Shown: positions 1 through 64,000 of the stretch, piece after piece
Position numbering within the stretch: position 1 is the first letter of the stretch
How the letters are laid out: every line of letters starts with the position of its first letter
Virus record (IMG/VR): IMGVR_UViG_2974597119_000001
Location: 30,006 to 94,005 of that record
DNA from: a virus
Lineage: Duplodnaviria > Caudoviricetes
Length of the DNA: 64,000 nucleotides
Reading direction: 5' to 3' (one strand)
Notes under the pieces: model-generated
The model's database searches: none
What the model saw: the letters and a program-made list of their open reading frames with translations, nothing else
Told to the model about the DNA's origin: nothing
Program-made: the position numbers and the translations under genes

Positions 1-2550
1 GGCATACTTCTCGGCCAGCCCGTCGCGCAGGTCGCCGCGCGCGATCTCGGCGCGCACAAGGTCCAGCTTCGGCCAGAGCTCGCCGGTCAGGTACTGGTCC
101 ATCGTGGTCCACTGGCCGCCGCCGGCGTAGGCGTAGGCCGGCGAGGCGAACAGCGCGTCCTCGACCTCCTCCACATCCTTGCCGATCCGGTCGGCCAGCT
201 CCGCCGCTGAGAATGTGCCGCTGGTGCGCTCGAGCGCCAGGGACTGCGCGGCGGTGTCCAGCGTTCCCTCGACGCGGCGCGCGGCTCGGCCGGTCACGGC
301 GTCGGACAGGGAGCCGTCGGCGCTCACGGCGCCGATCAGGCGGTACAGCGTCTTGTCCTGCGACGCGGCAAGCTGGAGGTTGGCGTTCTTGCCCGGGTTG
401 CCGTGCTGGGCCACCCAGGCGCGCACACGCTCCTCGAGCGCGGGCCGGTCGACGGCCTGCCCGGTGAACAGCCGGTCGATGTCGGCCGCGATGTCCTGCG
501 CGTCGCGCACGGCGGGATCCGCCAGGAATTCGTCGACGCGGTGCCAGCGCGGCGGCCGGCCCTGCAGGATGTAGGTCACGCCGTCGACGACCTTGGTGTC
601 TCCGACCTTGGCGTTGCCATAGGCCCGCATCACAGCGCCGCCGAGCGCCTTCTTCTTCGCGGCCTCGTCATCGCCAAGCGCATCGAGCACGGCGTGCACG
701 TCCGGCGTGGCCGTCGTCACCTCGTCCGGCGTCCACTTCGCGATCTCATCCGGCACGCCCTGCATGGAGCCGGACACGGTGATGTCCTGGCCCATGCCGG
801 CCTTGGCGCGCCAGCCGGCTTCCATCGTGCCGAAGATGCTCGAGGCGCCGCGCCCGGCGAAGTAGCCGCCGGACAGGTATTCGTCGTCCCATACGCCGAG
901 CTGCTTGAGCGTGTCCCGGTTGACCGTCATCAGCGCGCCGGCCACATCGTCCGCCCTCTTGCGGAAGAACACGATGTCGGTCGTCACTCCGGTATGCGAG
1001 TGCTCGAATGCGGTATTCGGCATGCGCACGGCGCCCAGGAACTCGCCCTTTCGCAGCAGGCGTTCGCGCAAGCTCCGATTCGACTTCGCGTCCATCACGC
1101 TGGTCGGCACGATCATGGCGACGATGCCACCCGGCTTTGTCTTGTCGAGCGCGGTGTCCAGGAAGTAGCCCTCGGCCGACTTGAGGCCGGGCTTGTCGTC
1201 CTTGATCAACGGGCCGCGCAGGCCGAACGGCGCATTGCCGATCACCACGTCGAATTGCCGGTCGCCGTCCTGCGTCGCGAAGCGCTCCAGGCTCGCATTG
1301 ACGATCTCGTGTCGGTCGCCGTGCAGCACCTCCGCCACCTTGGCGCTGGTCGGGTCGAGCTCGACGCCGGTCACCTTCACGCCGGCCGGCGCGGTGTGCA
1401 GGAACACGCCAGTCGCGCAGGACGGCTCGAGCACGGTGCCGCTCGTGAAGCCCAGGTTCGCGAGCGCCGTCCACATGGCCGAGGCCACGGCCGGGTCAGT
1501 GTAGAACTCGTTCCAACTGTCGCCGCAGCCGCCGTTGCCGCTGTACTGGCGCATCAGCGCGCGGTCGGCGTCGCTGTACTCGTCCTTGTCGGCGGTCACC
1601 AGATCGACGACCTGCGCGTTGATCTCGCGGCGCTGGCCCTTGGTGATGCCAGCCGGCACGCCGAAGGAGCCGCGCTCGGCTGGCGCTATGTCCACAGCTA
1701 CCGGCGTTGTGTCCAGAGCTGCCGGCGCTATGTCCGGAGCTTTCGCCGGCGTCGCGGCCGCAAGGTGCTTTTCCCGGATGAACCACCCGCCGTCCTTCCT
1801 GAACGTGTACGGGTCGATGTCCTTCGCCTCGGCCTGCGTCAGGTCGCGACGAATGATGCCGCGCAGCGTCTTGCCCTTGCCGTTCTTGGTGACGTGCTCG
1901 ACGATCTCGGGCGCCGGGTCGGCGGTCATGCCCAGCGCTTCGCGCGGCAGGTAGTCCTGCATCTGCACGGGAACAACGCCGTTCGCCTGCTGGCGCCCGC
2001 GCGTGGTGCTCGACAGGTGCGCCATCACCTTGCCATCGTCGCGCGCGGCGCCAGTGTTCAGGACGTGCCAAGTATCGCCATCGTGCTCGACGACAGGCAG
2101 GTCGAGCGCCGGCGGGGCCACGAACTCGCTGGCGGGCTTCGGTTCGGCGGCCGGCTGCGCGAACAGATCCAGCGTCTCGCCCTTGGCCGGCTCGGCAGGC
2201 TTGAGGCCGTCGAACATGGCCGCCATCTCGGCCGGCGTCTTGCCGTCGAGCTTCCCCATGCCGGCGAAAATCTGCTGCTGCTGGCCCTCGGTCATGCCGG
2301 CCAGCATCTGCGCGAGCCCGTTCAGGCCGCCGTGGCGCGCGATGAAGGCGTCCAGCTTCGACCGCTTCGCGCGCGGCGCCGGCGCAGGCGGCGGTTCCGC
2401 AAACAGCGATCCCTGCGCATGCGGTTTGAGCGCGACCTTCTGGATCCGGATGTGCGGCTTGACGACCGTGCCGTCCTTGCGGACGTGGGCGCCCACATGG
2501 ACCGGCGTGTCAAAGAGCGCGAGCTGCGCTTTCGTGAGGAGAATGATCAT
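1..2550 (-). CDS. DarB-like large polyvalent protein, N-terminal adenine methyltransferase part (runs off the window's left edge)
   Basis: Not in the ORF track. Read by hand from ATG 2550: MIILLTKAQLALFDTPVHVGAHVRKDGTVVKPH..., with MTase motifs EFYT, VLEPSCATGVF and IGNAPFG; in frame at position 1; late promoter motif upstream. Confidence 0.8.
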   Translation of the reverse strand, partial: MIILLTKAQLALFDTPVHVGAHVRKDGTVVKPHIRIQKVALKPHAQGSLFAEPPPAPAPRAKRSKLDAFIARHGGLNGLAQMLAGMTEGQQQQIFAGMGKLDGKTPAEMAAMFDGLKPAEPAKGETLDLFAQPAAEPKPASEFVAPPALDLPVVEHDGDTWHVLNTGAARDDGKVMAHLSSTTRGRQQANGVVPVQMQDYLPREALGMTADPAPEIVEHVTKNGKGKTLRGIIRRDLTQAEAKDIDPYTFRKDGGWFIREKHLAAATPAKAPDIAPAALDTTPVAVDIAPAERGSFGVPAGITKGQRREINAQVVDLVTADKDEYSDADRALMRQYSGNGGCGDSWNEFYTDPAVASAMWTALANLGFTSGTVLEPSCATGVFLHTAPAGVKVTGVELDPTSAKVAEVLHGDRHEIVNASLERFATQDGDRQFDVVIGNAPFGLRGPLIKDDKPGLKSAEGYFLDTALDKTKPGGIVAMIVPTSVMDAKSNRSLRERLLRKGEFLGAVRMPNTAFEHSHTGVTTDIVFFRKRADDVAGALMTVNRDTLKQLGVWDDEYLSGGYFAGRGASSIFGTMEAGWRAKAGMGQDITVSGSMQGVPDEIAKWTPDEVTTATPDVHAVLDALGDDEAAKKKALGGAVMRAYGNAKVGDTKVVDGVTYILQGRPPRWHRVDEFLADPAVRDAQDIAADIDRLFTGQAVDRPALEERVRAWVAQHGNPGKNANLQLAASQDKTLYRLIGAVSADGSLSDAVTGRAARRVEGTLDTAAQSLALERTSGTFSAAELADRIGKDVEEVEDALFASPAYAYAGGGQWTTMDQYLTGELWPKLDLVRAEIARGDLRDGLAEKYA

Positions 2551-2580
2551 CGAGGGACGGCCTTTTCGGAACGTCCCCCG

Positions 2581-2595
2581 ATTGTGCTGTCACGA
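2581..2595 (-). promoter_or_regulatory. Late promoter motif (DarB-like gene)
   Basis: TCGTGAC-AG-CACAAT. Confidence 0.7.
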
Positions 2596-3105
2596 TCAGT
2601 TTGCCGGGCGCGCCGCCAAGAACAGCACCAGGGCCTTGATCATGGCCGGCTTGTCGCGCGTGGCCCGCACCTTCGTTACAAACTCGTCGACCGGCATCGC
2701 CGTGATCGGGCCGAGAAAGCGCGGATCGTCGTAGTGCTCGAGGTACGCGGCGCGCGCGGCGGCCTCGCTGGGGAAGCCCAGCATGCACTTGTCCTCGTCG
2801 TACTTGGCCCATTCGCCATACTTGCGCTGATGCACCACGTAGACCGTCGGCGCCGTCTCGAGCTCCGGGCCCAGGTACACGTCCACCTCGTCGCCGTCGA
2901 CCGCCTCCGACCGGCAGACGTAGCCGTAGTCGTACTTCATCTTCGTGCGCCAGCCCTTGCCCTCGCGCACGGACCCGGCCGGGTTCTCGATGGCGATCTC
3001 CAGGCCGTTCCACTTCACGCGCGGCTTCTTGTAGTTGCCGGCCTCGGCCTGCGCCGGCGTGGGCGGCGTCCACGCATCGGCCTTGAGCAGCACAACGGCG
3101 CCCAC
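2596..3105 (-). CDS. Inorganic pyrophosphatase-like (InPase) domain protein
   Basis: IAIENPAGSVR...YGY...DGDEVDVYLGP...YDEDKCMLGF pattern of phage polyvalent-protein InPase domains; GTG start MGAVVLLKA. Confidence 0.75.
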   Translation of the reverse strand: MGAVVLLKADAWTPPTPAQAEAGNYKKPRVKWNGLEIAIENPAGSVREGKGWRTKMKYDYGYVCRSEAVDGDEVDVYLGPELETAPTVYVVHQRKYGEWAKYDEDKCMLGFPSEAAARAAYLEHYDDPRFLGPITAMPVDEFVTKVRATRDKPAMIKALVLFLAARPAN

Positions 3106-3107
3106 TG

Positions 3108-3287
3108 CTATTCCCTGGCCTTCTGGACCATCTTCTGGCCGACGTTCGCCGTGAGATAGGCGCCGACGGACGCGATGACGACGGCGGAATACACGCCGTC
3201 CGAGATGTGGCCGAACCACACGAGGCCCGTGGCGCTGGCGAGGGTCGCGGCGGCCAACAGGAATTTGCGGCTTGCGTAACGGATCAT
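3108..3287 (-). CDS. Small two-TM membrane protein (holin-like)
   Basis: MIRYASRKFLLAAATL... with two hydrophobic segments; overlaps the upstream stop. Confidence 0.55.
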   Translation of the reverse strand: MIRYASRKFLLAAATLASATGLVWFGHISDGVYSAVVIASVGAYLTANVGQKMVQKARE

Positions 3288-4444
3288 TTCGTCTCCAGGG
3301 TCTGGCGGAGCCAGTTTCCAAAATCGGTGTCGTCGCCGGGCTCGTCCTGGATCACAGGAAGCCAGCGGCCACGGCAATGCGGGTGCTGCACGCCGGCGGC
3401 GATCCACCAGCGCTCATCCGGCTCGCGCTCGACCAGCGTGTTGCCTACGCGCTTGCGCGGCGCCGCTGAGCGGCCGATGTTCGTTTTGCCCGGCCAGATT
3501 TGCGTGTCGCCGTCCTTTTTCGGCGCATCGGCCGCCACGACCTCGACCACCTTGCCGTCGATCTTTCGGCAAAAGGCGCAGGCGTTGCGGTACTGCTCGA
3601 CGCGCTTTAGCTTCGTCCCCGGTTTCTGGCTGGAGACATAGCCCTGATTGGCGTTCTCGCCGGCCTCGGTCACAGCGATGCGGCGCCAGTCGCGGTTCAG
3701 CGTCGCGAACTCGTCGAGCAGCGTCGTCTGCAGGCTGTGAGACGGGCGCGGCGCCTCGCCGTGGCCGGCCAGCATCTGCTCCTCGGTGTGCTGCCGGATC
3801 ACGTTGCGCATGCGGTGCCGCGCGTCGTCGGCCAGCTTCTGCACGTTCTCCGCAGCGCGCGCCGCGCCGAAGCGCATGACGTTGACCTGCAGCGGCGTGA
3901 GCGGCAGGAACTGCGCCGCTTCGTCCACGGTCGACGGCAGCGCCGCGAGCACCGTGTCGGCCTGCTTGGCGTTCAGGGCCTCCATGCTGGCCTGCACGCG
4001 GCCCATGAGCGTCGCGCGCGTCGCGAGCCATTCGGCCTCGGTGCGCAGGTCGTCCGCCGGCAGGTAGCGCTGCACGAGGTAGTCGACCATCAGCATGTTG
4101 TCGTCGAGCGTCCATTCGGCCGGCGGCAGGGCCTCGAGATAGAGCTTCACCAGCTCGCGCTCGCCCTCAGTCCAGCGCTGCATGGCGCCATCGGGACGCG
4201 CCGGCACCGTGCCCGGCCGGTGCTTCTCGCCAGCCAACCACTTCTCGAGCTCGGCCCGGAAGCCATCCAGGCGCATGAGCCCGCGCTGCGTGAACAATTC
4301 GATCAGGCGTCGGACGAACGGCGACTCGTGCGGGTTCCAGATGGAATCGTCGCCGTCGTGAGTGTGCAGGGCCTTGTAAATCTGGTTGAGCGCGCGGTCA
4401 GTCTGCGGCTCGTTCAGGGCGCCCAGGTCGAATAGGAGTGCCAT
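3284..4444 (-). CDS. MuF/gp7-like head morphogenesis protein
   Basis: RIAVTEAG...CAFC...HPHCRG motifs; lies downstream of the portal. Confidence 0.7.
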   Translation of the reverse strand: MALLFDLGALNEPQTDRALNQIYKALHTHDGDDSIWNPHESPFVRRLIELFTQRGLMRLDGFRAELEKWLAGEKHRPGTVPARPDGAMQRWTEGERELVKLYLEALPPAEWTLDDNMLMVDYLVQRYLPADDLRTEAEWLATRATLMGRVQASMEALNAKQADTVLAALPSTVDEAAQFLPLTPLQVNVMRFGAARAAENVQKLADDARHRMRNVIRQHTEEQMLAGHGEAPRPSHSLQTTLLDEFATLNRDWRRIAVTEAGENANQGYVSSQKPGTKLKRVEQYRNACAFCRKIDGKVVEVVAADAPKKDGDTQIWPGKTNIGRSAAPRKRVGNTLVEREPDERWWIAAGVQHPHCRGRWLPVIQDEPGDDTDFGNWLRQTLETK

Positions 4445-4450
4445 GCTGCG

Positions 4451-4465
4451 AGCATAGCGTCACGA
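4451..4465 (-). promoter_or_regulatory. Late promoter motif, leaderless (MuF-like gene)
   Basis: TCGTGAC-GC-TATGCT-N6-ATG. Confidence 0.7.
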
Positions 4466-5158
4466 TCACGCGGCCCAATCCAACGCGGGACCGGCCAGCG
4501 CCACGGGCTTCAAGGTCGCCGCATCCAGGATGGTGAAATCATGCCCTTGGAACACTGCGCCGGTGTCGATGTGGTAGACGTTGCCGAGGATCACCGGCCG
4601 TTGCAGCGGCGTATGCCCGACCACGACCGCACGCACGCCGGCCACGGGGATGTGGCGTTCCTGCTGGATCCGCTCGCGGCTCCACATTGCGAGCATCCCG
4701 AACACGTCATCTTTCAGGTACTCGGGGAAATCCGCCCAGTCGTCCGGGCAATTCGCATGCACGATCCCGACAAGGCCGTCGGCCGTCTCGAGCTCGATTG
4801 CGATGGGAAGCTCGTCGAAAGCGGCCGCGAATGCTTTTTGGCGCATCGTCGGCAGGTCCATGAACCATTGGCCGCCGTTCGCCGCGTAGGTGCGCGGGTC
4901 GTACATGCCCTTCGCCGCGTCGACTGCCATCTGCTCATGGTTGCCGCGCACCGCGTGGAACCAGGGCTGCGCCAGCCACTCCAGCGCGAGCTCGGATTCG
5001 GGCCCGCGATCCACCAGATCGCCGACGCTGAACAGCCGGTCGCGCGAAGGGTCGAACCCCATTTGATCGAGGCGCGCTTGCAGGCGCGAGAAACACCCGT
5101 GGATGTCGCCAACGATGAAATCGCGGCCGGCGCTATTGCCGCCGAATTGTTTGATCAT
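4466..5158 (-). CDS. NinI/PphA-like metallophosphoesterase
   Basis: GDIHG, GDLVDRG, RGNHE, GHTP and IDTGA motifs. Confidence 0.9.
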   Translation of the reverse strand: MIKQFGGNSAGRDFIVGDIHGCFSRLQARLDQMGFDPSRDRLFSVGDLVDRGPESELALEWLAQPWFHAVRGNHEQMAVDAAKGMYDPRTYAANGGQWFMDLPTMRQKAFAAAFDELPIAIELETADGLVGIVHANCPDDWADFPEYLKDDVFGMLAMWSRERIQQERHIPVAGVRAVVVGHTPLQRPVILGNVYHIDTGAVFQGHDFTILDAATLKPVALAGPALDWAA

Positions 5159-5160
5159 GG

Positions 5161-5739
5161 TTAGAGCTGGCTGATGCCAGTCAGGTAGGTCGTCTCGAAC
5201 AACCGCCGGAGCAAGGCATTCCGGGGCCCCATTGCATGCACGACGCTGCGCGCATGATCGAAATACTCGCGCTTGCGTTCCTGACTCCAGGGCGGCGGCG
5301 CCGCGATGATGTCGCGCAGGTTCGCCGTCTTGTCCGCCGTCTTGATCCAGGCCGCGCGGTCGCTGTAGTGCGGCGCCTTGTCGATCTGCGCCTGCTTCTG
5401 CTGCGGCTTCGGCAGCGTCTCGTCGTTGGTCAGCTCGGCCACCAAGTCGGCCACGGTCAGGCCGAACCGCGCCGCGAGCTCGGCGTGCTTGACGCCGGTG
5501 TCCTCGATGGTGTCGTGCAGGACCGCCGCGATCAGCGTGTCGCGGTCGGTGATGCCCGCCTCGTCACGCAGGATGCTCACGACGGCGCGCGGGTGCGCTA
5601 TATAAGGTGTCTTGCCGTCCTTGCGGTATTGGCCGGCGTGCTTGTGCTCGGCGAACCGGTCGGCGCGGTAGTAGGGAGAAACGACAGTCCCGTCCTGGCG
5701 GGTGTATCCGGCGACCTGCGCCTTGAGGAATACGATCAC
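5161..5739 (-). CDS. Small alarmone hydrolase (Mesh1/SpoT-type HD domain)
   Basis: HAGQYRK..PYIAHP, AAVLHDTIEDT, IKTADKTANL. Confidence 0.9.
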   Translation of the reverse strand: MIVFLKAQVAGYTRQDGTVVSPYYRADRFAEHKHAGQYRKDGKTPYIAHPRAVVSILRDEAGITDRDTLIAAVLHDTIEDTGVKHAELAARFGLTVADLVAELTNDETLPKPQQKQAQIDKAPHYSDRAAWIKTADKTANLRDIIAAPPPWSQERKREYFDHARSVVHAMGPRNALLRRLFETTYLTGISQL

Positions 5740-5948
5740 TCCGCCGCCTGCGCAGGTTGCTCCTTCTGACCGGCGCCCATCAGGGCCCGGGCTTCTTCCT
5801 CGCTGATCACGCTGCCCCAGTCGATGGGCTTGTCCTTGCTGCCCTTGTAGGGAACGAACTTGCCCTGTCCCTCGCTCCAGACCTCCTGGGGGACGCCCCG
5901 GGCCGGGCCCCGGAACAAAGCACCTTCGTTTTCGATGTAGACCATCAC
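5736..5948 (-). CDS. 70-aa protein, candidate immunity/antitoxin
   Basis: 4-bp overlaps with both the synthetase and hydrolase genes; function inferred from position only. Confidence 0.5.
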   Translation of the reverse strand: MMVYIENEGALFRGPARGVPQEVWSEGQGKFVPYKGSKDKPIDWGSVISEEEARALMGAGQKEQPAQAAE

Positions 5949-7426
5949 GTTCTCCGAATCAGCATGATCATTTTAGAGAAAGGCGCGGCCTTCTGCAAAG
6001 GTACATGGTCCTGCTGTTGCTTTCCGTCAACGCCGGACTGCCCTGCGCCGGACGCCTTGCTCCAGGCCGTGTCGTAGATTTCCTTCTGCGCCTTGAGCGC
6101 TTCGTAGAACTTCCGGTGATCCTCGTCCGACCATTTGTCGCCCGGCTCGGCCTCGCCGTACTTGGCCTGGAGGCTGCGGCTCACGTTGTAGTGCTCGTGC
6201 CCCTCCTCCTTGGCGAGCGTCATCGCTTTGACGTGAATCTGGAGCTCGGCCAGCATTCCGTTGGGCAGCTTCACGATGGTCATGAGGTCGCGGTAGCCCT
6301 CGTCGGTCGGCTTGGCGAACCGATCCTTGGGTTTCTGCGCCAGCTCGATCCCGGCGTCGCGCAGGTGCCCCAGCGCCTGTTTCACGCTGCCCATCGACGG
6401 CACGCTGATCGTGGCGCGCACGATGTCGCGCAACTGCGACCAGTCGCCGTCATAGTCGGCCTCGACCTTTTCCTTGGCGCGCTTCTCGCCCTTGAGCGGC
6501 GCGATGAACAGGAACCCGGTGTCGCTTTCCCATTCCTCCGGCGTGATGTCGTCCGGTTTCTTGCCGGACTGCAGGCCCATGACCTGGGCGACCTTGCCGA
6601 GCTGTTCGCGGAACTGGCCCAGCCCCTCGGTGCCCTTCTCGACCAGCTCCTCCCACGATTTGACCGGCTGGTTCACCTTCGCCGGCAGCTTGGCGAGCTC
6701 GTCGGCAGTGAACAGCGCGCCGCTGTCGTTGGCCGGCGCCGGCGCGGCCGCGCCCTGGTCGGCTATCTCGGACCAGCGGACCTGATGCACGCGGCCGGAC
6801 GCGTCTTTGACGTGCGCGCCATCTGCGCCCGGTTCACCGACGATCTCGCCCTCGCCCTCGAAATCGCCCGCCTTGAACCGCACCTTGTCGCCCGGCTTGG
6901 CGCGCGGCGCGCCGGCGGCGGCCGGATCCTCATGCGCCGCAGGCTTGCGCTGGGCCGGCTGGCCCTTGTCGGTGCGGACCCATTTCGTCTGCTTGCGGCC
7001 GGTCCGGTCGACGATCTGCTTGCGCGTCAGCCCGGCGCGGTTCGCCGGCGGCATGTCGTGGTTGTCGGCTTTGAAGAACAGCAGCACGCGCCCGTCGGCG
7101 CCGAGAGATTTGGTGACCAATTTGTCCTCGTCTGCGTCGGGCGGGATGGACAGGTAGCGGCGCTGGCCGGCCGCATCCTCGACGATCATGCCGTCCTCGC
7201 CCTCATCGAGGATCGTGTAGCGCTGCGCGGCGCGCTTCTTGTGCCCGAGCACCTTGCCCCAGGGGACGCGGTGATCTTCGCCATCGCAGTCAACCGTGCA
7301 GCCGTGCTTGCCGTGCGCGCGCACGCAGCCGGCGCGCGGGCCGTCGCCGTGCTGGAAATAGACGTGATCGCCGATCTCGACGCCGGGCACGCGCTCCGGC
7401 TCTTGCTGGGGCTTCGCTTTCTTCAT
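5945..7426 (-). CDS. RelA/SpoT-family small alarmone synthetase domain protein with N-terminal extension
   Basis: C-terminal LKGEKRAKEK, LRDIVRAT, GYRD and AELQIH match synthetase motifs Syn1-4. Confidence 0.8.
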   Translation of the reverse strand: MKKAKPQQEPERVPGVEIGDHVYFQHGDGPRAGCVRAHGKHGCTVDCDGEDHRVPWGKVLGHKKRAAQRYTILDEGEDGMIVEDAAGQRRYLSIPPDADEDKLVTKSLGADGRVLLFFKADNHDMPPANRAGLTRKQIVDRTGRKQTKWVRTDKGQPAQRKPAAHEDPAAAGAPRAKPGDKVRFKAGDFEGEGEIVGEPGADGAHVKDASGRVHQVRWSEIADQGAAAPAPANDSGALFTADELAKLPAKVNQPVKSWEELVEKGTEGLGQFREQLGKVAQVMGLQSGKKPDDITPEEWESDTGFLFIAPLKGEKRAKEKVEADYDGDWSQLRDIVRATISVPSMGSVKQALGHLRDAGIELAQKPKDRFAKPTDEGYRDLMTIVKLPNGMLAELQIHVKAMTLAKEEGHEHYNVSRSLQAKYGEAEPGDKWSDEDHRKFYEALKAQKEIYDTAWSKASGAGQSGVDGKQQQDHVPLQKAAPFSKMIMLIRRT

Positions 7427-9171
7427 GGCTCGATGCGGAAAACCGGCAGGCCGAACGCTTTCTGCAGCTCCTCGCCGCCGGCGGCGCCATCGTCCTGGCC
7501 GTCATCGTCGGCCGGCGGCTTGCCGAAGTTGGCGCCGGTGTCGTTCTCGCCACCCGGGCTCCCGAAATCCTCGCCGTCGTCGTCGTCATCGTCGCCGGGC
7601 GCGCCGGGCTGGCCCTGCCCCGGCTGGCCGAAATCCTGCTCCTGCGCCTGGTTCTCGGCCTGCCACACGCCGATCAGCGACGGGTTGATGGGCGCGGTGC
7701 CGATCTTCCCGCCCACGGGATCGAGGCCGTCGATGGCGCGCATCTCGTCCCAGGTCATCGCCAGCTTCTGGCGCTCGAACGCGCGCTGCTCGTCCTCCTC
7801 GTCCAGGCCGGTCCAGCGGAACACGTACTTGTCGGAGAACTCGGCGACGATGAAGTCTGAGAACAGGTTCTCGAAATAGGACAGCAGCGGACGCAGGCCC
7901 TTGTCCTTTGAATTCGCCAGCTTCTCCTCGGTGTCGTCGCCCGACAGGCTCGACGTGCCGGCTGTGAAGGACTCGAAATTGATCTCGTCCGGGGCGATGC
8001 CGTAGATCGCGCAGATGATGCTCGTGAGGAACGTCATCCACTTGGCGAACATGATCTCGTTCACCTCGACGCCGAAGTTCTCGAACGAGGCTTTCGATTC
8101 CTGGTCCTTGGAGATCATGACCGGCAGGGTCCAGGCATTGTTGATGCCCTTGACCATCGCGTTCCAGTAGCGCCGGAACGCCGCCAGATCCTTGTCGTCG
8201 TAGTTCCCCGTGAGGTGCAGCAGGCCCTTCGGGATCTGGTTCGAGTCGAAAAACTTGGTGTTGTAGGTGAAGGCGTTCAGGAACCCGGTGACCGTGCGCA
8301 CCAGCAATTCCGTCTCGGCGAAGCCGTAGCCACCTACCGTGACATCGGTGCGCGGATTGCGCGGCACGTAGATCAGGTCGTCGTAGGTGTAGACGGAGCG
8401 GATGTTCCCCTCGACGACCTGGAGCGAGAAAATCTCGTCATCGCCGCGATAGCCATCCTCGGAACACAGGCGGATCGTGCCGCCGTCGACCGCGTACAGC
8501 CCGTCCAGGCCCAGGGTCTTGTCGCGCTTCCATTCGGTTTCGATGGGCGCCGAATCCATCGTCAGGCTGTCGCGCACCAGCTTCGCCATGAAGCCTGAGA
8601 AGTTGTCGCGCTTGAGCCGCATGCGCTGGCGAGGCTTGGCCTCCCAGCCGCAGTTGAGGAAGAAATCCTGCAGCAGGAGGATGGACTGATTTTCCTCCTC
8701 GCCCGCCTTCGCCTTGTCATCCTTGAGCGCGATGCGGAAGCCCGGGCCCTTGCCGGCGCCCTGGACGCGGCAGAAGCGGTCGATCTGGCGCAGGCGCGTG
8801 AAAATCACCGCGCTCAGGATCGGCGTCTGGTCGACCATCGCGCGCATGTTCTGGAAGCTGAACGCGGTCGGCCGCTCGTACCAGTCGCCGACCAGGGCGA
8901 ACTGCCGGTCATCCAGCCAGACCGACTGCATGCCCGGCTCCTTCTCACGCACGGCGCGGCTGGGGAACGGGATGATGTTCGGCTTGGCGAGCGCCTTCGC
9001 GAATTCCTGCTGCTCGTACTGATCGCGCATGAACTCGACCATCGGCAGCATGCGCTCGACGTTGACCGACGCCGGGTCGAGCGCCGCCTTTTGGAGCTCG
9101 GTTTGCGCATCGCGCCGCTCGTCGGCGGGCGCAGCGTCGTTGTAGGCGATTTTTGCGGCAGTGTCGGTCAT
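7423..9171 (-). CDS. Portal protein
   Basis: 582 aa; LYAVDGGTIR, YVPRNPR, KFFDSNQIPKGLL, IYGIAPDEINF, GLRPLL; acidic tail. Confidence 0.85.
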   Translation of the reverse strand: MTDTAAKIAYNDAAPADERRDAQTELQKAALDPASVNVERMLPMVEFMRDQYEQQEFAKALAKPNIIPFPSRAVREKEPGMQSVWLDDRQFALVGDWYERPTAFSFQNMRAMVDQTPILSAVIFTRLRQIDRFCRVQGAGKGPGFRIALKDDKAKAGEEENQSILLLQDFFLNCGWEAKPRQRMRLKRDNFSGFMAKLVRDSLTMDSAPIETEWKRDKTLGLDGLYAVDGGTIRLCSEDGYRGDDEIFSLQVVEGNIRSVYTYDDLIYVPRNPRTDVTVGGYGFAETELLVRTVTGFLNAFTYNTKFFDSNQIPKGLLHLTGNYDDKDLAAFRRYWNAMVKGINNAWTLPVMISKDQESKASFENFGVEVNEIMFAKWMTFLTSIICAIYGIAPDEINFESFTAGTSSLSGDDTEEKLANSKDKGLRPLLSYFENLFSDFIVAEFSDKYVFRWTGLDEEDEQRAFERQKLAMTWDEMRAIDGLDPVGGKIGTAPINPSLIGVWQAENQAQEQDFGQPGQGQPGAPGDDDDDDGEDFGSPGGENDTGANFGKPPADDDGQDDGAAGGEELQKAFGLPVFRIEP

Positions 9172-9177
9172 GCCGCC

Positions 9178-9192
9178 ATTGTCGTGTCACGA
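9178..9192 (-). promoter_or_regulatory. Late promoter motif, leaderless (portal)
   Basis: TCGTGAC-AC-GACAAT-N6-ATG. Confidence 0.75.
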
Positions 9193-9530
9193 CAACAGCC
9201 GCCACGCCCGCCGCACAGGGTGAATCAAATTTGATTTATCATTCGCACATCAATGGAAATTCTGGAGCAACCGTGAACACGCCCGCCGCGCCGCAATCTA
9301 TGGCGCCGATCATCCTGGCGCACCCCGCGCCGCTACTGCTTGCCATCGCCAGCCGTTGCCGCAAGGGCCTGACAACCGTCGACGACGCCGAAGCGCTCGA
9401 GGAGCTGGCGAGGCAGGCGGAGAAACAGATTCAAGATCAGGCTGCATGACAAGGCAGAGCAAGGTTTAATGCGGGTATCCGCCCGCCGCCATTGCCGCCC
9501 GGGCGCGTATAGGGCGCAGAAAGGAAAGGT

Positions 9531-9752
9531 GTGAGCACCACGAAACCCACGATGCCGCCGCTCCCCGAGTGGGATGACGTGCGCGACAAGGTAGACGCAG
9601 AAGGCATGGAAGCTCTGACCGCCATCGAGCGCCTTGTCTACGAAAACGAGCCGTATGTCGGCGCCGCTGAATGGCGCGACTTCACGCAGGCCGCCCTGCA
9701 GGAAGCGTTCGACCTGGGCGTGATCGCGGGCCGCAAGGAAGCGCCGCTATGA
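9531..9752 (+). CDS. Hypothetical protein
   Basis: AGGAAAGG RBS; first of several overlapping ORFs. Confidence 0.6.
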   Translation: MSTTKPTMPPLPEWDDVRDKVDAEGMEALTAIERLVYENEPYVGAAEWRDFTQAALQEAFDLGVIAGRKEAPL

Positions 9753-10039
9753 GAACGCCAATCCTTTTCATCGGCGGACCGGCCGATGGCCGGCGGAAGG
9801 TCGTGGAACACATGCCGGAATTATGGCGCGTCGAGACCATGCCAGGACTTAGCGAGCACCTTTACCGACCGACGCGCAAATCTGATCAGCCAGTGAGGTT
9901 CGAGGCCGTGCGCCATACCTACCGCCTCGAGCACCTGTACGGCGGCAACGGCCAAACGTTCCCCGTCTACGTCCATACCGACAACACGCAGGACACGATT
10001 GCCATGCTACTGGCCGGCTACCGGGAGGCGCGCGCATGA
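9749..10039 (+). CDS. Hypothetical protein
   Basis: ATGA overlap; MRTPILFIGGPADG start common in small phage proteins. Confidence 0.6.
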   Translation: MRTPILFIGGPADGRRKVVEHMPELWRVETMPGLSEHLYRPTRKSDQPVRFEAVRHTYRLEHLYGGNGQTFPVYVHTDNTQDTIAMLLAGYREARA

Positions 10040-10458
10040 CCCCCGCCGAACAACGCGCCTGGGCCCGCCTGACCGCCGACATGGCCGGCGGCGCCCACCA
10101 GTACGACTACTGGGAGGACGTGCCGGCGGACGTGCGCCAGCGCTACCTCGCGGCGACCGCCGAGCCGGTCTACGTCTCCCGCCTAACCGGCGCCGAGCTC
10201 GAGCGCTGGGCCGCGCGCGCCGCCGGCCTGGAATCGCTCGATGGCGTCGACGTGCTCGAGCGTATCGTCGAGCACTACCGGATCAAGGTCTCGCCGCTGC
10301 GCGAGATCCGCCGCGACTTCGTGCCGGCGGGCTGGGCTGCTGCAGTGGCGCACGATCCCGTCATGCCCCTGATGTTCGGCGCCACCGCACGAGAGGCCAC
10401 GCTGCGCGCGCTGGTCGGCTCGAAGTTTGGCTACACCGTTACCGAGGAGCAGGATTGA
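10036..10458 (+). CDS. Hypothetical protein
   Basis: ATGA overlap; codon bias. Confidence 0.6.
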   Translation: MTPAEQRAWARLTADMAGGAHQYDYWEDVPADVRQRYLAATAEPVYVSRLTGAELERWAARAAGLESLDGVDVLERIVEHYRIKVSPLREIRRDFVPAGWAAAVAHDPVMPLMFGATAREATLRALVGSKFGYTVTEEQD

Positions 10459-10868
10459 AGCGCGTCACCCCCAACAAGCTCGGACGCACCGCGCAGTCCG
10501 CCATCATGAGCCCGCTGACCGCTGGCCTTGTCGCGCTGCGCCTGGGCCGCGCCGACGCCGAGCACTACCACGACCTCGCCGGCGGCATGTCCATCGCCTA
10601 CCGCGCCGCCGAGCTCGTGCCGCGCCACCGGCACCTGCTGGCCGAGCTGCAGCCGGCGCTGGACGCGCTGAACGCGATCTTCGCTCGGCACCAGCAGCGC
10701 ACGGTCGAGGATGCACCGTGGAGCGGCACGGTCGAGGAAGTCGATCAGGTCGAGAACGGCATGCGTATTTATGAGGGTCTGATCAGGACGACGCCGGGCC
10801 CCGTGATGCTGCGCGCCATCGCGCGCGTGAGGCTCGATGCGGCCGAGGCCGCGAACGTACCAGACTGA
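10455..10868 (+). CDS. Hypothetical protein
   Basis: TTG start overlapping the previous stop, GAGGAG upstream. Confidence 0.55.
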   Translation: MKRVTPNKLGRTAQSAIMSPLTAGLVALRLGRADAEHYHDLAGGMSIAYRAAELVPRHRHLLAELQPALDALNAIFARHQQRTVEDAPWSGTVEEVDQVENGMRIYEGLIRTTPGPVMLRAIARVRLDAAEAANVPD

Positions 10869-10994
10869 TTGTCTGTTGCTCGAGCGCGACAACCCGCTGC
10901 GCAATCAGCGGGCTTTATCATTTTTGAGCGATAATGGACCCACATAGGGCGCAACGCTCTCAACCCACCGCGCTACGGCGCACAAGGAAAGGCT

Positions 10995-12188
10995 GTGAAC
11001 CATGTCATCCACGAAGAAGGATCTCGCCCCGTAAAAATCTGGACCGATGAGGTCGAGGACAGCGCGCTCACCCAGCTCAAGAATCTGGCGCGCCTGCCGT
11101 TCATCCACGGCAACGGCGTCGCGGCCATGCCCGACGTTCACGCTGGCATCGGCGCCACGGTCGGCAGCGTCATCGCGACGGACAAAGCGATCATCCCGGC
11201 CGCCGTCGGCGTCGACATCGGTTGCGGCATGAACGCCGTGCGCCTGTCGCTCAAAGCGTCCGACCTGCCGGAAAGCCTGACCGCCATTCGCCACCAGATC
11301 GAGCGCGACGTGCCGCTGGGCGCCGGCGGCGCACACAAGCCCGACCGTATGCCGACCATGCCCGAGCATCTGTGGAACGGCCTGGGCCTGCTGACCGCGA
11401 AGCACGAGGCCCTGGAAAAGAACAGCGCCGGCCGCCAGCTCGGCACGCTCGGCTCCGGCAATCACTTCATCGAGCTCTGCCTGGACGAGAACCAGGACGT
11501 GTGGATCATGCTGCACTCCGGCTCGCGCGGCATCGGCAACCTGATCGGCCGCTACTTCATCGAGAAGGCCAAGCGCCGGATGGAGCAGTATTTCATCAGC
11601 CTGCCCGACGGCGATCTCGCCTACCTGCCCGAGGACACCGACGACTTCAACGATTACGTCGAGGCGGTGAACTGGGCCCAGGACTACGCGCTCGAGAACC
11701 GGCGCGTCATGATGGAGGCCGTCATCGCCGCGCTGCGCCGGCATGTGTCGTCGCACCTTTTCGACTTCACGATCACCCAGGAAGCGATCAACTGCCACCA
11801 CAACTACGTCGAGAAGGAGAACCATTTCGGCCGGAACCTGTGGGTCACGCGCAAGGGCGCCATCCGCGCGCGCGCCGGAGACTTGGGCATCATTCCTGGC
11901 TCGATGGGCCAGCGCAGCTACATCGTGCGCGGCAAGGGCAATGTCGAATCCTACTGCTCATGCTCGCACGGTGCCGGCCGGAAGATGAGCCGCGCCGCCG
12001 CGCGCCGGATGTTCACGGTCGACGACCTGAAAGCACAGACCGCCGGCGTCGAGTGCCGCAAGGACGACGCCGTGCTGGACGAGATCCCGGCCAGCTACAA
12101 GGACATCGACGCCGTGATGGAAAACCAGCGCGATCTCGTCGAGGTCGTGCATGTCCTGAAACAAGTTCTGTGCGTCAAGGGCGCGTAA
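10995..12188 (+). CDS. rtcB: RtcB RNA ligase
   Basis: MPDVHAG, VGVDIGCGM, GTLGSGNHFIE, HSGSRG, CHHNY, SCSHGAGR, DEIPASYK. Confidence 0.95.
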   Translation: MNHVIHEEGSRPVKIWTDEVEDSALTQLKNLARLPFIHGNGVAAMPDVHAGIGATVGSVIATDKAIIPAAVGVDIGCGMNAVRLSLKASDLPESLTAIRHQIERDVPLGAGGAHKPDRMPTMPEHLWNGLGLLTAKHEALEKNSAGRQLGTLGSGNHFIELCLDENQDVWIMLHSGSRGIGNLIGRYFIEKAKRRMEQYFISLPDGDLAYLPEDTDDFNDYVEAVNWAQDYALENRRVMMEAVIAALRRHVSSHLFDFTITQEAINCHHNYVEKENHFGRNLWVTRKGAIRARAGDLGIIPGSMGQRSYIVRGKGNVESYCSCSHGAGRKMSRAAARRMFTVDDLKAQTAGVECRKDDAVLDEIPASYKDIDAVMENQRDLVEVVHVLKQVLCVKGA

Positions 12189-12196
12189 GGGAAGAC

Positions 12197-12649
12197 ATGA
12201 AAACCGCCCTCGAACAACAGCAAGAGATTGCTCGCGACCGCGACGAGCGGGCCTGCCGGCACGCCTACGACAACCGCTACCATAAGATCCGCGCCGCAGT
12301 CGGCTACGACGAATTCCGCGCCATCTGGTTCAAGGCGCTCGAGAGTCACGAGGTCTACGAGGCCGAGCTGCAGCGCCTCGCCGAGCTGGGCCGGAACCTG
12401 CCGCCGATGGATGATGAATCCGAGTTCGTGTTCATGAAGGTGCGCAAGGGCCTCGTGAAGCCGTCCATTCATTCCCTGGAGCACATCGTGAGTTTGATAG
12501 CTAACGGAACACCGTTCGTGGTTACGTCTGGCGTTGAGGGCGCCCGCCTACGGAAAATCGTCAGGCTGGTCGACGAAAAATTCGCCTCCGGCAACGACAT
12601 CCCGGTCGAGCGCATCACGCTCACGCGCGACGAAGTGGGGCTCGACTGA
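12197..12649 (+). CDS. Hypothetical protein
   Basis: RBS plus ATG directly after rtcB (MKTALEQQ...). Confidence 0.6.
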   Translation: MKTALEQQQEIARDRDERACRHAYDNRYHKIRAAVGYDEFRAIWFKALESHEVYEAELQRLAELGRNLPPMDDESEFVFMKVRKGLVKPSIHSLEHIVSLIANGTPFVVTSGVEGARLRKIVRLVDEKFASGNDIPVERITLTRDEVGLD

Positions 12650-12650
12650 C

Positions 12651-12887
12651 ATGGGCACCTGGGTCGGGATCCGCTGCGAGAAGCTGGGCCCGGGCTGCTT
12701 GTCGGCCGAGAACATTGGCCCGTCCGGCATGTTCGCCGACGGCTCCTACAACGTGGCCGCCGGCGTCCGGAAACTCTACGCCGACGCACATAAGCAGGGA
12801 TGGCGCCGCGAGAGCGAAGTGCCGAGCGCCGGGCCGCGCGGCGGCTGGCTGTGCCCTGTGTGTTTGAAGAACAAGGAACAATCGTGA
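12651..12887 (+). CDS. Small Cys-containing (Zn-binding?) protein
   Basis: CEKLGPGC...WLCPVC. Confidence 0.55.
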   Translation: MGTWVGIRCEKLGPGCLSAENIGPSGMFADGSYNVAAGVRKLYADAHKQGWRRESEVPSAGPRGGWLCPVCLKNKEQS

Positions 12888-14362
12888 ATGACAAGAATTC
12901 TCAATTCGTGCTGTCGGATGACGAAATCGAACGGATTGGCACGCACCACGATGTGCAAGGGCCGCACTCCTTCGCCCGCGCCATCGAATCCGCCCTGCTG
13001 TCCAAGCTGCGCGCCCCTGTAGCCGATGAGCGGTGCAAGCGGTGCGGCGGCCCCGGCTGGTACACCAGCCACACCACCGGATACCCGGAGTCGATTCCGT
13101 GCAGCGCCTGCAACCCTCAAGGCGTTTCGGCGGAGCGGCTGGAAAAGGACCCATTCTTGGCTGCGCAGCTTTGGCGCAAACCTGTGGACTTCGCGGACGC
13201 CTACGAGGGCGCCCGGGAGGATCTGGCCATCTGGAAACGGCGCGCCCTGGAAGCCGAGCGCGACTTACGCGCAGAGCGGGAAACGTCGTCGCACCTGGTT
13301 GCCGAGTTGAATGCCGAGAACGGCCCGATGCGCATGGGCGGCCCTGCCGCCCTGGCAAGCGCCCCTGTAGCCGATGAGCGGGCGGCGCTGCAAAGGATCG
13401 TGGAGACCGCAGAAGACGGTGCAAACTCCGGCGACCGTCACGCCCGCTGCGTTGAAATAGCGCGTGCCACTCTGGCAAGTGCCCCTGTAGCCGGGGAGGC
13501 GCAGCCGGCCGCCTACCTGACGCTGGACGAGGAAGGTTCGCCCAGTATGCTGTTCTTCGATGTGGTCGAGGCGCGCACCTATTGCGAACTCGGGGACGAG
13601 CCGGAGCCGCTGTTTCGTCGCTCGGCTCTCGTAGCGGGTGATGCCAATCCCCAGGCCCCTGCGGGATGGCGTTGGACGCTGCACCCGGCAGGGCTGCATC
13701 CTGATGTGTACGCGGCAGCCGCGGCCCGGGACAGCGTCGAGGACGTGCGCAATGCGGCGCTGGAGGAAGCGGCGGGACACATCGAAAGCAAGAAGCCCGT
13801 CGGGACAATCGCCCTAGTCGTTCAGGCGTTCGCCGACGAAGTGCGCACCCTCAAGTACACCCCCGCGCCCACGGCGGCAGAGGGCAGCCAGGCCAGCGAG
13901 GCGGTGCGCGATGCTATCGAGACGTGCGCCAAGATTTGCGACGGCCGCAGTGCAAGCCTGATGCAGTCGCAGATGCTGACGGCCAGCAACGAAGCGCACA
14001 AGTGCGGTATGGCAATTCGATCTCGTGCCAAGGAATTGCTTTCGCTGTCCCTGTCCGCGCAACCGGGAGCTATTCGAAATCCTCTAATAGCTGAACCATC
14101 CGGAGAGTTGGGGCGCGCCGCCACTGAGGATGTGGTGCTGCCGCCGGTTCCGAGCGCTTACAACGACACCGGCAGCTATATCGGGTACGCCAAGTCCGAC
14201 CTGCAGGCTTACGCCCGCGCCGCCGTCCTGGCCGACCGCCAGCGGCGCTCCGGGGACGCCCCGCGCGAAGACGACATGCTGACCATCGCTTACCTCGCGG
14301 GAGCGCAAGCGGAGAAAGAACGCGCCGCCCTGGCCGCGCGAAAGGAGGGGGACGATGCGTAA
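12884..14362 (+). CDS. Mosaic hypothetical protein with repeated APVA(D/G)E linkers
   Basis: GTG start with AAGGAA RBS; GCCCCTGTAGCC occurs three times. Confidence 0.65.
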   Translation: MNDKNSQFVLSDDEIERIGTHHDVQGPHSFARAIESALLSKLRAPVADERCKRCGGPGWYTSHTTGYPESIPCSACNPQGVSAERLEKDPFLAAQLWRKPVDFADAYEGAREDLAIWKRRALEAERDLRAERETSSHLVAELNAENGPMRMGGPAALASAPVADERAALQRIVETAEDGANSGDRHARCVEIARATLASAPVAGEAQPAAYLTLDEEGSPSMLFFDVVEARTYCELGDEPEPLFRRSALVAGDANPQAPAGWRWTLHPAGLHPDVYAAAAARDSVEDVRNAALEEAAGHIESKKPVGTIALVVQAFADEVRTLKYTPAPTAAEGSQASEAVRDAIETCAKICDGRSASLMQSQMLTASNEAHKCGMAIRSRAKELLSLSLSAQPGAIRNPLIAEPSGELGRAATEDVVLPPVPSAYNDTGSYIGYAKSDLQAYARAAVLADRQRRSGDAPREDDMLTIAYLAGAQAEKERAALAARKEGDDA

Positions 14363-14705
14363 AGCATTCCTCTACATCGCCACGACCGCGCTGTTCGTGG
14401 TGTGGGAAGCCTGCAAGCGCGTGCACGGCTGGTGGCGTCGGCGGGGATGATCATGATCGCCTACCTGCTCGACAACCCGCCGCTGGTCATCGCCATCGTC
14501 ACGGGCCTGATCCTGGCCGTGGTGTGCGCCGTTGCAAACTGGCCTCGACGGAAACAGATCAGAAATCAGTTGTCCGCGCGCAACAGAGCCAGCAATGACG
14601 CGGGTTCCGAGCGGTATACTGAAATCGTAGGGCGCTCATAGGGCGCAACAACGTGGATTCACATTCGTCGGCAGAGACTGTACTGTCGGCGCCGAGGGGA
14701 AAATC

Positions 14706-15071
14706 ATGAAGCGCATTCTCGTATCCATCCTGGCCGCCGCCATAATGGCGCCCGTCGCCGCGCACGCTGGCGACTTCATCGCCAAGCGGCTGCAGGACGA
14801 CGGCTCGATCATCGGCCTGACATCGGTGCCGTGCGACGGCGAGCCCGGCCACAAGGCGCTGATCGCCAAGGGCAACTGGATGGGCGCCGGCTGCTACCTC
14901 GTGATGCCCGACGGCTCCGTCAACGTGCGCTGGATCTGGAAGAAGGATCCGCTCGACGCGTACCAGCGCATCGAGCCCGCGCAGCTCCAGCCGGTCGGCG
15001 ATTTCAAGGGCTGGCCCGCCGTCGACTGGTCCAAGCAAGCGCCGTTGTCGCCAAAAGGCAACAGAGGCTGA
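14706..15071 (+). CDS. Secreted hypothetical protein
   Basis: Sec signal ending in AHA; GAGGGG RBS. Confidence 0.7.
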   Translation: MKRILVSILAAAIMAPVAAHAGDFIAKRLQDDGSIIGLTSVPCDGEPGHKALIAKGNWMGAGCYLVMPDGSVNVRWIWKKDPLDAYQRIEPAQLQPVGDFKGWPAVDWSKQAPLSPKGNRG

Positions 15072-15112
15072 TGCGCGCGACGCGCGAATCGAAATTGATG
15101 TAGAATTCGTTC

Positions 15113-15188
15113 CGTGGTGTAGCGCAGTTGGGAGCGCGCCGGGCTCATAACCCGGAGGTCGCAGGTTCGAGTCCTGTCACCGCAACCA
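15113..15188 (+). tRNA. tRNA-Met(CAT), initiator-like
   Basis: Cloverleaf, CAT anticodon, C1:A72 mismatch, GGG/CCC anticodon stem, encoded CCA; TAGAAT -10 at 15101. Confidence 0.93.
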
Positions 15189-15195
15189 GATTCAT

Positions 15196-15208
15196 CGCTC
15201 TTTCAAAA
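15196..15208 (+). promoter_or_regulatory. boxA-like antitermination element
   Basis: CGCTCTTTCAAAA resembles rrn boxA TGCTCTTTAACA and sits at the start of the RNA cluster. Confidence 0.45.
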
Positions 15209-15263
15209 CTTGTCGCGAGCACGTCGACGCCATCGAAGATGGCCGAGGCGGAAGCTCATGAAT

Positions 15264-15339
15264 TGCCAAGTATCTCAGTTGGTAGAGAGGCGCACTGTTA
15301 ATGCGCATGTCGCTGGTTCGATCCCAGCCTTGGCAGCCA
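15264..15339 (+). tRNA. tRNA-Asn(GTT)
   Basis: TGCCAAG/CTTGGCA acceptor stem, GTT anticodon, G73, CCA. Confidence 0.95.
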
Positions 15340-15495
15340 GAATGTCTACCACCGACGCTCAGCTTGCTGAGCAGCTAGATGCCAGCCTAGGGTGGGAATG
15401 GCTGGACCCAAACCGGACGGGTATTGCGGGCGTGTGGTAACGCTCAAGAGACGGGGACTACGCCCGACTGGCCGCCGTAAGCGGCCATCGATTTC

Positions 15496-15573
15496 CGGTC
15501 CCTAGCTCAGTCCGATTAGAGCGTTCGCTTTGGGAGCGAAGGGTCGCAGGTTTGAATCCTGCGGGACCGACCA
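15496..15573 (+). tRNA. tRNA-Pro(TGG)
   Basis: CGGTCCC/GGGACCG acceptor stem, TGG anticodon, CCA; variant T-loop TTTGAAT. Confidence 0.92.
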
Positions 15574-15993
15574 GAATTGCAGCAGTGCCGAGCCCGCTCG
15601 ATGACGACTGAGTGCCCAACTGGCGGGAAACAAGTTCGTCCGATTGGCCCCCGTTAACAGGCCCGTGAGCTCCCTGGCAACAGGGACCACACGTAAGCAG
15701 GTTGGTCGGATAGCGGCGCAAGCCGTGATGCTTCCGAGGTGATGACCAGCCAGCCTGCTACCGTGTGGTGCTCAGCCCCAGTTGAACCTCTGAAACATGA
15801 GACCGGCCCCGGAAGGTGTAGCTTCGGCACGACCGCCCAAGGACTGGCAGATAGCAGACACTGAGCACCGCTCGCATACACCTGTGAGAGAAGTCCCCGC
15901 CGACGCCAGAAGCTGGCCGAGGGGCAGGCGCAGATCGGAGTCGTAAGCCGCCAAATCGAGTAGCACGTAACCTGGGCCGCGTAAGTGCCCAGG
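15574..15993 (+). ncRNA. Unassigned structured RNA, region A
   Basis: No credible ORF; nested stems ACCACACG/CGTGTGGT and GGTGCTCAG/CTGAGCACC; GCAA tetraloop hairpins. Confidence 0.5.
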
Positions 15994-16069
15994 ATCCTCA
16001 AGACGTGGTGCTGAACATCCTTGGTCGGGTTTCCGGGGTGGTTCCCGGACAGCACCACGCCTTGAGGAT

Positions 16070-16378
16070 GGTAGTGTGCGGGCCTCGGCCCGCGAGACGT
16101 GAAGTGAATGGCGTTCGGACGCGGGTTCAATTCCCGCCGGCTCCACCACTGGCAGCATTGGCGTCGAGCTCAGCATCCCCGGGGTCCGGATCACGGGTGA
16201 GTTCCAGTGCTGCCAGTCATGGGGCCGACCGGTTTCGACGGGCGCGCTGCAGCGGATCGGACTACTCGGCAAGCGGAGCCGTAAACCAAGCAAAATCGTA
16301 GACGCCAACGACGACTACATCCGCGCCGCTGCTTAAGCGGTGACGGCCTCCCCCGGCAGGTGGCAACAGAAGCCGGGG
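16070..16378 (+). ncRNA. ssrA: Circularly permuted two-piece tmRNA: acceptor piece ~16070-16148, intervening segment 16149-16220, coding piece 16221-~16378; tag ANDDYIRAAA
   Basis: T-arm plus CGGCTCCACCA precedes GGGGCCGACCGGTTTCGAC; G3:U70 pair; tag ORF 16304-16336. Confidence 0.92.
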
Positions 16379-16436
16379 ACCATCATCGAAGCGGCATTCG
16401 AGCCGGGGATAAGCCCGGCCCGCTTCGATGATGGTG

Positions 16437-17330
16437 TCCCGCAAGGGATGGGATTGACCCACACGCAAACGTCCTTCGAGGCGGTACCCGCTGGCGACGG
16501 TTAAAGCAGCCAGCTCATCACGTCCGCCCTGGCGACGAAAAGGCCAGGACCATTGGTCCGGGGTCGCCCCCCAGCATGCCGGCGGGTCGCCGAGGAAGAA
16601 CGACCGTCGATCCGGAAAACGAGGCACGGGTTCTCGGATGGCTCGCCGGCATGTGGACCGCCATGATGATGGCGCTCCTGGCGCAGTAGTGCGGAGGGAC
16701 TTGTCTATCCCCGAGCCGCGTCAGGGCGCCGCCATGATGGCGAATGCCCTGACTGACGGGCACGTCCTAAGTGGCGTGGGGATAGGCATCCACGCTGCCG
16801 GTTAGATTCCGGCCGCCGTCAACGAGGAAAGCCCCGGTACGCAAGCCGGCAAGCGGAGGCAGAGCCCGCTCCGCCTCAAGCGCAGGGTCAGCGCGCCGCG
16901 CGGCTGGAAGGCCGCAAGAGTCTTCCGGACCGATCCGTCGGTCTCGGCCGCAGGCCCGGGACCCCGGGAACGAAAGCGGATGCTGAGATACCGCCCGCAA
17001 GGCGGATCATTTCAGTGCAGCGAGTAGGAGGTCGGGAGAACCGTTCCGGCGGCAGTCATGCGCGCAGGAGCAAACGTCAGACCCAGCCAATCCATACGGT
17101 CGGTGGAAGTCCGAGCCGGAGACGTAACCGGCACCCTGACGCGCAGCAGGCAGGCTGCGCGGTCCTATCCCAAGGATCACCGGTAGGAAGGAAACGCCGG
17201 GCCGATGAGGGTCGCGAGCCTGAGCACAGGGGCCGACTGACGATAAATTGGGAAGCCATCGCGAGAGTGCGAGGCCCGCTTGCCGGGCCGCCTATCGATC
17301 CAAGTTGACGGTTTCGTTACTTGACTCTCA
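16437..17330 (+). ncRNA. Unassigned structured RNA, region B (one large RNA or several small ones)
   Basis: No credible ORF; many CGCAAG/GNRA hairpins, T-loop-like hairpins and a tRNA-like cloverleaf at 16754-16821. Confidence 0.5.
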
Positions 17331-17480
17331 CTTCAAAAAATCGAGTCCGATCAACGGGTTAAGTCCCTGTTTGAAACCTACTTGCGCGCTTCTGGCGCAC
17401 ATAATCCACATGCCCATTTGCTAAATCGTGCGCGGCCACAGATTGGTCACAGAGCAACAAACCAACAGTCCACACCCATC

Positions 17481-18377
17481 ATGCGCGCACATGGCAACAA
17501 TCGGATTACTGAACCTATCGTGAAGTATCGCCCAGGCACCGTGCACACAGAGCACAACGTGCACGGGCTGAGCATTCACCACGTCTCGGACGTGACTGGG
17601 GTCGAAAACATCCTCGTCCCCGAGCACTCGATATTCCTGGTCAACACACCCGTGATCTCACTGGATACGTGGCAAGGGGAGCGCCTGCCCCCGCGCCACT
17701 GGGCTACCGGCGACGTAGCGTTTCTACCGGCCGGATCAGAAATCACATCCACCCCGGATAGACCCTACGGCAGTGCCATGATCCGCGTGAACGACGAGGC
17801 GTTCAAAAGGGCCACGAGCTGCGACCTGCAGTACGACAGCGCCGAGCTTCGGTATGTCGGAATGTCGAACCCCATCGTCTCCCGCATCGCGACCACAGTG
17901 GCAATTTCTCTCGTGCAGCATCCGCCATGCGCCTTGCTTGTCGATAGCCTCGCGACGACCCTGAGCATCGCAGTGCTCAACGAGATCACCGGCAGGCCCA
18001 GGAAGGAGATGAGCGGAGCCCTCTGCCCCAAGAGGAAGCAGCGCGTGATCGAGTACATCGAGGCGAATATTGGGGATCCAATCACCCTGTCCGAACTCGC
18101 GAGCGTGGCGGCGCTCAGCCCTCACCATTTCAGCCGGTCGTTCCGTCGGACGTTCGGTGTTTCGCCAGTGCGATACGTCTGGACGCGGCGCATCGACATG
18201 GCAAAGCGGTTGATGCGCTACTCGGCGCTGCCGCTCGCGGCGGTCGCCTTGACGTGTGGCTTCTCCAGCCAAAGCCACTTCTCGACGGCGTTCCGGGTGG
18301 CGACCGGAGTGACGCCGGCCGCCTACATGCGCACGATCACCGATATCGCGCGACCGAGGGATTCTCGAGCGACCTGA
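17481..18377 (+). CDS. AraC-family transcriptional regulator (start uncertain)
   Basis: ITLSELASVAALSPHHFSRSF...VALTCGFSSQSHFSTAFR double HTH. Confidence 0.9.
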   Translation: MRAHGNNRITEPIVKYRPGTVHTEHNVHGLSIHHVSDVTGVENILVPEHSIFLVNTPVISLDTWQGERLPPRHWATGDVAFLPAGSEITSTPDRPYGSAMIRVNDEAFKRATSCDLQYDSAELRYVGMSNPIVSRIATTVAISLVQHPPCALLVDSLATTLSIAVLNEITGRPRKEMSGALCPKRKQRVIEYIEANIGDPITLSELASVAALSPHHFSRSFRRTFGVSPVRYVWTRRIDMAKRLMRYSALPLAAVALTCGFSSQSHFSTAFRVATGVTPAAYMRTITDIARPRDSRAT

Positions 18378-18408
18378 TGCGCAATCAGACGATCTGACCG
18401 GAAGAAGC

Positions 18409-18445
18409 AAGCCCCGCAGTCGTTTCCAACGTGCGGGGCTTTTTT
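18409..18445 (+). terminator. Rho-independent terminator
   Basis: AAGCCCCGCA...TGCGGGGCTTTTTT. Confidence 0.8.
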
Positions 18446-18557
18446 AGGGCGCCGATAGGGCGCAGCAGCATCACTCAGAAAGAATCCAGCTTAGGCTTTC
18501 ATGGCGGTCTCCGGTGACGGTTGATCAGGCGTTCACACGATGAACCGCCATTGTACA

Positions 18558-19313
18558 TCACGACCGCCAGTCAGAGATCCCCAGCTCGTCGCGCATCACC
18601 TCGTCGACCTCATCGCCCAGGTCAGGGCGGCGAGCGGCGATGTATTGTGCCAACGCACGACTCGAGCCGCCGGCCGACTCCAGGACGCGCATCACGTCCG
18701 TGCGCCGTAGCTGCTCGACGGAATCCGCCGCGATCTTGATCAGGTGCTCCATGTCCTCGCCGCCAGCCGGCGCCGCCGAGGCACCGATACCCAGCCGCTC
18801 GTTCAGCACGCCCGGCCGGTGATTGTCCGACACGACGCCGGCCGTGCCGAAGGAATCGAACGTCGAGCGCGGGTCCGCCTTCTCGGCCTCCTCGCGCGCG
18901 CGGTCGACGTGCGCCAGGGCCTCGTCGTGCGTGTCGAACGGGCCAGCCAGCCGCGCGACGCCACGCCCCTCTCGCGCCATCGTCACGTAATACTTCCGGC
19001 GCGGGTCGTCGTCGTCCGGGCCCTGCTTGGTGCTGCGCACAGCTTCGCGCGCCTCCGCCTCGTCGGCCATGCGGTCGTAGCCCTTGGCGTCCTCGTGGTG
19101 GCCGCGCTCGCGGTACTTCCGCGCCATGTCGCGAAAGCGCTCGGAATCGGATTGCTTCGGCGCTGGCGTGGCCGCCGGCGCCGGGAACAGCGCGAGCTGG
19201 CCGGTCGCTGCCGACGCCACCGCGCCGCCCTTGCGCTCGTGCGGCTTCACGTAGCGTCCGGCGCGCATGTAGCCGGCAACATGCGATTTCAGGAACAGGA
19301 TGACGGTGCTCAT
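18558..19313 (-). CDS. Putative virion-internal protein
   Basis: Late promoter motif; N-terminus VILFLKSHVAGYMR..YVKPH resembles those of DarB and the HD hydrolase. Confidence 0.65.
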   Translation of the reverse strand: MSTVILFLKSHVAGYMRAGRYVKPHERKGGAVASAATGQLALFPAPAATPAPKQSDSERFRDMARKYRERGHHEDAKGYDRMADEAEAREAVRSTKQGPDDDDPRRKYYVTMAREGRGVARLAGPFDTHDEALAHVDRAREEAEKADPRSTFDSFGTAGVVSDNHRPGVLNERLGIGASAAPAGGEDMEHLIKIAADSVEQLRRTDVMRVLESAGGSSRALAQYIAARRPDLGDEVDEVMRDELGISDWRS

Positions 19314-19319
19314 GCCGCG

Positions 19320-19334
19320 ATTGTCGTTTCACGA
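19320..19334 (-). promoter_or_regulatory. Late promoter motif, leaderless
   Basis: TCGTGAA-AC-GACAAT-N6-ATG. Confidence 0.7.
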
Positions 19335-19463
19335 CCACACTCGCGGCGTCGCGAATCATTTTTGATCTACAATTTCACTTCACGCTTTTTCACTACAGGG
19401 ACGCGCCTCGAATACGAGACGTGACAAGAAACTCAAGTGCCGTGAACCAACGCGGCCTCCTCT

Positions 19464-20480
19464 ATGAACGATCTGAAACTTGACGGGGCAACCGTCCTGC
19501 TCGGCGACTGCATCCAGCGCCTGAAAGAACTTCCAGACTGCAGCGTCCAGATGTGCGTCACCAGCCCGCCCTACTTCGGGCTGCGCGACTATGGCGTCGA
19601 CGGACAGATCGGACTCGAGGAAACGCCGGATGCGTACATCGCCAAGATGGTCGATGTGTTCCGCGAGGTGCGTCGCGTCCTCGCAGACGATGGCACGCTG
19701 TGGCTGAACATTGGGGATAGCTACGCCAGCACTGGCGGCCAGGGCAAGCAGAGCGGACCGCAATTCGCTAATCGCGCGGTTGGCAAAGAGCACGTCACCA
19801 AAGCAGCGCGATACGTCGGCGGCGATGCAAAGCCCAAAGACCTGATCGGCATTCCATGGATGCTCGCCTTCGCCCTGCGCGCTGATGGCTGGTATCTGCG
19901 GCAGGACATCATCTGGCACAAGCCCAACCCGATGCCCGAGAGCGTGCGCGACCGTTGCACCAAGGCGCACGAGTACGTGTTCCTGCTGTCGAAGTCGGAG
20001 CGCTACTTCTACGACGCCGAGGCGGTGAAGGAGCCTGCGGTAAGCGAAAGCCCAGCAGGAAATCGGACTCATAGAGGGGCAACCGCTGATGCCGCCGGCG
20101 AACTCGGGCATCGGACAAAGGCCGGCCTTACCGCGTTGCGTGGTGTCGAGTGGGTCACCCGCAACCGCCGCAGTGTCTGGACCGTGCCAACCCGCCCGTA
20201 CAAAGGCGCGCACTTCGCCGTGTTCCCGCCTGCCCTGGTCGAGCCGTGCATCCTGGCCGGCAGCAGGCCCGGCGACGCGGTTCTCGACCCGTTCAACGGC
20301 AGCGGCACGACCGGGCAGGTCGCCATCGAGCATGGGCGCGAATACGTCGGAATCGAACTGAATCCGGAGTACGTCGATCTCACGCGCCAGCGGTTGGACC
20401 GCGCGATCGCGGAGCGCGATGCGGCAATAGCTGCGGCATCTCCATCGCCGCAGGCTGAACTTTTCGGGAGCGTGGCATGA
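19464..20480 (+). CDS. Orphan DNA methyltransferase (N4-C/N6-A, beta class)
   Basis: VTSPPY...HFAVFP...VLDPFNGSGTT. Confidence 0.93.
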   Translation: MNDLKLDGATVLLGDCIQRLKELPDCSVQMCVTSPPYFGLRDYGVDGQIGLEETPDAYIAKMVDVFREVRRVLADDGTLWLNIGDSYASTGGQGKQSGPQFANRAVGKEHVTKAARYVGGDAKPKDLIGIPWMLAFALRADGWYLRQDIIWHKPNPMPESVRDRCTKAHEYVFLLSKSERYFYDAEAVKEPAVSESPAGNRTHRGATADAAGELGHRTKAGLTALRGVEWVTRNRRSVWTVPTRPYKGAHFAVFPPALVEPCILAGSRPGDAVLDPFNGSGTTGQVAIEHGREYVGIELNPEYVDLTRQRLDRAIAERDAAIAAASPSPQAELFGSVA

Positions 20481-20716
20481 AGGTCATCCCTCGCTACCGC
20501 AAGCGCGTCTACCCGCTGGCCGGCGTGACGGTCTACTACCTCGACCGCATCGTGCCGATGCCGCACGGCATGGGGCCGCTGCTGCTGTCGCATTCGGTCG
20601 CCATCAGCAACACCGAGATCGAGCAGGCCGAGAAAGGCCGCTCCCTCGCTGCCTACCGGCTTCTGCGCGCGCGCCGCGAGATCCGGTCCATCGACATCAC
20701 CAGGAGAAAGGATTGA
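20477..20716 (+). CDS. Hypothetical protein
   Basis: ATGA overlap. Confidence 0.55.
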   Translation: MKVIPRYRKRVYPLAGVTVYYLDRIVPMPHGMGPLLLSHSVAISNTEIEQAEKGRSLAAYRLLRARREIRSIDITRRKD

Positions 20717-21642
20717 AAATCGACCTCGAAGCCATGAAGGCGGCCGCGCTCGCGGCCCAGCACGGCGCCGACCCGGAGCACCCGTGGGAGCTGGCCGGCC
20801 ATACCGCCTACCAGCTCGAGCATGCCGGATGGCGCCGTGGCGTGGAGCAATTCCAGAACCGCATCTACGCGAGCGTGCAGCGCGGGCCCAACACGACGGA
20901 GGCCCAGGCCAATGCCGTCGCGGCGCACATCGTCGCCGCGCAGCCCGCCGTCGTCCTGGCGCTGATCGAGCGGCTGGAGCGCGCCGAGAACGTCATCAAC
21001 AACCCGCGCCTCACCGGCCTGACCGTTCACGACAACCTCGTGAGCATGGGCCTGGAGGGCGCCGCGTGTCAGGCATTCGCCGAGGCGTTCGCGGAACAAT
21101 TCCGCCGCGCCGGGTCGGTCAACTACCTGGAGATGTCGTTCGACCACAGCGACGCGGAGATTGGCCCGCTGGTTGTGACCGTGCAGCGCAGCCAGGGCAA
21201 GACGCCGGGCGCGCTTCGCGCCGAGGCGGAAACCCGCGCCGAGCGTGCCGAGGCCGAGGCGGTCGACCTGCGCGCCGCCATCCGCAAGCAGGCCGCCGCC
21301 GCCACGATGGGCATGGACGAGGCGAAGCGCGGCGCATCAATCATGCTCAAGCGCGCCGAGGAGCTGCACGGCCAGTCCAACCCCGACGCGCTGGCATCCG
21401 AGCGCGCCGCGAACGCCATGCTGACCGAGGAGAACGAGCGGCTGCGCGCCGAGCTCGAGGCGGCCGAGGAGCGCAATCGCATCTACAGGCGCATGACCGG
21501 CTACTGCGTGGGCGGAGAGAAATTGACCCGCGAGGAATATCCGGGGCTGTTCTCGGCGGCGGACGAGGCCGCGAAGAACTACACCGGCGGCGATTTCAAG
21601 CTGCCGGACCTGAAAGGCCAATTCATCAAGGGGCAGTCATGA
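20713..21642 (+). CDS. Ead/Ea22-like coiled-coil protein with C-terminal tail-collar-like segment
   Basis: HIVAAQPAVVLALIERLE motif; C-terminal REEYPGLF...FKLPDLKGQFIKG. Confidence 0.6.
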   Translation: MKIDLEAMKAAALAAQHGADPEHPWELAGHTAYQLEHAGWRRGVEQFQNRIYASVQRGPNTTEAQANAVAAHIVAAQPAVVLALIERLERAENVINNPRLTGLTVHDNLVSMGLEGAACQAFAEAFAEQFRRAGSVNYLEMSFDHSDAEIGPLVVTVQRSQGKTPGALRAEAETRAERAEAEAVDLRAAIRKQAAAATMGMDEAKRGASIMLKRAEELHGQSNPDALASERAANAMLTEENERLRAELEAAEERNRIYRRMTGYCVGGEKLTREEYPGLFSAADEAAKNYTGGDFKLPDLKGQFIKGQS

Positions 21643-22085
21643 ACCGTCGCGGCTTCCTAAAATCCCTCGCCGGCGCGGCCGCTGTCGGCGCCCTGCCGGG
21701 GTTGTCGTTTTCCTCGGCCCGGGCGCTCACCCGGTCGGTCGACCCTCTGCTGAGCGGTCTCCCGGAGACCGACGGTCAATGGCCGGTTGGCGTCGTGATG
21801 CCCTGGGCGACCAGGAAGCATCCCGGGATGGTCTACCTGATCAAATGCGGCCGCGCCAAATGGGAACTGGCTTATGGGCAGGATCTGCATAGCAGCGCGT
21901 ACCCTGAGCTGTTCGAGGCAATCGGGCACAGCTATGGCGGATCGGGCAAGTGGTTTCGTGTGCCTGATTTGCGAGGTCAATTCATACTGCCGGCGGGCCG
22001 CCACGCGCTGACCACCAGACACCGAGTCTGTTTTCCAACGCATAAATTCCCTTACGAATCATGCGTTGTGCGCTCAAGCGCATAA
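21639..22085 (+). CDS. Tat-signal protein with tail-collar domain
   Basis: MNRRGFLKSLAGAAAVGA; PVGVVMPW...AYPELFEAIGHSYGG...FRVPDLRGQFI. Confidence 0.7.
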   Translation: MNRRGFLKSLAGAAAVGALPGLSFSSARALTRSVDPLLSGLPETDGQWPVGVVMPWATRKHPGMVYLIKCGRAKWELAYGQDLHSSAYPELFEAIGHSYGGSGKWFRVPDLRGQFILPAGRHALTTRHRVCFPTHKFPYESCVVRSSA

Positions 22086-22236
22086 TCTAGGGCGCACATA
22101 GGGCGCGGCGGCTGACAATCCATCCCAGGTTCCCACACCCTGAACTGTCCGCGCTGGCCCCACACCGGCGCGCAGGCCGCCGCGCCCACGTCGACCATTT
22201 GCCATAACGCCCGGGTCAAGCAAGCGACTTGTTGAC

Positions 22237-22581
22237 TCAGCGCACGGGCTCCCACACCGGAACGCCGGCGGCGCGCGCAGCGTCCGCCATGTCGGCCGTG
22301 CCGCGCCCACCAGGGAACGCAACCACGCCGTCGGGCTTGAGCTCGAGCATCTTCCGATTGCGCAGCGGCCCGGCCCGCCGGCCATGCGTTGCCCAGTCGG
22401 CCGGGTGCGGGTCGCGCGGCACGCCCCGGGCACGCGCCCAGTCGTCGGCCAGGGAATCGGCGCCGCGCGCCGCGCCGTGGATCAGCAGCGTCACCGGCCG
22501 CTTCGCATGCACGCGGTCGAGCGCGGCGAAGACCGCCTCGCGGTCCGCGTAGTCGCGGCCGCCGCAGACCAGCAGCTTCAT
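22237..22581 (-). CDS. SLOG-family (YspA/DUF2493-like) protein
   Basis: LLVCGGRDY, IHGAARGAD, AGPLRN, AFPGGRGT. Confidence 0.85.
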   Translation of the reverse strand: MKLLVCGGRDYADREAVFAALDRVHAKRPVTLLIHGAARGADSLADDWARARGVPRDPHPADWATHGRRAGPLRNRKMLELKPDGVVAFPGGRGTADMADAARAAGVPVWEPVR

Positions 22582-24674
22582 GCGGCCTCGTCGTAGAAGT
22601 CGCAGCCGGGCGCCGTCGGCTTGGTGCGGAAATGCCGCTCGCTGCACATGCCGCTATGCTCGTCGAACGCCGAGCAGCGGCCGCACACGTTGCCGGACAG
22701 CGCCGGCAGGTCGGCCAGCGGCACCTTCACGATCTCGGCGATCTTCTCCACCACGTTGACAGTCTGCTCCATCTTCGGCGCCTCCGGCAGGATGAACGAT
22801 GTCGTGCCGTGGGCGCGGGCCCAGGCCACGTCGCACAGCATGTTGGCGTAGCTGTAGTGCGGGTCGATGCCGACCTTGAGCACCTTCATGCGCAGCTTAC
22901 GCGCCTCCATGTCCTTTTTCGGGCGTCCGTTCGCGGTCTCCGACCCGTCATCGACGACGAGCGCGGTTTTCGTGAAGTGAACGAACACCCAGTCGCGCAG
23001 GAGCGGAATGCGCTTGCGCTCGCCGTCCTCGAGCACGTCCTGCACGAGATCGTCGGCCGCCGGGAACAGGCAATGGCCGTCACGCACGCGGTACAGCGCG
23101 GTCTGCATGCACTTGTACTGGTTGAGCGTCACCGAGTAGCGCGAGCGATCCTCCTCGGACGTGCGCCGGTCGGACTTCGACAGGTCGTCGCCCCACACCA
23201 TCTGGTCGTCGCGCAGGTCGGCATAACCGGCCAGGAACACGCGGCCCGGGTGCCGGTTCGCGAAGCGCCGCGCGTCGTTGACGTTGGGCAACTGCTCGAC
23301 CACGCACACATCGATCTTGAACTGCCGCATGAGCTCGCTGCAGCGCTCGAACGGGTCGTTGTCGAACACAGCCTCGACATGCGCGTAAGCCTGCCGTCCA
23401 TCCGGCAAGCGCTTCTTGATGACGGCCGCATTGAAGCCGCCCATCTGGTCGATACCCATGAAGTAGCTGCTCACGCCGTCGTGCTTGGCCTCCCATTTGA
23501 GGCCGTACTTGATTCCGGCCTCCATCGCCGCGATGCAGTGCGCCATCGTCACCGGCAACTGGTCGGCGTCAATGTACGGCCGCGCCAGGGTGCGATTGTA
23601 GAAGCTCTTTTTCTGGTTGCCGGTCTTGGCCCGCCGGAAGCCCTCGATCATCTTGCGCGGCGTCATCTTCGGGCTGATCGTGCGCGGCAGCAGGAACGAC
23701 CGGATGCGCGGGTTGGCGCCCGGGTTGGTCACGATGTAGCGGCCGATCTGCGGATCCTGAATCCAGCCGCCGCAGCTCGGGCACGTCCAGACGTACTCGT
23801 TGACCGGCGCGCCCTCGATCTGGCCCGTGTTGTAGCCGATGGACTTCGCCGGGAAGATGCCGGCCGGGTCGGACAGGTCCGACATGGCTTTGCAGTGCGG
23901 GCATTCGGTGTGCCAAACCTCCTGCGTCCCTTCCAAGTACCAAAAATGGATGTCCAGGTCCGGCATGTTGGCCGTGGACAGCATGAGCGTGAAGGCGATC
24001 TCGGAATCGCCCATACGCGCGCGCACCTTGTCGATCTGGTCGAGGGCCATTTCCTGCACCTCGTCCAGGGTCACAATGTCCATCGGCACCGATTCGGTCG
24101 TCACCTTGCCGGTCGTCCAGAGGAACAGCAGCAGCGACTCGCCGACCTTCCGGGTCAGCACGTTGCCCTCGCCGACCTTCTGCGCGTTGCCGTCGGCATC
24201 CCGGCCGTTGACCAGCAGCTTGTAGAGGTCCGGCGCGCTCCGGACCATGCGCATGAACCGGTGCTCGGACTTGTGGATCGCGGTCGTCATCGACGGCATG
24301 AACATGCCGATGCTGACCGGATCCCACTTGCACGCCATGTAGAGGTTCGCCAGGACTTCCCACACAGTCAGGCCGAGCTGCGTCGCCTTCATGGCGATCA
24401 GCATCGCGTCCTTGGCCTCCTCGCGGGTGCTGGGGATGGCCTCGTAGATCGGCCGCAGCGCCGGACGGTTGTCCAGGCGGAACGGCTTGCCGTCGACCTT
24501 CAGCCCCTTCTCGCCCAGGTATTCGCACCACTCGACGAACGTTTTGTCCCCGATTTCGCTGGTGTCGACGCGGAAGCCGGTCATGTGCTCGATGCGGCCG
24601 ATCAGCTCTCCCAGCGTGTCGAATGGATCCTCTGCCTGCTGCGGCTGTCGGCGGCCGCGCTTCGGGAACGCCAT
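22578..24674 (-). CDS. Terminase large subunit (GpA-like)
   Basis: KATQLGLT, TLDEVQEM, LSTA, CPHC/CPSC, GIDQMG nuclease region, DPHY. Confidence 0.88.
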   Translation of the reverse strand: MAFPKRGRRQPQQAEDPFDTLGELIGRIEHMTGFRVDTSEIGDKTFVEWCEYLGEKGLKVDGKPFRLDNRPALRPIYEAIPSTREEAKDAMLIAMKATQLGLTVWEVLANLYMACKWDPVSIGMFMPSMTTAIHKSEHRFMRMVRSAPDLYKLLVNGRDADGNAQKVGEGNVLTRKVGESLLLFLWTTGKVTTESVPMDIVTLDEVQEMALDQIDKVRARMGDSEIAFTLMLSTANMPDLDIHFWYLEGTQEVWHTECPHCKAMSDLSDPAGIFPAKSIGYNTGQIEGAPVNEYVWTCPSCGGWIQDPQIGRYIVTNPGANPRIRSFLLPRTISPKMTPRKMIEGFRRAKTGNQKKSFYNRTLARPYIDADQLPVTMAHCIAAMEAGIKYGLKWEAKHDGVSSYFMGIDQMGGFNAAVIKKRLPDGRQAYAHVEAVFDNDPFERCSELMRQFKIDVCVVEQLPNVNDARRFANRHPGRVFLAGYADLRDDQMVWGDDLSKSDRRTSEEDRSRYSVTLNQYKCMQTALYRVRDGHCLFPAADDLVQDVLEDGERKRIPLLRDWVFVHFTKTALVVDDGSETANGRPKKDMEARKLRMKVLKVGIDPHYSYANMLCDVAWARAHGTTSFILPEAPKMEQTVNVVEKIAEIVKVPLADLPALSGNVCGRCSAFDEHSGMCSERHFRTKPTAPGCDFYDEAA

Positions 24675-25327
24675 CAGGGCCTCGCCGCCATCGTCAGGCC
24701 GCGCTTATTGTTCAGCGCGCGCAGCTTCGCCAGCACGGCCTGCTGTACCTCGGGGTCAGCCTCGCCCACCGCGTCCATGATCAATTCGTACAGCTCGCGG
24801 ATGCGCTCGACGTTGTAGATGACCTCGACCGACTGCAGGTAGGTCTGCAGGATGCCCAGCCGGCGCGAGATGTTCCGGTCGAACATGGCCGGGTTGATCA
24901 CCTTGACCGTGCCGTCCGGGTTCTCGCGCAGGTTCGAGCCCCGTGCCAGTTCGGCATCTTTTACGATACGATCGAAAAAGGCGAAGAAGTTGAACGCCTT
25001 CATGACATCGCGCGGAGATGCGGCGACGACAGCCGGCGACGGCGCCGTGGGCAGGTGCGCCTTTATCCGCTCCTGGATGTGCTCGGCCGGCTCAACCCGC
25101 TCGCGGATGCGCTTTTGAACCTCGCGCAGCTCGCCAGGGCTACCGGACATCGCCGCTTGCCCCTCCATCCGCTCGCGGGTTTCCCTGATCAGGCGCCATA
25201 AAGTCGACCGCGACACCTCCGGCCATTTCGCTTCCAGCCCTTCCCAGTTACGCGGGCCTTCGATCAAAAGGTGTTCGCGGATCTGATCAATCAATGCGCT
25301 TTTTTGATCATCCGTAAGCCGTGCCAT
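24674..25327 (-). CDS. Probable terminase small subunit
   Basis: HTH-like N-terminus (VSRSTLWRLI); coupled to the large subunit; late promoter. Confidence 0.65.
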   Translation of the reverse strand: MARLTDDQKSALIDQIREHLLIEGPRNWEGLEAKWPEVSRSTLWRLIRETRERMEGQAAMSGSPGELREVQKRIRERVEPAEHIQERIKAHLPTAPSPAVVAASPRDVMKAFNFFAFFDRIVKDAELARGSNLRENPDGTVKVINPAMFDRNISRRLGILQTYLQSVEVIYNVERIRELYELIMDAVGEADPEVQQAVLAKLRALNNKRGLTMAARP

Positions 25328-25357
25328 AGAACCAGTTCCATTGTCTCAATAGTCCTG

Positions 25358-25372
25358 ATTCTAGTGTCACGA
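25358..25372 (-). promoter_or_regulatory. Late promoter motif (terminase)
   Basis: TCGTGAC-AC-TAGAAT. Confidence 0.75.
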
Positions 25373-25425
25373 GTCTCAAAGTCCTGAGACTGGGCCGCGC
25401 CCAGACGGGCGGGCCCATGCAGAGG

Positions 25426-25776
25426 TTACAGCTCGAGGCGCGCGAGGATGCCGCGCAAGGCCGAGGTGATATCGCGCACTTTCTTTTCCTGAACCTGCAG
25501 GCGCTGTCCCAGCGGCGACGTGCAGGCTGGCTCGCCACCGCTTTCGTTGCTGTATTCGGTGTCGGTGCGCGAAAGCACAGCCTCGAGACGGCCGAACAGA
25601 ACGCCGACGACATTGTGCAGGTCATTCAGGGCCTGATCGGTACAGTCGAGGCGCTGCGGGATTTCGTTGGCCATCTCATTCTCGTAGCAGGCTTCCATCG
25701 CCGTGGCGGGCGCCGCGATGCGCGCGGCCGCAGCGGCGAATTGGGAGGTCTTGCTGTTGAACATTCCGTTGCTCAT
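25426..25776 (-). CDS. Hypothetical protein
   Basis: AAGGA RBS. Confidence 0.55.
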   Translation of the reverse strand: MSNGMFNSKTSQFAAAAARIAAPATAMEACYENEMANEIPQRLDCTDQALNDLHNVVGVLFGRLEAVLSRTDTEYSNESGGEPACTSPLGQRLQVQEKKVRDITSALRGILARLEL

Positions 25777-26100
25777 TTTTGATTCCTTTGGCGCCCCATG
25801 TGCGCCCTAAGATCAGCGCCCTGAACGGATCGCCTTTGTTGGCGCGGTTTCCCGCGCGAAATCGTCTGACTGCGGATCAGTTTTTCGGCAGCTTCACTTT
25901 GTCGGCTTCCTGGTAGCGGCCCATGCCGTGCAGCTCCGCCATCGCATGCGTCAGCTCGCGCGTGGCCTTCGCGCGGATCCAGCAGCGCACCTGCCAGATC
26001 AATTCGCCGGACAGAGCGCCCAGGCCAACCCACACCAAATGATCAAACCATTCCATGATTGCTCCTAAATGATGCCGGCGGCCGGCCGGCGCGGTACAGA

Positions 26101-26283
26101 TCAGGTCTTGCCGGCCGCATAGCCAGCGGCATAGGCCATGCGGATCAGGGCGGCCACGCCCCGCAGCTCGGCGATGCGGGCCAGATCCTTCGGGCTTGGA
26201 ACGAACAGCGCAGGGTTGTAGTCGGCGGCCCGCTCGAGCGCCTTGGCTATCGCAATCGGATGCGGTGCGGCGGCGGCGCTCAC
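26101..26283 (-). CDS. Hypothetical protein
   Basis: End of an overlapping minus-strand series. Confidence 0.45.
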   Translation of the reverse strand: MSAAAAPHPIAIAKALERAADYNPALFVPSPKDLARIAELRGVAALIRMAYAAGYAAGKT

Positions 26284-26355
26284 GTCAGCCCCCGGCTTCC
26301 TGTGCCCAGCAGAACGCGGTCGTAAGCGACGATGGCGCGGGCGCGCGGCGTCGTG

Positions 26356-26640
26356 TCATCCCACATCGCGGTCGACCCTTTGGTGACGGTTGAAGCGCTC
26401 GGCGAACTTGCGCTCGTCGGCCTGTTGCTTCGCGCGCTTGCGCTCGTCGGCCAGGACCAGGAAGGCCCACAGCGGCGCCAGCAGAGCCAGCACGGGACCG
26501 AGCAACAGCAGGAGCGCCACACCCAGCGCCCGCAGTGCGTCGCCCAGCTCGTCCAGGATCTCCCGGCCGTAGACCGGCAGGCGGCGCCAGCTCAGCAGCA
26601 GGGCGACGAACGACTCGCGCAGGGCTTCTCGGTAGGTCAT
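26356..26640 (-). CDS. Membrane protein
   Basis: MTYREAL..., hydrophobic stretch, ATGA overlap. Confidence 0.55.
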   Translation of the reverse strand: MTYREALRESFVALLLSWRRLPVYGREILDELGDALRALGVALLLLLGPVLALLAPLWAFLVLADERKRAKQQADERKFAERFNRHQRVDRDVG

Positions 26641-26864
26641 TCGCGCCCCTCGAACCAGCGGCGCCACTTGCGCGATGTCTCGGGGTGCGCCTTGTGCCAC
26701 TCGCGCAGGGCCTGCATGACGATGGTCAGGCCGACGATGGACTTGACGGCCCGGAACAGCAGGCTGGCGGCGACGAGCACGGCGACCGCGAGTGCCAGGA
26801 CGACCGACAGCAGCATCCACGCGTAGCCCACCCAGGGCGCGGCGGATTGAGCAAATTCGATCAT
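26637..26864 (-). CDS. Membrane protein
   Basis: MIEFAQS..., TM segment, ATGA overlap. Confidence 0.55.
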   Translation of the reverse strand: MIEFAQSAAPWVGYAWMLLSVVLALAVAVLVAASLLFRAVKSIVGLTIVMQALREWHKAHPETSRKWRRWFEGRE

Positions 26865-27202
26865 CGCCCGCCCCCGCATTGGACGCCGCCCAGGCCGGTC
26901 GGGCAGTTGGCGCGCGGGCACGAGTACATCATGACGCCACCCAGCTTGAGGCCGCAGGCCGAGCATTGGTTCTCGGCGTAGGCCGGGCCCGGCGCGGCGG
27001 GCTGCGCGGGGATGGTCGGGAATTCGGGGCGCGGCACCGGCGTCGTCGGCAGGCGGGTCCAGCGATGCAGCCGCCGGAGCTCGTCCAGCGCGTCGCGCAG
27101 CAAGCCCTCGAGCTGGTAGACGCGCCGCTCGAGCGAAGCGATGCGGTCGTTGGTATGGTCCACGGCATTTCCAGGTTGGCCGGGATCCGCCCGGCTCGGC
27201 AT
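26861..27202 (-). CDS. Small coiled-coil/Cys protein
   Basis: ATG 5 nt after a late-promoter -10 box; CSAC...CPRANCPTG. Confidence 0.55.
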   Translation of the reverse strand: MPSRADPGQPGNAVDHTNDRIASLERRVYQLEGLLRDALDELRRLHRWTRLPTTPVPRPEFPTIPAQPAAPGPAYAENQCSACGLKLGGVMMYSCPRANCPTGLGGVQCGGGR

Positions 27203-27207
27203 GATCA

Positions 27208-27221
27208 ATTCTACGTCACGA
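27208..27221 (-). promoter_or_regulatory. Late promoter motif variant, leaderless
   Basis: TCGTGAC-G-TAGAAT-N5-ATG. Confidence 0.55.
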
Positions 27222-27476
27222 GAGCGCGAAGCGGCGCGGTTGTCGCACCAAAGCAACGGCGGGCATGCTCAGGCCGCGCCACGACTCCACGTCAGCCTCG
27301 TCGCCGATGTTGCCGAAGCGGGCCACGTCGCCGCCGGGCTCGTGCCGCCACAGGGCGCCATCGAACCAGAAGCGCTGCGGCAGGTCGCCGTCGAAGTACC
27401 GGCACTCGTACCAGCCCACGTAGGCCGGATCGATGTTGGCGGGGAACCAGTCGGTCACGGGCGGCAGGTCCGTCAT
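27216..27476 (-). CDS. Hypothetical protein (paralog of 30375-30629)
   Basis: VTDWFP..P..VGWYE..FDG..W. Confidence 0.6.
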   Translation of the reverse strand: MTDLPPVTDWFPANIDPAYVGWYECRYFDGDLPQRFWFDGALWRHEPGGDVARFGNIGDEADVESWRGLSMPAVALVRQPRRFALS

Positions 27477-27994
27477 GCGTCGCCCTGCTGGGCGGCCGCG
27501 ATGAAGTCGCGGATCTCGTCGTTCCAGACGCCGTAGCGGCGGACCACAGACGTGAACTCCTCCACGTCATGACCGCGCAGGCCGTAGACCGGGTTGCCGT
27601 CCAGGTCGAAGCGCAGCTCGCCGTGGCGGTCGCGCTTTTGCTGGCAATGCGTCAGCTCGTGGAAAACCAGGATCTCGCGGTTGCGCGCGCCGCACTCCTG
27701 CCAGTAGCCCTCGTCCAGCACGACCAGGAAGCGCGGCATGCGGCCCAGCATGCGCTGGATCATCCACTCGAAAACGTCTTTCAGGCCGCCTTGCACCTTG
27801 GGCTCGTAGACCGTGCCCAGGATCATCCGGCCGCCCATGATCTTTTCCTTGCGCCGAAAGAGAAACGCTAAGTCGATCTCATTCTCGACAAGGTGCTCGT
27901 GCTCCGGCATGCGCAGCACGGCATCCACAATGGGCTCGAGCCCGTCGTCGGGCTCGGGTAGGCGGAACAGGTCGAATTCGTCGGGCTCATCCAT
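27473..27994 (-). CDS. Putative phage metallopeptidase
   Basis: LVFHELTH...HDVEEF..VVRRYG. Confidence 0.8.
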   Translation of the reverse strand: MDEPDEFDLFRLPEPDDGLEPIVDAVLRMPEHEHLVENEIDLAFLFRRKEKIMGGRMILGTVYEPKVQGGLKDVFEWMIQRMLGRMPRFLVVLDEGYWQECGARNREILVFHELTHCQQKRDRHGELRFDLDGNPVYGLRGHDVEEFTSVVRRYGVWNDEIRDFIAAAQQGDA

Positions 27995-28000
27995 GCGCCC

Positions 28001-28015
28001 ATTGTGGCGTCACGA
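28001..28015 (-). promoter_or_regulatory. Late promoter motif, leaderless (metallopeptidase)
   Basis: TCGTGAC-GC-CACAAT-N6-ATG. Confidence 0.75.
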
Positions 28016-28038
28016 GTCGGACCCGCGCACCCAGGGCG

Positions 28039-29253
28039 TTACAGGCCGAGCCATGCCCGGATCTGGTTCGCCAGCCATGTGCCTAGGGTGGCGTGGCCGG
28101 CGGTATCCGGGAGAACCCCGTCGGATTTGGTGTAGGCAAGCCCCGTCGGGTCCAGAAAGAGGCACCCATAGGCATCACCCAATTCCTGCTCGACCAACGC
28201 TTTCAGGGTGTCACGGAACTCGATGTGCTTTGCGCTTGGCGCCGCCGGCGCGGTTGGATCCCACGGGCCCACGATGACCATTTGCGGCTCACCCTTACCG
28301 CCTCGCGCCCGGAAAAGAAGGTCTTTGGCCGCAGCATAGAATTCAGCTGCCGTGGACCCCGCCAAGTCCTCCAGGCCGAACGCGACAACCATGATGTGCG
28401 TGTGGCCGGTACCCGGCCAATCAAAATGCGAGCGGTCGACACCCCGATATCGCGTGCCCCCGGCATCGGCGATGTATCCCGTCCCCGCCGATCCCGACGT
28501 GAGAACGTCGTCCATGCCGAGCAGGTCTCCCGCGACAAGAGCAAGGTTGTCGCCGGCGATTGCCGCGCCGTCGCCAGACACAAACCCATCCCCGAAAGCC
28601 AGCATGCGCCAGCGGGGACGCTCCTCCCACTGCATGTCTTCCGGCGCCGCAAGCAAGATCCCGGAGAATGCCTGATCCCCAGTCCCCTCCACGAAGATGT
28701 TTCGAGCCGCGCGCGTGGGGAACTCGATCCGGAACGACTCGACCCCTGGCCCGGCCGTCGACATCACTCCGTCCAGGCTCACGTATTGGCCGTCGACGAT
28801 GAAGCGGTATGGCCGGCTCGATTTGGATACCTGGAACGCGACCACCTGGGCATCCAGGCGCGCGCCAGCGCGCCATACCACGGCATCACGCCCGCCCCCG
28901 ACATTTCCGCCCGTCTCGCCCACCGTGACGCACGGGAACTGCCGGAGCCCGCCAGCGTCCTTGTCGGCCCCGCCGAAATAGTGAATCCAATCGCTGCGGT
29001 TCGCGTAGGTATGGTCCTGCACTGGCAGCTCGGCGCTCACGTCCGCGCCCACCGTAATGATCGGCGGATCGGCCATGACCGGGCTGCCGTGAGGGCTTGG
29101 CAAGCTCGCAGCAGCGGCGATGCGGGCCTTCAACGCCGGCCTATCCCGTAGCCAGTCCGGGATAGGCGGCCGCTTGGCGCCAGCCAGAGCAGACGGCAAA
29201 CCCGGCTCCATCGTCGGAGCCAGCAAGGCATCCAGGAGCACGGGCTTGAGCAT
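28039..29253 (-). CDS. SGNH/GDSL-fold protein with catalytic residues substituted
   Basis: AFGDGF (block I), GSAGTGY (II), FGLED (III), DGVLP (V). Confidence 0.7.
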   Translation of the reverse strand: MLKPVLLDALLAPTMEPGLPSALAGAKRPPIPDWLRDRPALKARIAAAASLPSPHGSPVMADPPIITVGADVSAELPVQDHTYANRSDWIHYFGGADKDAGGLRQFPCVTVGETGGNVGGGRDAVVWRAGARLDAQVVAFQVSKSSRPYRFIVDGQYVSLDGVMSTAGPGVESFRIEFPTRAARNIFVEGTGDQAFSGILLAAPEDMQWEERPRWRMLAFGDGFVSGDGAAIAGDNLALVAGDLLGMDDVLTSGSAGTGYIADAGGTRYRGVDRSHFDWPGTGHTHIMVVAFGLEDLAGSTAAEFYAAAKDLLFRARGGKGEPQMVIVGPWDPTAPAAPSAKHIEFRDTLKALVEQELGDAYGCLFLDPTGLAYTKSDGVLPDTAGHATLGTWLANQIRAWLGL

Positions 29254-29522
29254 CAGGATTTGTCGATCAGACAGTTGCCAGTAGTCGTAGCCACGTTGAA
29301 CGTGCCCGGCACGCCGGGGATGACCGTGGCCGGCCGGTACTGGTTGATTTCACCGATGGGCGTGTAGGTGCCGTCGGCGTTCTTGAAGTTGATCGTAGCC
29401 CGCCAGGGCGGACCGTCGACGCCCGACCGGCGGCCTACCACCATGACGGGAACGCCGCTATCGACGTTGAAATCGGGGGACGTTTGGGCGCCCTCACCAG
29501 GGGATATGAGTGCTTGTGCCAT
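29253..29522 (-). CDS. Small beta-rich late protein (decoration-like?)
   Basis: Leaderless late promoter; coupled to the SGNH gene. Confidence 0.6.
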   Translation of the reverse strand: MAQALISPGEGAQTSPDFNVDSGVPVMVVGRRSGVDGPPWRATINFKNADGTYTPIGEINQYRPATVIPGVPGTFNVATTTGNCLIDKS

Positions 29523-29528
29523 GCCGAG

Positions 29529-29543
29529 ATTGTGCAGTCACGA
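29529..29543 (-). promoter_or_regulatory. Late promoter motif, leaderless
   Basis: TCGTGAC-TG-CACAAT-N6-ATG. Confidence 0.75.
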
Positions 29544-29576
29544 CGCACGTTCCGAAGCGAAAGCTGCATCGACACA

Positions 29577-29876
29577 TCACGCCTTGCCGCTGCGCTTGGC
29601 TTTCTTTTCCTGCTCCTCCCGAACCGCGTCCAGGTGCATCAACGCCTTGTGAAGGTCATCGACCCGCGCCGCCGGCAGCTCGCCGCCATTGGCGATGGTC
29701 CGCGCGAACACCTCGAGCGGGCGCAGCGCCAGGAGCTCATCGTTCAGCGCCGGCGCGCGGCCGCTCCAGAATTCCTCGGCGCGCAGGTCAGCCAGCAGCT
29801 CGACGCGCTCGGCATCGGTCAGCAACTGCGCCGTCTCGACCAGGGCCCGAAGGTTTTTCACGTTGTGGACTTGCAT
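29577..29876 (-). CDS. Hypothetical protein
   Basis: GAGGAG RBS; MQVHNVKN. Confidence 0.55.
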   Translation of the reverse strand: MQVHNVKNLRALVETAQLLTDAERVELLADLRAEEFWSGRAPALNDELLALRPLEVFARTIANGGELPAARVDDLHKALMHLDAVREEQEKKAKRSGKA

Positions 29877-29877
29877 C

Positions 29878-30126
29878 TCATCTCCTCGCGGCCTGCAGCC
29901 GCTCAATTTCGGGTCGCCGCTCGGCGTCCCATATCGCCCGGACTTCCGCCTCGAGCACCTTGCGGGCGGCCGTGCCGCGCCGCCGTTCAATCCTGTCCAG
30001 GTACAGCCGCCGCTCGGCCATCGTCGGCATCCAGGCGATGGACCGCGCCTCGCATTCGTGCCGCCATTCCTCCGACCAGCTCGAGACCTGCCGGCCGTCG
30101 CGCAGCGTGACGACCGGCCGCGTCAA
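29878..30126 (-). CDS. Conserved phage hypothetical protein
   Basis: SEEWRHECEAR...RRG motif. Confidence 0.6.
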   Translation of the reverse strand: MTRPVVTLRDGRQVSSWSEEWRHECEARSIAWMPTMAERRLYLDRIERRRGTAARKVLEAEVRAIWDAERRPEIERLQAARR

Positions 30127-30371
30127 TCACGGCTGGCGTCCTCGGGGCGCTTGCCGATCAGCCGGCCGGGCATGTCGCGCAGATACCGGGGCGCCGCGTC
30201 CAGCGGTATCCACTCGTAGCACGGGCCGCTGTTGGTGCGGATGTAGGCGCCACGGTGCGGGCCGCTCTTGACCGTCTCGAGCACGCGGACGTGCTCAACT
30301 CCACGGATGAACTTGCGGTCGCCGACCTGGGGCCTGGGCCGGGCCGGCGCTGTCGAAATGTGGATGCGCAT
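30123..30371 (-). CDS. Hypothetical protein
   Basis: Operon position. Confidence 0.5.
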   Translation of the reverse strand: MRIHISTAPARPRPQVGDRKFIRGVEHVRVLETVKSGPHRGAYIRTNSGPCYEWIPLDAAPRYLRDMPGRLIGKRPEDASRD

Positions 30372-30374
30372 GGC

Positions 30375-30629
30375 TCAGCCCTCCGCCGGCGCCACCAGCC
30401 CGCGCCACTGGTGCGTTTCGTGCGTGCCCATGATCGACGGCTCAGCCCAGGAATGAACGGCAGGGTCCGCCGTCATCCAGCGCTTGCCGTCCCAAAAGCG
30501 GAACGTGCCGATCAGGCGGCCCTTTGCATTCCAATGCATCAGCCTCGAATTGCGCACCTCGTAGCGGCCCACATGGACTGGGTTCACGTCGCGCGGGAAC
30601 CAGCCCGTTACCTTAGGTTTGTTGATCAT
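30375..30629 (-). CDS. Hypothetical protein (paralog of 27216-27476)
   Basis: VTGWFP..NP.HVGRYE..FWDG..W. Confidence 0.6.
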   Translation of the reverse strand: MINKPKVTGWFPRDVNPVHVGRYEVRNSRLMHWNAKGRLIGTFRFWDGKRWMTADPAVHSWAEPSIMGTHETHQWRGLVAPAEG

Positions 30630-30741
30630 TTTCGGTTCTTGTGCGCCCTATGCGCGCCCTAAACATTGCCGGTTGCCCGGAGACCCGCATAAACGCTTGC
30701 TGTGCGGGGCTAGATAGCCTGACTAACTATCTGGTTTGGAT

Positions 30742-31029
30742 TCACTTGCTCATATTCTGTACTTGCTCGGCCACGATCTCGCTGGGCCATTCCGGCGACT
30801 TGTCAGCGTTCACCATGCAGCGCACGCCGGCATCGATACCGGTCCGCAGCTTGAGCCCGCAGGTGCAGATCACGCGGCTATCGTGGCCCTCGCGCTCGGC
30901 TCCGCAGTTGCTGCAGCGGAACACCTTGCGCCGGTCGAACGTCTCGCGCATCAGCACGCGGCCGAAGCAGGCCCGGCAGACGTGCGGCGTCAGCTTCCAA
31001 TCCCAATTGTCTTGATCTTTTTTGCTCAT
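30742..31029 (-). CDS. Zn-finger protein
   Basis: CRAC, CSNC, CTC. Confidence 0.65.
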   Translation of the reverse strand: MSKKDQDNWDWKLTPHVCRACFGRVLMRETFDRRKVFRCSNCGAEREGHDSRVICTCGLKLRTGIDAGVRCMVNADKSPEWPSEIVAEQVQNMSK

Positions 31030-31550
31030 TACCAAAGCCTCAACTGCGACGGCGCGCCCCGGATCTCGCCACGGAACGAGAAGCGCGCATGCCGGTCGGC
31101 ATCGCGCAGCGTTGCCACGATCAGCTCATCGGTCGCGGCCGACAAATCGAGCTCGAGCCGCTTTGGCTCGCCGCCCTCGAGGTAGTAGATGCGTCGCCGC
31201 GACAGCGGGCGCACCTTCACCGGCTTCGCGCCCTTCGCGTTCTTGCCGATGCGCACCTCGCGCTCGCGGTTGTAGCAGCTCACGCACACATGGCCCCGGA
31301 TCAGGCGCGCGGCGATGCGATGGCAGCGGCCGCAGATCGTCGTGCCCTTGAGCGGCGACATGGACGCGGCAGTCTCGCCAGCATGCACGGCGCCCAGCGG
31401 GCAGACGCGGCATTTGAATTGCTGCTCGCTGCCCTCGTGGTTCGCCTTACGCCACATGCCGGCGCACGACGTGACGCTGAGCGTGGCGCTGTAGCGGTCG
31501 CATCGGAAGTACTGACCCGGTGCGCCCTCGATTTTGAAGTACTCGACCAT
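31029..31550 (-). CDS. Multi-Cys Zn-finger protein, possible regulator
   Basis: CRVC, CGRC, CVSC. Confidence 0.65.
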   Translation of the reverse strand: MVEYFKIEGAPGQYFRCDRYSATLSVTSCAGMWRKANHEGSEQQFKCRVCPLGAVHAGETAASMSPLKGTTICGRCHRIAARLIRGHVCVSCYNREREVRIGKNAKGAKPVKVRPLSRRRIYYLEGGEPKRLELDLSAATDELIVATLRDADRHARFSFRGEIRGAPSQLRLW

Positions 31551-31729
31551 TCCGGCCCCAATTGATCAAACGCTGACCAATTTTATCACGGTGGCCGTCG
31601 CTTATTTCAAACAGCACGAGAAGAATAGCGCGGATACAACAGTTGGTTGCGTGCGCTTTGGTGATCGCGAGCGATGCAGCGTGATAGCTCGGGATGCTTT
31701 TCGAGGGTTATCCCTGCTTTGCAGGGCAG

Positions 31730-31998
31730 GATACCGTGGCCCGCTGATTGATACCGCTCGGTTCCCGGTTCGGTATCCAACTTTTCCCTTTCAAATCATG
31801 CCCCTAGAAGAAGAAGATACCAAGATACCAAGAAATAATAATAAAGGGATCATGTGAGGTGGGTGCCTTTGTGCATGTATGTCGCGCGATGCGCATGCAT
31901 GTACATGACGTGTTTGTATGTATCCCTCCGGGTATCCGGTATCCGGTATCCTCTTTAAAATCATGCACTTGCGAGCGGGTCGCTGATACCGTGGTATC
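31730..31998. repeat. GATACC/GGTATC iteron cluster, candidate replication origin
   Basis: 10 exact copies in both orientations around an AT-rich core, in a non-coding divergence point. Confidence 0.6.
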
Positions 31999-32036
31999 CG
32001 AACAGCTCAATTCCGATACGAATTCACGCGCTACCG

Positions 32037-32102
32037 CTATCGGTTGATCGAATCCGATTAACACAATCAATTGGGCTAATCCTTCGCATCCGCGCACCAT
32101 AG
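32037..32102 (+). promoter_or_regulatory. Early promoter repeat, copy 1
   Basis: CTATCGG...CAATTGG...TTCGC...GCGCACCATAG. Confidence 0.5.
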
Positions 32103-32139
32103 AGGCGTGGCCGATGACCGGCCGGTAATTGGAACCGAC

Positions 32140-32925
32140 ATGATCACCCAAACCTACTACGTTTCGACGGGTCGCAAGAACGCGATGTACACGCTGCGGT
32201 GCCGCCGCGATGTTGTCGGTCAGGCTCCAGTGCTGCGCGACTACATGCCCGACTTCTACCTGTGCAACCTCGCCGCGACCGAAGATAAGGCCGTCGAAAA
32301 GGCGCGCGAATACATGGAAGCGATGCGCATCCGGATCGGTGAGAGCGACGGGTTCAAGATCGAATTCGATGAATACCCCGACCACGAGGCATTCAAGCGG
32401 CGCGGCAAGCTGTCGGTGCGCGACACGCGCTCGATGCAGTTGATCGAGGCAGGCGTGTTCCCGTTCGGTAAGCACCGTGGCGAGCTGATCGCCGAGGCCC
32501 CGGATTCCTACGTGCTGTTCTTCGCCGACAAGACCCGCGACGCCGACGAGCCGGTCATGGCCGCGCTCGCCGCCGCGTGCATGGGCGTTGCGCTCGAAAA
32601 GGGCCTGATCGCCAAGCGCGACGCCCGCCGCGCCGAACAAGCTGCCCAGGACGCGAAGTCCAACTTCGTCGGCGCCGTCGGCGAGCGCCGCGACTTCGAG
32701 GGCGAGTTGTTCGTCTGCTTCGAGAAGAAGATCCGGTACGGCTCGGAAGAGTTCACCGACTACTGGGTCAACAAGGTTCGCATCGGTGACGACATCGTGA
32801 CCTATCTCGGCGGCAAGCCGCTGGGCGAGCGCGGCGCCATCATCAAATTCCGCGCAACCATCAAGAAGCACAACGAATACCAAGGCGTGAAGACGACTAT
32901 CGTCAACCGCCCCTCCGCCGCCTGA
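32140..32925 (+). CDS. Hypothetical protein (FPFGKH motif plus OB-like C-terminus)
   Basis: FPFGKHRGE; FRATIKKHNEYQGVKTTIVNRP. Confidence 0.7.
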   Translation: MITQTYYVSTGRKNAMYTLRCRRDVVGQAPVLRDYMPDFYLCNLAATEDKAVEKAREYMEAMRIRIGESDGFKIEFDEYPDHEAFKRRGKLSVRDTRSMQLIEAGVFPFGKHRGELIAEAPDSYVLFFADKTRDADEPVMAALAAACMGVALEKGLIAKRDARRAEQAAQDAKSNFVGAVGERRDFEGELFVCFEKKIRYGSEEFTDYWVNKVRIGDDIVTYLGGKPLGERGAIIKFRATIKKHNEYQGVKTTIVNRPSAA

Positions 32926-32966
32926 TCAACCCGCCCGGTTCGCGCCGGGCCCTCTATCCATCAAAT

Positions 32967-33371
32967 ATGATCACTACCATCCTTCGCGCACCCACCGGCG
33001 CCGGCATCCACTACTGCGCCCTGCAGCTCGCTGAGCGAGCCCGCATCGCCAACGAATACGTCGCCCCGGTCGCCGTCATCGTCCCTCCGATCAAAGAGCT
33101 GATCGAGCAATGGAAGCGCATCGCCGGCGGTCTGGATATCCTCGTCAACGTCTACCGGCCGAACGAATGGAAGCGGCTTCGCGCCGGCCAGGGAAATGGC
33201 ATCGTTCTGGTCAATGAACTGCGGTGGCATCACCTCAACCCGATCTTGCAAGCGCTGCAGGACGACACGCACGAGCACTGGTTGCTCAACCCGCCGCTCG
33301 AGATCGAGATCGAGATAGGCGTGAACCTGCAGCCGCGCCCGCCGCGCCGGATAGATGGGAAGGGCGTATGA
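32967..33371 (+). CDS. Hypothetical protein
   Basis: ORF in early cluster. Confidence 0.5.
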   Translation: MITTILRAPTGAGIHYCALQLAERARIANEYVAPVAVIVPPIKELIEQWKRIAGGLDILVNVYRPNEWKRLRAGQGNGIVLVNELRWHHLNPILQALQDDTHEHWLLNPPLEIEIEIGVNLQPRPPRRIDGKGV

Positions 33372-33676
33372 CGCCCCGCCAGCGCCGCGACTGGATCCTC
33401 GCCCACATGCGCGAGCGGCCGCGTGAGAGCTTCGACGTGCTCAACAGCGATTTCGTCTATGCCTACGCCGAAGCCACGGACGCGCCGGTCGCGCTGCAGA
33501 TGTTCGGTGCGCCGAAATGCCAGCAGCTCGGCCGAGACCTGGGCGAGCTCCACAAGCGCGGCCACCTCAAGCGCAACGCCACCGGGTTGCCCGCCGGCGA
33601 CTCGAGCATGGGATTCCCGAAGTGGGTCTACTGCTACCGGCTTCGAGCGATTGAATCTGACTATCTGCCCGATTGA
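33368..33676 (+). CDS. Hypothetical protein
   Basis: ATGA overlap. Confidence 0.55.
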   Translation: MTPRQRRDWILAHMRERPRESFDVLNSDFVYAYAEATDAPVALQMFGAPKCQQLGRDLGELHKRGHLKRNATGLPAGDSSMGFPKWVYCYRLRAIESDYLPD

Positions 33677-33717
33677 AAAATTCAATCGAGATGTTGCGCG
33701 CCTACAACCCGCAAAGG

Positions 33718-33739
33718 TTCGCGCAAGCGCATCATAGAA
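33718..33739 (+). promoter_or_regulatory. Early promoter repeat, copy 2
   Basis: TTCGCGCAAGCGCATCATAGAA. Confidence 0.55.
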
Positions 33740-33771
33740 CCGTGCTGATTGAATTTGATTAGGAGCGAATC

Positions 33772-34017
33772 ATGAAGATCGTAAGCGAAGTGATCCAGCC
33801 CGACGCCAGCGCCTGGAGCGCGCTGGTTGAGGTGCGCGGCGTGTTGTTCCGCGCCTCCTACGTCGCCAACCGGCTGAGCTGCGGTCTCGCTCCCTACAAG
33901 CACGCGCCGCGCCGCCCCCGCTGGTATCTCGAATCGGTGCAGCGCTGGGCCGAGAAGCAAGTCGCCGCCCTGCCGGCCGAATGGATGCAGATGCACCGCG
34001 AGCTGTACCCCGCCTGA
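33772..34017 (+). CDS. Hypothetical protein
   Basis: TTAGGAG RBS. Confidence 0.65.
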   Translation: MKIVSEVIQPDASAWSALVEVRGVLFRASYVANRLSCGLAPYKHAPRRPRWYLESVQRWAEKQVAALPAEWMQMHRELYPA

Positions 34018-34058
34018 TAACCAACCCCGGGCCCTGCGGGGCCCATAGGAGAAAGGAC

Positions 34059-34307
34059 ATGAACCAACGCCAACGCCACACCATCGAACAGATCGCGGCT
34101 CGCCTGAAGAAGCCGCACGCCGGCGCGTCCGTAGGCGGCCCCTTGGACAGCGAAGAGGTCAACAAGGCTATCGAGCTGTTGCAGAGCAAGGGCTTTGAAG
34201 TCACCAGCAGGCTCTATCTCAACACCTGGGTTATCCCGCCGCTGGATCTCATGCTGTCCGATGCCGCGCACGACCAGAAACTCGCGTTGGACCTGTCGCG
34301 CCCCTAA
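34059..34307 (+). CDS. Hypothetical protein
   Basis: GAAAGGAC RBS. Confidence 0.6.
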   Translation: MNQRQRHTIEQIAARLKKPHAGASVGGPLDSEEVNKAIELLQSKGFEVTSRLYLNTWVIPPLDLMLSDAAHDQKLALDLSRP

Positions 34308-34345
34308 CCTCCCGCCCGCCGCGCGCGGGCCCACCAGGAACCACC

Positions 34346-34735
34346 ATGAAAGAACGCAAGACTGTCACCCGCGAGGGCCTGCAGTTCAAAGTCATGAGCT
34401 CGCGCGAACGTGTCGCCGAGCTCGGCGGCCGCCACTTCTACTGCATCGGTCGCGACGCCGACGGCTGGACGCTGTTCGAGCACGACCAGGACATCACCGT
34501 CCACGGCAGCGCGACGCCGCTGGGCCGCCGGTTCGAGCGCCTGCTGGATACCAAGGCGCTGGTCGCCGAGATCCGCCGGCTGGTCGAGACGGACGAGGTG
34601 CTGCCCGCCGATTGCCGCCCGCCGTGGGAGATCGACGCGCGCCGCCACGATGCGAACCAAGCCGCGCTCGCTGAGCAGCGCAGCGGAGCCGGCCTGTCCC
34701 AGCCCACGCGCCATCCGTGCGGCGCCCCCATCTGA
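34346..34735 (+). CDS. Hypothetical protein
   Basis: CAGGAA RBS. Confidence 0.6.
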   Translation: MKERKTVTREGLQFKVMSSRERVAELGGRHFYCIGRDADGWTLFEHDQDITVHGSATPLGRRFERLLDTKALVAEIRRLVETDEVLPADCRPPWEIDARRHDANQAALAEQRSGAGLSQPTRHPCGAPI

Positions 34736-34751
34736 TCCACCAGGAACCGAC

Positions 34752-34955
34752 ATGAAAATCTACACGAGCCCAGGCAGCGGCGACTACTTCGATGGCAGCG
34801 ATAACTACGGCCCCCTTGGATTCCGTCTGCTGGGCGACCGCAGGTTCTGGATGGCCTGGGCAAATGTGGGCGCCGCCGGCGAAAACAGGGTCTCTCGCGC
34901 CGTGATGGACGACTTTGGCACGCTGGTCGAGACCGCTCGCTTGGAGACCGCATGA
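34752..34955 (+). CDS. Hypothetical protein
   Basis: CAGGAA RBS. Confidence 0.55.
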   Translation: MKIYTSPGSGDYFDGSDNYGPLGFRLLGDRRFWMAWANVGAAGENRVSRAVMDDFGTLVETARLETA

Positions 34956-35257
34956 ACGCCCACCAACGCCGCAAGGCCCGCCGCCAGGACGCGCGGGACT
35001 ACCCGGGCCTGCACCCGTATCAGATTCGCGCGATCAAGAAGATGCGTCGGGGCACCGCGCGCCTGCCAGCACCGTACATCTATTTTCGGCAAGGCGCCGG
35101 CAAGACCATCACATTCCCGCCGGGCACCGCGATCTACTGCCAGCAGTTTGGCCGCTCGCTGCGCCCGGAATACATCCCCGACCTCATCGGCTACGTGAAC
35201 GGCCGCCGTATCGAGGCCGACGTTGCCGCCCCCACCACCAACCAGGAAAGGACATGA
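34952..35257 (+). CDS. Hypothetical protein
   Basis: ATGA overlap; MNAHQRRK. Confidence 0.55.
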   Translation: MNAHQRRKARRQDARDYPGLHPYQIRAIKKMRRGTARLPAPYIYFRQGAGKTITFPPGTAIYCQQFGRSLRPEYIPDLIGYVNGRRIEADVAAPTTNQERT

Positions 35258-35625
35258 CGAAACAGCACAAGCAACCCTGCCGCGCCTGCCCGTGGCGCCG
35301 TGACAACCAAGCGCCCGGCTGGCTCGGCAACTCGACGCCCGGCGAATTCCTGCAGCAGTCCGACGCCGGCATCCGCATGCCATGCCATGAGGCCGTCGAC
35401 TACGAGCGAGCCGACTGGGAGCAGCAGGCCGCCGAGGCGCCGCAGTGCGCCGGCCGCGCGATCCACCTGAGCAACCGCTGCCAGCACGTCGAGCCCGGCA
35501 TCCTGAAACTGCCGGCCGACCACAAGCTGGTTTTCACTCGGCCGCACGAGTTCATCGCACACCACACCAACGTCGACCCGGCCACGCTGGAGCAGACGAT
35601 GATCTTCGATCTGTACAACCTCTGA
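35254..35625 (+). CDS. Cys/His-rich phage protein
   Basis: PCRACPWR...PCH...CAG. Confidence 0.65.
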   Translation: MTKQHKQPCRACPWRRDNQAPGWLGNSTPGEFLQQSDAGIRMPCHEAVDYERADWEQQAAEAPQCAGRAIHLSNRCQHVEPGILKLPADHKLVFTRPHEFIAHHTNVDPATLEQTMIFDLYNL

Positions 35626-35636
35626 CAGGAAAGGAC

Positions 35637-36035
35637 ATGACCCCGAACCAACTGACCCAACCCTACAACGTTGCCATCAGCAGCACCTGCAGCGGCGCCT
35701 CGCCCGTTATCTACGAGCAGTGTCAAGATCCGGACACCGGCGAGAACTGGAATCGCGAGCTCGGGCAAACCAACACTGCGTTCGTCGCGGACTACGACAA
35801 CGCAGCCAAAGCCGTAACCTGGAACGAGGAACCGCACTCGTTCAAGCTCACCGACGAAGGCCAGGAGAGCATCGCCCTTGCCTACTTGTTCGCCGCCGCG
35901 CCGACGATGCGCGACGCATTGCGCGAGGTTCTGCGTACCAGCCATGACGCGAAGCTGCGCGGGCTGGCGATGGCCGCGCTCGACGCCACCGCGCCGCCGT
36001 CCGAGCTGCCCCAGGCTGACCCGGAAACCTGTTAG
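35637..36035 (+). CDS. Hypothetical protein
   Basis: GAAAGGAC RBS; LFAAAP motif. Confidence 0.6.
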   Translation: MTPNQLTQPYNVAISSTCSGASPVIYEQCQDPDTGENWNRELGQTNTAFVADYDNAAKAVTWNEEPHSFKLTDEGQESIALAYLFAAAPTMRDALREVLRTSHDAKLRGLAMAALDATAPPSELPQADPETC

Positions 36036-36042
36036 CCTGCAA

Positions 36043-36110
36043 CTATCGGCTGCGCATACAACATTGCAACAACCAATTGGCCTAATCGTTCGCGCAAGCG
36101 CACCATAGAA
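36043..36110 (+). promoter_or_regulatory. Early promoter repeat, copy 3
   Basis: CTATCGGCTG...AACCAATTGG...TTCGCGCAAGCGCACCATAGAA. Confidence 0.6.
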
Positions 36111-36135
36111 TCGTAGTGATCGACAACGCACCGGA

Positions 36136-36360
36136 GTGAACGACATGAAAGTGGGCGACAAAGTCAAAGTGATCCGCACGCCGGACAGCTTTTACAACAG
36201 GGTTTTGTGGTGGCCTGACAGCGGCATGACTGGAACCGTCGAAGCTATCTTCAAGAATGGCTCCATCCGCGTGGCTTGCGATCAACTGCGGAACAAATCC
36301 GAAGACGGCAAGATTTCCAAGACGTTCAAGAAAGACGAAATGCGGTACGAAGCCATCTAA
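36136..36360 (+). CDS. Small SH3/KOW-like protein
   Basis: MKVGDKVKV...GMTGTVEAI. Confidence 0.6.
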   Translation: MNDMKVGDKVKVIRTPDSFYNRVLWWPDSGMTGTVEAIFKNGSIRVACDQLRNKSEDGKISKTFKKDEMRYEAI

Positions 36361-36401
36361 CAGACAACCCCGCCCCGGTTCGCCGGGGCAGCACTGAGGA
36401 A

Positions 36402-36605
36402 ATGATCATGAAGGAAACGAAGATCACGCCGGTTATGCGCGATGCGCTGGAACGCGTAGCGCGCGGCCTTAGCCTTCGCGGCTATGCGCATGCGTCCACT
36501 TATTGGGCGCTGCGACGCAAGGGGCTGATTTTCGATTCGGAAACGATCACCGATGCAGGCCGCGCAGCTATCGGCCTGTCGCCCGCCCAACCGGGGCAGC
36601 ACTGA
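36402..36605 (+). CDS. Small wHTH-like protein
   Basis: ALRRKGLI...ITDAGRAA. Confidence 0.55.
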   Translation: MIMKETKITPVMRDALERVARGLSLRGYAHASTYWALRRKGLIFDSETITDAGRAAIGLSPAQPGQH

Positions 36606-36609
36606 GGGA

Positions 36610-36756
36610 ATGACCATGCACACCTGGACCATCACCACGACGACCGCCGGAACTTTCAACGTGAGCGCCAGCTCGCGCGACGCCGCTATGCGCACCGCCG
36701 CCGACCTGCTGGAAAGCTGGGGCTACGATGACGCGCGCATTCTGAGCGTCGCCTGA
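36610..36756 (+). CDS. Hypothetical protein
   Basis: GAGGG RBS. Confidence 0.5.
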   Translation: MTMHTWTITTTTAGTFNVSASSRDAAMRTAADLLESWGYDDARILSVA

Positions 36757-37005
36757 CAGCCCCGGCTCATGCCCCGCGTGCGGAGACAGCTATGACCATG
36801 AACAGACGAAAAGACGATATCGCAGACCGCGCCCCCTTGCAGTCGTACCTGTATGTCGCCTTCGTCGCTCTCCTGGCGCTGGTGTGTACCGCAGAGCTGG
36901 TGCTGCTGCTGCTCGATCTCAGTTTGTAAACCGACAGCCCCGGCTCTGGCCGCGTGACAGGCGGCTATCACAGGCGCTGTGCCTGATCCCCTACAGGAGA
37001 ATTCC

Positions 37006-37242
37006 ATGCAGAAACCCGCCCCGTTTTCCCGCGTCACCGGCTTCGCGCGCCTGCTCGCCGCCGCGATGGCAATGCCTGCCGCCTTCCGCCAGTCCGCGAT
37101 GGCGCAGATCGGCACCTACGAGTCGCGCGGCCACGGCACCGGTCGCTGGCTTGGCCTGTCGCGCAACACCGTCGCGCAGAACAAGCGCGCCGCGCTCAAG
37201 GCCCGCAACCGCGCGCGCAACAAGGCCGCGCATCGCGGGTAA
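37006..37242 (+). CDS. Basic hypothetical protein
   Basis: CAGGAG RBS; KRAALKARNR. Confidence 0.6.
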   Translation: MQKPAPFSRVTGFARLLAAAMAMPAAFRQSAMAQIGTYESRGHGTGRWLGLSRNTVAQNKRAALKARNRARNKAAHRG

Positions 37243-37289
37243 CCAGGTCTCGGCCCGCGCCGGCGGGCCGCCGTCCCCAAGGAACCATC

Positions 37290-37553
37290 ATGCTCACCAC
37301 CCTGAAAACCTACCAGCAGACGATGACGCGCCGCCTGCGCGCGATGCGCAGCGGCACCGTGATCGACGCCGCTCGCCAGCCGGAACCGGCCACCGTCGAC
37401 CGAGTGCGCAAGCTGGCGAACGACGCCATTCAGCAGTACAGCGACGAGGTGTTCGCTGGCGGCGAGCCCGTGTTCCCCGACTGGGCGCGCGACGTGCTCG
37501 AGCTGTGCGACCAGCACGACGCGATGGCCGCCAAGCTGCAGCGCCGGAGCTGA
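37290..37553 (+). CDS. Hypothetical protein
   Basis: AAGGAA RBS. Confidence 0.6.
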   Translation: MLTTLKTYQQTMTRRLRAMRSGTVIDAARQPEPATVDRVRKLANDAIQQYSDEVFAGGEPVFPDWARDVLELCDQHDAMAAKLQRRS

Positions 37554-37555
37554 TC

Positions 37556-37786
37556 ATGGCCGGCGCCCCGATCTACCAATGCGGCGACGCGACGTACACG
37601 AAGCAGTTCGCGCGCCGCGCCGACGGCCAATGGTTCTACCGGGTGACCGACCGCGTGACGCGCCGGCTCGGCCGCTGGATCCAATGCGCCGACCGGCCGC
37701 CGTATGCGTGGTACAACCCGGCCGCTGGCCGCGCGCGCCTGCCGCAACCTGATAGCGCGCTGCTATCGGCTGGCGCAGCAACATGA
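37556..37786 (+). CDS. Hypothetical protein
   Basis: GGAG RBS. Confidence 0.55.
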   Translation: MAGAPIYQCGDATYTKQFARRADGQWFYRVTDRVTRRLGRWIQCADRPPYAWYNPAAGRARLPQPDSALLSAGAAT

Positions 37787-37829
37787 GAACAACCAATTGG
37801 CGCGATGATTCGCGCGAGCGCACCATAAG
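37763..37829 (+). promoter_or_regulatory. Early promoter repeat, copy 4
   Basis: CTATCGGCTG...AACCAATTGG...TTCGCGCGAGCGCACCATAAG. Confidence 0.6.
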
Positions 37830-38076
37830 CACATGGTTGTTCAATTTTGATTAGGAGATTTCCATGCAACGCGATGACTGGCTCGACGACAAGAAGGATC
37901 CGCAGCTCGAGTGCGACGAGGCAATGACGCCGCTCGAGGCCGCGTGCATGACGCTGTGCGTGCTGATCCTGGTCGTCGGCTTCGGCACCCTGGCCTACTG
38001 GAATTGGTTCGCGTAACACCGCCGCCGCGCCGGCCGCGCGGCACCACCAAGCGCTACGGCGCGCAGGAGAAAGGAA

Positions 38077-38421
38077 GTGAAACGACTGATACGAGCTGCC
38101 GCCGCGATGCTGTCGCTGGCCGGCCTGACATTTTGCGCACCCGTCCCCGCCGCGCCCGCGCCTGCCGGCACCCCGCCGATATGCTCGTTCATCGCCGGCA
38201 TGTCGCAGGCCATCGCCGAGGACCGCGACGATGGGCTTTCCAAGATCGAAGTGATCCGCGAGATCCTTTCGGCTGACGCCTCCGACAAAGCGAAAGCGCT
38301 CGCGCTCAATCTGGCCGATCTGGTCTACCAGCCCGAGATCATCGACGAGCCGCCGAAGAAGATCGCCGCCGCGCTGCTGCTCGCGTGCGTGCAGAAGGTT
38401 GCGCCAAAGGGCGCGCTGTAA
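38077..38421 (+). CDS. Secreted hypothetical protein
   Basis: Signal-peptide-like N-terminus; GGAGAAAGG RBS. Confidence 0.6.
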   Translation: MKRLIRAAAAMLSLAGLTFCAPVPAAPAPAGTPPICSFIAGMSQAIAEDRDDGLSKIEVIREILSADASDKAKALALNLADLVYQPEIIDEPPKKIAAALLLACVQKVAPKGAL

Positions 38422-38487
38422 CCCGCCGCCCGGCCGGTTGCCGGGCCAACAAATCTGCGCCGACACAACGGCGCGCAAGGAGCAATT

Positions 38488-39276
38488 GTGGGACTGGATG
38501 TCTACCTGAAAAAGTGCGCTGACCGCGCCGAGGCCGACCGCATCGAGGACGATTACGAAAAGCAAAGCGATGCGTTTTGGGAGGCCGGCGGCGGCTACAG
38601 CAACGCGACCGAGGAGCAGAAGGTGGAAATTCGCGCCAAGTGTGCCGCGCTCGCGGAACAGCTCGGCATCGACGGCTACCAGCACAAGAGCCGCACGAAA
38701 ATCGAGGTCGACTCCAAAATCGACCCAGAGCATTACTTCAAGATCGGCTACTTCCGCAGCAGCTACAACGGCGGCGGGTTCGACGCGGTGATGAGGCGGT
38801 TCGGGTTGCCGTCGTTGGGCGACATCATGGGCGCCGGCGACGACTACGAGTTTGTGCCCGACTGGGACGCATCGCTGGCCCGCGCCAACGACGCCATCGC
38901 CAAGTACGAAGCCCACCTCGCCTCGCCGGTCGGTAAGTACGACGTGCTGGAAGTGTCTGGTTTCGATCAGGTCGGCGGCAAGGAACAAGCGCTCGCGATT
39001 TTCGCAAAGGAAATCGAGCGAGAGCACGCGCCCGGTTTCCGCAGCTACTCGAACCGCGCCGGCGATTTCTACCTCGACGGAATCAAGGCGGTCGCGGTCA
39101 TCCCCGGCGGTCGCAGCATCCTGGGCCAGCCCGAAACCTACATCGTCTACGAGAAAGAATCCGGCGACGGCAAAGAGGACTGGTATCTGACCGCCATCAA
39201 GATCGTGCGCGAGACCTGCGAGTACGTGATCGCGCAGCCGGACCGCCAGCACTTCTATCTGGTCTGGTCGGGCTGA
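38488..39276 (+). CDS. Conserved phage hypothetical protein
   Basis: MGLDVYL...IGYFR motif; AAGGAG RBS. Confidence 0.7.
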   Translation: MGLDVYLKKCADRAEADRIEDDYEKQSDAFWEAGGGYSNATEEQKVEIRAKCAALAEQLGIDGYQHKSRTKIEVDSKIDPEHYFKIGYFRSSYNGGGFDAVMRRFGLPSLGDIMGAGDDYEFVPDWDASLARANDAIAKYEAHLASPVGKYDVLEVSGFDQVGGKEQALAIFAKEIEREHAPGFRSYSNRAGDFYLDGIKAVAVIPGGRSILGQPETYIVYEKESGDGKEDWYLTAIKIVRETCEYVIAQPDRQHFYLVWSG

Positions 39277-39334
39277 TCCAAGCCGCAGCATGCCCCGGTT
39301 CGCCGGGGCGCCCCGCCACCAACCAAGGAAAGGA

Positions 39335-39928
39335 ATGAACGACCTCGAAACCTTCAAGACGCTGCTCGAGCAGATGGACCCTGTTGAGATGGCGCAGCAC
39401 TCGACGATCAATCACCACGTCGACGGCATGCAGTACCTCTGCCTGCACCGCTCGCCGAAGCTGACCGCGAAAATCTACCTGATCGAGCAACCGACCAACC
39501 CGAACAGCGGCTTCCTCGTCCACCCGCATTCGCACCGCTACCCGTTCTCGAGCGTGGTGCTGGCCGGCCAGCTCGAGCACATCCGGTTTCTGGAAATGGA
39601 CGGCGCGAGCTGGGTCCGCTACAGCTACCGCGCGGAGAGCCGCCAGCGCCTCTATGACCGGGCATGCGGCCTGCTGGTGCATCGCATCGAACCGCATCAT
39701 CGCGGCTCGTCGTATTTCGTGCAGCCCTACGAGATCCACACGCTGCGCATGATCACCGAGCCGGCGAAGCCCGTGATGATCGGCCTGATGCAGTTCGCCG
39801 ACACGCAGCCCACGTCCGAGCTCTACCTGCCGGACGGCATGGACGAGGTTGCCTATCCGCAGTCGCGACAGCCCACTGCCATCGAGGCGTTCGCGCTGCG
39901 CAACCGTTGCCTGGAGCTGCTGAAATGA
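39335..39928 (+). CDS. Cupin-like protein
   Basis: VHPHSHRYPFSSVVLAG...EIHTL. Confidence 0.65.
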   Translation: MNDLETFKTLLEQMDPVEMAQHSTINHHVDGMQYLCLHRSPKLTAKIYLIEQPTNPNSGFLVHPHSHRYPFSSVVLAGQLEHIRFLEMDGASWVRYSYRAESRQRLYDRACGLLVHRIEPHHRGSSYFVQPYEIHTLRMITEPAKPVMIGLMQFADTQPTSELYLPDGMDEVAYPQSRQPTAIEAFALRNRCLELLK

Positions 39929-40998
39929 CCATGACCAAGGGGCGCATCGACCGCGCCGGCGAGATCGTTTTCCACGACGCAAGTCTGAAAATTTGGGAGG
40001 AAGGGTTAGCCGACGCCCGACGCGCAGGCGGCTTCAAGGGCGAGGACGCCTGGGAGCGCCAGTTCAAGCGCGACGTGTTCGCTCGCATCGTGCAGCAGCT
40101 CAACCGGTTGGGCTGGACCGTCGGGCCCTGGAGCGACGCCCACAAGTACAAGGCCATCGCGCGCAACCATCGCACCTGCGCCAAGGGCGACCTGCAAGCC
40201 CAGTTGTCGCTCAGCGGACGCTGCATCGAGTTCGAGATGTGGCAGGACGTGCAGAACGTCGAGAACCGCAACGGCGGCAAGTACGACTTCAATAAAGAGA
40301 GCCGGATGACCTATCTCCAGCGCCTGGAGATGGAGCGCACGCGCCGGCGGATCCGCGACTACCTCTGCAACGTGTTCACCGGCTACGAGTTTGTTCCGCC
40401 CAAGCCGAAGTGTGGCCCCGATGGCGTGACGGCCGTCGAGTACGCCGCGCGCAACCGGCGCACCAACGGGCACTACGTGCCCGAGCTCGACCGCGCCCGC
40501 ATCCACATGGAGAGCAACGCCCGCGCCGCCGACGGCGGCACCATCGAGCACGGCGCCAAGGTTTGGGCCCTGGACTACAAGGGCCGCGTCATAACCGGCA
40601 CGGCCTACTACAGCCTCAACAACTCCTGGCACATCGTGACCGGGCGCTATGGCCTGACCGTCTGCCACACAGGCAAGATTTTCACGCGTCGGCCTGAGAA
40701 CCTGCGCGTCAAGCAGAACGCCTACGAGCGCCGCCAGCGCCTCGAGCGCGAGCTTGCGAAGGCGACCGAAGCGATGAACTTCGAGCGCGCCGCCGTGCTG
40801 CGCGACATCCTGTTCCCGGGAAATCCCGAGCTGTTCGTCGTCTGGCACAAGAAGCACGAGGCGTACCACTGCGCCAACTTCTGCGGTTACACCCGCGACA
40901 AGATCAAGGCCGGCCGGTTCACCGCCGACGAGGTGCGCAACTGGCGCCACGAGCCCAACGAGGTCATCGCCCTGTCCGGCGAGAAGGTGGCGGCATGA
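39925..40998 (+). CDS. Hypothetical protein with UVR-like motif
   Basis: AMNFERAAVLRD. Confidence 0.7.
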   Translation: MTMTKGRIDRAGEIVFHDASLKIWEEGLADARRAGGFKGEDAWERQFKRDVFARIVQQLNRLGWTVGPWSDAHKYKAIARNHRTCAKGDLQAQLSLSGRCIEFEMWQDVQNVENRNGGKYDFNKESRMTYLQRLEMERTRRRIRDYLCNVFTGYEFVPPKPKCGPDGVTAVEYAARNRRTNGHYVPELDRARIHMESNARAADGGTIEHGAKVWALDYKGRVITGTAYYSLNNSWHIVTGRYGLTVCHTGKIFTRRPENLRVKQNAYERRQRLERELAKATEAMNFERAAVLRDILFPGNPELFVVWHKKHEAYHCANFCGYTRDKIKAGRFTADEVRNWRHEPNEVIALSGEKVAA

Positions 40999-41216
40999 CC
41001 TTCGGCGCCATCCCACCCAAGCAGCTCACAGCGCGCGAGGCGGCCGACGTGCACGGCGTGACGCCGCGCCGCATCCAGAGGCTGGCCGAGGACGGCCGGA
41101 TCCCTGGCGCCGTGAAGAAAGGCCCCATCTGGCTTGTGCCGGCGGGCTTTTCTGTCCTGCCGCCCCCGAAACGCAAGCGCGCGCTGGCGAAAATCAAGGC
41201 GGGGAGCGGCCTGTAG
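40995..41216 (+). CDS. Excisionase-like HTH protein
   Basis: LTAREAADVHGVTPRRIQRL..GRIPGA.K.G..WLVP. Confidence 0.75.
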   Translation: MTFGAIPPKQLTAREAADVHGVTPRRIQRLAEDGRIPGAVKKGPIWLVPAGFSVLPPPKRKRALAKIKAGSGL

Positions 41217-41222
41217 GCGCGG

Positions 41223-41237
41223 TCGTGATCGCACAAT
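41223..41237 (+). promoter_or_regulatory. Late promoter motif (HTH-phosphoesterase)
   Basis: TCGTGAT-CG-CACAAT. Confidence 0.6.
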
Positions 41238-41266
41238 GGCCCCTGGCCCACTAACCACACGACGAC

Positions 41267-42550
41267 ATGGCTACCCAAAAAGTCACACAGGACGAGTTCA
41301 TTCAGGCGGCCGCGAAGCACAACTACAACGCCTACCAGATGGCAAAGGCCCTGGGCCTGGACCACTCGAACGTCGCGAAGCGGTTGAACAGGTTGATCAG
41401 CTCCGGCGCCATTGACGCGGCCGACGTGGAGGAAGCCAAGAAAGCGAACGGCCGCAAAGTCCCCCTGTCCGAGAACGAACGCAAGTTCCACGAGGACTGG
41501 GGGCCGCAGGAGTGCATCGACGAGCTGATGCGCATCGCGAAGATCGACGAGACGAAAGTGGTGACGCGGAACTACTTTCGCGTCCATTCGGACATCTCGG
41601 AATCGACCTGGAACCGTTATTTCGGCACGTTCCTCGAGTTCAAGCGACAGGCCGGGATCATGCTGTCGCGCCACGCGCACCGCATGGAGCGCGACATCGC
41701 CAAGCACGCCAGCAAGGACGTGCAGCGGGCCATGAACGAGCAGAAATCCGGCTGGGAAGGGGCATACCTACGCCCGTCCGGGAAACGCTTCCAGACCGTC
41801 CTGGTGGCGTCTGACATCCACGACATCGAATGCGATCCTTTCTGGCGGGTGTGCTTCCTGGACACCGCGCGCCGCGTGCAGCCCGAGAAAATCGTCATCA
41901 ACGGCGACGCGCTCGACCTGCCCGAGTTCGGCAAGTACGGCGTCGACCCGCGCGAGTGGGATGTTGTCGGCCGGATCCGCTGGCTGCACCAGTTCCTGGC
42001 CGACGTGCGCAAGGCCAGCCCCGAGAGCGAGATCGTCTACATCGAGGGAAATCACGAGTTCCGCCTGCTGCGCCATCTTGCGGAGGCCACGCCGGCGCTC
42101 AAGGTTGTGCTGTCCGACCTGCACGGCTTCACCGTGCCGAAGCTGCTGGGCCTGGACACCTACGAGGTGAACTACATCGCCCGCATGGATCTCGCTGCCT
42201 TTACCGAGCGCGACGTGAAAGACGAGCTCAAGAAGAACTACCACATCATGTTCGACTGCCTGCTGGCGCACCACTTCCCCGAAGGGCGCCAGATGGGCTA
42301 TCCGGGCTTCAACGGCCATCACCACAAGCACATCGTCTGGCCGTTCTACTCGCCCACCTTCGGCTCGACCGAATGGCACCAGCTTGGCTGCGGCCATCAG
42401 CGCGCCGCCAGCTATTGCGCCGGCGAGAAGTGGGCGCTGGGCTTCATGCTGGCGCACGTCGACACGCACCAGAAGCACGTCCAGTTCGAGTATGTCGAGG
42501 TCCGCGACTTCGCGATGATCGGCGGGAAGTTCTACCAGCGCGCGGCTTAG
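41267..42550 (+). CDS. HTH plus calcineurin-like metallophosphoesterase
   Basis: SDIH, NGDALD, EGNHE, GHHH; N-terminal HTH. Confidence 0.8.
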   Translation: MATQKVTQDEFIQAAAKHNYNAYQMAKALGLDHSNVAKRLNRLISSGAIDAADVEEAKKANGRKVPLSENERKFHEDWGPQECIDELMRIAKIDETKVVTRNYFRVHSDISESTWNRYFGTFLEFKRQAGIMLSRHAHRMERDIAKHASKDVQRAMNEQKSGWEGAYLRPSGKRFQTVLVASDIHDIECDPFWRVCFLDTARRVQPEKIVINGDALDLPEFGKYGVDPREWDVVGRIRWLHQFLADVRKASPESEIVYIEGNHEFRLLRHLAEATPALKVVLSDLHGFTVPKLLGLDTYEVNYIARMDLAAFTERDVKDELKKNYHIMFDCLLAHHFPEGRQMGYPGFNGHHHKHIVWPFYSPTFGSTEWHQLGCGHQRAASYCAGEKWALGFMLAHVDTHQKHVQFEYVEVRDFAMIGGKFYQRAA

Positions 42551-42873
42551 GCCAGCGCCCCCGCCGCGCGGGCGCACATCTTCACTTGCAGCAGGATCCC
42601 GAGGCGCTTGAACAGCGCCTCGTCCTCATAGAACAGGCCCTTGGACGCCAGATAGCCCTGGCAGAGTTCTGGCGTGGGCATCTCGCCGCCCCAGGTCGCG
42701 TCGACGAAGCGATACAGCGCGGCGCTTTCCTGCACCCACGGGCCCACTGCATCGAAGTCGGCGCGCACGGCGTTGCGCAGGATGGCCTGCTCGCGGCCGA
42801 CAATGCCGGCGCGCTCACAGTAGTAGGCGAATTCGGTCTTGAAGCCGGCCGGGACTTGGATCGGCGCGGCCAT
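42547..42873 (-). CDS. Hypothetical protein
   Basis: Coupled to the primase stop. Confidence 0.6.
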   Translation of the reverse strand: MAAPIQVPAGFKTEFAYYCERAGIVGREQAILRNAVRADFDAVGPWVQESAALYRFVDATWGGEMPTPELCQGYLASKGLFYEDEALFKRLGILLQVKMCARAAGALA

Positions 42874-45716
42874 CAGAACGGCTCCGTCTCAAGGTCGGCC
42901 AGCGTCGCCGGCCGCGCCGGCGGTGTCGTCGGCAGGTCATGCAGGATCGGGTCGAGCGGCACGCGGATGCACTTCGATTGTACGCCGTTGAACTTGAGCG
43001 GCTTGTTGATGTTGCGGTCGGCGCCGGGCACGCGCAGCAGCATGCCGCGCAGGTCGGCAGCGTATTGCGTGTCAGCAACCAGCCGCTTGAGCTCGTTCGA
43101 GCTGTTGGACAGCACCAGGAACCCGTCTTTGACGCGCATTCCGTGGCGCTGGAGGAACGAATCGGCCTTGGTGCTGCCGATGTCCAGGCCGGGCACCGAG
43201 ACGTTGCTGGCCTCGCACACGAGCTCGTAGACCGTGATGTCGATGCCGTTGATCCGGATCTTGCCTTCCATGAGCGCGGACAGCGCGCGAGCGCTTTCGT
43301 CCTCGTCGGCGCCTTCCAGGTGTTCGGACCAGTCGTATTCCTTGATCAGGGCCTCGGCCTGCTCCTGCGTCGCCACGGCGCTCGAGATTAGCGACCACGC
43401 GCCGGCCAGCAGCGTCCCGTACTGGTCGCCGTCGCGCTGACTGCCGAACACGCGTGCGCCGGCTTCGGTGAACACGTCGATGTTCTTGAGCGTCGTCGGC
43501 AGCAGGTCGATGGCCCGGCGCAGCAGGCGGCGCGGTACTGTCGGGTCGTGCTCGACCAGGGCATGAATGGCGTCCCTAAGCGACTTCCACTCGTTCGGGT
43601 CGCCCTTGCCGTCACGGCCAGAACGCAGCGTGAGCACGGACAGGCGGTCGATGTCGGCCTTGTTCTTGAGCGCCACCTGGATCGACGCGAGGCAGAACAT
43701 GCTGCGGATATGGAACGTCATGCCGGAGCCGTCGGCTGTGCCCTTAAGCGTCTCGGCGTCGGATTCGGTCGATGCCTGCCGGATCAGAGCCAGGATCGAC
43801 TGGATGCGCTTCGCGTCGCTTTCCTCGGTCGATTCGGATTCGTCCATGAGCACCGGCAGCGCGTCGGCCTTGAGCCGCTGGCGGATGCCGGCCTCGGAGC
43901 TCGAGCCCTGCGCAAACACGTCAGTCCCGCGCAACAGGTTGTGCGCCATCTTGGCGATGGTCGACTTGCCCGATCCGGCGCCGCCGGTGATCCAGAGGTG
44001 CGGCCGCCAGGGCATCGCCCCGCACACGGGCGCCAGCGCCACCCAGCCTACGAACAGGACCGCAGAGCCAGGTTTGGACCAACGGAACCGCCGAACGAGC
44101 TCGAGGAGCTGCTGGCCCTCGGCCTCGGTGAATTGACGGTCATGTGGATCCGGCAACGACTTGCCGAGCTCGTAGACGAATTCCGACTCCAGACGCGTGA
44201 TCTCCACGCGCTGGCCGTCGACGCTCAGGTAGCCGCCGTGGTGATAGATCGCCCTGCCCTCGTCGGCCCAGGCGCCGCGCCCACGGATCCGGCTGGTATC
44301 GTAGATGCCGCGCTTCTCGGCCGTGCGCACGATGAAGTTGGCGGCCGCCTTGCGGTCGATGCCGCCGGCCTTTTCGCTGCCAGGGAAGCACGCCTCCCAC
44401 CAGTTCAGCGGCGCGAGCGCGATCAGGCCAATGTCGGAGAAATCGCCTTTCGTGCAGACGATGATCTGCCGCTTGCCGTGGCTGAAAATGAAGTACTGGT
44501 CCCGGTCATAACCCAGGATCGTGAAATAGCCGTTGTTCTCCGGCCGGTCGTCGCCGTCATCCTCATCGTCGTCGCCATCGGGCGGCGCGCCGTCGCTGGC
44601 TGGCGGATCATCCTCATCCGAGCCTTCCCAGGGCGGCGGCGGGTCATTGTCGGGCGGCGCGGGGTCCGGCGCCGGCGGCGGGTTGAGCACGGCGTCGAAC
44701 ACGCCGCAGATGGCCTCGTGGCCCTCGAGCTGCTGCAGGTCGTTGAAGTCGGTCGGGCCGTGGGCGCGGCCGCCGCGCTCGTTCGTGGCGCCCAGCGCCG
44801 CATCGAACGGCGGGAACGCGACCAAGGCGCCCACCTCTTTCTCGCACTCGCGTGCGCGCGTCAGGCCCGGGTTCACGACCGGCTTGAGCGTCCACTGGTC
44901 GTTGTCGGCCGCGATGATGATGATGGCATCCGGGAACCGCGCGCGCCAGACCTTCGCCACCGGCAGCAGGTTCGGCGCGTCGAACGCGATGATGACCGCG
45001 TGCCCTGTCGCCTCGTGGATACTGGCGCCCGTGGCATAGCCTTCGCAGATGACGATGACCTGCTTGCCCTCGTGCTCGAGCGGCCGGCCGATCACCCAAA
45101 AGTGCCCCTCTTTGTCGCCGTCCGTCAGGTACCACTTGTCCGATGCGCCCTCGCGCTTCTTCGGCATGATGGCCTGCAGGCTGTGGATGCGCTTCGTCAG
45201 GTCGCGCATCGGGATCAGCAGGGCCTGATTGGTGACCGTGTGCACCTCGCCGGTGTCTTGATTGATCACCTCCCAGCGACCGACGCGAAGGCCGTGAGCG
45301 CGGATGCCCTTGCGCTCGAGGTAGGGGTGCGCGTCGCAGTCGACAGCCTCGGACCACAGGCGATTGGCGCGCTCGGCGGCAGCGGCGCTCGCCGCCGCGT
45401 CCTCGGCCGCGCGCTGCGCCTCGATGCGCTCCATGCGCTCGCGATAGGCGCGCTTCTCGGCGGCCGTCAGCGGCGCGCGCTTGATGTCGGCCTTCCAGGT
45501 GAATTTCGTGTCGTGGCCGTAGCGGCGGTTGCAGCCGAACATGCCGGCGGGCCGGTCGTCGGCGTGCAGCACGTACCAAACAGTCTTTTCCCGGTCGCCA
45601 TCGGCGCGGATACGGTGGAGCTTGCCGTCGGCCTTTAGGTCAGCAGCCGATACGTGAATATCTTCCTCACGCATGGCCCTGCAGAACTGATCGATGATGT
45701 CGGATTCATGCAACAT
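42873..45716 (-). CDS. Primase-helicase (Toprim plus P-loop), P4-alpha-like architecture
   Basis: HPYLERKGI, ICEGYATG, AADND, DFND; GGAGSGKST, LMDE. Confidence 0.9.
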   Translation of the reverse strand: MLHESDIIDQFCRAMREEDIHVSAADLKADGKLHRIRADGDREKTVWYVLHADDRPAGMFGCNRRYGHDTKFTWKADIKRAPLTAAEKRAYRERMERIEAQRAAEDAAASAAAAERANRLWSEAVDCDAHPYLERKGIRAHGLRVGRWEVINQDTGEVHTVTNQALLIPMRDLTKRIHSLQAIMPKKREGASDKWYLTDGDKEGHFWVIGRPLEHEGKQVIVICEGYATGASIHEATGHAVIIAFDAPNLLPVAKVWRARFPDAIIIIAADNDQWTLKPVVNPGLTRARECEKEVGALVAFPPFDAALGATNERGGRAHGPTDFNDLQQLEGHEAICGVFDAVLNPPPAPDPAPPDNDPPPPWEGSDEDDPPASDGAPPDGDDDEDDGDDRPENNGYFTILGYDRDQYFIFSHGKRQIIVCTKGDFSDIGLIALAPLNWWEACFPGSEKAGGIDRKAAANFIVRTAEKRGIYDTSRIRGRGAWADEGRAIYHHGGYLSVDGQRVEITRLESEFVYELGKSLPDPHDRQFTEAEGQQLLELVRRFRWSKPGSAVLFVGWVALAPVCGAMPWRPHLWITGGAGSGKSTIAKMAHNLLRGTDVFAQGSSSEAGIRQRLKADALPVLMDESESTEESDAKRIQSILALIRQASTESDAETLKGTADGSGMTFHIRSMFCLASIQVALKNKADIDRLSVLTLRSGRDGKGDPNEWKSLRDAIHALVEHDPTVPRRLLRRAIDLLPTTLKNIDVFTEAGARVFGSQRDGDQYGTLLAGAWSLISSAVATQEQAEALIKEYDWSEHLEGADEDESARALSALMEGKIRINGIDITVYELVCEASNVSVPGLDIGSTKADSFLQRHGMRVKDGFLVLSNSSNELKRLVADTQYAADLRGMLLRVPGADRNINKPLKFNGVQSKCIRVPLDPILHDLPTTPPARPATLADLETEPF

Positions 45717-45783
45717 ACATGCTCCGACTTGGCGTTACCGACATACTTCCCCTGCTACGAAGCCTGCTGACCTTGAAAAAGGA

Positions 45784-45835
45784 GGTGCGAGAGCGCGTCA
45801 GCAGGAACGCTTCGGGAGCTACCCTATCTCGCACC
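45784..45835 (-). ncRNA. C4/CI-like antisense RNA in the primase leader, with downstream targets
   Basis: GGTGCGAGA/TCTCGCACC stem, GGGTAGCTCCC hairpin; loop CCTGCTGAC is complementary to 45763-45771 and partly to 45751-45758. Confidence 0.6.
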
Positions 45836-45943
45836 GGAAAATGACACGGCTGGAGCAATTGCTGCCTGGGCATCGCGTGAAATGCGATGAAGCCGTGGCG
45901 CGTCTGGTGATTCTACGCGTGTTTTCGATCACGCGGTTTTGGA

Positions 45944-46402
45944 TCAACTAACGCCGCGATCCCGGCAATAGTCTGCGACTATCGACTGCGCGACGGCCGG
46001 CGTGTGCGCCACGCCCGCGATGCCGCCGGCCTCGCGCACGAAGTCGATGAAATGGCGCTGATCGTCCGACGTGCGGCCGCCGCCTGATTCCTTGGTCTCG
46101 ATGGCGGTGAAAACGGCCACCGGCCGGCCGACCATCTCCGGCGTGACGATGATGCTGGTCATGCCGCAGAGGTCGGACGCGCCGACGACCGGCTTGCCGT
46201 TCACCATGCCGAAGCCCAGGGTGATCGGGCGCGCGGCCGCCAGCGTCACCGAGCCGTCCTTGTTCCGGATCGGCTTGCCGGCGCCGACCCAGGCCGTGCC
46301 GGTGTTCACCCGCCAGAGCGTGACGCGGACGGCGGCGCGGAACAGCGACGACAGCGCTGACGCCGCCGCCCACACCAGCCGCTGGACGTTGGATTCACGC
46401 AT
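45944..46402 (-). CDS. VRR-NUC-like nuclease
   Basis: MRESNVQ...GASDL...AIETK...GRTSDDQRHF. Confidence 0.8.
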   Translation of the reverse strand: MRESNVQRLVWAAASALSSLFRAAVRVTLWRVNTGTAWVGAGKPIRNKDGSVTLAAARPITLGFGMVNGKPVVGASDLCGMTSIIVTPEMVGRPVAVFTAIETKESGGGRTSDDQRHFIDFVREAGGIAGVAHTPAVAQSIVADYCRDRGVS

Positions 46403-46895
46403 TCACGTTCGACGCCGCGATCAGGCGGGCATCGTCCTCGCGCGCACCATGCTCGGCCAGCCCGGCGGCGCGGTTGTCGGCGATGGTGTAGTGCTTCGGA
46501 TCCTTGCCGGCGTGCAGCGCCTTGAGGCGCGCAACGTGCGGCGTGAGCTCCGTCACCAGCGCGCGGTAGCCGCCGGCGACCATGCGGTCGTCGTTGAGCT
46601 TTCCGGCGGCCTGGGCGTCGACCAGGATCGCGAGGCATGCCAGCGCGTGCGCCAGATGCGGCAGACCGCTATCCGGATCCACCTCCTCGCCCTCGAACCA
46701 TGCGTTCAGGTGCCGGCATGCCGCGTCGTAGTAGATCGACGCGCGCACGCCGATCTCGCGGAAGTTCGAGCGCCCGTACTTGAGCATGCCGTCGAGCAGG
46801 CCCAGGGCACCGAGCGCGGTCGCCGTCGTCGGCCAGAGGTGGAGCGGCAGCTTACCGCTGCCGATGGCGTCTTTGGGGTTGGTGGGCTTGTTCAT
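46395..46895 (-). CDS. dATP/dGTP diphosphohydrolase-like protein (DUF5664)
   Basis: NPKDAIG..K, GMLKYGRSN, DPDSGLPHLAHA. Confidence 0.8.
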   Translation of the reverse strand: MNKPTNPKDAIGSGKLPLHLWPTTATALGALGLLDGMLKYGRSNFREIGVRASIYYDAACRHLNAWFEGEEVDPDSGLPHLAHALACLAILVDAQAAGKLNDDRMVAGGYRALVTELTPHVARLKALHAGKDPKHYTIADNRAAGLAEHGAREDDARLIAASNVNA

Positions 46896-46903
46896 AATTG
46901 GGG

Positions 46904-47368
46904 TCAGAACGGAATGTCGTCGTCCAGGTCCGCTTGCCGCTGCGCGGGCCGCTGTTGTTGCTGCGCTGCCGGGCGCTGTTGCTGCGCCGGACGCCCGCCC
47001 CCATTATTCCCATCACGACCCTCGCCGCCGTCGGACTTGCTGCCGAGCATCGTCATCTGGTTGCAGTGGACCTCGGTCGTGTAGCGCTCGATGCCCTCCT
47101 TGTCGGTCCACTTGCGCGTCTTGTTCTTCCCCTCGAGGTAGACCAGCGACCCCTTGCGCAGATACTCGCCGGCGACCTCGGCGACGCGACCGTACATGGT
47201 GATGCGGTGCCACTCGGTCGCTTCCTTCTTCTCGCCGCTGGCCTTGTCCTTCCAGGTCTCGGACGTGGCGAGGCTGAAATTGCAGACGGCATCGCCGCTC
47301 TGCATGTACTTGACCTCGGGATCGGCGCCCAGGCGACCGATCAACTGCACTTTGTTCAAAGACGACAT
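46904..47368 (-). CDS. ssb: Single-stranded DNA-binding protein
   Basis: [14 protein letters not shown]...DDDIPF. Confidence 0.97.
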
Positions 47369-47379
47369 GGTGAAAACCC

Positions 47380-49041
47380 TCAGATAAGCGCGGCTTGGCC
47401 GCTGGTGTTGGAGCCGGTCAGGCCCTGGCCGGTCGCGTGGGCGGACCGGTGTTCGTCAAACCGCTGGCGCAGCTCTTTCAGCGCCTTCGGCTTCTGTGAT
47501 TTGATGCCCATCATCGGGACGCCCAGGATTTCGAGCGCCGTCTGGCCGGTTTCCTGGCGCCACGCCTGCAGGTCGGAGATCAGGGCATTGATCAGCCCAT
47601 CTTTCTCGGCGCGCGCGCGCAGCAGGTTGTCGGCGCGGCCTTCGGAGAAGCCGAGCGCCATCAGCTCCTCTTTCGTCTGTGCCTTGCCCTGCTTGATCCT
47701 GGCGTCGCGCGCGATCTGCGCCTGCATCTCGGGCGTGATCTGGTGGAGCTCGCCGTCGACTTGCTCGAGCCCGCTGCGCCCGCCGGCCGGGTACAGATGG
47801 CCGCAGGCCGGGCATGTCGGCGCCGGCGGATGCACGATGTAACACTTCGGGCACTGCTTGAGCTCGATGGTGTCCTCGTCGGCATCCTTCTTGCCGCGCT
47901 TCTTCTTCTGGCGGCCGTCAAGCGTCCAAGCGCGCTCCTGGTCGGGCAGGCCGTGCTTGACCTTGAAAACGCCGTCGATCACGGCGCCGACGTTGCCGAC
48001 GTGATCCAGCAGCCAGCAGCCGCGCTTGTTCTCGGACGGCCGCATGATCCGGCCGACCTGCTGCAAGAACAGCGCCTCGGACGCCGTGGGCCGGAGCATG
48101 ATGCAGCATTCCAGGTCAGGCAGGTCGTAGCCCTCGCTCACGAGGTCGACCGTGCAGGCGCCGTGAATCTCGCCGCGCCGCAGCTTCTTGTTGATGGCCG
48201 TGCGCTGGCTGTCGGACATCTCCGGTTCGCCCACCAGCAGCTCGAACTTGTAGCCGGCGGCGTTGAACTCGTCCCGGACGTGCTTGGCGTGCTCGATGCT
48301 CGAGCAGAACACGATGGTTTTCGCGCCCGGGCAAATCTTGGTGTAGTGCTCGACGGCGGAACCGGTGATGCGCGGCTTGTCCACGCGCTCGGCCAGGGCT
48401 GCGCGGTTGTACTCGCCGTCCTTGTCCTTCTTGAGCCCGGACAGGTCGGGCATGTCGAGGCTGGTGTAGACGACCGGGTTCACCAGCATGCCCCACGCGA
48501 TCAGCTCGGACACGAGCGGGCCCAGCACCATCGACTTGAACACGCCGCCGGCATGCTCGCCGAGGCCCTTGCCGTCGGTGCGCACCGGCGTCGCCGTGAC
48601 GCCGAGCATGAGCGGCCGGCCCAGTTGCTCCCAGGCGCGCCCCCATTTGTTGCCCGCGACGACGTGGTGCGCCTCGTCGAAGATCGCGATGTCGAACTTG
48701 TACTTGTCGGGTTGCTTCTTGAGCCGGATCAGCAGCGTATCGACGCTGGCGACCTGGATGCGCGCGTGCGGGTTCGGCGTGAAGTGCGGGCTGATCATCC
48801 CGTGCTCGATGCCGAGCGCGCGCAGCGAGGCCGACGCCTGCAGCAGCAGCTCCTTGCGGTGCACGATGATGATGATGCGGCGGCCCTTCTCGGCGCCGCT
48901 GGCGGCGATGTAGCTGAACGTGAACGTCTTGCCGCCGCCGGTCGGTAGCACGAACAGCACTGGGGCGTGGCGCTCCCGGAATTGCTGGCGGATCTCTTGA
49001 ACCGCCTTCTCCTGGTAATCCCGAAGTGTAATTGCAGGCAT
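47380..49041 (-). CDS. SF2 helicase with Zn finger
   Basis: LRDYQ, PTGGGKT, DEAHH, TAT, QQVGR, CPKC/CPAC. Confidence 0.93.
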
Positions 49042-49096
49042 GAATGGTCTCAGGCGCGGCGGTAGCGATGGGTCCGCGCCCAGCAGTGAGGGGTTG

Positions 49097-49330
49097 TCAG
49101 AGGGAGTCGAACACCTTGCGCACCGGCGCCGAGTTGAACGCGCGCCGCACGCAGTACGAGCGGACGACCGAGATCACCGTGAAGATCACGCCGATGCCGA
49201 TGGCCTGCGGCAGCGTCACGGGGAAGCCGAACAGCGGCAGCACCAGCAGGTTCGCCGTGAGGTTGATGCCCCAGCCGATTGCGGTGTTCGCCAGGGCCTC
49301 GACGAGCGAGCCTTTCCGGGATTGCGCCAT
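49097..49330 (-). CDS. Small two-TM phage membrane protein
   Basis: MAQSRKGSLVEALAN...SYCVRRAFN. Confidence 0.7.
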   Translation of the reverse strand: MAQSRKGSLVEALANTAIGWGINLTANLLVLPLFGFPVTLPQAIGIGVIFTVISVVRSYCVRRAFNSAPVRKVFDSL

Positions 49331-49575
49331 TACGACCCCTCGCCAGGGATCGCCGATGCAGCGGCATGCTCCGCTTCCCAGCGCTCTACCACGCGTTGCA
49401 TTTCCGCAACGATGGCGACGGTTTTCGGCAACTGCCGCTTCCATCGATTGGGCGTCGCGCGAGAAACCTTCGTCTCGTTGCAGAGCTGGGTGAAGTTGCG
49501 GCCGATGGCGTGCAGCCGACGCTCCATGTCGTCGAGTTCATCGGTAAATTGCTGATTGAAGGGCTTTTTAGCCAT
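49330..49575 (-). CDS. Cro-like HTH protein
   Basis: FTQLCNETKVSRATPNRWK; first gene of the leftward replication operon. Confidence 0.55.
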   Translation of the reverse strand: MAKKPFNQQFTDELDDMERRLHAIGRNFTQLCNETKVSRATPNRWKRQLPKTVAIVAEMQRVVERWEAEHAAASAIPGEGS

Positions 49576-49767
49576 CTCGTCTCTGATCGGTTGAGTTTGC
49601 AAATTGTACTGGAATTGAATCATCACGACTCGAATGTGAGGGATGAACCTGCGTGATGTTCGGTGACGAGTGACGTATTCGCGCGACAAACGTGGTTGCA
49701 TTAGTTGTCGGCGTTTCAAATTTGATCGACACTACGCTCTCACGAACATTTTTGATTAGGAGAGCGC

Positions 49768-50778
49768 ATGGAACTGGTCGACGATCATCCGACCGGCCTG
49801 CTCGAAATGACCAACGCCGAGTATCACGGCGCGCCGGGCATCTCGAAAAGCAAGCTCGACGCCGTGGCGGTCAGCGAGCTCAACTACTGGGACCAGTACG
49901 TCAATCCGAACCGCGAGTCCGAGGACGAGAAGCATTGCTTCATCGTCGGCGACGGCACGCACAAGCTGGTGCTGGAGCCCGGCACGTTCGAGCAGACCTA
50001 CGCCGTCGGCTTCGACAAGACCGAGCACGCCGGCGCGCTGGACACGGTTGCCGATCTCAAAAAGGCGCTCGGCGACCTGGGCGAGATGGTCAGCGGCTCA
50101 AAGCCGGAGCTGATCGAGCGCCTGCGCGTCGCCAACCCGAAAGCCCGCATCATGGCGGTGCTGGAGGCCGAGCATAATCGGCGCATCGCCGGCCGCACGC
50201 CGATCCCGGCGCGGGACTACAAGAACATGCTGTCGATGCTGGCGGCCGTGGAGAACGACCCCGTGGCGGGCCCGCTGCTCAAGGGCGCCAGGACGGAGCA
50301 ATCGTTTTTCGTCTACGAGGACATAGAGGTCATCGACCCGGAAACCGGCGAGGTGATCCCCGTCCAGGTGCTGAAAAAGTGCCGCACCGATGCGATCACA
50401 GCCAATGGCCTGCTGGTCGCCGACCTGAAAACCACCGACGACGTGAGCGAGGAAGGCTTCGGCGCCACCATCGCGCGGCGCCGCTACCACGTCCAGGCGG
50501 CGTGGTACCTCGACATCCTGCGCAAGCTCTACGGCAGGGATGCACCGCAATACTGGGCCATTGTCGCCGCGCAAAAGACCCGGCCGTTCGACGTGGCGGT
50601 CCACTACCTGACCGACGACGAGATCGAGGCCGGCCGGCGGATTTACCAGCAGGATCTCGCCCGCCTCATCCTGGCCGAGCAGCGCGACTACTGGCCCGGC
50701 GTCGCACGCGGCAAGCCCATCAAGGCGAGCCTCCCCCGGTGGGAGACGCGCCGTTTCCCTGACCTTTTTGGCCTCTGA
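49768..50778 (+). CDS. RecE/ExoVIII-like PD-(D/E)XK exonuclease
   Basis: YH...ISKS, KCRTD, DLKTT, YHVQAAWY. Confidence 0.9.
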   Translation: MELVDDHPTGLLEMTNAEYHGAPGISKSKLDAVAVSELNYWDQYVNPNRESEDEKHCFIVGDGTHKLVLEPGTFEQTYAVGFDKTEHAGALDTVADLKKALGDLGEMVSGSKPELIERLRVANPKARIMAVLEAEHNRRIAGRTPIPARDYKNMLSMLAAVENDPVAGPLLKGARTEQSFFVYEDIEVIDPETGEVIPVQVLKKCRTDAITANGLLVADLKTTDDVSEEGFGATIARRRYHVQAAWYLDILRKLYGRDAPQYWAIVAAQKTRPFDVAVHYLTDDEIEAGRRIYQQDLARLILAEQRDYWPGVARGKPIKASLPRWETRRFPDLFGL

Positions 50779-50783
50779 CCATC

Positions 50784-52106
50784 ATGCACATCGCAAAAAT
50801 CAAGTTCAGCAACATCCTCGGCATCGCCGAGATGGAATTGTCGCCCAAGGGCTTCACCGAGATCAGCGGGCCCAACGGTTCCGGCAAAACCAGCATCCTT
50901 GAGGCTATCAAGGCGGTGCTCGAGACCGGCCACGACGCGACGCTGCTGCGCAAAGGCGCCGAGAAGGGCGAAGCCGTGCTCGTGCTCGACGACGGCACCG
51001 AGCTCAGCAAGACCGTGACGCCGACCGGCAGCACGTCGGCGGTGCGCCGCGACGGCAAGAAGGTGCCGCGCCCGGCCGAGGTGATCAAGCAGCTCACCGA
51101 CATGATCAGCGTCAACCCGGTCGACTTCCTGCGTGCGCCGAAGAAGGACCGCGTGCGCGTTCTGCTGGAGGCCATGCCGCTGGAAGCCGACGCCGAGAAG
51201 CTGGCCGAGATCGCCGGCGTCAAGGTGACGGCCGCGCCCGGCACGCACGCCCTGCAGGTGATCCAGCAGGTCCACACCGAGGTCTACGACGCGCGCACCG
51301 GGACCAACCGCGCCGTCAAGGAAAAGAAGGCGACGATCACCCAGCTCGAGCAGGCCGTGCCGCCCGTGCCGGCGGGCGCCGACGGCGACGAGGCGGAGCT
51401 GGACGCCGCGCTGCAGGAGATCGACGCCGCGCGCGATGCGGAGCTGGGCCGCATTTCGACCAAGCTGGACGGCATCCGCGCGGACACGCGCACGAAGATC
51501 GACGCCATCCGGACCAAGCTGCAGGCCGACATGGACGCGCTCAAGGCGGCGGCCCAGGCGGAGGTCGACGCGATCAACGCCGAGCTCGCCAAGCGCGAGA
51601 CCCAGGCGGCCGCCGCGCGCGAGCGCAACGTCACGACGTTCGCCGCCCAGCGCGAGCCCATCGCCGCGCAGCTCGGAACGCTGCGCCAGAACCGCGACCT
51701 GCACGCACGCCGCGCGCAGACGCTCGAGACCATCGGCGTGATGGAAACCGAGCTCGAGGAGTTGGAGACCCAGGCCGAGCGCCAGACGCAGGCCCTGGCC
51801 GCCATCGAGCAGTACAAGTCCGACCTGCTGAACAGCCTGCCGATCCCGGGCCTCGAGGTGCGCGACGGCGAAATCTATCGCGACGACGTGCAATTCGACC
51901 GGCTCAACACCGCGCAGCAGGTCGACGTGGCGGTCGAGATCGCGAAGCTGCGCGCCGGCGACCTGGGCGTCATCTGCGTCGACGGACTCGAGTCCCTGGA
52001 CACCGAATCGCTCGACGCCTTCCGCGACCGCGCGCTGGAAAGTGGACTCCAGCTTTTCGTGACTCGAGTCTCTGACGACGACTTTTCTATCAGCACCGAC
52101 GACTGA
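50784..52106 (+). CDS. SMC/Rad50-like ATPase
   Basis: GPNGSGKTS, coiled coil, ICVDGLESLD. Confidence 0.85.
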   Translation: MHIAKIKFSNILGIAEMELSPKGFTEISGPNGSGKTSILEAIKAVLETGHDATLLRKGAEKGEAVLVLDDGTELSKTVTPTGSTSAVRRDGKKVPRPAEVIKQLTDMISVNPVDFLRAPKKDRVRVLLEAMPLEADAEKLAEIAGVKVTAAPGTHALQVIQQVHTEVYDARTGTNRAVKEKKATITQLEQAVPPVPAGADGDEAELDAALQEIDAARDAELGRISTKLDGIRADTRTKIDAIRTKLQADMDALKAAAQAEVDAINAELAKRETQAAAARERNVTTFAAQREPIAAQLGTLRQNRDLHARRAQTLETIGVMETELEELETQAERQTQALAAIEQYKSDLLNSLPIPGLEVRDGEIYRDDVQFDRLNTAQQVDVAVEIAKLRAGDLGVICVDGLESLDTESLDAFRDRALESGLQLFVTRVSDDDFSISTDD

Positions 52107-52175
52107 ATAGCGTCAATCAATCATCGCAACAGAACGCATCAAATAAAATGATGCACCCCTTTCAAGGAGAACGAG

Positions 52176-52739
52176 GTGAAACCCTTTTTTCAGGTGAAAT
52201 TCAAAGACGGCAGCATGTTCGAGGTGCCGACGATCATCGTCGCGCAGGACCGCGCCAACTACTACCACCAGCGCGACAAGGAAGAATTCCCGACCCTCGA
52301 CGACGCGCTCAAGGACACGGCCGAGCTGTTCGCGGCCGACACCTACGAGATCGAGGACTGGGCCAAGAACAACATGAACTGGGACGAGCTCGCGCCGCAC
52401 GCGCGGCTCGTCGGATACGAGCCCGCCGAGCGTGACTGGATGGACTGCGAGCTGTCTTTCCACGATCAGCGCACCGGGATCGAGCCGTTCAAGGAAGGCG
52501 AATCCCTGCTGGATGTGCCGCTCGAGCTCGCGATGAGCCGCGTGTTCGCCCAGCGCCACGTCTGCAGCGTCACCGCTTTCAACGGCCCGAACGGCGCGGC
52601 CGTCGGCGCGATGGCCTTCATCCAGGGCACGCCCGACGTGGTGCAACACTTTCTCGGCGGCCTGACCGCCTTGAACAACGCGCTGTTTGCCCAGCCGGCC
52701 CCTGACGCCGGCGAAGGCAGCGAAGAAGTCACCCACTAA
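52176..52739 (+). CDS. Hypothetical protein
   Basis: AAGGAG RBS. Confidence 0.65.
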   Translation: MKPFFQVKFKDGSMFEVPTIIVAQDRANYYHQRDKEEFPTLDDALKDTAELFAADTYEIEDWAKNNMNWDELAPHARLVGYEPAERDWMDCELSFHDQRTGIEPFKEGESLLDVPLELAMSRVFAQRHVCSVTAFNGPNGAAVGAMAFIQGTPDVVQHFLGGLTALNNALFAQPAPDAGEGSEEVTH

Positions 52740-52750
52740 CCGGAGCCACA

Positions 52751-53872
52751 ATGAGCAACGATATGGTCCCCCACCAGGGCGGCGCCCTGGTCCCGGCTGA
52801 CAATCCCGTCAGCCGTACCCTGGCCGTCGGCCATGCGCCCGGCATGAACCTCGGCGCTGTCGCCATCGAATCCGAGCGCGCGATTGCCGAGGCCCAGGGC
52901 AAGATGACCCTGGCGAAGCGCTTCCCGCGCAGCATGACCGCCGCGACCACCGAATTCATGGACGCCTGCAAGAGTCCGGAATTCGCAGCCACTGCGTTCT
53001 ACAGCGTGCCCAACCGTGGCAGCGGGCCCAGCATCCGCTTCGCCGAGGAGGCCGCGCGCTGCTACGGCAACTTCATCTACGGCCACCGCGAGCTGGGCCG
53101 TACCCCGCCCGGCCCGGGCCCGAAGGACTACGGCGCGAGCGAGATCGAAGTCTACGCGTGGGACGTGGAGCGCAACAACCACTCGACGCGCCAGATCACC
53201 GTCATGCACTGCCTCGACACGAAGAACGGCCCGAGGAAGCTCACCGATCAGGCCGACATCGACAATCGCATCGCCAACGTCGCGTCCAAGCAGATGCGCG
53301 GCCGCATCCTGGCCCTGATGCCGAAGGGCATGATCGCGGCGGGCATCGAGGAGTGCAAACGCACTCTGGCCGGCGACAACGAAAAGCCGCTGAGCGACCG
53401 ACTGATCAATATGGCCGCCGCCTTCGGCCGCTTCGGCGTGACCGACGCGCACCTGACCGCGTACCTGGGCCACCCGGTCGACAGCACCACGCTCGATGAG
53501 CTCGGCGACCTGATGGGCATCTACAACGCCATCCGCGACGGCGCCAAGACCAGCGATTATTTCCAGCTCGGCGACGCGCCCGATGACGGCAAGCAGCCCG
53601 CCCCGGCCGCCGCCGCGATCACGCAGCAGGTCCAGCAGTCCAACGAGCAGCAGAAACCGGCGGCGACGCGCACGACTCGCAGTCGTTCGTCGACGAACGG
53701 CAAGCCGGCTGAATCGGACGCACAGCAGAAGAAAGATTCGCAGAGCGAATCTCCCCATAAACAAGAAGCGCAGCCGACGGATACCCCACCACCACCGGCG
53801 GGTGCGCAACCGTCGTCCACGGGAGCGTCCCCCACCCCCTCCACCCCTCCCGTGGACGACGACCCGTTTTAA
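52751..53872 (+). CDS. Putative single-strand annealing/recombination protein
   Basis: Located in the RecE operon; AKRFPR motif; SSB-like DDDPF tail. Confidence 0.55.
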   Translation: MSNDMVPHQGGALVPADNPVSRTLAVGHAPGMNLGAVAIESERAIAEAQGKMTLAKRFPRSMTAATTEFMDACKSPEFAATAFYSVPNRGSGPSIRFAEEAARCYGNFIYGHRELGRTPPGPGPKDYGASEIEVYAWDVERNNHSTRQITVMHCLDTKNGPRKLTDQADIDNRIANVASKQMRGRILALMPKGMIAAGIEECKRTLAGDNEKPLSDRLINMAAAFGRFGVTDAHLTAYLGHPVDSTTLDELGDLMGIYNAIRDGAKTSDYFQLGDAPDDGKQPAPAAAAITQQVQQSNEQQKPAATRTTRSRSSTNGKPAESDAQQKKDSQSESPHKQEAQPTDTPPPPAGAQPSSTGASPTPSTPPVDDDPF

Positions 53873-53915
53873 CGAGCGACCGCCAGCGCAAGGCGGAGAA
53901 AGGTAACGGTATGGC

Positions 53916-54119
53916 GTGTCCAGGAAGTATTTCACGCCGGCAGAGGTGTCCGACCGATTCGGAGGCAGGATCTCCGTTCGGACCCTCGCCAACTGGCGGT
54001 ATCTCGGCACGGGCCCGAAGTTCAGTCGCCTCGGCGGGCGCATCCTCTACCCGGTAGAGGCCCTGGACGAGTGGGAGCGAACCAGAACGGTCGAGAGCAC
54101 CAGCGAATACCGGAGATGA
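53916..54119 (+). CDS. Excisionase-like HTH protein
   Basis: ISVRTLANWRYLGTGPKF..LGGRILY. Confidence 0.8.
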   Translation: MSRKYFTPAEVSDRFGGRISVRTLANWRYLGTGPKFSRLGGRILYPVEALDEWERTRTVESTSEYRR

Positions 54120-54167
54120 AGCAGCGGCGGGGCCAAAAACCCCGCCGCTTCGATTCAAGGAAGAATT

Positions 54168-54923
54168 TTGAACACAGCAAAGATCAAAGCCGCCCTGCGC
54201 GCCCGCTTCTGCGCGCCGGAATGGGCGATCATGTTCGAGGTCGGCGACGGCACGGGCACGAACCAGCGCCGCTGGGCCGACGCCGTGGCGATGAACCTCT
54301 GGCCGTCTCGCGGGCTCGAGATCCACGGTTTCGAGATCAAGGCCAGCCGCAGCGACTGGCTGCGCGAGCTCAAGAACCCGGCCAAGGCCGAATCGGTCCA
54401 GCGCTATTGCGACCGCTGGTGGATCGTGGCGCCGCCCGGCGTGGTGAAGGACGGCGAGCTCCCGCCGACATGGGGCCTGTACGAGGCCAAGGACGGGAAG
54501 CTCCGGCAGGCCGTCGCGGCGCCCCAGCTCGCCCCGCAGCCGGTCGACCGGAGTTTTATCGCCGCCATGCTGCGCCGCGCGGGCGCCGTCGACGCCGACG
54601 AGGTGCGTGCGGCCGTGGACGCCGAGGTCGCGGCCGCGCGTGCGGGTGACGAGAAGAGGATCGAGCAGGAAATCGAGAGCCGGACGCGGCGCCATGCTGA
54701 TCTGGCGAAGGCCGTCCAGGAGATCGAGAGCATCAGCGGCGTGAAGATCAGCGCCTGGGGCGACAGCAAAGAAATCGGCCGCGCCGTGAAACTGGTGCTC
54801 GATTCCGGCGCGCTGCAGACCTACGGAGGCATCCACGGCATGCGGAACCAGATCGCGGCCACGCTTAAGGATTTCGACAAGGCCCTGGGCGCGTTCCCGC
54901 CCCCGGCCGAGGACGCAGCATGA
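54168..54923 (+). CDS. MmcB-like PD-(D/E)XK nuclease
   Basis: RWADAV...GFEIKASRSDWLREL. Confidence 0.75.
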   Translation: MNTAKIKAALRARFCAPEWAIMFEVGDGTGTNQRRWADAVAMNLWPSRGLEIHGFEIKASRSDWLRELKNPAKAESVQRYCDRWWIVAPPGVVKDGELPPTWGLYEAKDGKLRQAVAAPQLAPQPVDRSFIAAMLRRAGAVDADEVRAAVDAEVAAARAGDEKRIEQEIESRTRRHADLAKAVQEIESISGVKISAWGDSKEIGRAVKLVLDSGALQTYGGIHGMRNQIAATLKDFDKALGAFPPPAEDAA

Positions 54924-55249
54924 TTTACGTCGACGACATGCGCGCCCGGTACGGCCGGATGGTCATGTGCCACATGCTGGCCGACACCGACGAGGAGCTG
55001 CACGCGATGGCGGCCCGGATCGGCGTGGCGCGCCGCTGGTGGCAGGCGCCGCCGCGCCACGACAGCCACTACGACATCGCGCTCAGCAAGCGCGCCCTGG
55101 CAGTAGCCGCCGGCGCCGTCGAGATCACCTGGAGGCAGGCCGGCGCCATGAACTACCGGCGCCGCGTGCTGGGCGTCCTGGGGGCGCCGGAGGATGCCGT
55201 GCAGTGGATGCTCGACCACCGGGCCGCGCGCCGCGCCCAGGCCGCATGA
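54920..55249 (+). CDS. DUF4031-like protein
   Basis: MIYVDD...CHMLADT.EELH...HYDI. Confidence 0.8.
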   Translation: MIYVDDMRARYGRMVMCHMLADTDEELHAMAARIGVARRWWQAPPRHDSHYDIALSKRALAVAAGAVEITWRQAGAMNYRRRVLGVLGAPEDAVQWMLDHRAARRAQAA

Positions 55250-55307
55250 CGCCGAGCAATCGTGACAACAAACCAAGTGCGGAACCAACCGCACCTCAAG
55301 GAAACTT

Positions 55308-56405
55308 ATGGAATGGTCAGGACAGCAGGCCGCCGCGCTCAAGAAGGTCAGCGCGTGGCTGCGTGACAAGAAGGGCAAGCAGGTATTCCGCCTATTCGGC
55401 TACGCCGGCACCGGCAAGACGACCCTCGCTATGGAGCTGGCGGCCGCCGCACGGGGGCTCGTCGTGTTCGCCGCCTTCACGGGCAAGGCCGCTCTGGTCC
55501 TGCGTTCCAAGGGTTGCGAGAACGCCAGCACGATCCACAGCCTGATCTACCGGCTGGTCGACGACGGCGAGGGCGAGCCGCGTTTCGTCCTGAACCGCGA
55601 CAGCTTGGCGAGCGTGGCGTCCCTGATCGTCATCGACGAGGTGTCGATGGTCGATGAGGAGCTGGGCCGCGACCTGCTCAGCTACGGCACGAAGGTGCTG
55701 GTGCTGGGCGACCCGGCCCAGTTGCCGCCGGTGCGCGGGACTGGCTTCTTCACGGCGGTCGAGCCGGACATCATGCTCACCGAGATCCACCGGCAGGCGC
55801 GCGACAACCCCATCATCCACCTGTCAATGCAGGCCCGCGAGGGGCTGCGTCTGGCGCCGGGCGCCTACGGCGAGAGCCGGGTGATCACCAGGGCCCAGCT
55901 CGAGCGCCAGGACGTGCTGGAGGCGGATCAGGTACTGGTGGGCATGAACAAGACCCGGCGCGCCTACAACGCGCGCCTGCGCCAATTGAAGGGGCTGGAG
56001 GGCCTGCTGCCGCTGGCCGGCGACCGGATGGTGTGCCTGCGCAACAACAAGGACAAGGGCCTGCTGAACGGCGGCATCTGGACGGCGCCCAGGCCGAGCC
56101 GAGAGAGCGCCGGCATCGTGACGATGGAGGTCGAATCCCTCGACGACCCGAGCATCACCAGCCCGGTCGAGGTCGAGGTGCCGCTGGAGTTCTTCCGAGG
56201 CACCGAGGCAGACCTGGACTGGCGCAAGCGCCGGAACCACGACGAGTTCGACTACGGCTACGCACTGACCGTGCACAAGGCGCAGGGCTCAGGCTGGGAC
56301 GAGGTGATGCTGTTCGACGAAAGCGGCTCGTTCCGCGAGAACCGGCGCCAGTGGCTCTACACGGGCGTCACCCGCGCGGCCGAGCGCATCACAGTTGTGA
56401 TCTAG
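55308..56405 (+). CDS. RecD/Dda-like SF1 helicase
   Basis: GYAGTGKTT, IDEVSM, GDPAQL, TVHKAQGS, YTGVTRA. Confidence 0.92.
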   Translation: MEWSGQQAAALKKVSAWLRDKKGKQVFRLFGYAGTGKTTLAMELAAAARGLVVFAAFTGKAALVLRSKGCENASTIHSLIYRLVDDGEGEPRFVLNRDSLASVASLIVIDEVSMVDEELGRDLLSYGTKVLVLGDPAQLPPVRGTGFFTAVEPDIMLTEIHRQARDNPIIHLSMQAREGLRLAPGAYGESRVITRAQLERQDVLEADQVLVGMNKTRRAYNARLRQLKGLEGLLPLAGDRMVCLRNNKDKGLLNGGIWTAPRPSRESAGIVTMEVESLDDPSITSPVEVEVPLEFFRGTEADLDWRKRRNHDEFDYGYALTVHKAQGSGWDEVMLFDESGSFRENRRQWLYTGVTRAAERITVVI

Positions 56406-56421
56406 GCACACACACCGAGCC

Positions 56422-56714
56422 TGTGCCCTACCTGCGCCCTAACTCAAAATCCCGGGCGCAGTGGCCCGCTTGACTAAAGCGGGCCACCCGTGCAAATCGT
56501 TGATTTAGCAGTGATTTTTAGAGGGGCGATTGGGGCGGCCGACCGGACTTGAACCGGCGACATCCAGAATCACAATCCATTCTCAGGGTTTACCCGAATA
56601 TCACGGATGATCATTTTTGGTCATCATAACAACGGGTTAACTCAAGGATGGGCGCCTCGGCAAACCCTAAAATTCACGCCGCATCCCGGGCTTTTGCGCC
56701 CTGGATGTGCCCTA
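56422..56714 (-). repeat. Paired arm-type-like repeats flanking the attP core (56422-56441, 56695-56714)
   Basis: TAGGGCGC-N3-TAGGGCAC and TAGGGCAC-N3-CAGGGCGC. Confidence 0.65.
56531..56578 (-). other. attP core = 3' half of tRNA-His(GTG)
   Basis: Minus strand GGATTGTGATTCTGG...GGTTCAAGTCC...GCCCCA; no 5' half; upstream of the integrase. Confidence 0.85.
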
Positions 56715-56765
56715 GGCGTCGCCGATCAGCCGGCGGTGCTGAGTGAAAGAGTATCAGAGGAAAGC

Positions 56766-58079
56766 ATGCAAAAGAAGATCACGAAGTCTGTTGTCGACGG
56801 CGCCACGGCACCCGCCACGGGCGACGCGTGGATTTGGGATACCGAGCTGCAGGGGTTCGGGCTGCGCATCCAAGCGAGCGGGCGGAAGGTCTACGTGGTC
56901 CGCTACAGGACGAACGACGCCAAGCGGACCCAGCGCAAGATGAATGTGTGCCGCGCGTCCGACGCCACGCCCGACAAGGCCCGAGCGCTCGCGCGAGACA
57001 TCTTTATGAAGGTGGCCGGCGGTGAAGATCCCGCCGCCGAGCGCAAGCCCGTCAAGAACGAGTTCTCGGTCACCCTGGAGGGAATGTTCCAGGCGCGCGT
57101 GGCCCACATGAGGGCCATTGGTCGGTCGCACGCGAACGAGGTAGAGCGCGTGCTTCTGCTGTCCAAGGAAATGAATGCCGCCGACGCCCTGGGGCGCCAC
57201 AAGCACCCTTCCGAGGTTACGCCGGCAAGCATCGTCAAGTACCTGTCGAAGTATTACGAGGCCGGCCATCGCGGCGCCGCCGACAAGGCGCGAGGCTATA
57301 TCTCCGCCGCCTTCAACTGGGCCATCACCTCCGCCAACGACTACACGGTTGCCCACCGCCAGAACTGGGGCATCGAGCACAATCCCGCCGTGTCCGTGAA
57401 GAAAGACCCTGGCGCCAGCAAGGTTCGCGACCGGAACCTGTCCGCCGACGAGATCCGCATCCTGTGGATCGACTGCGAGGACGGCAACGGCGGGCTGTCG
57501 ACATCGGTCGAGGTCTGCTTGCGCATGATGATCGCCTGCGGCCAGCGCGTGAACGAAACGCTGCGGATAGATGGCATCGACATCGATCTGGAAACGAATC
57601 TCTGGACCATGCCGGCGCACAAGACCAAGGGTCGCAAGCGGCCGCACACGATCCCCCTGCCCGACTGCATCATCCCGGACCTGCGAAAGCTCAAAGAGAA
57701 GCACGGCGACGGGCCCCTGTTCCCGTCGCGCCTTGCCGAGTCCAAGACCGGCCTGCTCAGCGCGCTCGGCGTCTCCCAGGCGGTCTACAAGTACGTGCAT
57801 GCCGAGGACTGCCCGATCAAGCCGTTCCAGACACGCGACCTGCGCCGCACCTGGAAATCTCGCGCGCACGACGCCGGCGTCGACCGCTTCACCCGTGACC
57901 TGATCCAGCAGCACGCCAAGAACGACACCGGGTCGAAGAACTACGACCGCGCCGAATACCTGCCGCAGATGACCGAGGCCATGGAGAAGTGGAACGCATG
58001 GCTCGAGGGCGTCATTGGCGGCCCGACCAAGCCGCAGCCGATCAAGCAGGCGCCGACACATCTCGCGCTGGCGGCCTGA
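56766..58079 (+). CDS. int: Tyrosine integrase with arm-DNA-binding domain
   Basis: WDTELQGFGLR..SGRK; GQRVNE, KTK, RDLRRT, LIQQH, NYDR. Confidence 0.93.
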   Translation: MQKKITKSVVDGATAPATGDAWIWDTELQGFGLRIQASGRKVYVVRYRTNDAKRTQRKMNVCRASDATPDKARALARDIFMKVAGGEDPAAERKPVKNEFSVTLEGMFQARVAHMRAIGRSHANEVERVLLLSKEMNAADALGRHKHPSEVTPASIVKYLSKYYEAGHRGAADKARGYISAAFNWAITSANDYTVAHRQNWGIEHNPAVSVKKDPGASKVRDRNLSADEIRILWIDCEDGNGGLSTSVEVCLRMMIACGQRVNETLRIDGIDIDLETNLWTMPAHKTKGRKRPHTIPLPDCIIPDLRKLKEKHGDGPLFPSRLAESKTGLLSALGVSQAVYKYVHAEDCPIKPFQTRDLRRTWKSRAHDAGVDRFTRDLIQQHAKNDTGSKNYDRAEYLPQMTEAMEKWNAWLEGVIGGPTKPQPIKQAPTHLALAA

Positions 58080-58178
58080 GCAAGACGACTGGAGCCCGGC
58101 ATTAGCCGGGCTCCGCCCAGTCGGGACTTTAGAATTCCAACAGCGGCGCGCAGCGCCATATTTTTTTGAGGTAACGAT

Positions 58179-58406
58179 ATGTCCGTTGAGGATCGTGCAC
58201 AGGAACTCGAGCTGCAGGACTGGGAGCGCAACAACCGCTCGCGCCCGGCGCGCCCCAGGTACAGCCCCGGCGAGCCCGGCTACGGCCCGGCCGAGTGCGT
58301 CGAGTGCGTCGACGACATGCCGGCCGAGCGCCGCGCGATGGGCTCGCACGTCTGCACGGCCTGCAAGACGATCCAGGAGCAGCAGCAAAAGCGAAGGGCC
58401 GCGTAA
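58179..58406 (+). CDS. TraR/DksA C4 zinc-finger protein
   Basis: EDRAQELE...CVEC.DDMPAERRAMG...CTAC. Confidence 0.8.
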   Translation: MSVEDRAQELELQDWERNNRSRPARPRYSPGEPGYGPAECVECVDDMPAERRAMGSHVCTACKTIQEQQQKRRAA

Positions 58407-58427
58407 GCGGCCCCTGCCCCGTCACCA

Positions 58428-58454
58428 AGCCCGCCTCGAGCGGGCTATTTTTTT
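58428..58454 (+). terminator. Rho-independent terminator
   Basis: AGCCCG-CCTCGAG-CGGGCT-ATTTTTTT at convergent gene ends. Confidence 0.7.
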
Positions 58455-59035
58455 GCCTTGCCCGTCCGGCTTTCCCAGTCGGTGATCAGCGCGTTGAGCT
58501 GGGCCCGGCACTCGGCGTACTGGCTGGCGTTGACGGCGTGGTTGTTGAGGATGTCGGGGCTGTCAACTGGGGCCCGAGCAAGATCGGCTCCGCCGGACGG
58601 ACCAGCAGGCTCGCCGGCGGCGGCGGGCAGGTCAGGCCGGAGGGCACGGTCCCACACGCGGACAAAACCATTGGTATAGACAGCAGGAGGGATAGCTTTC
58701 GGAGGTTCACCGGGTTTCTCCACGTAGACCTTGGTAACTTTCGGGACTTCTTTGATCACCTCGACGGTGACGGTCTTGATGTTGCGCTTCTCGAGCTCGA
58801 GATCGGCCGCCAGCTTGTCGCCGCGCGCGCGCTGCGCGTCGATCTCAGCCTGCAGCTTCTGCTGGGCCTTGAGCTGGTTCGCGGCCTCGCGGTCGCCGCG
58901 CATGTCCCAGCCCTTGTAGAAGGCGCCGCCGGTCAGGGCGGCCACCAGCAGGACGCCGGCCAGGATAAGCCAGGGCAGGAACGGGCGCGCGACGGCTTTC
59001 GCAGCCGCGCCGGCGGCGTCGGATACGACGGTCAT
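58445..59035 (-). CDS. i-spanin (Rz-like)
   Basis: N-terminal TM plus coiled coil; in the lysis cassette. Confidence 0.7.
   Translation of the reverse strand: MTVVSDAAGAAAKAVARPFLPWLILAGVLLVAALTGGAFYKGWDMRGDREAANQLKAQQKLQAEIDAQRARGDKLAADLELEKRNIKTVTVEVIKEVPKVTKVYVEKPGEPPKAIPPAVYTNGFVRVWDRALRPDLPAAAGEPAGPSGGADLARAPVDSPDILNNHAVNASQYAECRAQLNALITDWESRTGKAKK
58486..58710 (-). CDS. o-spanin (Rz1-like) nested lipoprotein
   Basis: Lipobox LSAC, Pro-rich, embedded in another frame of the Rz-like gene. Confidence 0.7.
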   Translation of the reverse strand: MNLRKLSLLLSIPMVLSACGTVPSGLTCPPPPASLLVRPAEPILLGPQLTAPTSSTTTPSTPASTPSAGPSSTR

Positions 59036-59304
59036 CGGGTCACCTCGTGGCGGTCGGCCTTCTCCGCGATCTGCTCTTTCACCGCATCGACCTTCTCGAA
59101 CAACTGCCGAAAGTTCTCGCGCTGCTCGGCGCGGAACTCCCGGAACTCGTCCTTGAGCACGTAGTCCTGGAGGCGATCAGAGAGGCGCGCATTGGCCGCC
59201 TGCAGGTCTTTGATGGAATCGGACTGACCTTTCATGATGAACCCGCCCAGGAACGTCACCACGCCAAAGATCATCTGCAGGAGGAATTGCAGGTCGACGT
59301 TCAC
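59032..59304 (-). CDS. TM/coiled-coil lysis-cassette protein
   Basis: GTG start MNVDLQFLLQMIFG. Confidence 0.6.
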   Translation of the reverse strand: MNVDLQFLLQMIFGVVTFLGGFIMKGQSDSIKDLQAANARLSDRLQDYVLKDEFREFRAEQRENFRQLFEKVDAVKEQIAEKADRHEVTR

Positions 59305-60029
59305 GAACGCCCCTCGAAAAATGGCTCGTACTTGGGGCGCCGAACGTTGATCACGTTGTCGACGTACTCGCGGTTGATGTGGAATGGGCTGGCTCCGTAG
59401 CCCTGCCATTTGGCCTTGGATTTGAGGCTGGTGTGCTCGACGTGGCCGAACCAGCGACTGCGGTCGCAGCCGTCGGTGTTCTTGCACAGCAGGCGATCCT
59501 GGCGCAGGCCGGACTCGCCGCCGTTGTAGGCCGACAGTGTGAACGCCAAACGGTCGGTCGAGGTCGCCGCGTCGCTCACGCGGCCGTAGATGCCCTTGTC
59601 CATCTCGACGATGGCCGTGAGCTGATACTTGGCGTCGTAGCGATTCTCCCAGGCCCAGCCCCGCAGACTGGCGTACTCCTGGCGGAGCTCCTGGAACTTG
59701 TTGAAGCGGACGGATCCGTCCGCTCGGTAGGCAATGGTGATCTGGCCCAGGCCGAACCCGTACTCGCGGCTCGTCTTGAGCTCGGAACGCGTGTTCCAGC
59801 ATTTCGAGTGCGTGAGCGAAATGCAGGATTCCTGCTCGATCTGCGCCGCCATGAATGACGGCATGGGCGCCGTCGGCCAGATGTTCTCTTGAACGGTACG
59901 CAGCTCCGGCAGCAGCTTGTGCGCGGCCGGCGGGACGAACGTGCGGACGTTCTGAGCGTACACCGCCGAGCTCGCGCAGGAGGCGATCATTGCGACCGCC
60001 ATGACGAGCAGGTGCCGAAGCGTGCGCAT
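59301..60029 (-). CDS. Endolysin, lytic transglycosylase with signal peptide
   Basis: AQIEQES, GLGQ, AYNGG, NREYV. Confidence 0.88.
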   Translation of the reverse strand: MRTLRHLLVMAVAMIASCASSAVYAQNVRTFVPPAAHKLLPELRTVQENIWPTAPMPSFMAAQIEQESCISLTHSKCWNTRSELKTSREYGFGLGQITIAYRADGSVRFNKFQELRQEYASLRGWAWENRYDAKYQLTAIVEMDKGIYGRVSDAATSTDRLAFTLSAYNGGESGLRQDRLLCKNTDGCDRSRWFGHVEHTSLKSKAKWQGYGASPFHINREYVDNVINVRRPKYEPFFEGRS

Positions 60030-60331
60030 TATGACTTCGCCCACAGCACCAGAGACAGCACGACGATGCCGACGAAAAGGACAACGGACGCCACCACTGT
60101 CCCGGCGGCGCGGTTCCCGATCATCACGTCGTGCATCAAATCGCCGAGCTGGATCTGCGGGAAGATCACGCGACTGATCACGATGGCGATGCCTGAGAGC
60201 ACCAGCGCGTAGGAGGTCCACTCCAGCAGCGTGCGGACCATCGCCGGGTCGACGAAGAAGAACAGGTAGAGGACCGCCGGCAGGATGAGCAGCCACGCGG
60301 ACGGATCGATAAGGGCCTTGAGGCGGTTCAT
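60029..60331 (-). CDS. Holin-like membrane protein
   Basis: Three TM segments; GGAG RBS; directly upstream of the endolysin. Confidence 0.7.
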   Translation of the reverse strand: MNRLKALIDPSAWLLILPAVLYLFFFVDPAMVRTLLEWTSYALVLSGIAIVISRVIFPQIQLGDLMHDVMIGNRAAGTVVASVVLFVGIVVLSLVLWAKS

Positions 60332-60342
60332 GACGACTCCAG

Positions 60343-60373
60343 AAAAAAGACTGCGGCTAGACAACCGCAGTCT
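60343..60373 (-). terminator. Terminator of the tail-fibre operon
   Basis: AGACTGCGG/CCGCAGTCT plus TTTTT on the minus strand. Confidence 0.75.
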
Positions 60374-60383
60374 ATCGTCACGA
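60369..60383 (-). promoter_or_regulatory. Late promoter motif (lysis cassette)
   Basis: TCGTGAC-GA-TAGACT. Confidence 0.65.
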
Positions 60384-60402
60384 CAACTCGCGCCTGCGCG
60401 GG

Positions 60403-61098
60403 TTACGTCTTGATAATATAGTTCATCGAAACGTTTCGCGGCCGAGTAATTCCGAGGCCACCATTGTTGCTCACGCTGCCAGGGTTGAGCGTAAAAAACT
60501 GCGTGTAGCCAGTATATGCTTGGTCAACAAGAGGGTCGACCCCAAACATATCGGATGGAGTTCCGTCGGATGTGCGAAAGAACGTGGGATCTGGATTAGC
60601 AGAGTGCGGATCCCAGTGCGTGAGCGACCCCTTTTGGCGAGATCCAAGAACGCGCGCCGGATCTGCCCCTCGGCCTCGATCCAGACCGCGAATGAATTCG
60701 CCGCGCAGATCCGGCACGTTAAACGTGGTGCTGCCGTCACCCACGCCATGCGGAGCCACCACGAGCACGACACCCGATGCCGTCGCAGTCGCGTTCTTGG
60801 AGAGGGTCAGCGTGCTCGTGCCAATATTGATGGCCGTGATCGTCGTGGCAGACTGGATGCCCGGGCCACTGATCGGCATGCCGACCTGCAAGTTGGTCGT
60901 CGAGGCAACAGTGACAGACGCCGAACCGTTCGTCGTATTGCCCGTCGCGGAGAGGGTAATCGTTGCAAACAGGGCCGCGTATGCCGTGCGGCTGACCGCC
61001 TGCCCTTCGCACATCAGGAAACCGCGCGGCGCAACCGCGCCGCCGAATGGGAACACGACACCGCGCATCCCATCGAGAAGATCATGCAGAGCTGCCAA
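60403..61098 (-). CDS. Tail-collar domain tail fibre protein
   Basis: GFLMCEGQAVSRTAYAALF...FNVPDLRGEFIRG...RPRNVSMNYIIK. Confidence 0.85.
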   Translation of the reverse strand: MAALHDLLDGMRGVVFPFGGAVAPRGFLMCEGQAVSRTAYAALFATITLSATGNTTNGSASVTVASTTNLQVGMPISGPGIQSATTITAINIGTSTLTLSKNATATASGVVLVVAPHGVGDGSTTFNVPDLRGEFIRGLDRGRGADPARVLGSRQKGSLTHWDPHSANPDPTFFRTSDGTPSDMFGVDPLVDQAYTGYTQFFTLNPGSVSNNGGLGITRPRNVSMNYIIKT

Positions 61099-61119
61099 TC
61101 ATCGTCCCAGCCTTTTCGC

Positions 61120-61530
61120 TTACAGAAAGTCGGGAGCTTCCGGCATCGCGACTGCCGGGAAGCCCTGTTGTTCGGGGATATCGCGCAGCGATTGGCGGTA
61201 CGCGAGCAATGCCATGAACTGGCTGGCCGTCAGCGTCGTATCGCCGCCGGCGTCGGCCTCGTCGCGGTGGCGCGTGACCATCCAGTCGGTAGACGAAAGC
61301 GCCCCGTCGCGCTGCGCGCGCGCAGCATCGGCAAGCTGCTCGTCAGTCGGCGGCGGCTGATCGACCAGCATCGGGAAACCGTCATCATCACCGACGATCC
61401 GCTTCCCAGTGGACTGCCCCTCGAGAAGCGCGGCGTGGTCATCGGCCGTGATCTCCACGGCGTCGCCGGGAATGCTCGTGTTGATGGCGTCATCGTAGAA
61501 GCCGCCGGAGGATTTCGAGTAATAGAGCAT
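61120..61530 (-). CDS. Tail fibre assembly chaperone
   Basis: YYSKSSGGFY...YRQSLRDIPEQQGFP. Confidence 0.85.
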   Translation of the reverse strand: MLYYSKSSGGFYDDAINTSIPGDAVEITADDHAALLEGQSTGKRIVGDDDGFPMLVDQPPPTDEQLADAARAQRDGALSSTDWMVTRHRDEADAGGDTTLTASQFMALLAYRQSLRDIPEQQGFPAVAMPEAPDFL

Positions 61531-61541
61531 GTGTGAACGTC

Positions 61542-62543
61542 CTAGTTACCGATGGCGAGGTACGTGCAGCCGAGATTGAGGTTGCCGTCACCTGGGTTCC
61601 TCGAGCTGGAGAAGTGAACAGTGAATCCAGTTTGGGTCGAGACGCCGGCGGCAGCGATACAGAAGTTCAGCGTCGTTCCCACAATGACCTGCTGAGCCGC
61701 ATTCGGGAATGCCAATGGGAAAGTGATGGATCGAGAGACGTTCGAGTTCGGCGCAAGCGGAGTTCCGCTTTCGTTGAAAACGCCACATTGAAGAATCACA
61801 CCGCTCGGCAGTTTTTGATAGCCGTTGTTGGCATTGAAAAGCGCACCAAAGACGCCGGCGAATTGAGCGAGAGCAGTGCCAGACGCAAGGATCCAGCCGG
61901 TTCCAGGTTTTGCGACCAGCACGGCGTCACCAGTCCCAGCAATCTGAAAGCTCGTGATGGCCGACGTGGTTCCGAAGATGCCATCACCAGCGGCCGCCTG
62001 AACCGTCAACGTGGCAGTCACAGTGGCGCTTTTGAGATGAAACACGGCACCATCGGGAACGGTAGAAAGGGACGGCAAGGTCCAGGTGTAGGCTCCCGTA
62101 TTGGTCCCGTAGAGGTAACGACCTGCCTGTGACGCCGTGAGGGCTTGAGATCCGCTCAGAATCTCCATTCGCGAAAACGCGACGCCTGCCCTTTTCACAA
62201 ATTCGGTCGTCGCCAGCGTGGTCGAGTCGTCAAACTGCGCCGGCGTCGGCATCGACGCTGGTCCCGACAGCACGCCGCCAGACAACGGCAGCGCATTCGC
62301 CACGGCAAACGACGCGAGGTTGATCCCGATCAGCATGTCGCCGGCGCTGGCCGGATTGGCGAGCGTGACCGTGCTGCCGTTGGTCGCGATGTAGTCGACG
62401 TTCGGCTCGAGCAGCGCGCCGTTCTTGAAGAACAGGCAGCGGCCCGGCGTGTAGTTGACCAAGACTTCCGTCTGGCCCTGCGCCAGCGTGACCGGCGCGA
62501 AGCTGAAAAGCGTGTTCAGGGGGCTGTTGCCAAGGTAAGCCAT
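61542..62543 (-). CDS. Tail fibre protein
   Basis: DDSTTLATTEFV; NGYQKLPSGVILQCG; FPLAFPN. Confidence 0.85.
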   Translation of the reverse strand: MAYLGNSPLNTLFSFAPVTLAQGQTEVLVNYTPGRCLFFKNGALLEPNVDYIATNGSTVTLANPASAGDMLIGINLASFAVANALPLSGGVLSGPASMPTPAQFDDSTTLATTEFVKRAGVAFSRMEILSGSQALTASQAGRYLYGTNTGAYTWTLPSLSTVPDGAVFHLKSATVTATLTVQAAAGDGIFGTTSAITSFQIAGTGDAVLVAKPGTGWILASGTALAQFAGVFGALFNANNGYQKLPSGVILQCGVFNESGTPLAPNSNVSRSITFPLAFPNAAQQVIVGTTLNFCIAAAGVSTQTGFTVHFSSSRNPGDGNLNLGCTYLAIGN

Positions 62544-62554
62544 GTCCCAGCCTC

Positions 62555-63160
62555 CTATGCGAATTTGATGATGTAGTTCATGGCGACGTTGCGCGGGCGA
62601 GTTTCAGCAGCAGTCCGAGCCACGCGCGAGGCATCGAACGTAAGCACGTCGGTATTGGCTGCAGTGCCGGTAGTGATAGAGGACGCTCCTGGCGCTCCTC
62701 CCTTGATGGACAGATCGAAGGCGCCAGCACCGGTCGCTCCACCAATTGCTCCACCGCCCGCTCCAGCCAGCGGTCGTGGCTGGATGGTTCCCGTGATGTT
62801 TTGCAACGCGTCCTGCTGGGCAGTCCCCAGCGCTCGCCCCGAGTCCACCCCTCGCCCCTGGTCCAGCCCGCGAATGAATTCACCCCGGGCCTCGGGAAGA
62901 TTGAACGTGGTCGTGCCGTTGCCCGCGCCATAGGTCGTGCCGATGGCCGCGAACAGCTTCGCGTAGGTCGTGCGGCTCACAGCAGACCCGTCGCACAGCA
63001 TCCAGCCTTCCGGCGGCAGCGGGCCCGCATAGGGCAGCACGACGCCGGCCGGCACGGCGTTCTGCACGAAGGCGGTCGAAGCGACAGCGCTCGACGAGTC
63101 CCCGGCGGCCGCCGTCGGCACGTACTGCGCCGGCGATTGATCGTAGTTCAGGCGCCCCAT
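62555..63160 (-). CDS. Tail-collar domain protein
   Basis: PAGVVLPYAG..PEGWMLCDGSAVSRTTYAKLFAAIG. Confidence 0.88.
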   Translation of the reverse strand: MGRLNYDQSPAQYVPTAAAGDSSSAVASTAFVQNAVPAGVVLPYAGPLPPEGWMLCDGSAVSRTTYAKLFAAIGTTYGAGNGTTTFNLPEARGEFIRGLDQGRGVDSGRALGTAQQDALQNITGTIQPRPLAGAGGGAIGGATGAGAFDLSIKGGAPGASSITTGTAANTDVLTFDASRVARTAAETRPRNVAMNYIIKFA

Positions 63161-63161
63161 A

Positions 63162-63482
63162 TCAGAGCTCCGTCGCCGAGATCACGTAGTCGATGGCGGC
63201 CGCCGCGCTGGCTTGCACGTTCAGCGTGTCGCCCGGCTTGAGGACGATCTGCGCCTCGGGCTTGAGCGTCAGCGTGCCGTTCGCCGGCACCATCGCCTTG
63301 AACAGCACATGCTTGGTCACGCCGCCGCTGGTGACGGAGACCGACACGTTAGGCGTGGAGTTGTCGGTGATGTTGCAGAACGTCGCCGACGTAATGACCG
63401 TGCCACGGCCGGCTGGCGCGGTATAGGCCACGGCCTGCGCAGTGCCGCAGGTGCCGAGGGCATTCTTGAAATTGGTTGCCAT
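63162..63482 (-). CDS. Small tail-associated protein
   Basis: Beta-rich; located in the fibre operon. Confidence 0.65.
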   Translation of the reverse strand: MATNFKNALGTCGTAQAVAYTAPAGRGTVITSATFCNITDNSTPNVSVSVTSGGVTKHVLFKAMVPANGTLTLKPEAQIVLKPGDTLNVQASAAAAIDYVISATEL

Positions 63483-63488
63483 GAAAGG

Positions 63489-64000
63489 TTATCCCCCGAA
63501 GATGATTGCGTATTCGATGGCGAGATCGTTCGCCGTCTGCTGGACGAATTCGGTGTTGGCGACCTGCTGCGAGCTGTCGCCGGCGGTCGGCGTCGGCGCG
63601 GTCGGCGTGCCCAACAGGGCCGCGTTCGTGTAGTCGTTGGTCGACTGCAGGACGTTCGTGGCGTCGCACCAGAGCTCGACGTTCCTGCCCTGCGCGACAG
63701 CGATGCCGGTGCCGGCGGCCGTCTTGACGGTCAGCGAGAACGCGCCGGAGGTGCGGTTCGAGACGATCCAGCTTTTCGCCACGGCCGGAACGATGACGGA
63801 GATGTTGCCGGTCAGAGCGCCGGTGAACACCAGGATCCCCGCGCCGGCCTCGACGGCGGATAGCGTGACGTTGACGTTGCCGCTGACATCCTTGGAGGTC
63901 ACGCCGTTGACCGTGCCCTGCACGAATGCGGTCGTGGCGATCTTCGTCGAGTTGTCGCCCAGCGGCGGCGTCGGAGCGGTCGGCGTGCCGGTCAGGGCCG
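63489..64000 (-). CDS. Tail fibre protein, 3' part (runs off the window's right edge)
   Basis: GTPTAP..GD.S...A.T.FVQ repeats. Confidence 0.8.
   Translation of the reverse strand, partial: ALTGTPTAPTPPLGDNSTKIATTAFVQGTVNGVTSKDVSGNVNVTLSAVEAGAGILVFTGALTGNISVIVPAVAKSWIVSNRTSGAFSLTVKTAAGTGIAVAQGRNVELWCDATNVLQSTNDYTNAALLGTPTAPTPTAGDSSQQVANTEFVQQTANDLAIEYAIIFGG

Follow-up and report, generated by a model that had tools for sequence, protein, structure and literature searches.

A string of small structured-RNA modules beside a phage tmRNA, conserved singly and shuffled among proteobacterial phages

The DNA that follows the tmRNA gene of a 94-kb tailed phage is a string of about ten small structured-RNA modules, which are conserved singly and shuffled among proteobacterial phages; we hold this description with high confidence. 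A preliminary description, made from the letters alone, had pointed to an ornate region without open reading frames and had offered two readings of it, a new large RNA of the GOLLD class or an array of decoy RNAs. Our analysis largely confirms the observation and rejects the giant-RNA reading. It supports the array, whose pieces are separate and reordered; the decoy role is something that we infer. At least six of the small RNA families in the region match nothing in Rfam 15.

Results

Positions refer to the window, the whole 64,000-nt stretch analysed, taken from a virus record of 94,005 bp (record positions 30006-94005) that CheckV rates complete. Window genes include those for a portal, a gpA-type terminase, a DNA methylase, an RtcB tRNA ligase (10995-12188), which precedes the array by ~3 kb, and an AraC-family protein (17454-18377), encoded by the first gene to follow the array. 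The nearest named relatives of the terminase, at 41-48% identity, are those of Aeromonas phage ST4 and Pseudomonas phages Touem01 and Dolphis, and IMG/VR relatives reach 72-83%. The shared modules point to Proteobacteria as the host range, the best named matches being to Bordetella and Burkholderia phages. Records are cited by label where needed: L003 is phage P1, L001 and L004 are Bordetella phages, L031-L147 come from IMG/VR, and G001-G004 are terminase relatives.

The longest gene-free interval of the 94-kb genome (15071-17382) holds a non-coding operon of ~2.3 kb that comprises three tRNAs, a permuted tmRNA and, as its second half, the region studied here, all on the + strand. A -10-like hexamer at 15101..15106 (+), 6 nt before tRNA-Met and without a good -35, is a candidate operon start; a consensus promoter scan found no full promoter there, and a promoter and terminator scan across the window reported none. 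Arrays of relatives likewise start directly after a -10-like box, which in L154 is a full consensus match. The tRNA-Met(CAU) gene (15113..15188) is of the initiator type, with a C1-A72 mismatch and three G-C pairs at the base of the anticodon stem, and is followed by tRNA-Asn (15264..15339) and tRNA-Pro (15496..15573). The phage-borne, two-piece tmRNA (16056..16378) was found both by Rfam RF04321 (104.5 bits, 16095-16336) and by ARAGORN, whose call, 16056-16427, swallows the first unit of the array at its end. Its intervening segment of ~69 nt (25 nt in the model) forms a long stem. The phage genome has no SmpB gene, and an SmpB-linked reading was dropped. In L014, a terminase relative, a permuted tmRNA is again followed by cassettes.

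Cassette-like sequence also fills the spacers that separate the tRNAs from one another and from the tmRNA (15190-16075). The upstream half of the array (15574..16075) contains long framed stems at 15686-15769 and 15994-16069 (inverted repeats I3 and I4; local z -6.0 and -6.9), 15574-15646 matches L154 at 79%, and 15464-15489 matches L007. The span first singled out, 16437-17330, is therefore a real feature but only part of a larger one, since the first unit starts at 16380 and similar sequence lies in 15190-16075. The first terminator-like hairpin with a T run after the array lies beyond the AraC-family gene (18409..18446, +) and, as read from the sequence, is a possible transcript end; the terminator scan missed it because its loop exceeds 8 nt. 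Those arrays of relatives that were read end at an intrinsic terminator. AraC-family homologs lie near the terminase in G001, G003 and G004. RtcB is absent from five related array-bearing phages, so a link to tRNA repair is not general.

All nine motifs named in the preliminary description are present, from 16437 to a hairpin starting at 17115, and its account of a stem-rich fold holds, the 901-nt stretch beating 20 of 20 dinucleotide shuffles (z -5.5). We agree that no ORF is credible: the third-position GC content of the region's ORFs (0.60-0.76) is near that of the second position, whereas called genes mostly reach 0.73-0.95, and a coding reading was dropped because this phage codon bias is missing. 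Pairing is local, with 84% of pairing probability in spans of <100 nt and no pair spanning >100 nt above a probability of ~0.5. The fold signal is uneven, with local z of -3 to -6 in units U0, U3 and U4, as against values near 0 to -1 over 17135-17335. One stem proposed earlier, 16720/16746, clashes with a covarying stem of U4 and the D-like arm of U5 and is probably not a conserved pairing. In public reads, two oligo-dT runs of one study yield scattered phage contigs of 150-280 nt at a depth of 2-4, on both strands and including coding DNA; at this trace depth none falls between 15976 and 17795.

Seven segments of the region (U2, U4, U5, U6, U8, U9 and U10), plus U0 upstream, have separate homologs in other phages, and in differing orders. 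The window order is U0-U2-U4-U5-U6-U8-U9-U10; elsewhere we found U8-U0-U9-U2-U5 (L051), U4-U6-U5 (L007), U0-U9-U10 (L026), U6-U9 (L154) and U8-U2-U5 (L084). BLAST against GenBank phages recovered separate pieces from unrelated phages: Bordetella phage IFTN6 (16964-17131), Burkholderia phage CSP3 (16809-16869) and P1, where the matching piece (17093-17133) lies directly upstream of tRNA-Asn. Across 50 whole records chosen for carrying pieces, the longest match covers ~200 nt of 916 nt. Because homologs were gathered by sequence patterns, core invariance is partly built in. Unit ends are approximate and may be off by a few bases. Compensatory changes occur in five families (U0, U4, U5, U6 and U8). 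About 45% of the span (the interior of U1, U3, U7 and 17138-17330) is without a homolog, homolog searches that included nhmmer being negative for these parts. A plasmid collection gave no match to the region, scanning GTDB for the U4 pattern turned up a single chance match, in an archaeon, and a metagenome scan gave two loci, apparently repeats of loci already known.

Among the four terminase relatives, only G002 clearly shares sequence with the window array; G001, G003 and G004, together with G030, have arrays of their own with different content. ARAGORN detects no tRNA in the arrays of G002, G003, G004 and G030, showing that such arrays can stand without tRNA genes, and none in L007 or L154. 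The array of L007 (9874-11950, minus strand) runs for 2.1 kb with repeated frame stems and a terminator. Rfam searches of the L007 and L159 arrays gave no significant match except one tRNA-Met.

A layout recurs in which a short hairpin module is followed by a long imperfect frame stem and then by a tRNA-like unit, whose 5′ acceptor strand is formed by the last five bases of the frame (U0 to U1, and U4 to U5). The same overlap is seen in L051, L156, L158, L159, L289 and L290. A blind count of frame-then-tRNA-like arrangements gave 27% against 14%, a weak result mixed with chance stems and both strands. In the slot directly after U4, six phages carry an RNA with an acceptor-like stem and a T-like arm, its interior different in each.

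The first unit, U0 (16380..16434; z -6.0), is a 15-bp frame stem that encloses only a T-arm-like hairpin. It is a shortened member of its family, the others bearing a D-like arm and variable cargo, and across eight homologs the frame is 91% paired against 72% after shuffling (0/1000). The 3′ end of U0 overlaps the 5′ strand of U1 (16430..16521), a multi-arm unit defined by its fold and closed by a short acceptor-like stem; its slot holds other cargo in L051, L159 and L290. U2 (16522..16551) is a conserved hairpin module of ~30 nt with 23 IMG/VR pattern matches, ~16 of them distinct true copies, which are nearly invariant and hence offer no covariation evidence. U3 (16555..16659; z -3.8) is a long, centroid-stable rod that includes the 16575/16644 stem noticed earlier. 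U4 (16661..16740) is a framed rod with a nearly invariant apical part and five homologs at 88-92% identity (a pattern scan of IMG/VR gave 5); four of its 31 pairs have changes on both sides among six sequences.

U5 (16736..16821) is tRNA-shaped, with a 7-bp acceptor stem, a D-like arm, a stub, a long variable arm and a T-like arm, and belongs, as a divergent member, to a family of kissing-loop RNAs that is widespread. In the 64 kb, model R2, to which the window contributed no sequence, has U5 as its sole significant match (29.1 bits, E 2e-5). In 11 family members the 7-bp acceptor stem has changes on both sides at five of seven pairs, and the D-like and T-like loops pair over 5-7 bp, variants in L158 and L159 pairing best with their own partner loop. 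The search pattern required pairing of the acceptor, D and T stems, so that only the loop-loop pairing and the R2 cross-search are free of selection. The loop-loop pairing of U5 itself is just 4 bp, which chance matches 27% of the time. Matches to the family occur in 219 GenBank phage records, the best 40 of which carry no RNA annotation; members occur in the laboratory phages P1 (3515-3616), HK620, D3, PAJU2 and mEp460. A canonical tRNA was rejected, as ARAGORN makes no call, the tRNA-Sec score on 16736-16820 is 21.7 bits against a cut-off of 47, the anticodon stem has 2-3 bp and no CCA is encoded. At gathering and E-value thresholds, Rfam reports nothing in the region other than that sub-threshold score. 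The 7-nt loop of the stub (16760-16770) resembles the anticodon loop of a tRNA-Arg(CCU), a feature not conserved in homologous slots.

U6 (16826..16870) consists of a conserved leader and two hairpins, the second covarying at four of five pairs, and is found at 8 IMG/VR loci and in CSP3. U7 (16875..16968) is a multi-hairpin unit by fold; predicted pairing of its 5′ end with ~17133-17143 may frame U7-U10.

U8 (16971..17027) has a fixed core strand pair, a bulge of three purines and an apical stem that varies freely. We take the core to be a bulged-G motif of the sarcin-ricin (loop E) type. More than 119 IMG/VR matches were found, and the window copy scores 38.5 bits against model R1 over positions 9-67. 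Two stems that lie outside the search pattern are preserved among 102 distinct copies, the outer one being 91-93% paired (48-74% with shuffled partners) and the inner one 88-99% (42-90%), and a 71-sequence alignment holds 66 cells with changes on both sides where 23 are expected. The apical insert varies freely from 13 nt (in L066) to 42 nt. Like other array-embedded copies, that of the window keeps the core and inner stem, with its outer closing stem reduced. The family is strand-specific: a ribosome-binding site and start codon lie downstream on the same strand in 52 of 101 copies and on the other strand in none. Most copies stand alone between co-oriented protein genes. A stop codon lies no more than 45 nt upstream in 68 of 101 copies, and the preceding gene often ends in an SSB-like acidic tail (L031-L147); in the window, ~350 nt separate U8 from the next gene. 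An A-C-C that resembles a tRNA end comes directly after the outer stem in 42 of 102 copies.

U9 (17030..17083; z -2.7) is closed by a stem and has two conserved internal-loop strands; three homologs in other arrays (L026, L051 and L154) were recognised by pattern only. U10 (17089..17132) has a leader, a T-loop-like hairpin and a second hairpin whose loop can pair with the leader over 3-5 bp as a pseudoknot. This pairing is kept in 10 variants, which is suggestive, the variants being hand-picked. U10 occurs in P1, in Bordetella phages, at more than 118 IMG/VR matches (mostly P1-like) and in 543 E. coli genomes. Outside the window a tRNA gene often begins a few nucleotides after it, as in P1, Bordetella phages and L026. 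The several hairpins of the 3′ segment (17138..17297; z -0.2 to -2.3, not significant) may or may not belong to the array.

Discussion

Taken together, our results are best explained by a phage stable-RNA operon of interchangeable cassettes, in which the mosaic string is transcribed and processed and its products act in trans as shape mimics; we give this reading as a whole a probability of roughly 0.55. Transcription probably runs along the + strand through the three tRNA genes (Met, Asn and Pro), the tmRNA and the array together, and host enzymes probably cut the product into units. The long frame stems would be sites for RNase III, and the acceptor-plus-T-arm ends would be substrates of RNase P or RNase E. 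Because frame and acceptor strand overlap, the next unit can fold only once the frame has been cut or opened, a requirement that, by analogy with T7 and rRNA operons, fits cleavage first by RNase III and then by RNase P/E. In T7 early and rRNA operons, RNase III processing stems are long imperfect stems that bracket units. The stems of the array also bracket units, but here cleavage is putative and the 3′ end of the stem overlaps the next acceptor strand. Processed, abundant non-coding RNAs are known from phage PAK_P3 (PMC10914365), and a tRNA-like Y RNA is acted on by RNase P and CCA addition (PMC4201824).

That the products act in trans, as shape mimics binding host proteins, seems to us somewhat better than an even bet, because loops and internal-loop strands are fixed while stems and apical cargo vary freely. 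Their company (an initiator tRNA, a tmRNA and RtcB) and their shapes (a tRNA elbow, an acceptor/T helix and a sarcin-ricin motif) point to translation. Defence nucleases read the anticodon, acceptor stem and T-arm of tRNAs (PMC12851939). We favour decoys or substitute ligands, and tentatively suggest that they could sustain translation during infection by soaking up or blocking defence enzymes that attack tRNA and ribosomes, working beside the phage's own initiator tRNA, tmRNA and RtcB ligase. If so, phages would own a modular, RNA-only counter-defence kit. More speculatively, and with considerable doubt, proteobacterial phages might share a recombining pool of small structured-RNA cassettes, kept in dedicated operons as an RNA counterpart of anti-defence protein islands. 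Every family would then imitate its own part of the translation apparatus (tRNA elbow, acceptor/T helix or sarcin-ricin loop) and so neutralise one particular defence or translation factor of the host.

The habits of U8 weigh on the other side: that most copies stand alone between protein genes counts against action in trans and fits a role in cis. The modules could be punctuation that processes, stabilises or antiterminates, some of it possibly self-cleaving, and that sets the ends and half-life of tRNA, tmRNA or downstream mRNA. We think this unlikely for the array as a whole and nevertheless take it seriously as a rival, particularly for U8 and U10, given how closely U8 follows stop codons and U10 precedes tRNA genes. 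Phages are also known to carry tRNA-linked HDV-like ribozymes. Yet the array would then consist of ten successive signals without a gene between them, which a cis role does not readily account for, the arrays of L007 and L154 have no ARAGORN-detectable tRNA to punctuate, and no catalogued self-cleaving ribozyme of Rfam matches.

The tRNA-like frames might instead be scaffolds that stabilise base-pairing regulators, with the variable middles as seeds. C4 and P4 CI RNAs are small cloverleaf-like phage RNAs, excised from a longer transcript by RNase P, and the units resemble them in being small, cloverleaf-like and phage-borne. The constant frames and freely varying inserts of the U0, U5 and U8 families would suit such antisense RNAs, and phage sRNAs that pair with host mRNA exist, as LPR1/PreS shows (10.1101/2024.10.31.621285). 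We nonetheless consider seeds improbable, as the inserts examined are mostly self-paired stems with no obvious shared seed and can shrink to 13 nt or, in the window U0, vanish, and no Hfq-type U tails follow the units. The C4 model (RF01695), which does score in L001, finds nothing in the window, where the next gene is of the AraC family and not an antirepressor. In Bordetella phages with U8 or U10, the same region also contains Burkholderiales-2 and C4 RNAs (L001:2684-2757, L001:6168-6255 and L004:1658-1731).

The possibility of one large ornate RNA of the GOLLD or ROOL type, or of a covalent assembly of modules that folds as a unit, has context in its favour. GOLLD and ROOL RNAs, like the region, are phage-borne, tRNA-adjacent, free of ORFs, rich in stems and of similar total span, and GOLLD in particular recalls the region in size and in its location in phage tRNA arrays (PMC12286853). 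A long-range complement between 16717-16731 and 17129-17143 (14/15), and the stem that may enclose U7-U10, could be taken as its framework. We regard this reading as very unlikely. Even at E 10, the covariance model of the conserved GOLLD 3′ domain (RF02032) matches nothing in the genome or in 14900-17600, and ROOL (RF03087) has no match either, although one of the ROOL searches, in which no control genome gave a match, is weak on its own. A colinear RNA of ~800 nt is contradicted by the ~200-nt limit on homologous pieces, the absence of a whole-length homolog and the shuffled order: the region is not one conserved molecule, its parts shuffle and its pairing is local. The complement also competes with conserved local stems of U4 and U10, some covarying, and by a rough estimate ~0.3 of this kind are expected by chance in 2.35 kb. 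Neutral debris of decayed tRNA genes and recombination relics is the least probable account: it would suit U0 as a deletion derivative, a U8 without a clean outer stem, a divergent U5 and the segments without homologs, but not compensatory changes in five families, intact inner stems in the window copies or 2.3 kb retained in a gene-dense genome.

Other known classes fit less well than the stable RNAs of phage tRNA clusters. YrlA and Y RNAs share with U5 a tRNA-like domain with D-, T- and acceptor-like arms (by fold and family covariation) and the proximity of RtcB; in contrast, the elbow of the U5 family is built from Watson-Crick kissing loops, RF02553 has no match and the genome has no Ro60 (TROVE) gene. 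A retron or RT-associated array was set aside, no RVT_1 domain being present in the window genome or four related genomes. T4 RNAs C and D and the T5 RNAs are stable small RNAs of phage tRNA clusters, and the region is likewise non-coding, structured and co-oriented with tRNA genes. Together with ncRNA1 and ncRNA2 of PAK_P3 (PMC10914365) they resemble it as structured non-tRNA RNAs, probably processed, in or near phage stable-RNA regions, a likeness of context and description. The array differs in having about ten such RNAs in a row, families common to many unrelated phages and a frame-plus-cargo grammar. We regard these RNAs as its nearest known kind. The literature searched contained no description of the shuffled cassette organisation or of the region's RNA families, and full-text searches for module motifs returned unrelated primers only; the families may be included in the set of candidate RNAs that Fremin et al. 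(PMC10690425) left unnamed.

A practical warning follows for similar loci: where kilobases next to phage tRNAs lack ORFs, they should be broken down into modules before a giant RNA is called. The presence of U10 in P1, and of the U5 family in P1, HK620, D3, PAJU2 and mEp460, brings these RNAs into laboratory phages, so that E. coli and Pseudomonas become systems in which the role of non-tRNA RNAs in phage tRNA regions can be tested. P1 itself carries an array of this kind: its leader contains U10, and the U5-family member follows. Between the P1ban promoter and tRNA-Asn, P1 also carries an unannotated tmRNA-like resume region (L003:2568-2672) that encodes an SsrA-type tag of 10 codons, lacks a tRNA-like domain and matches the permuted-tmRNA model weakly (24.1 bits, E 0.014).
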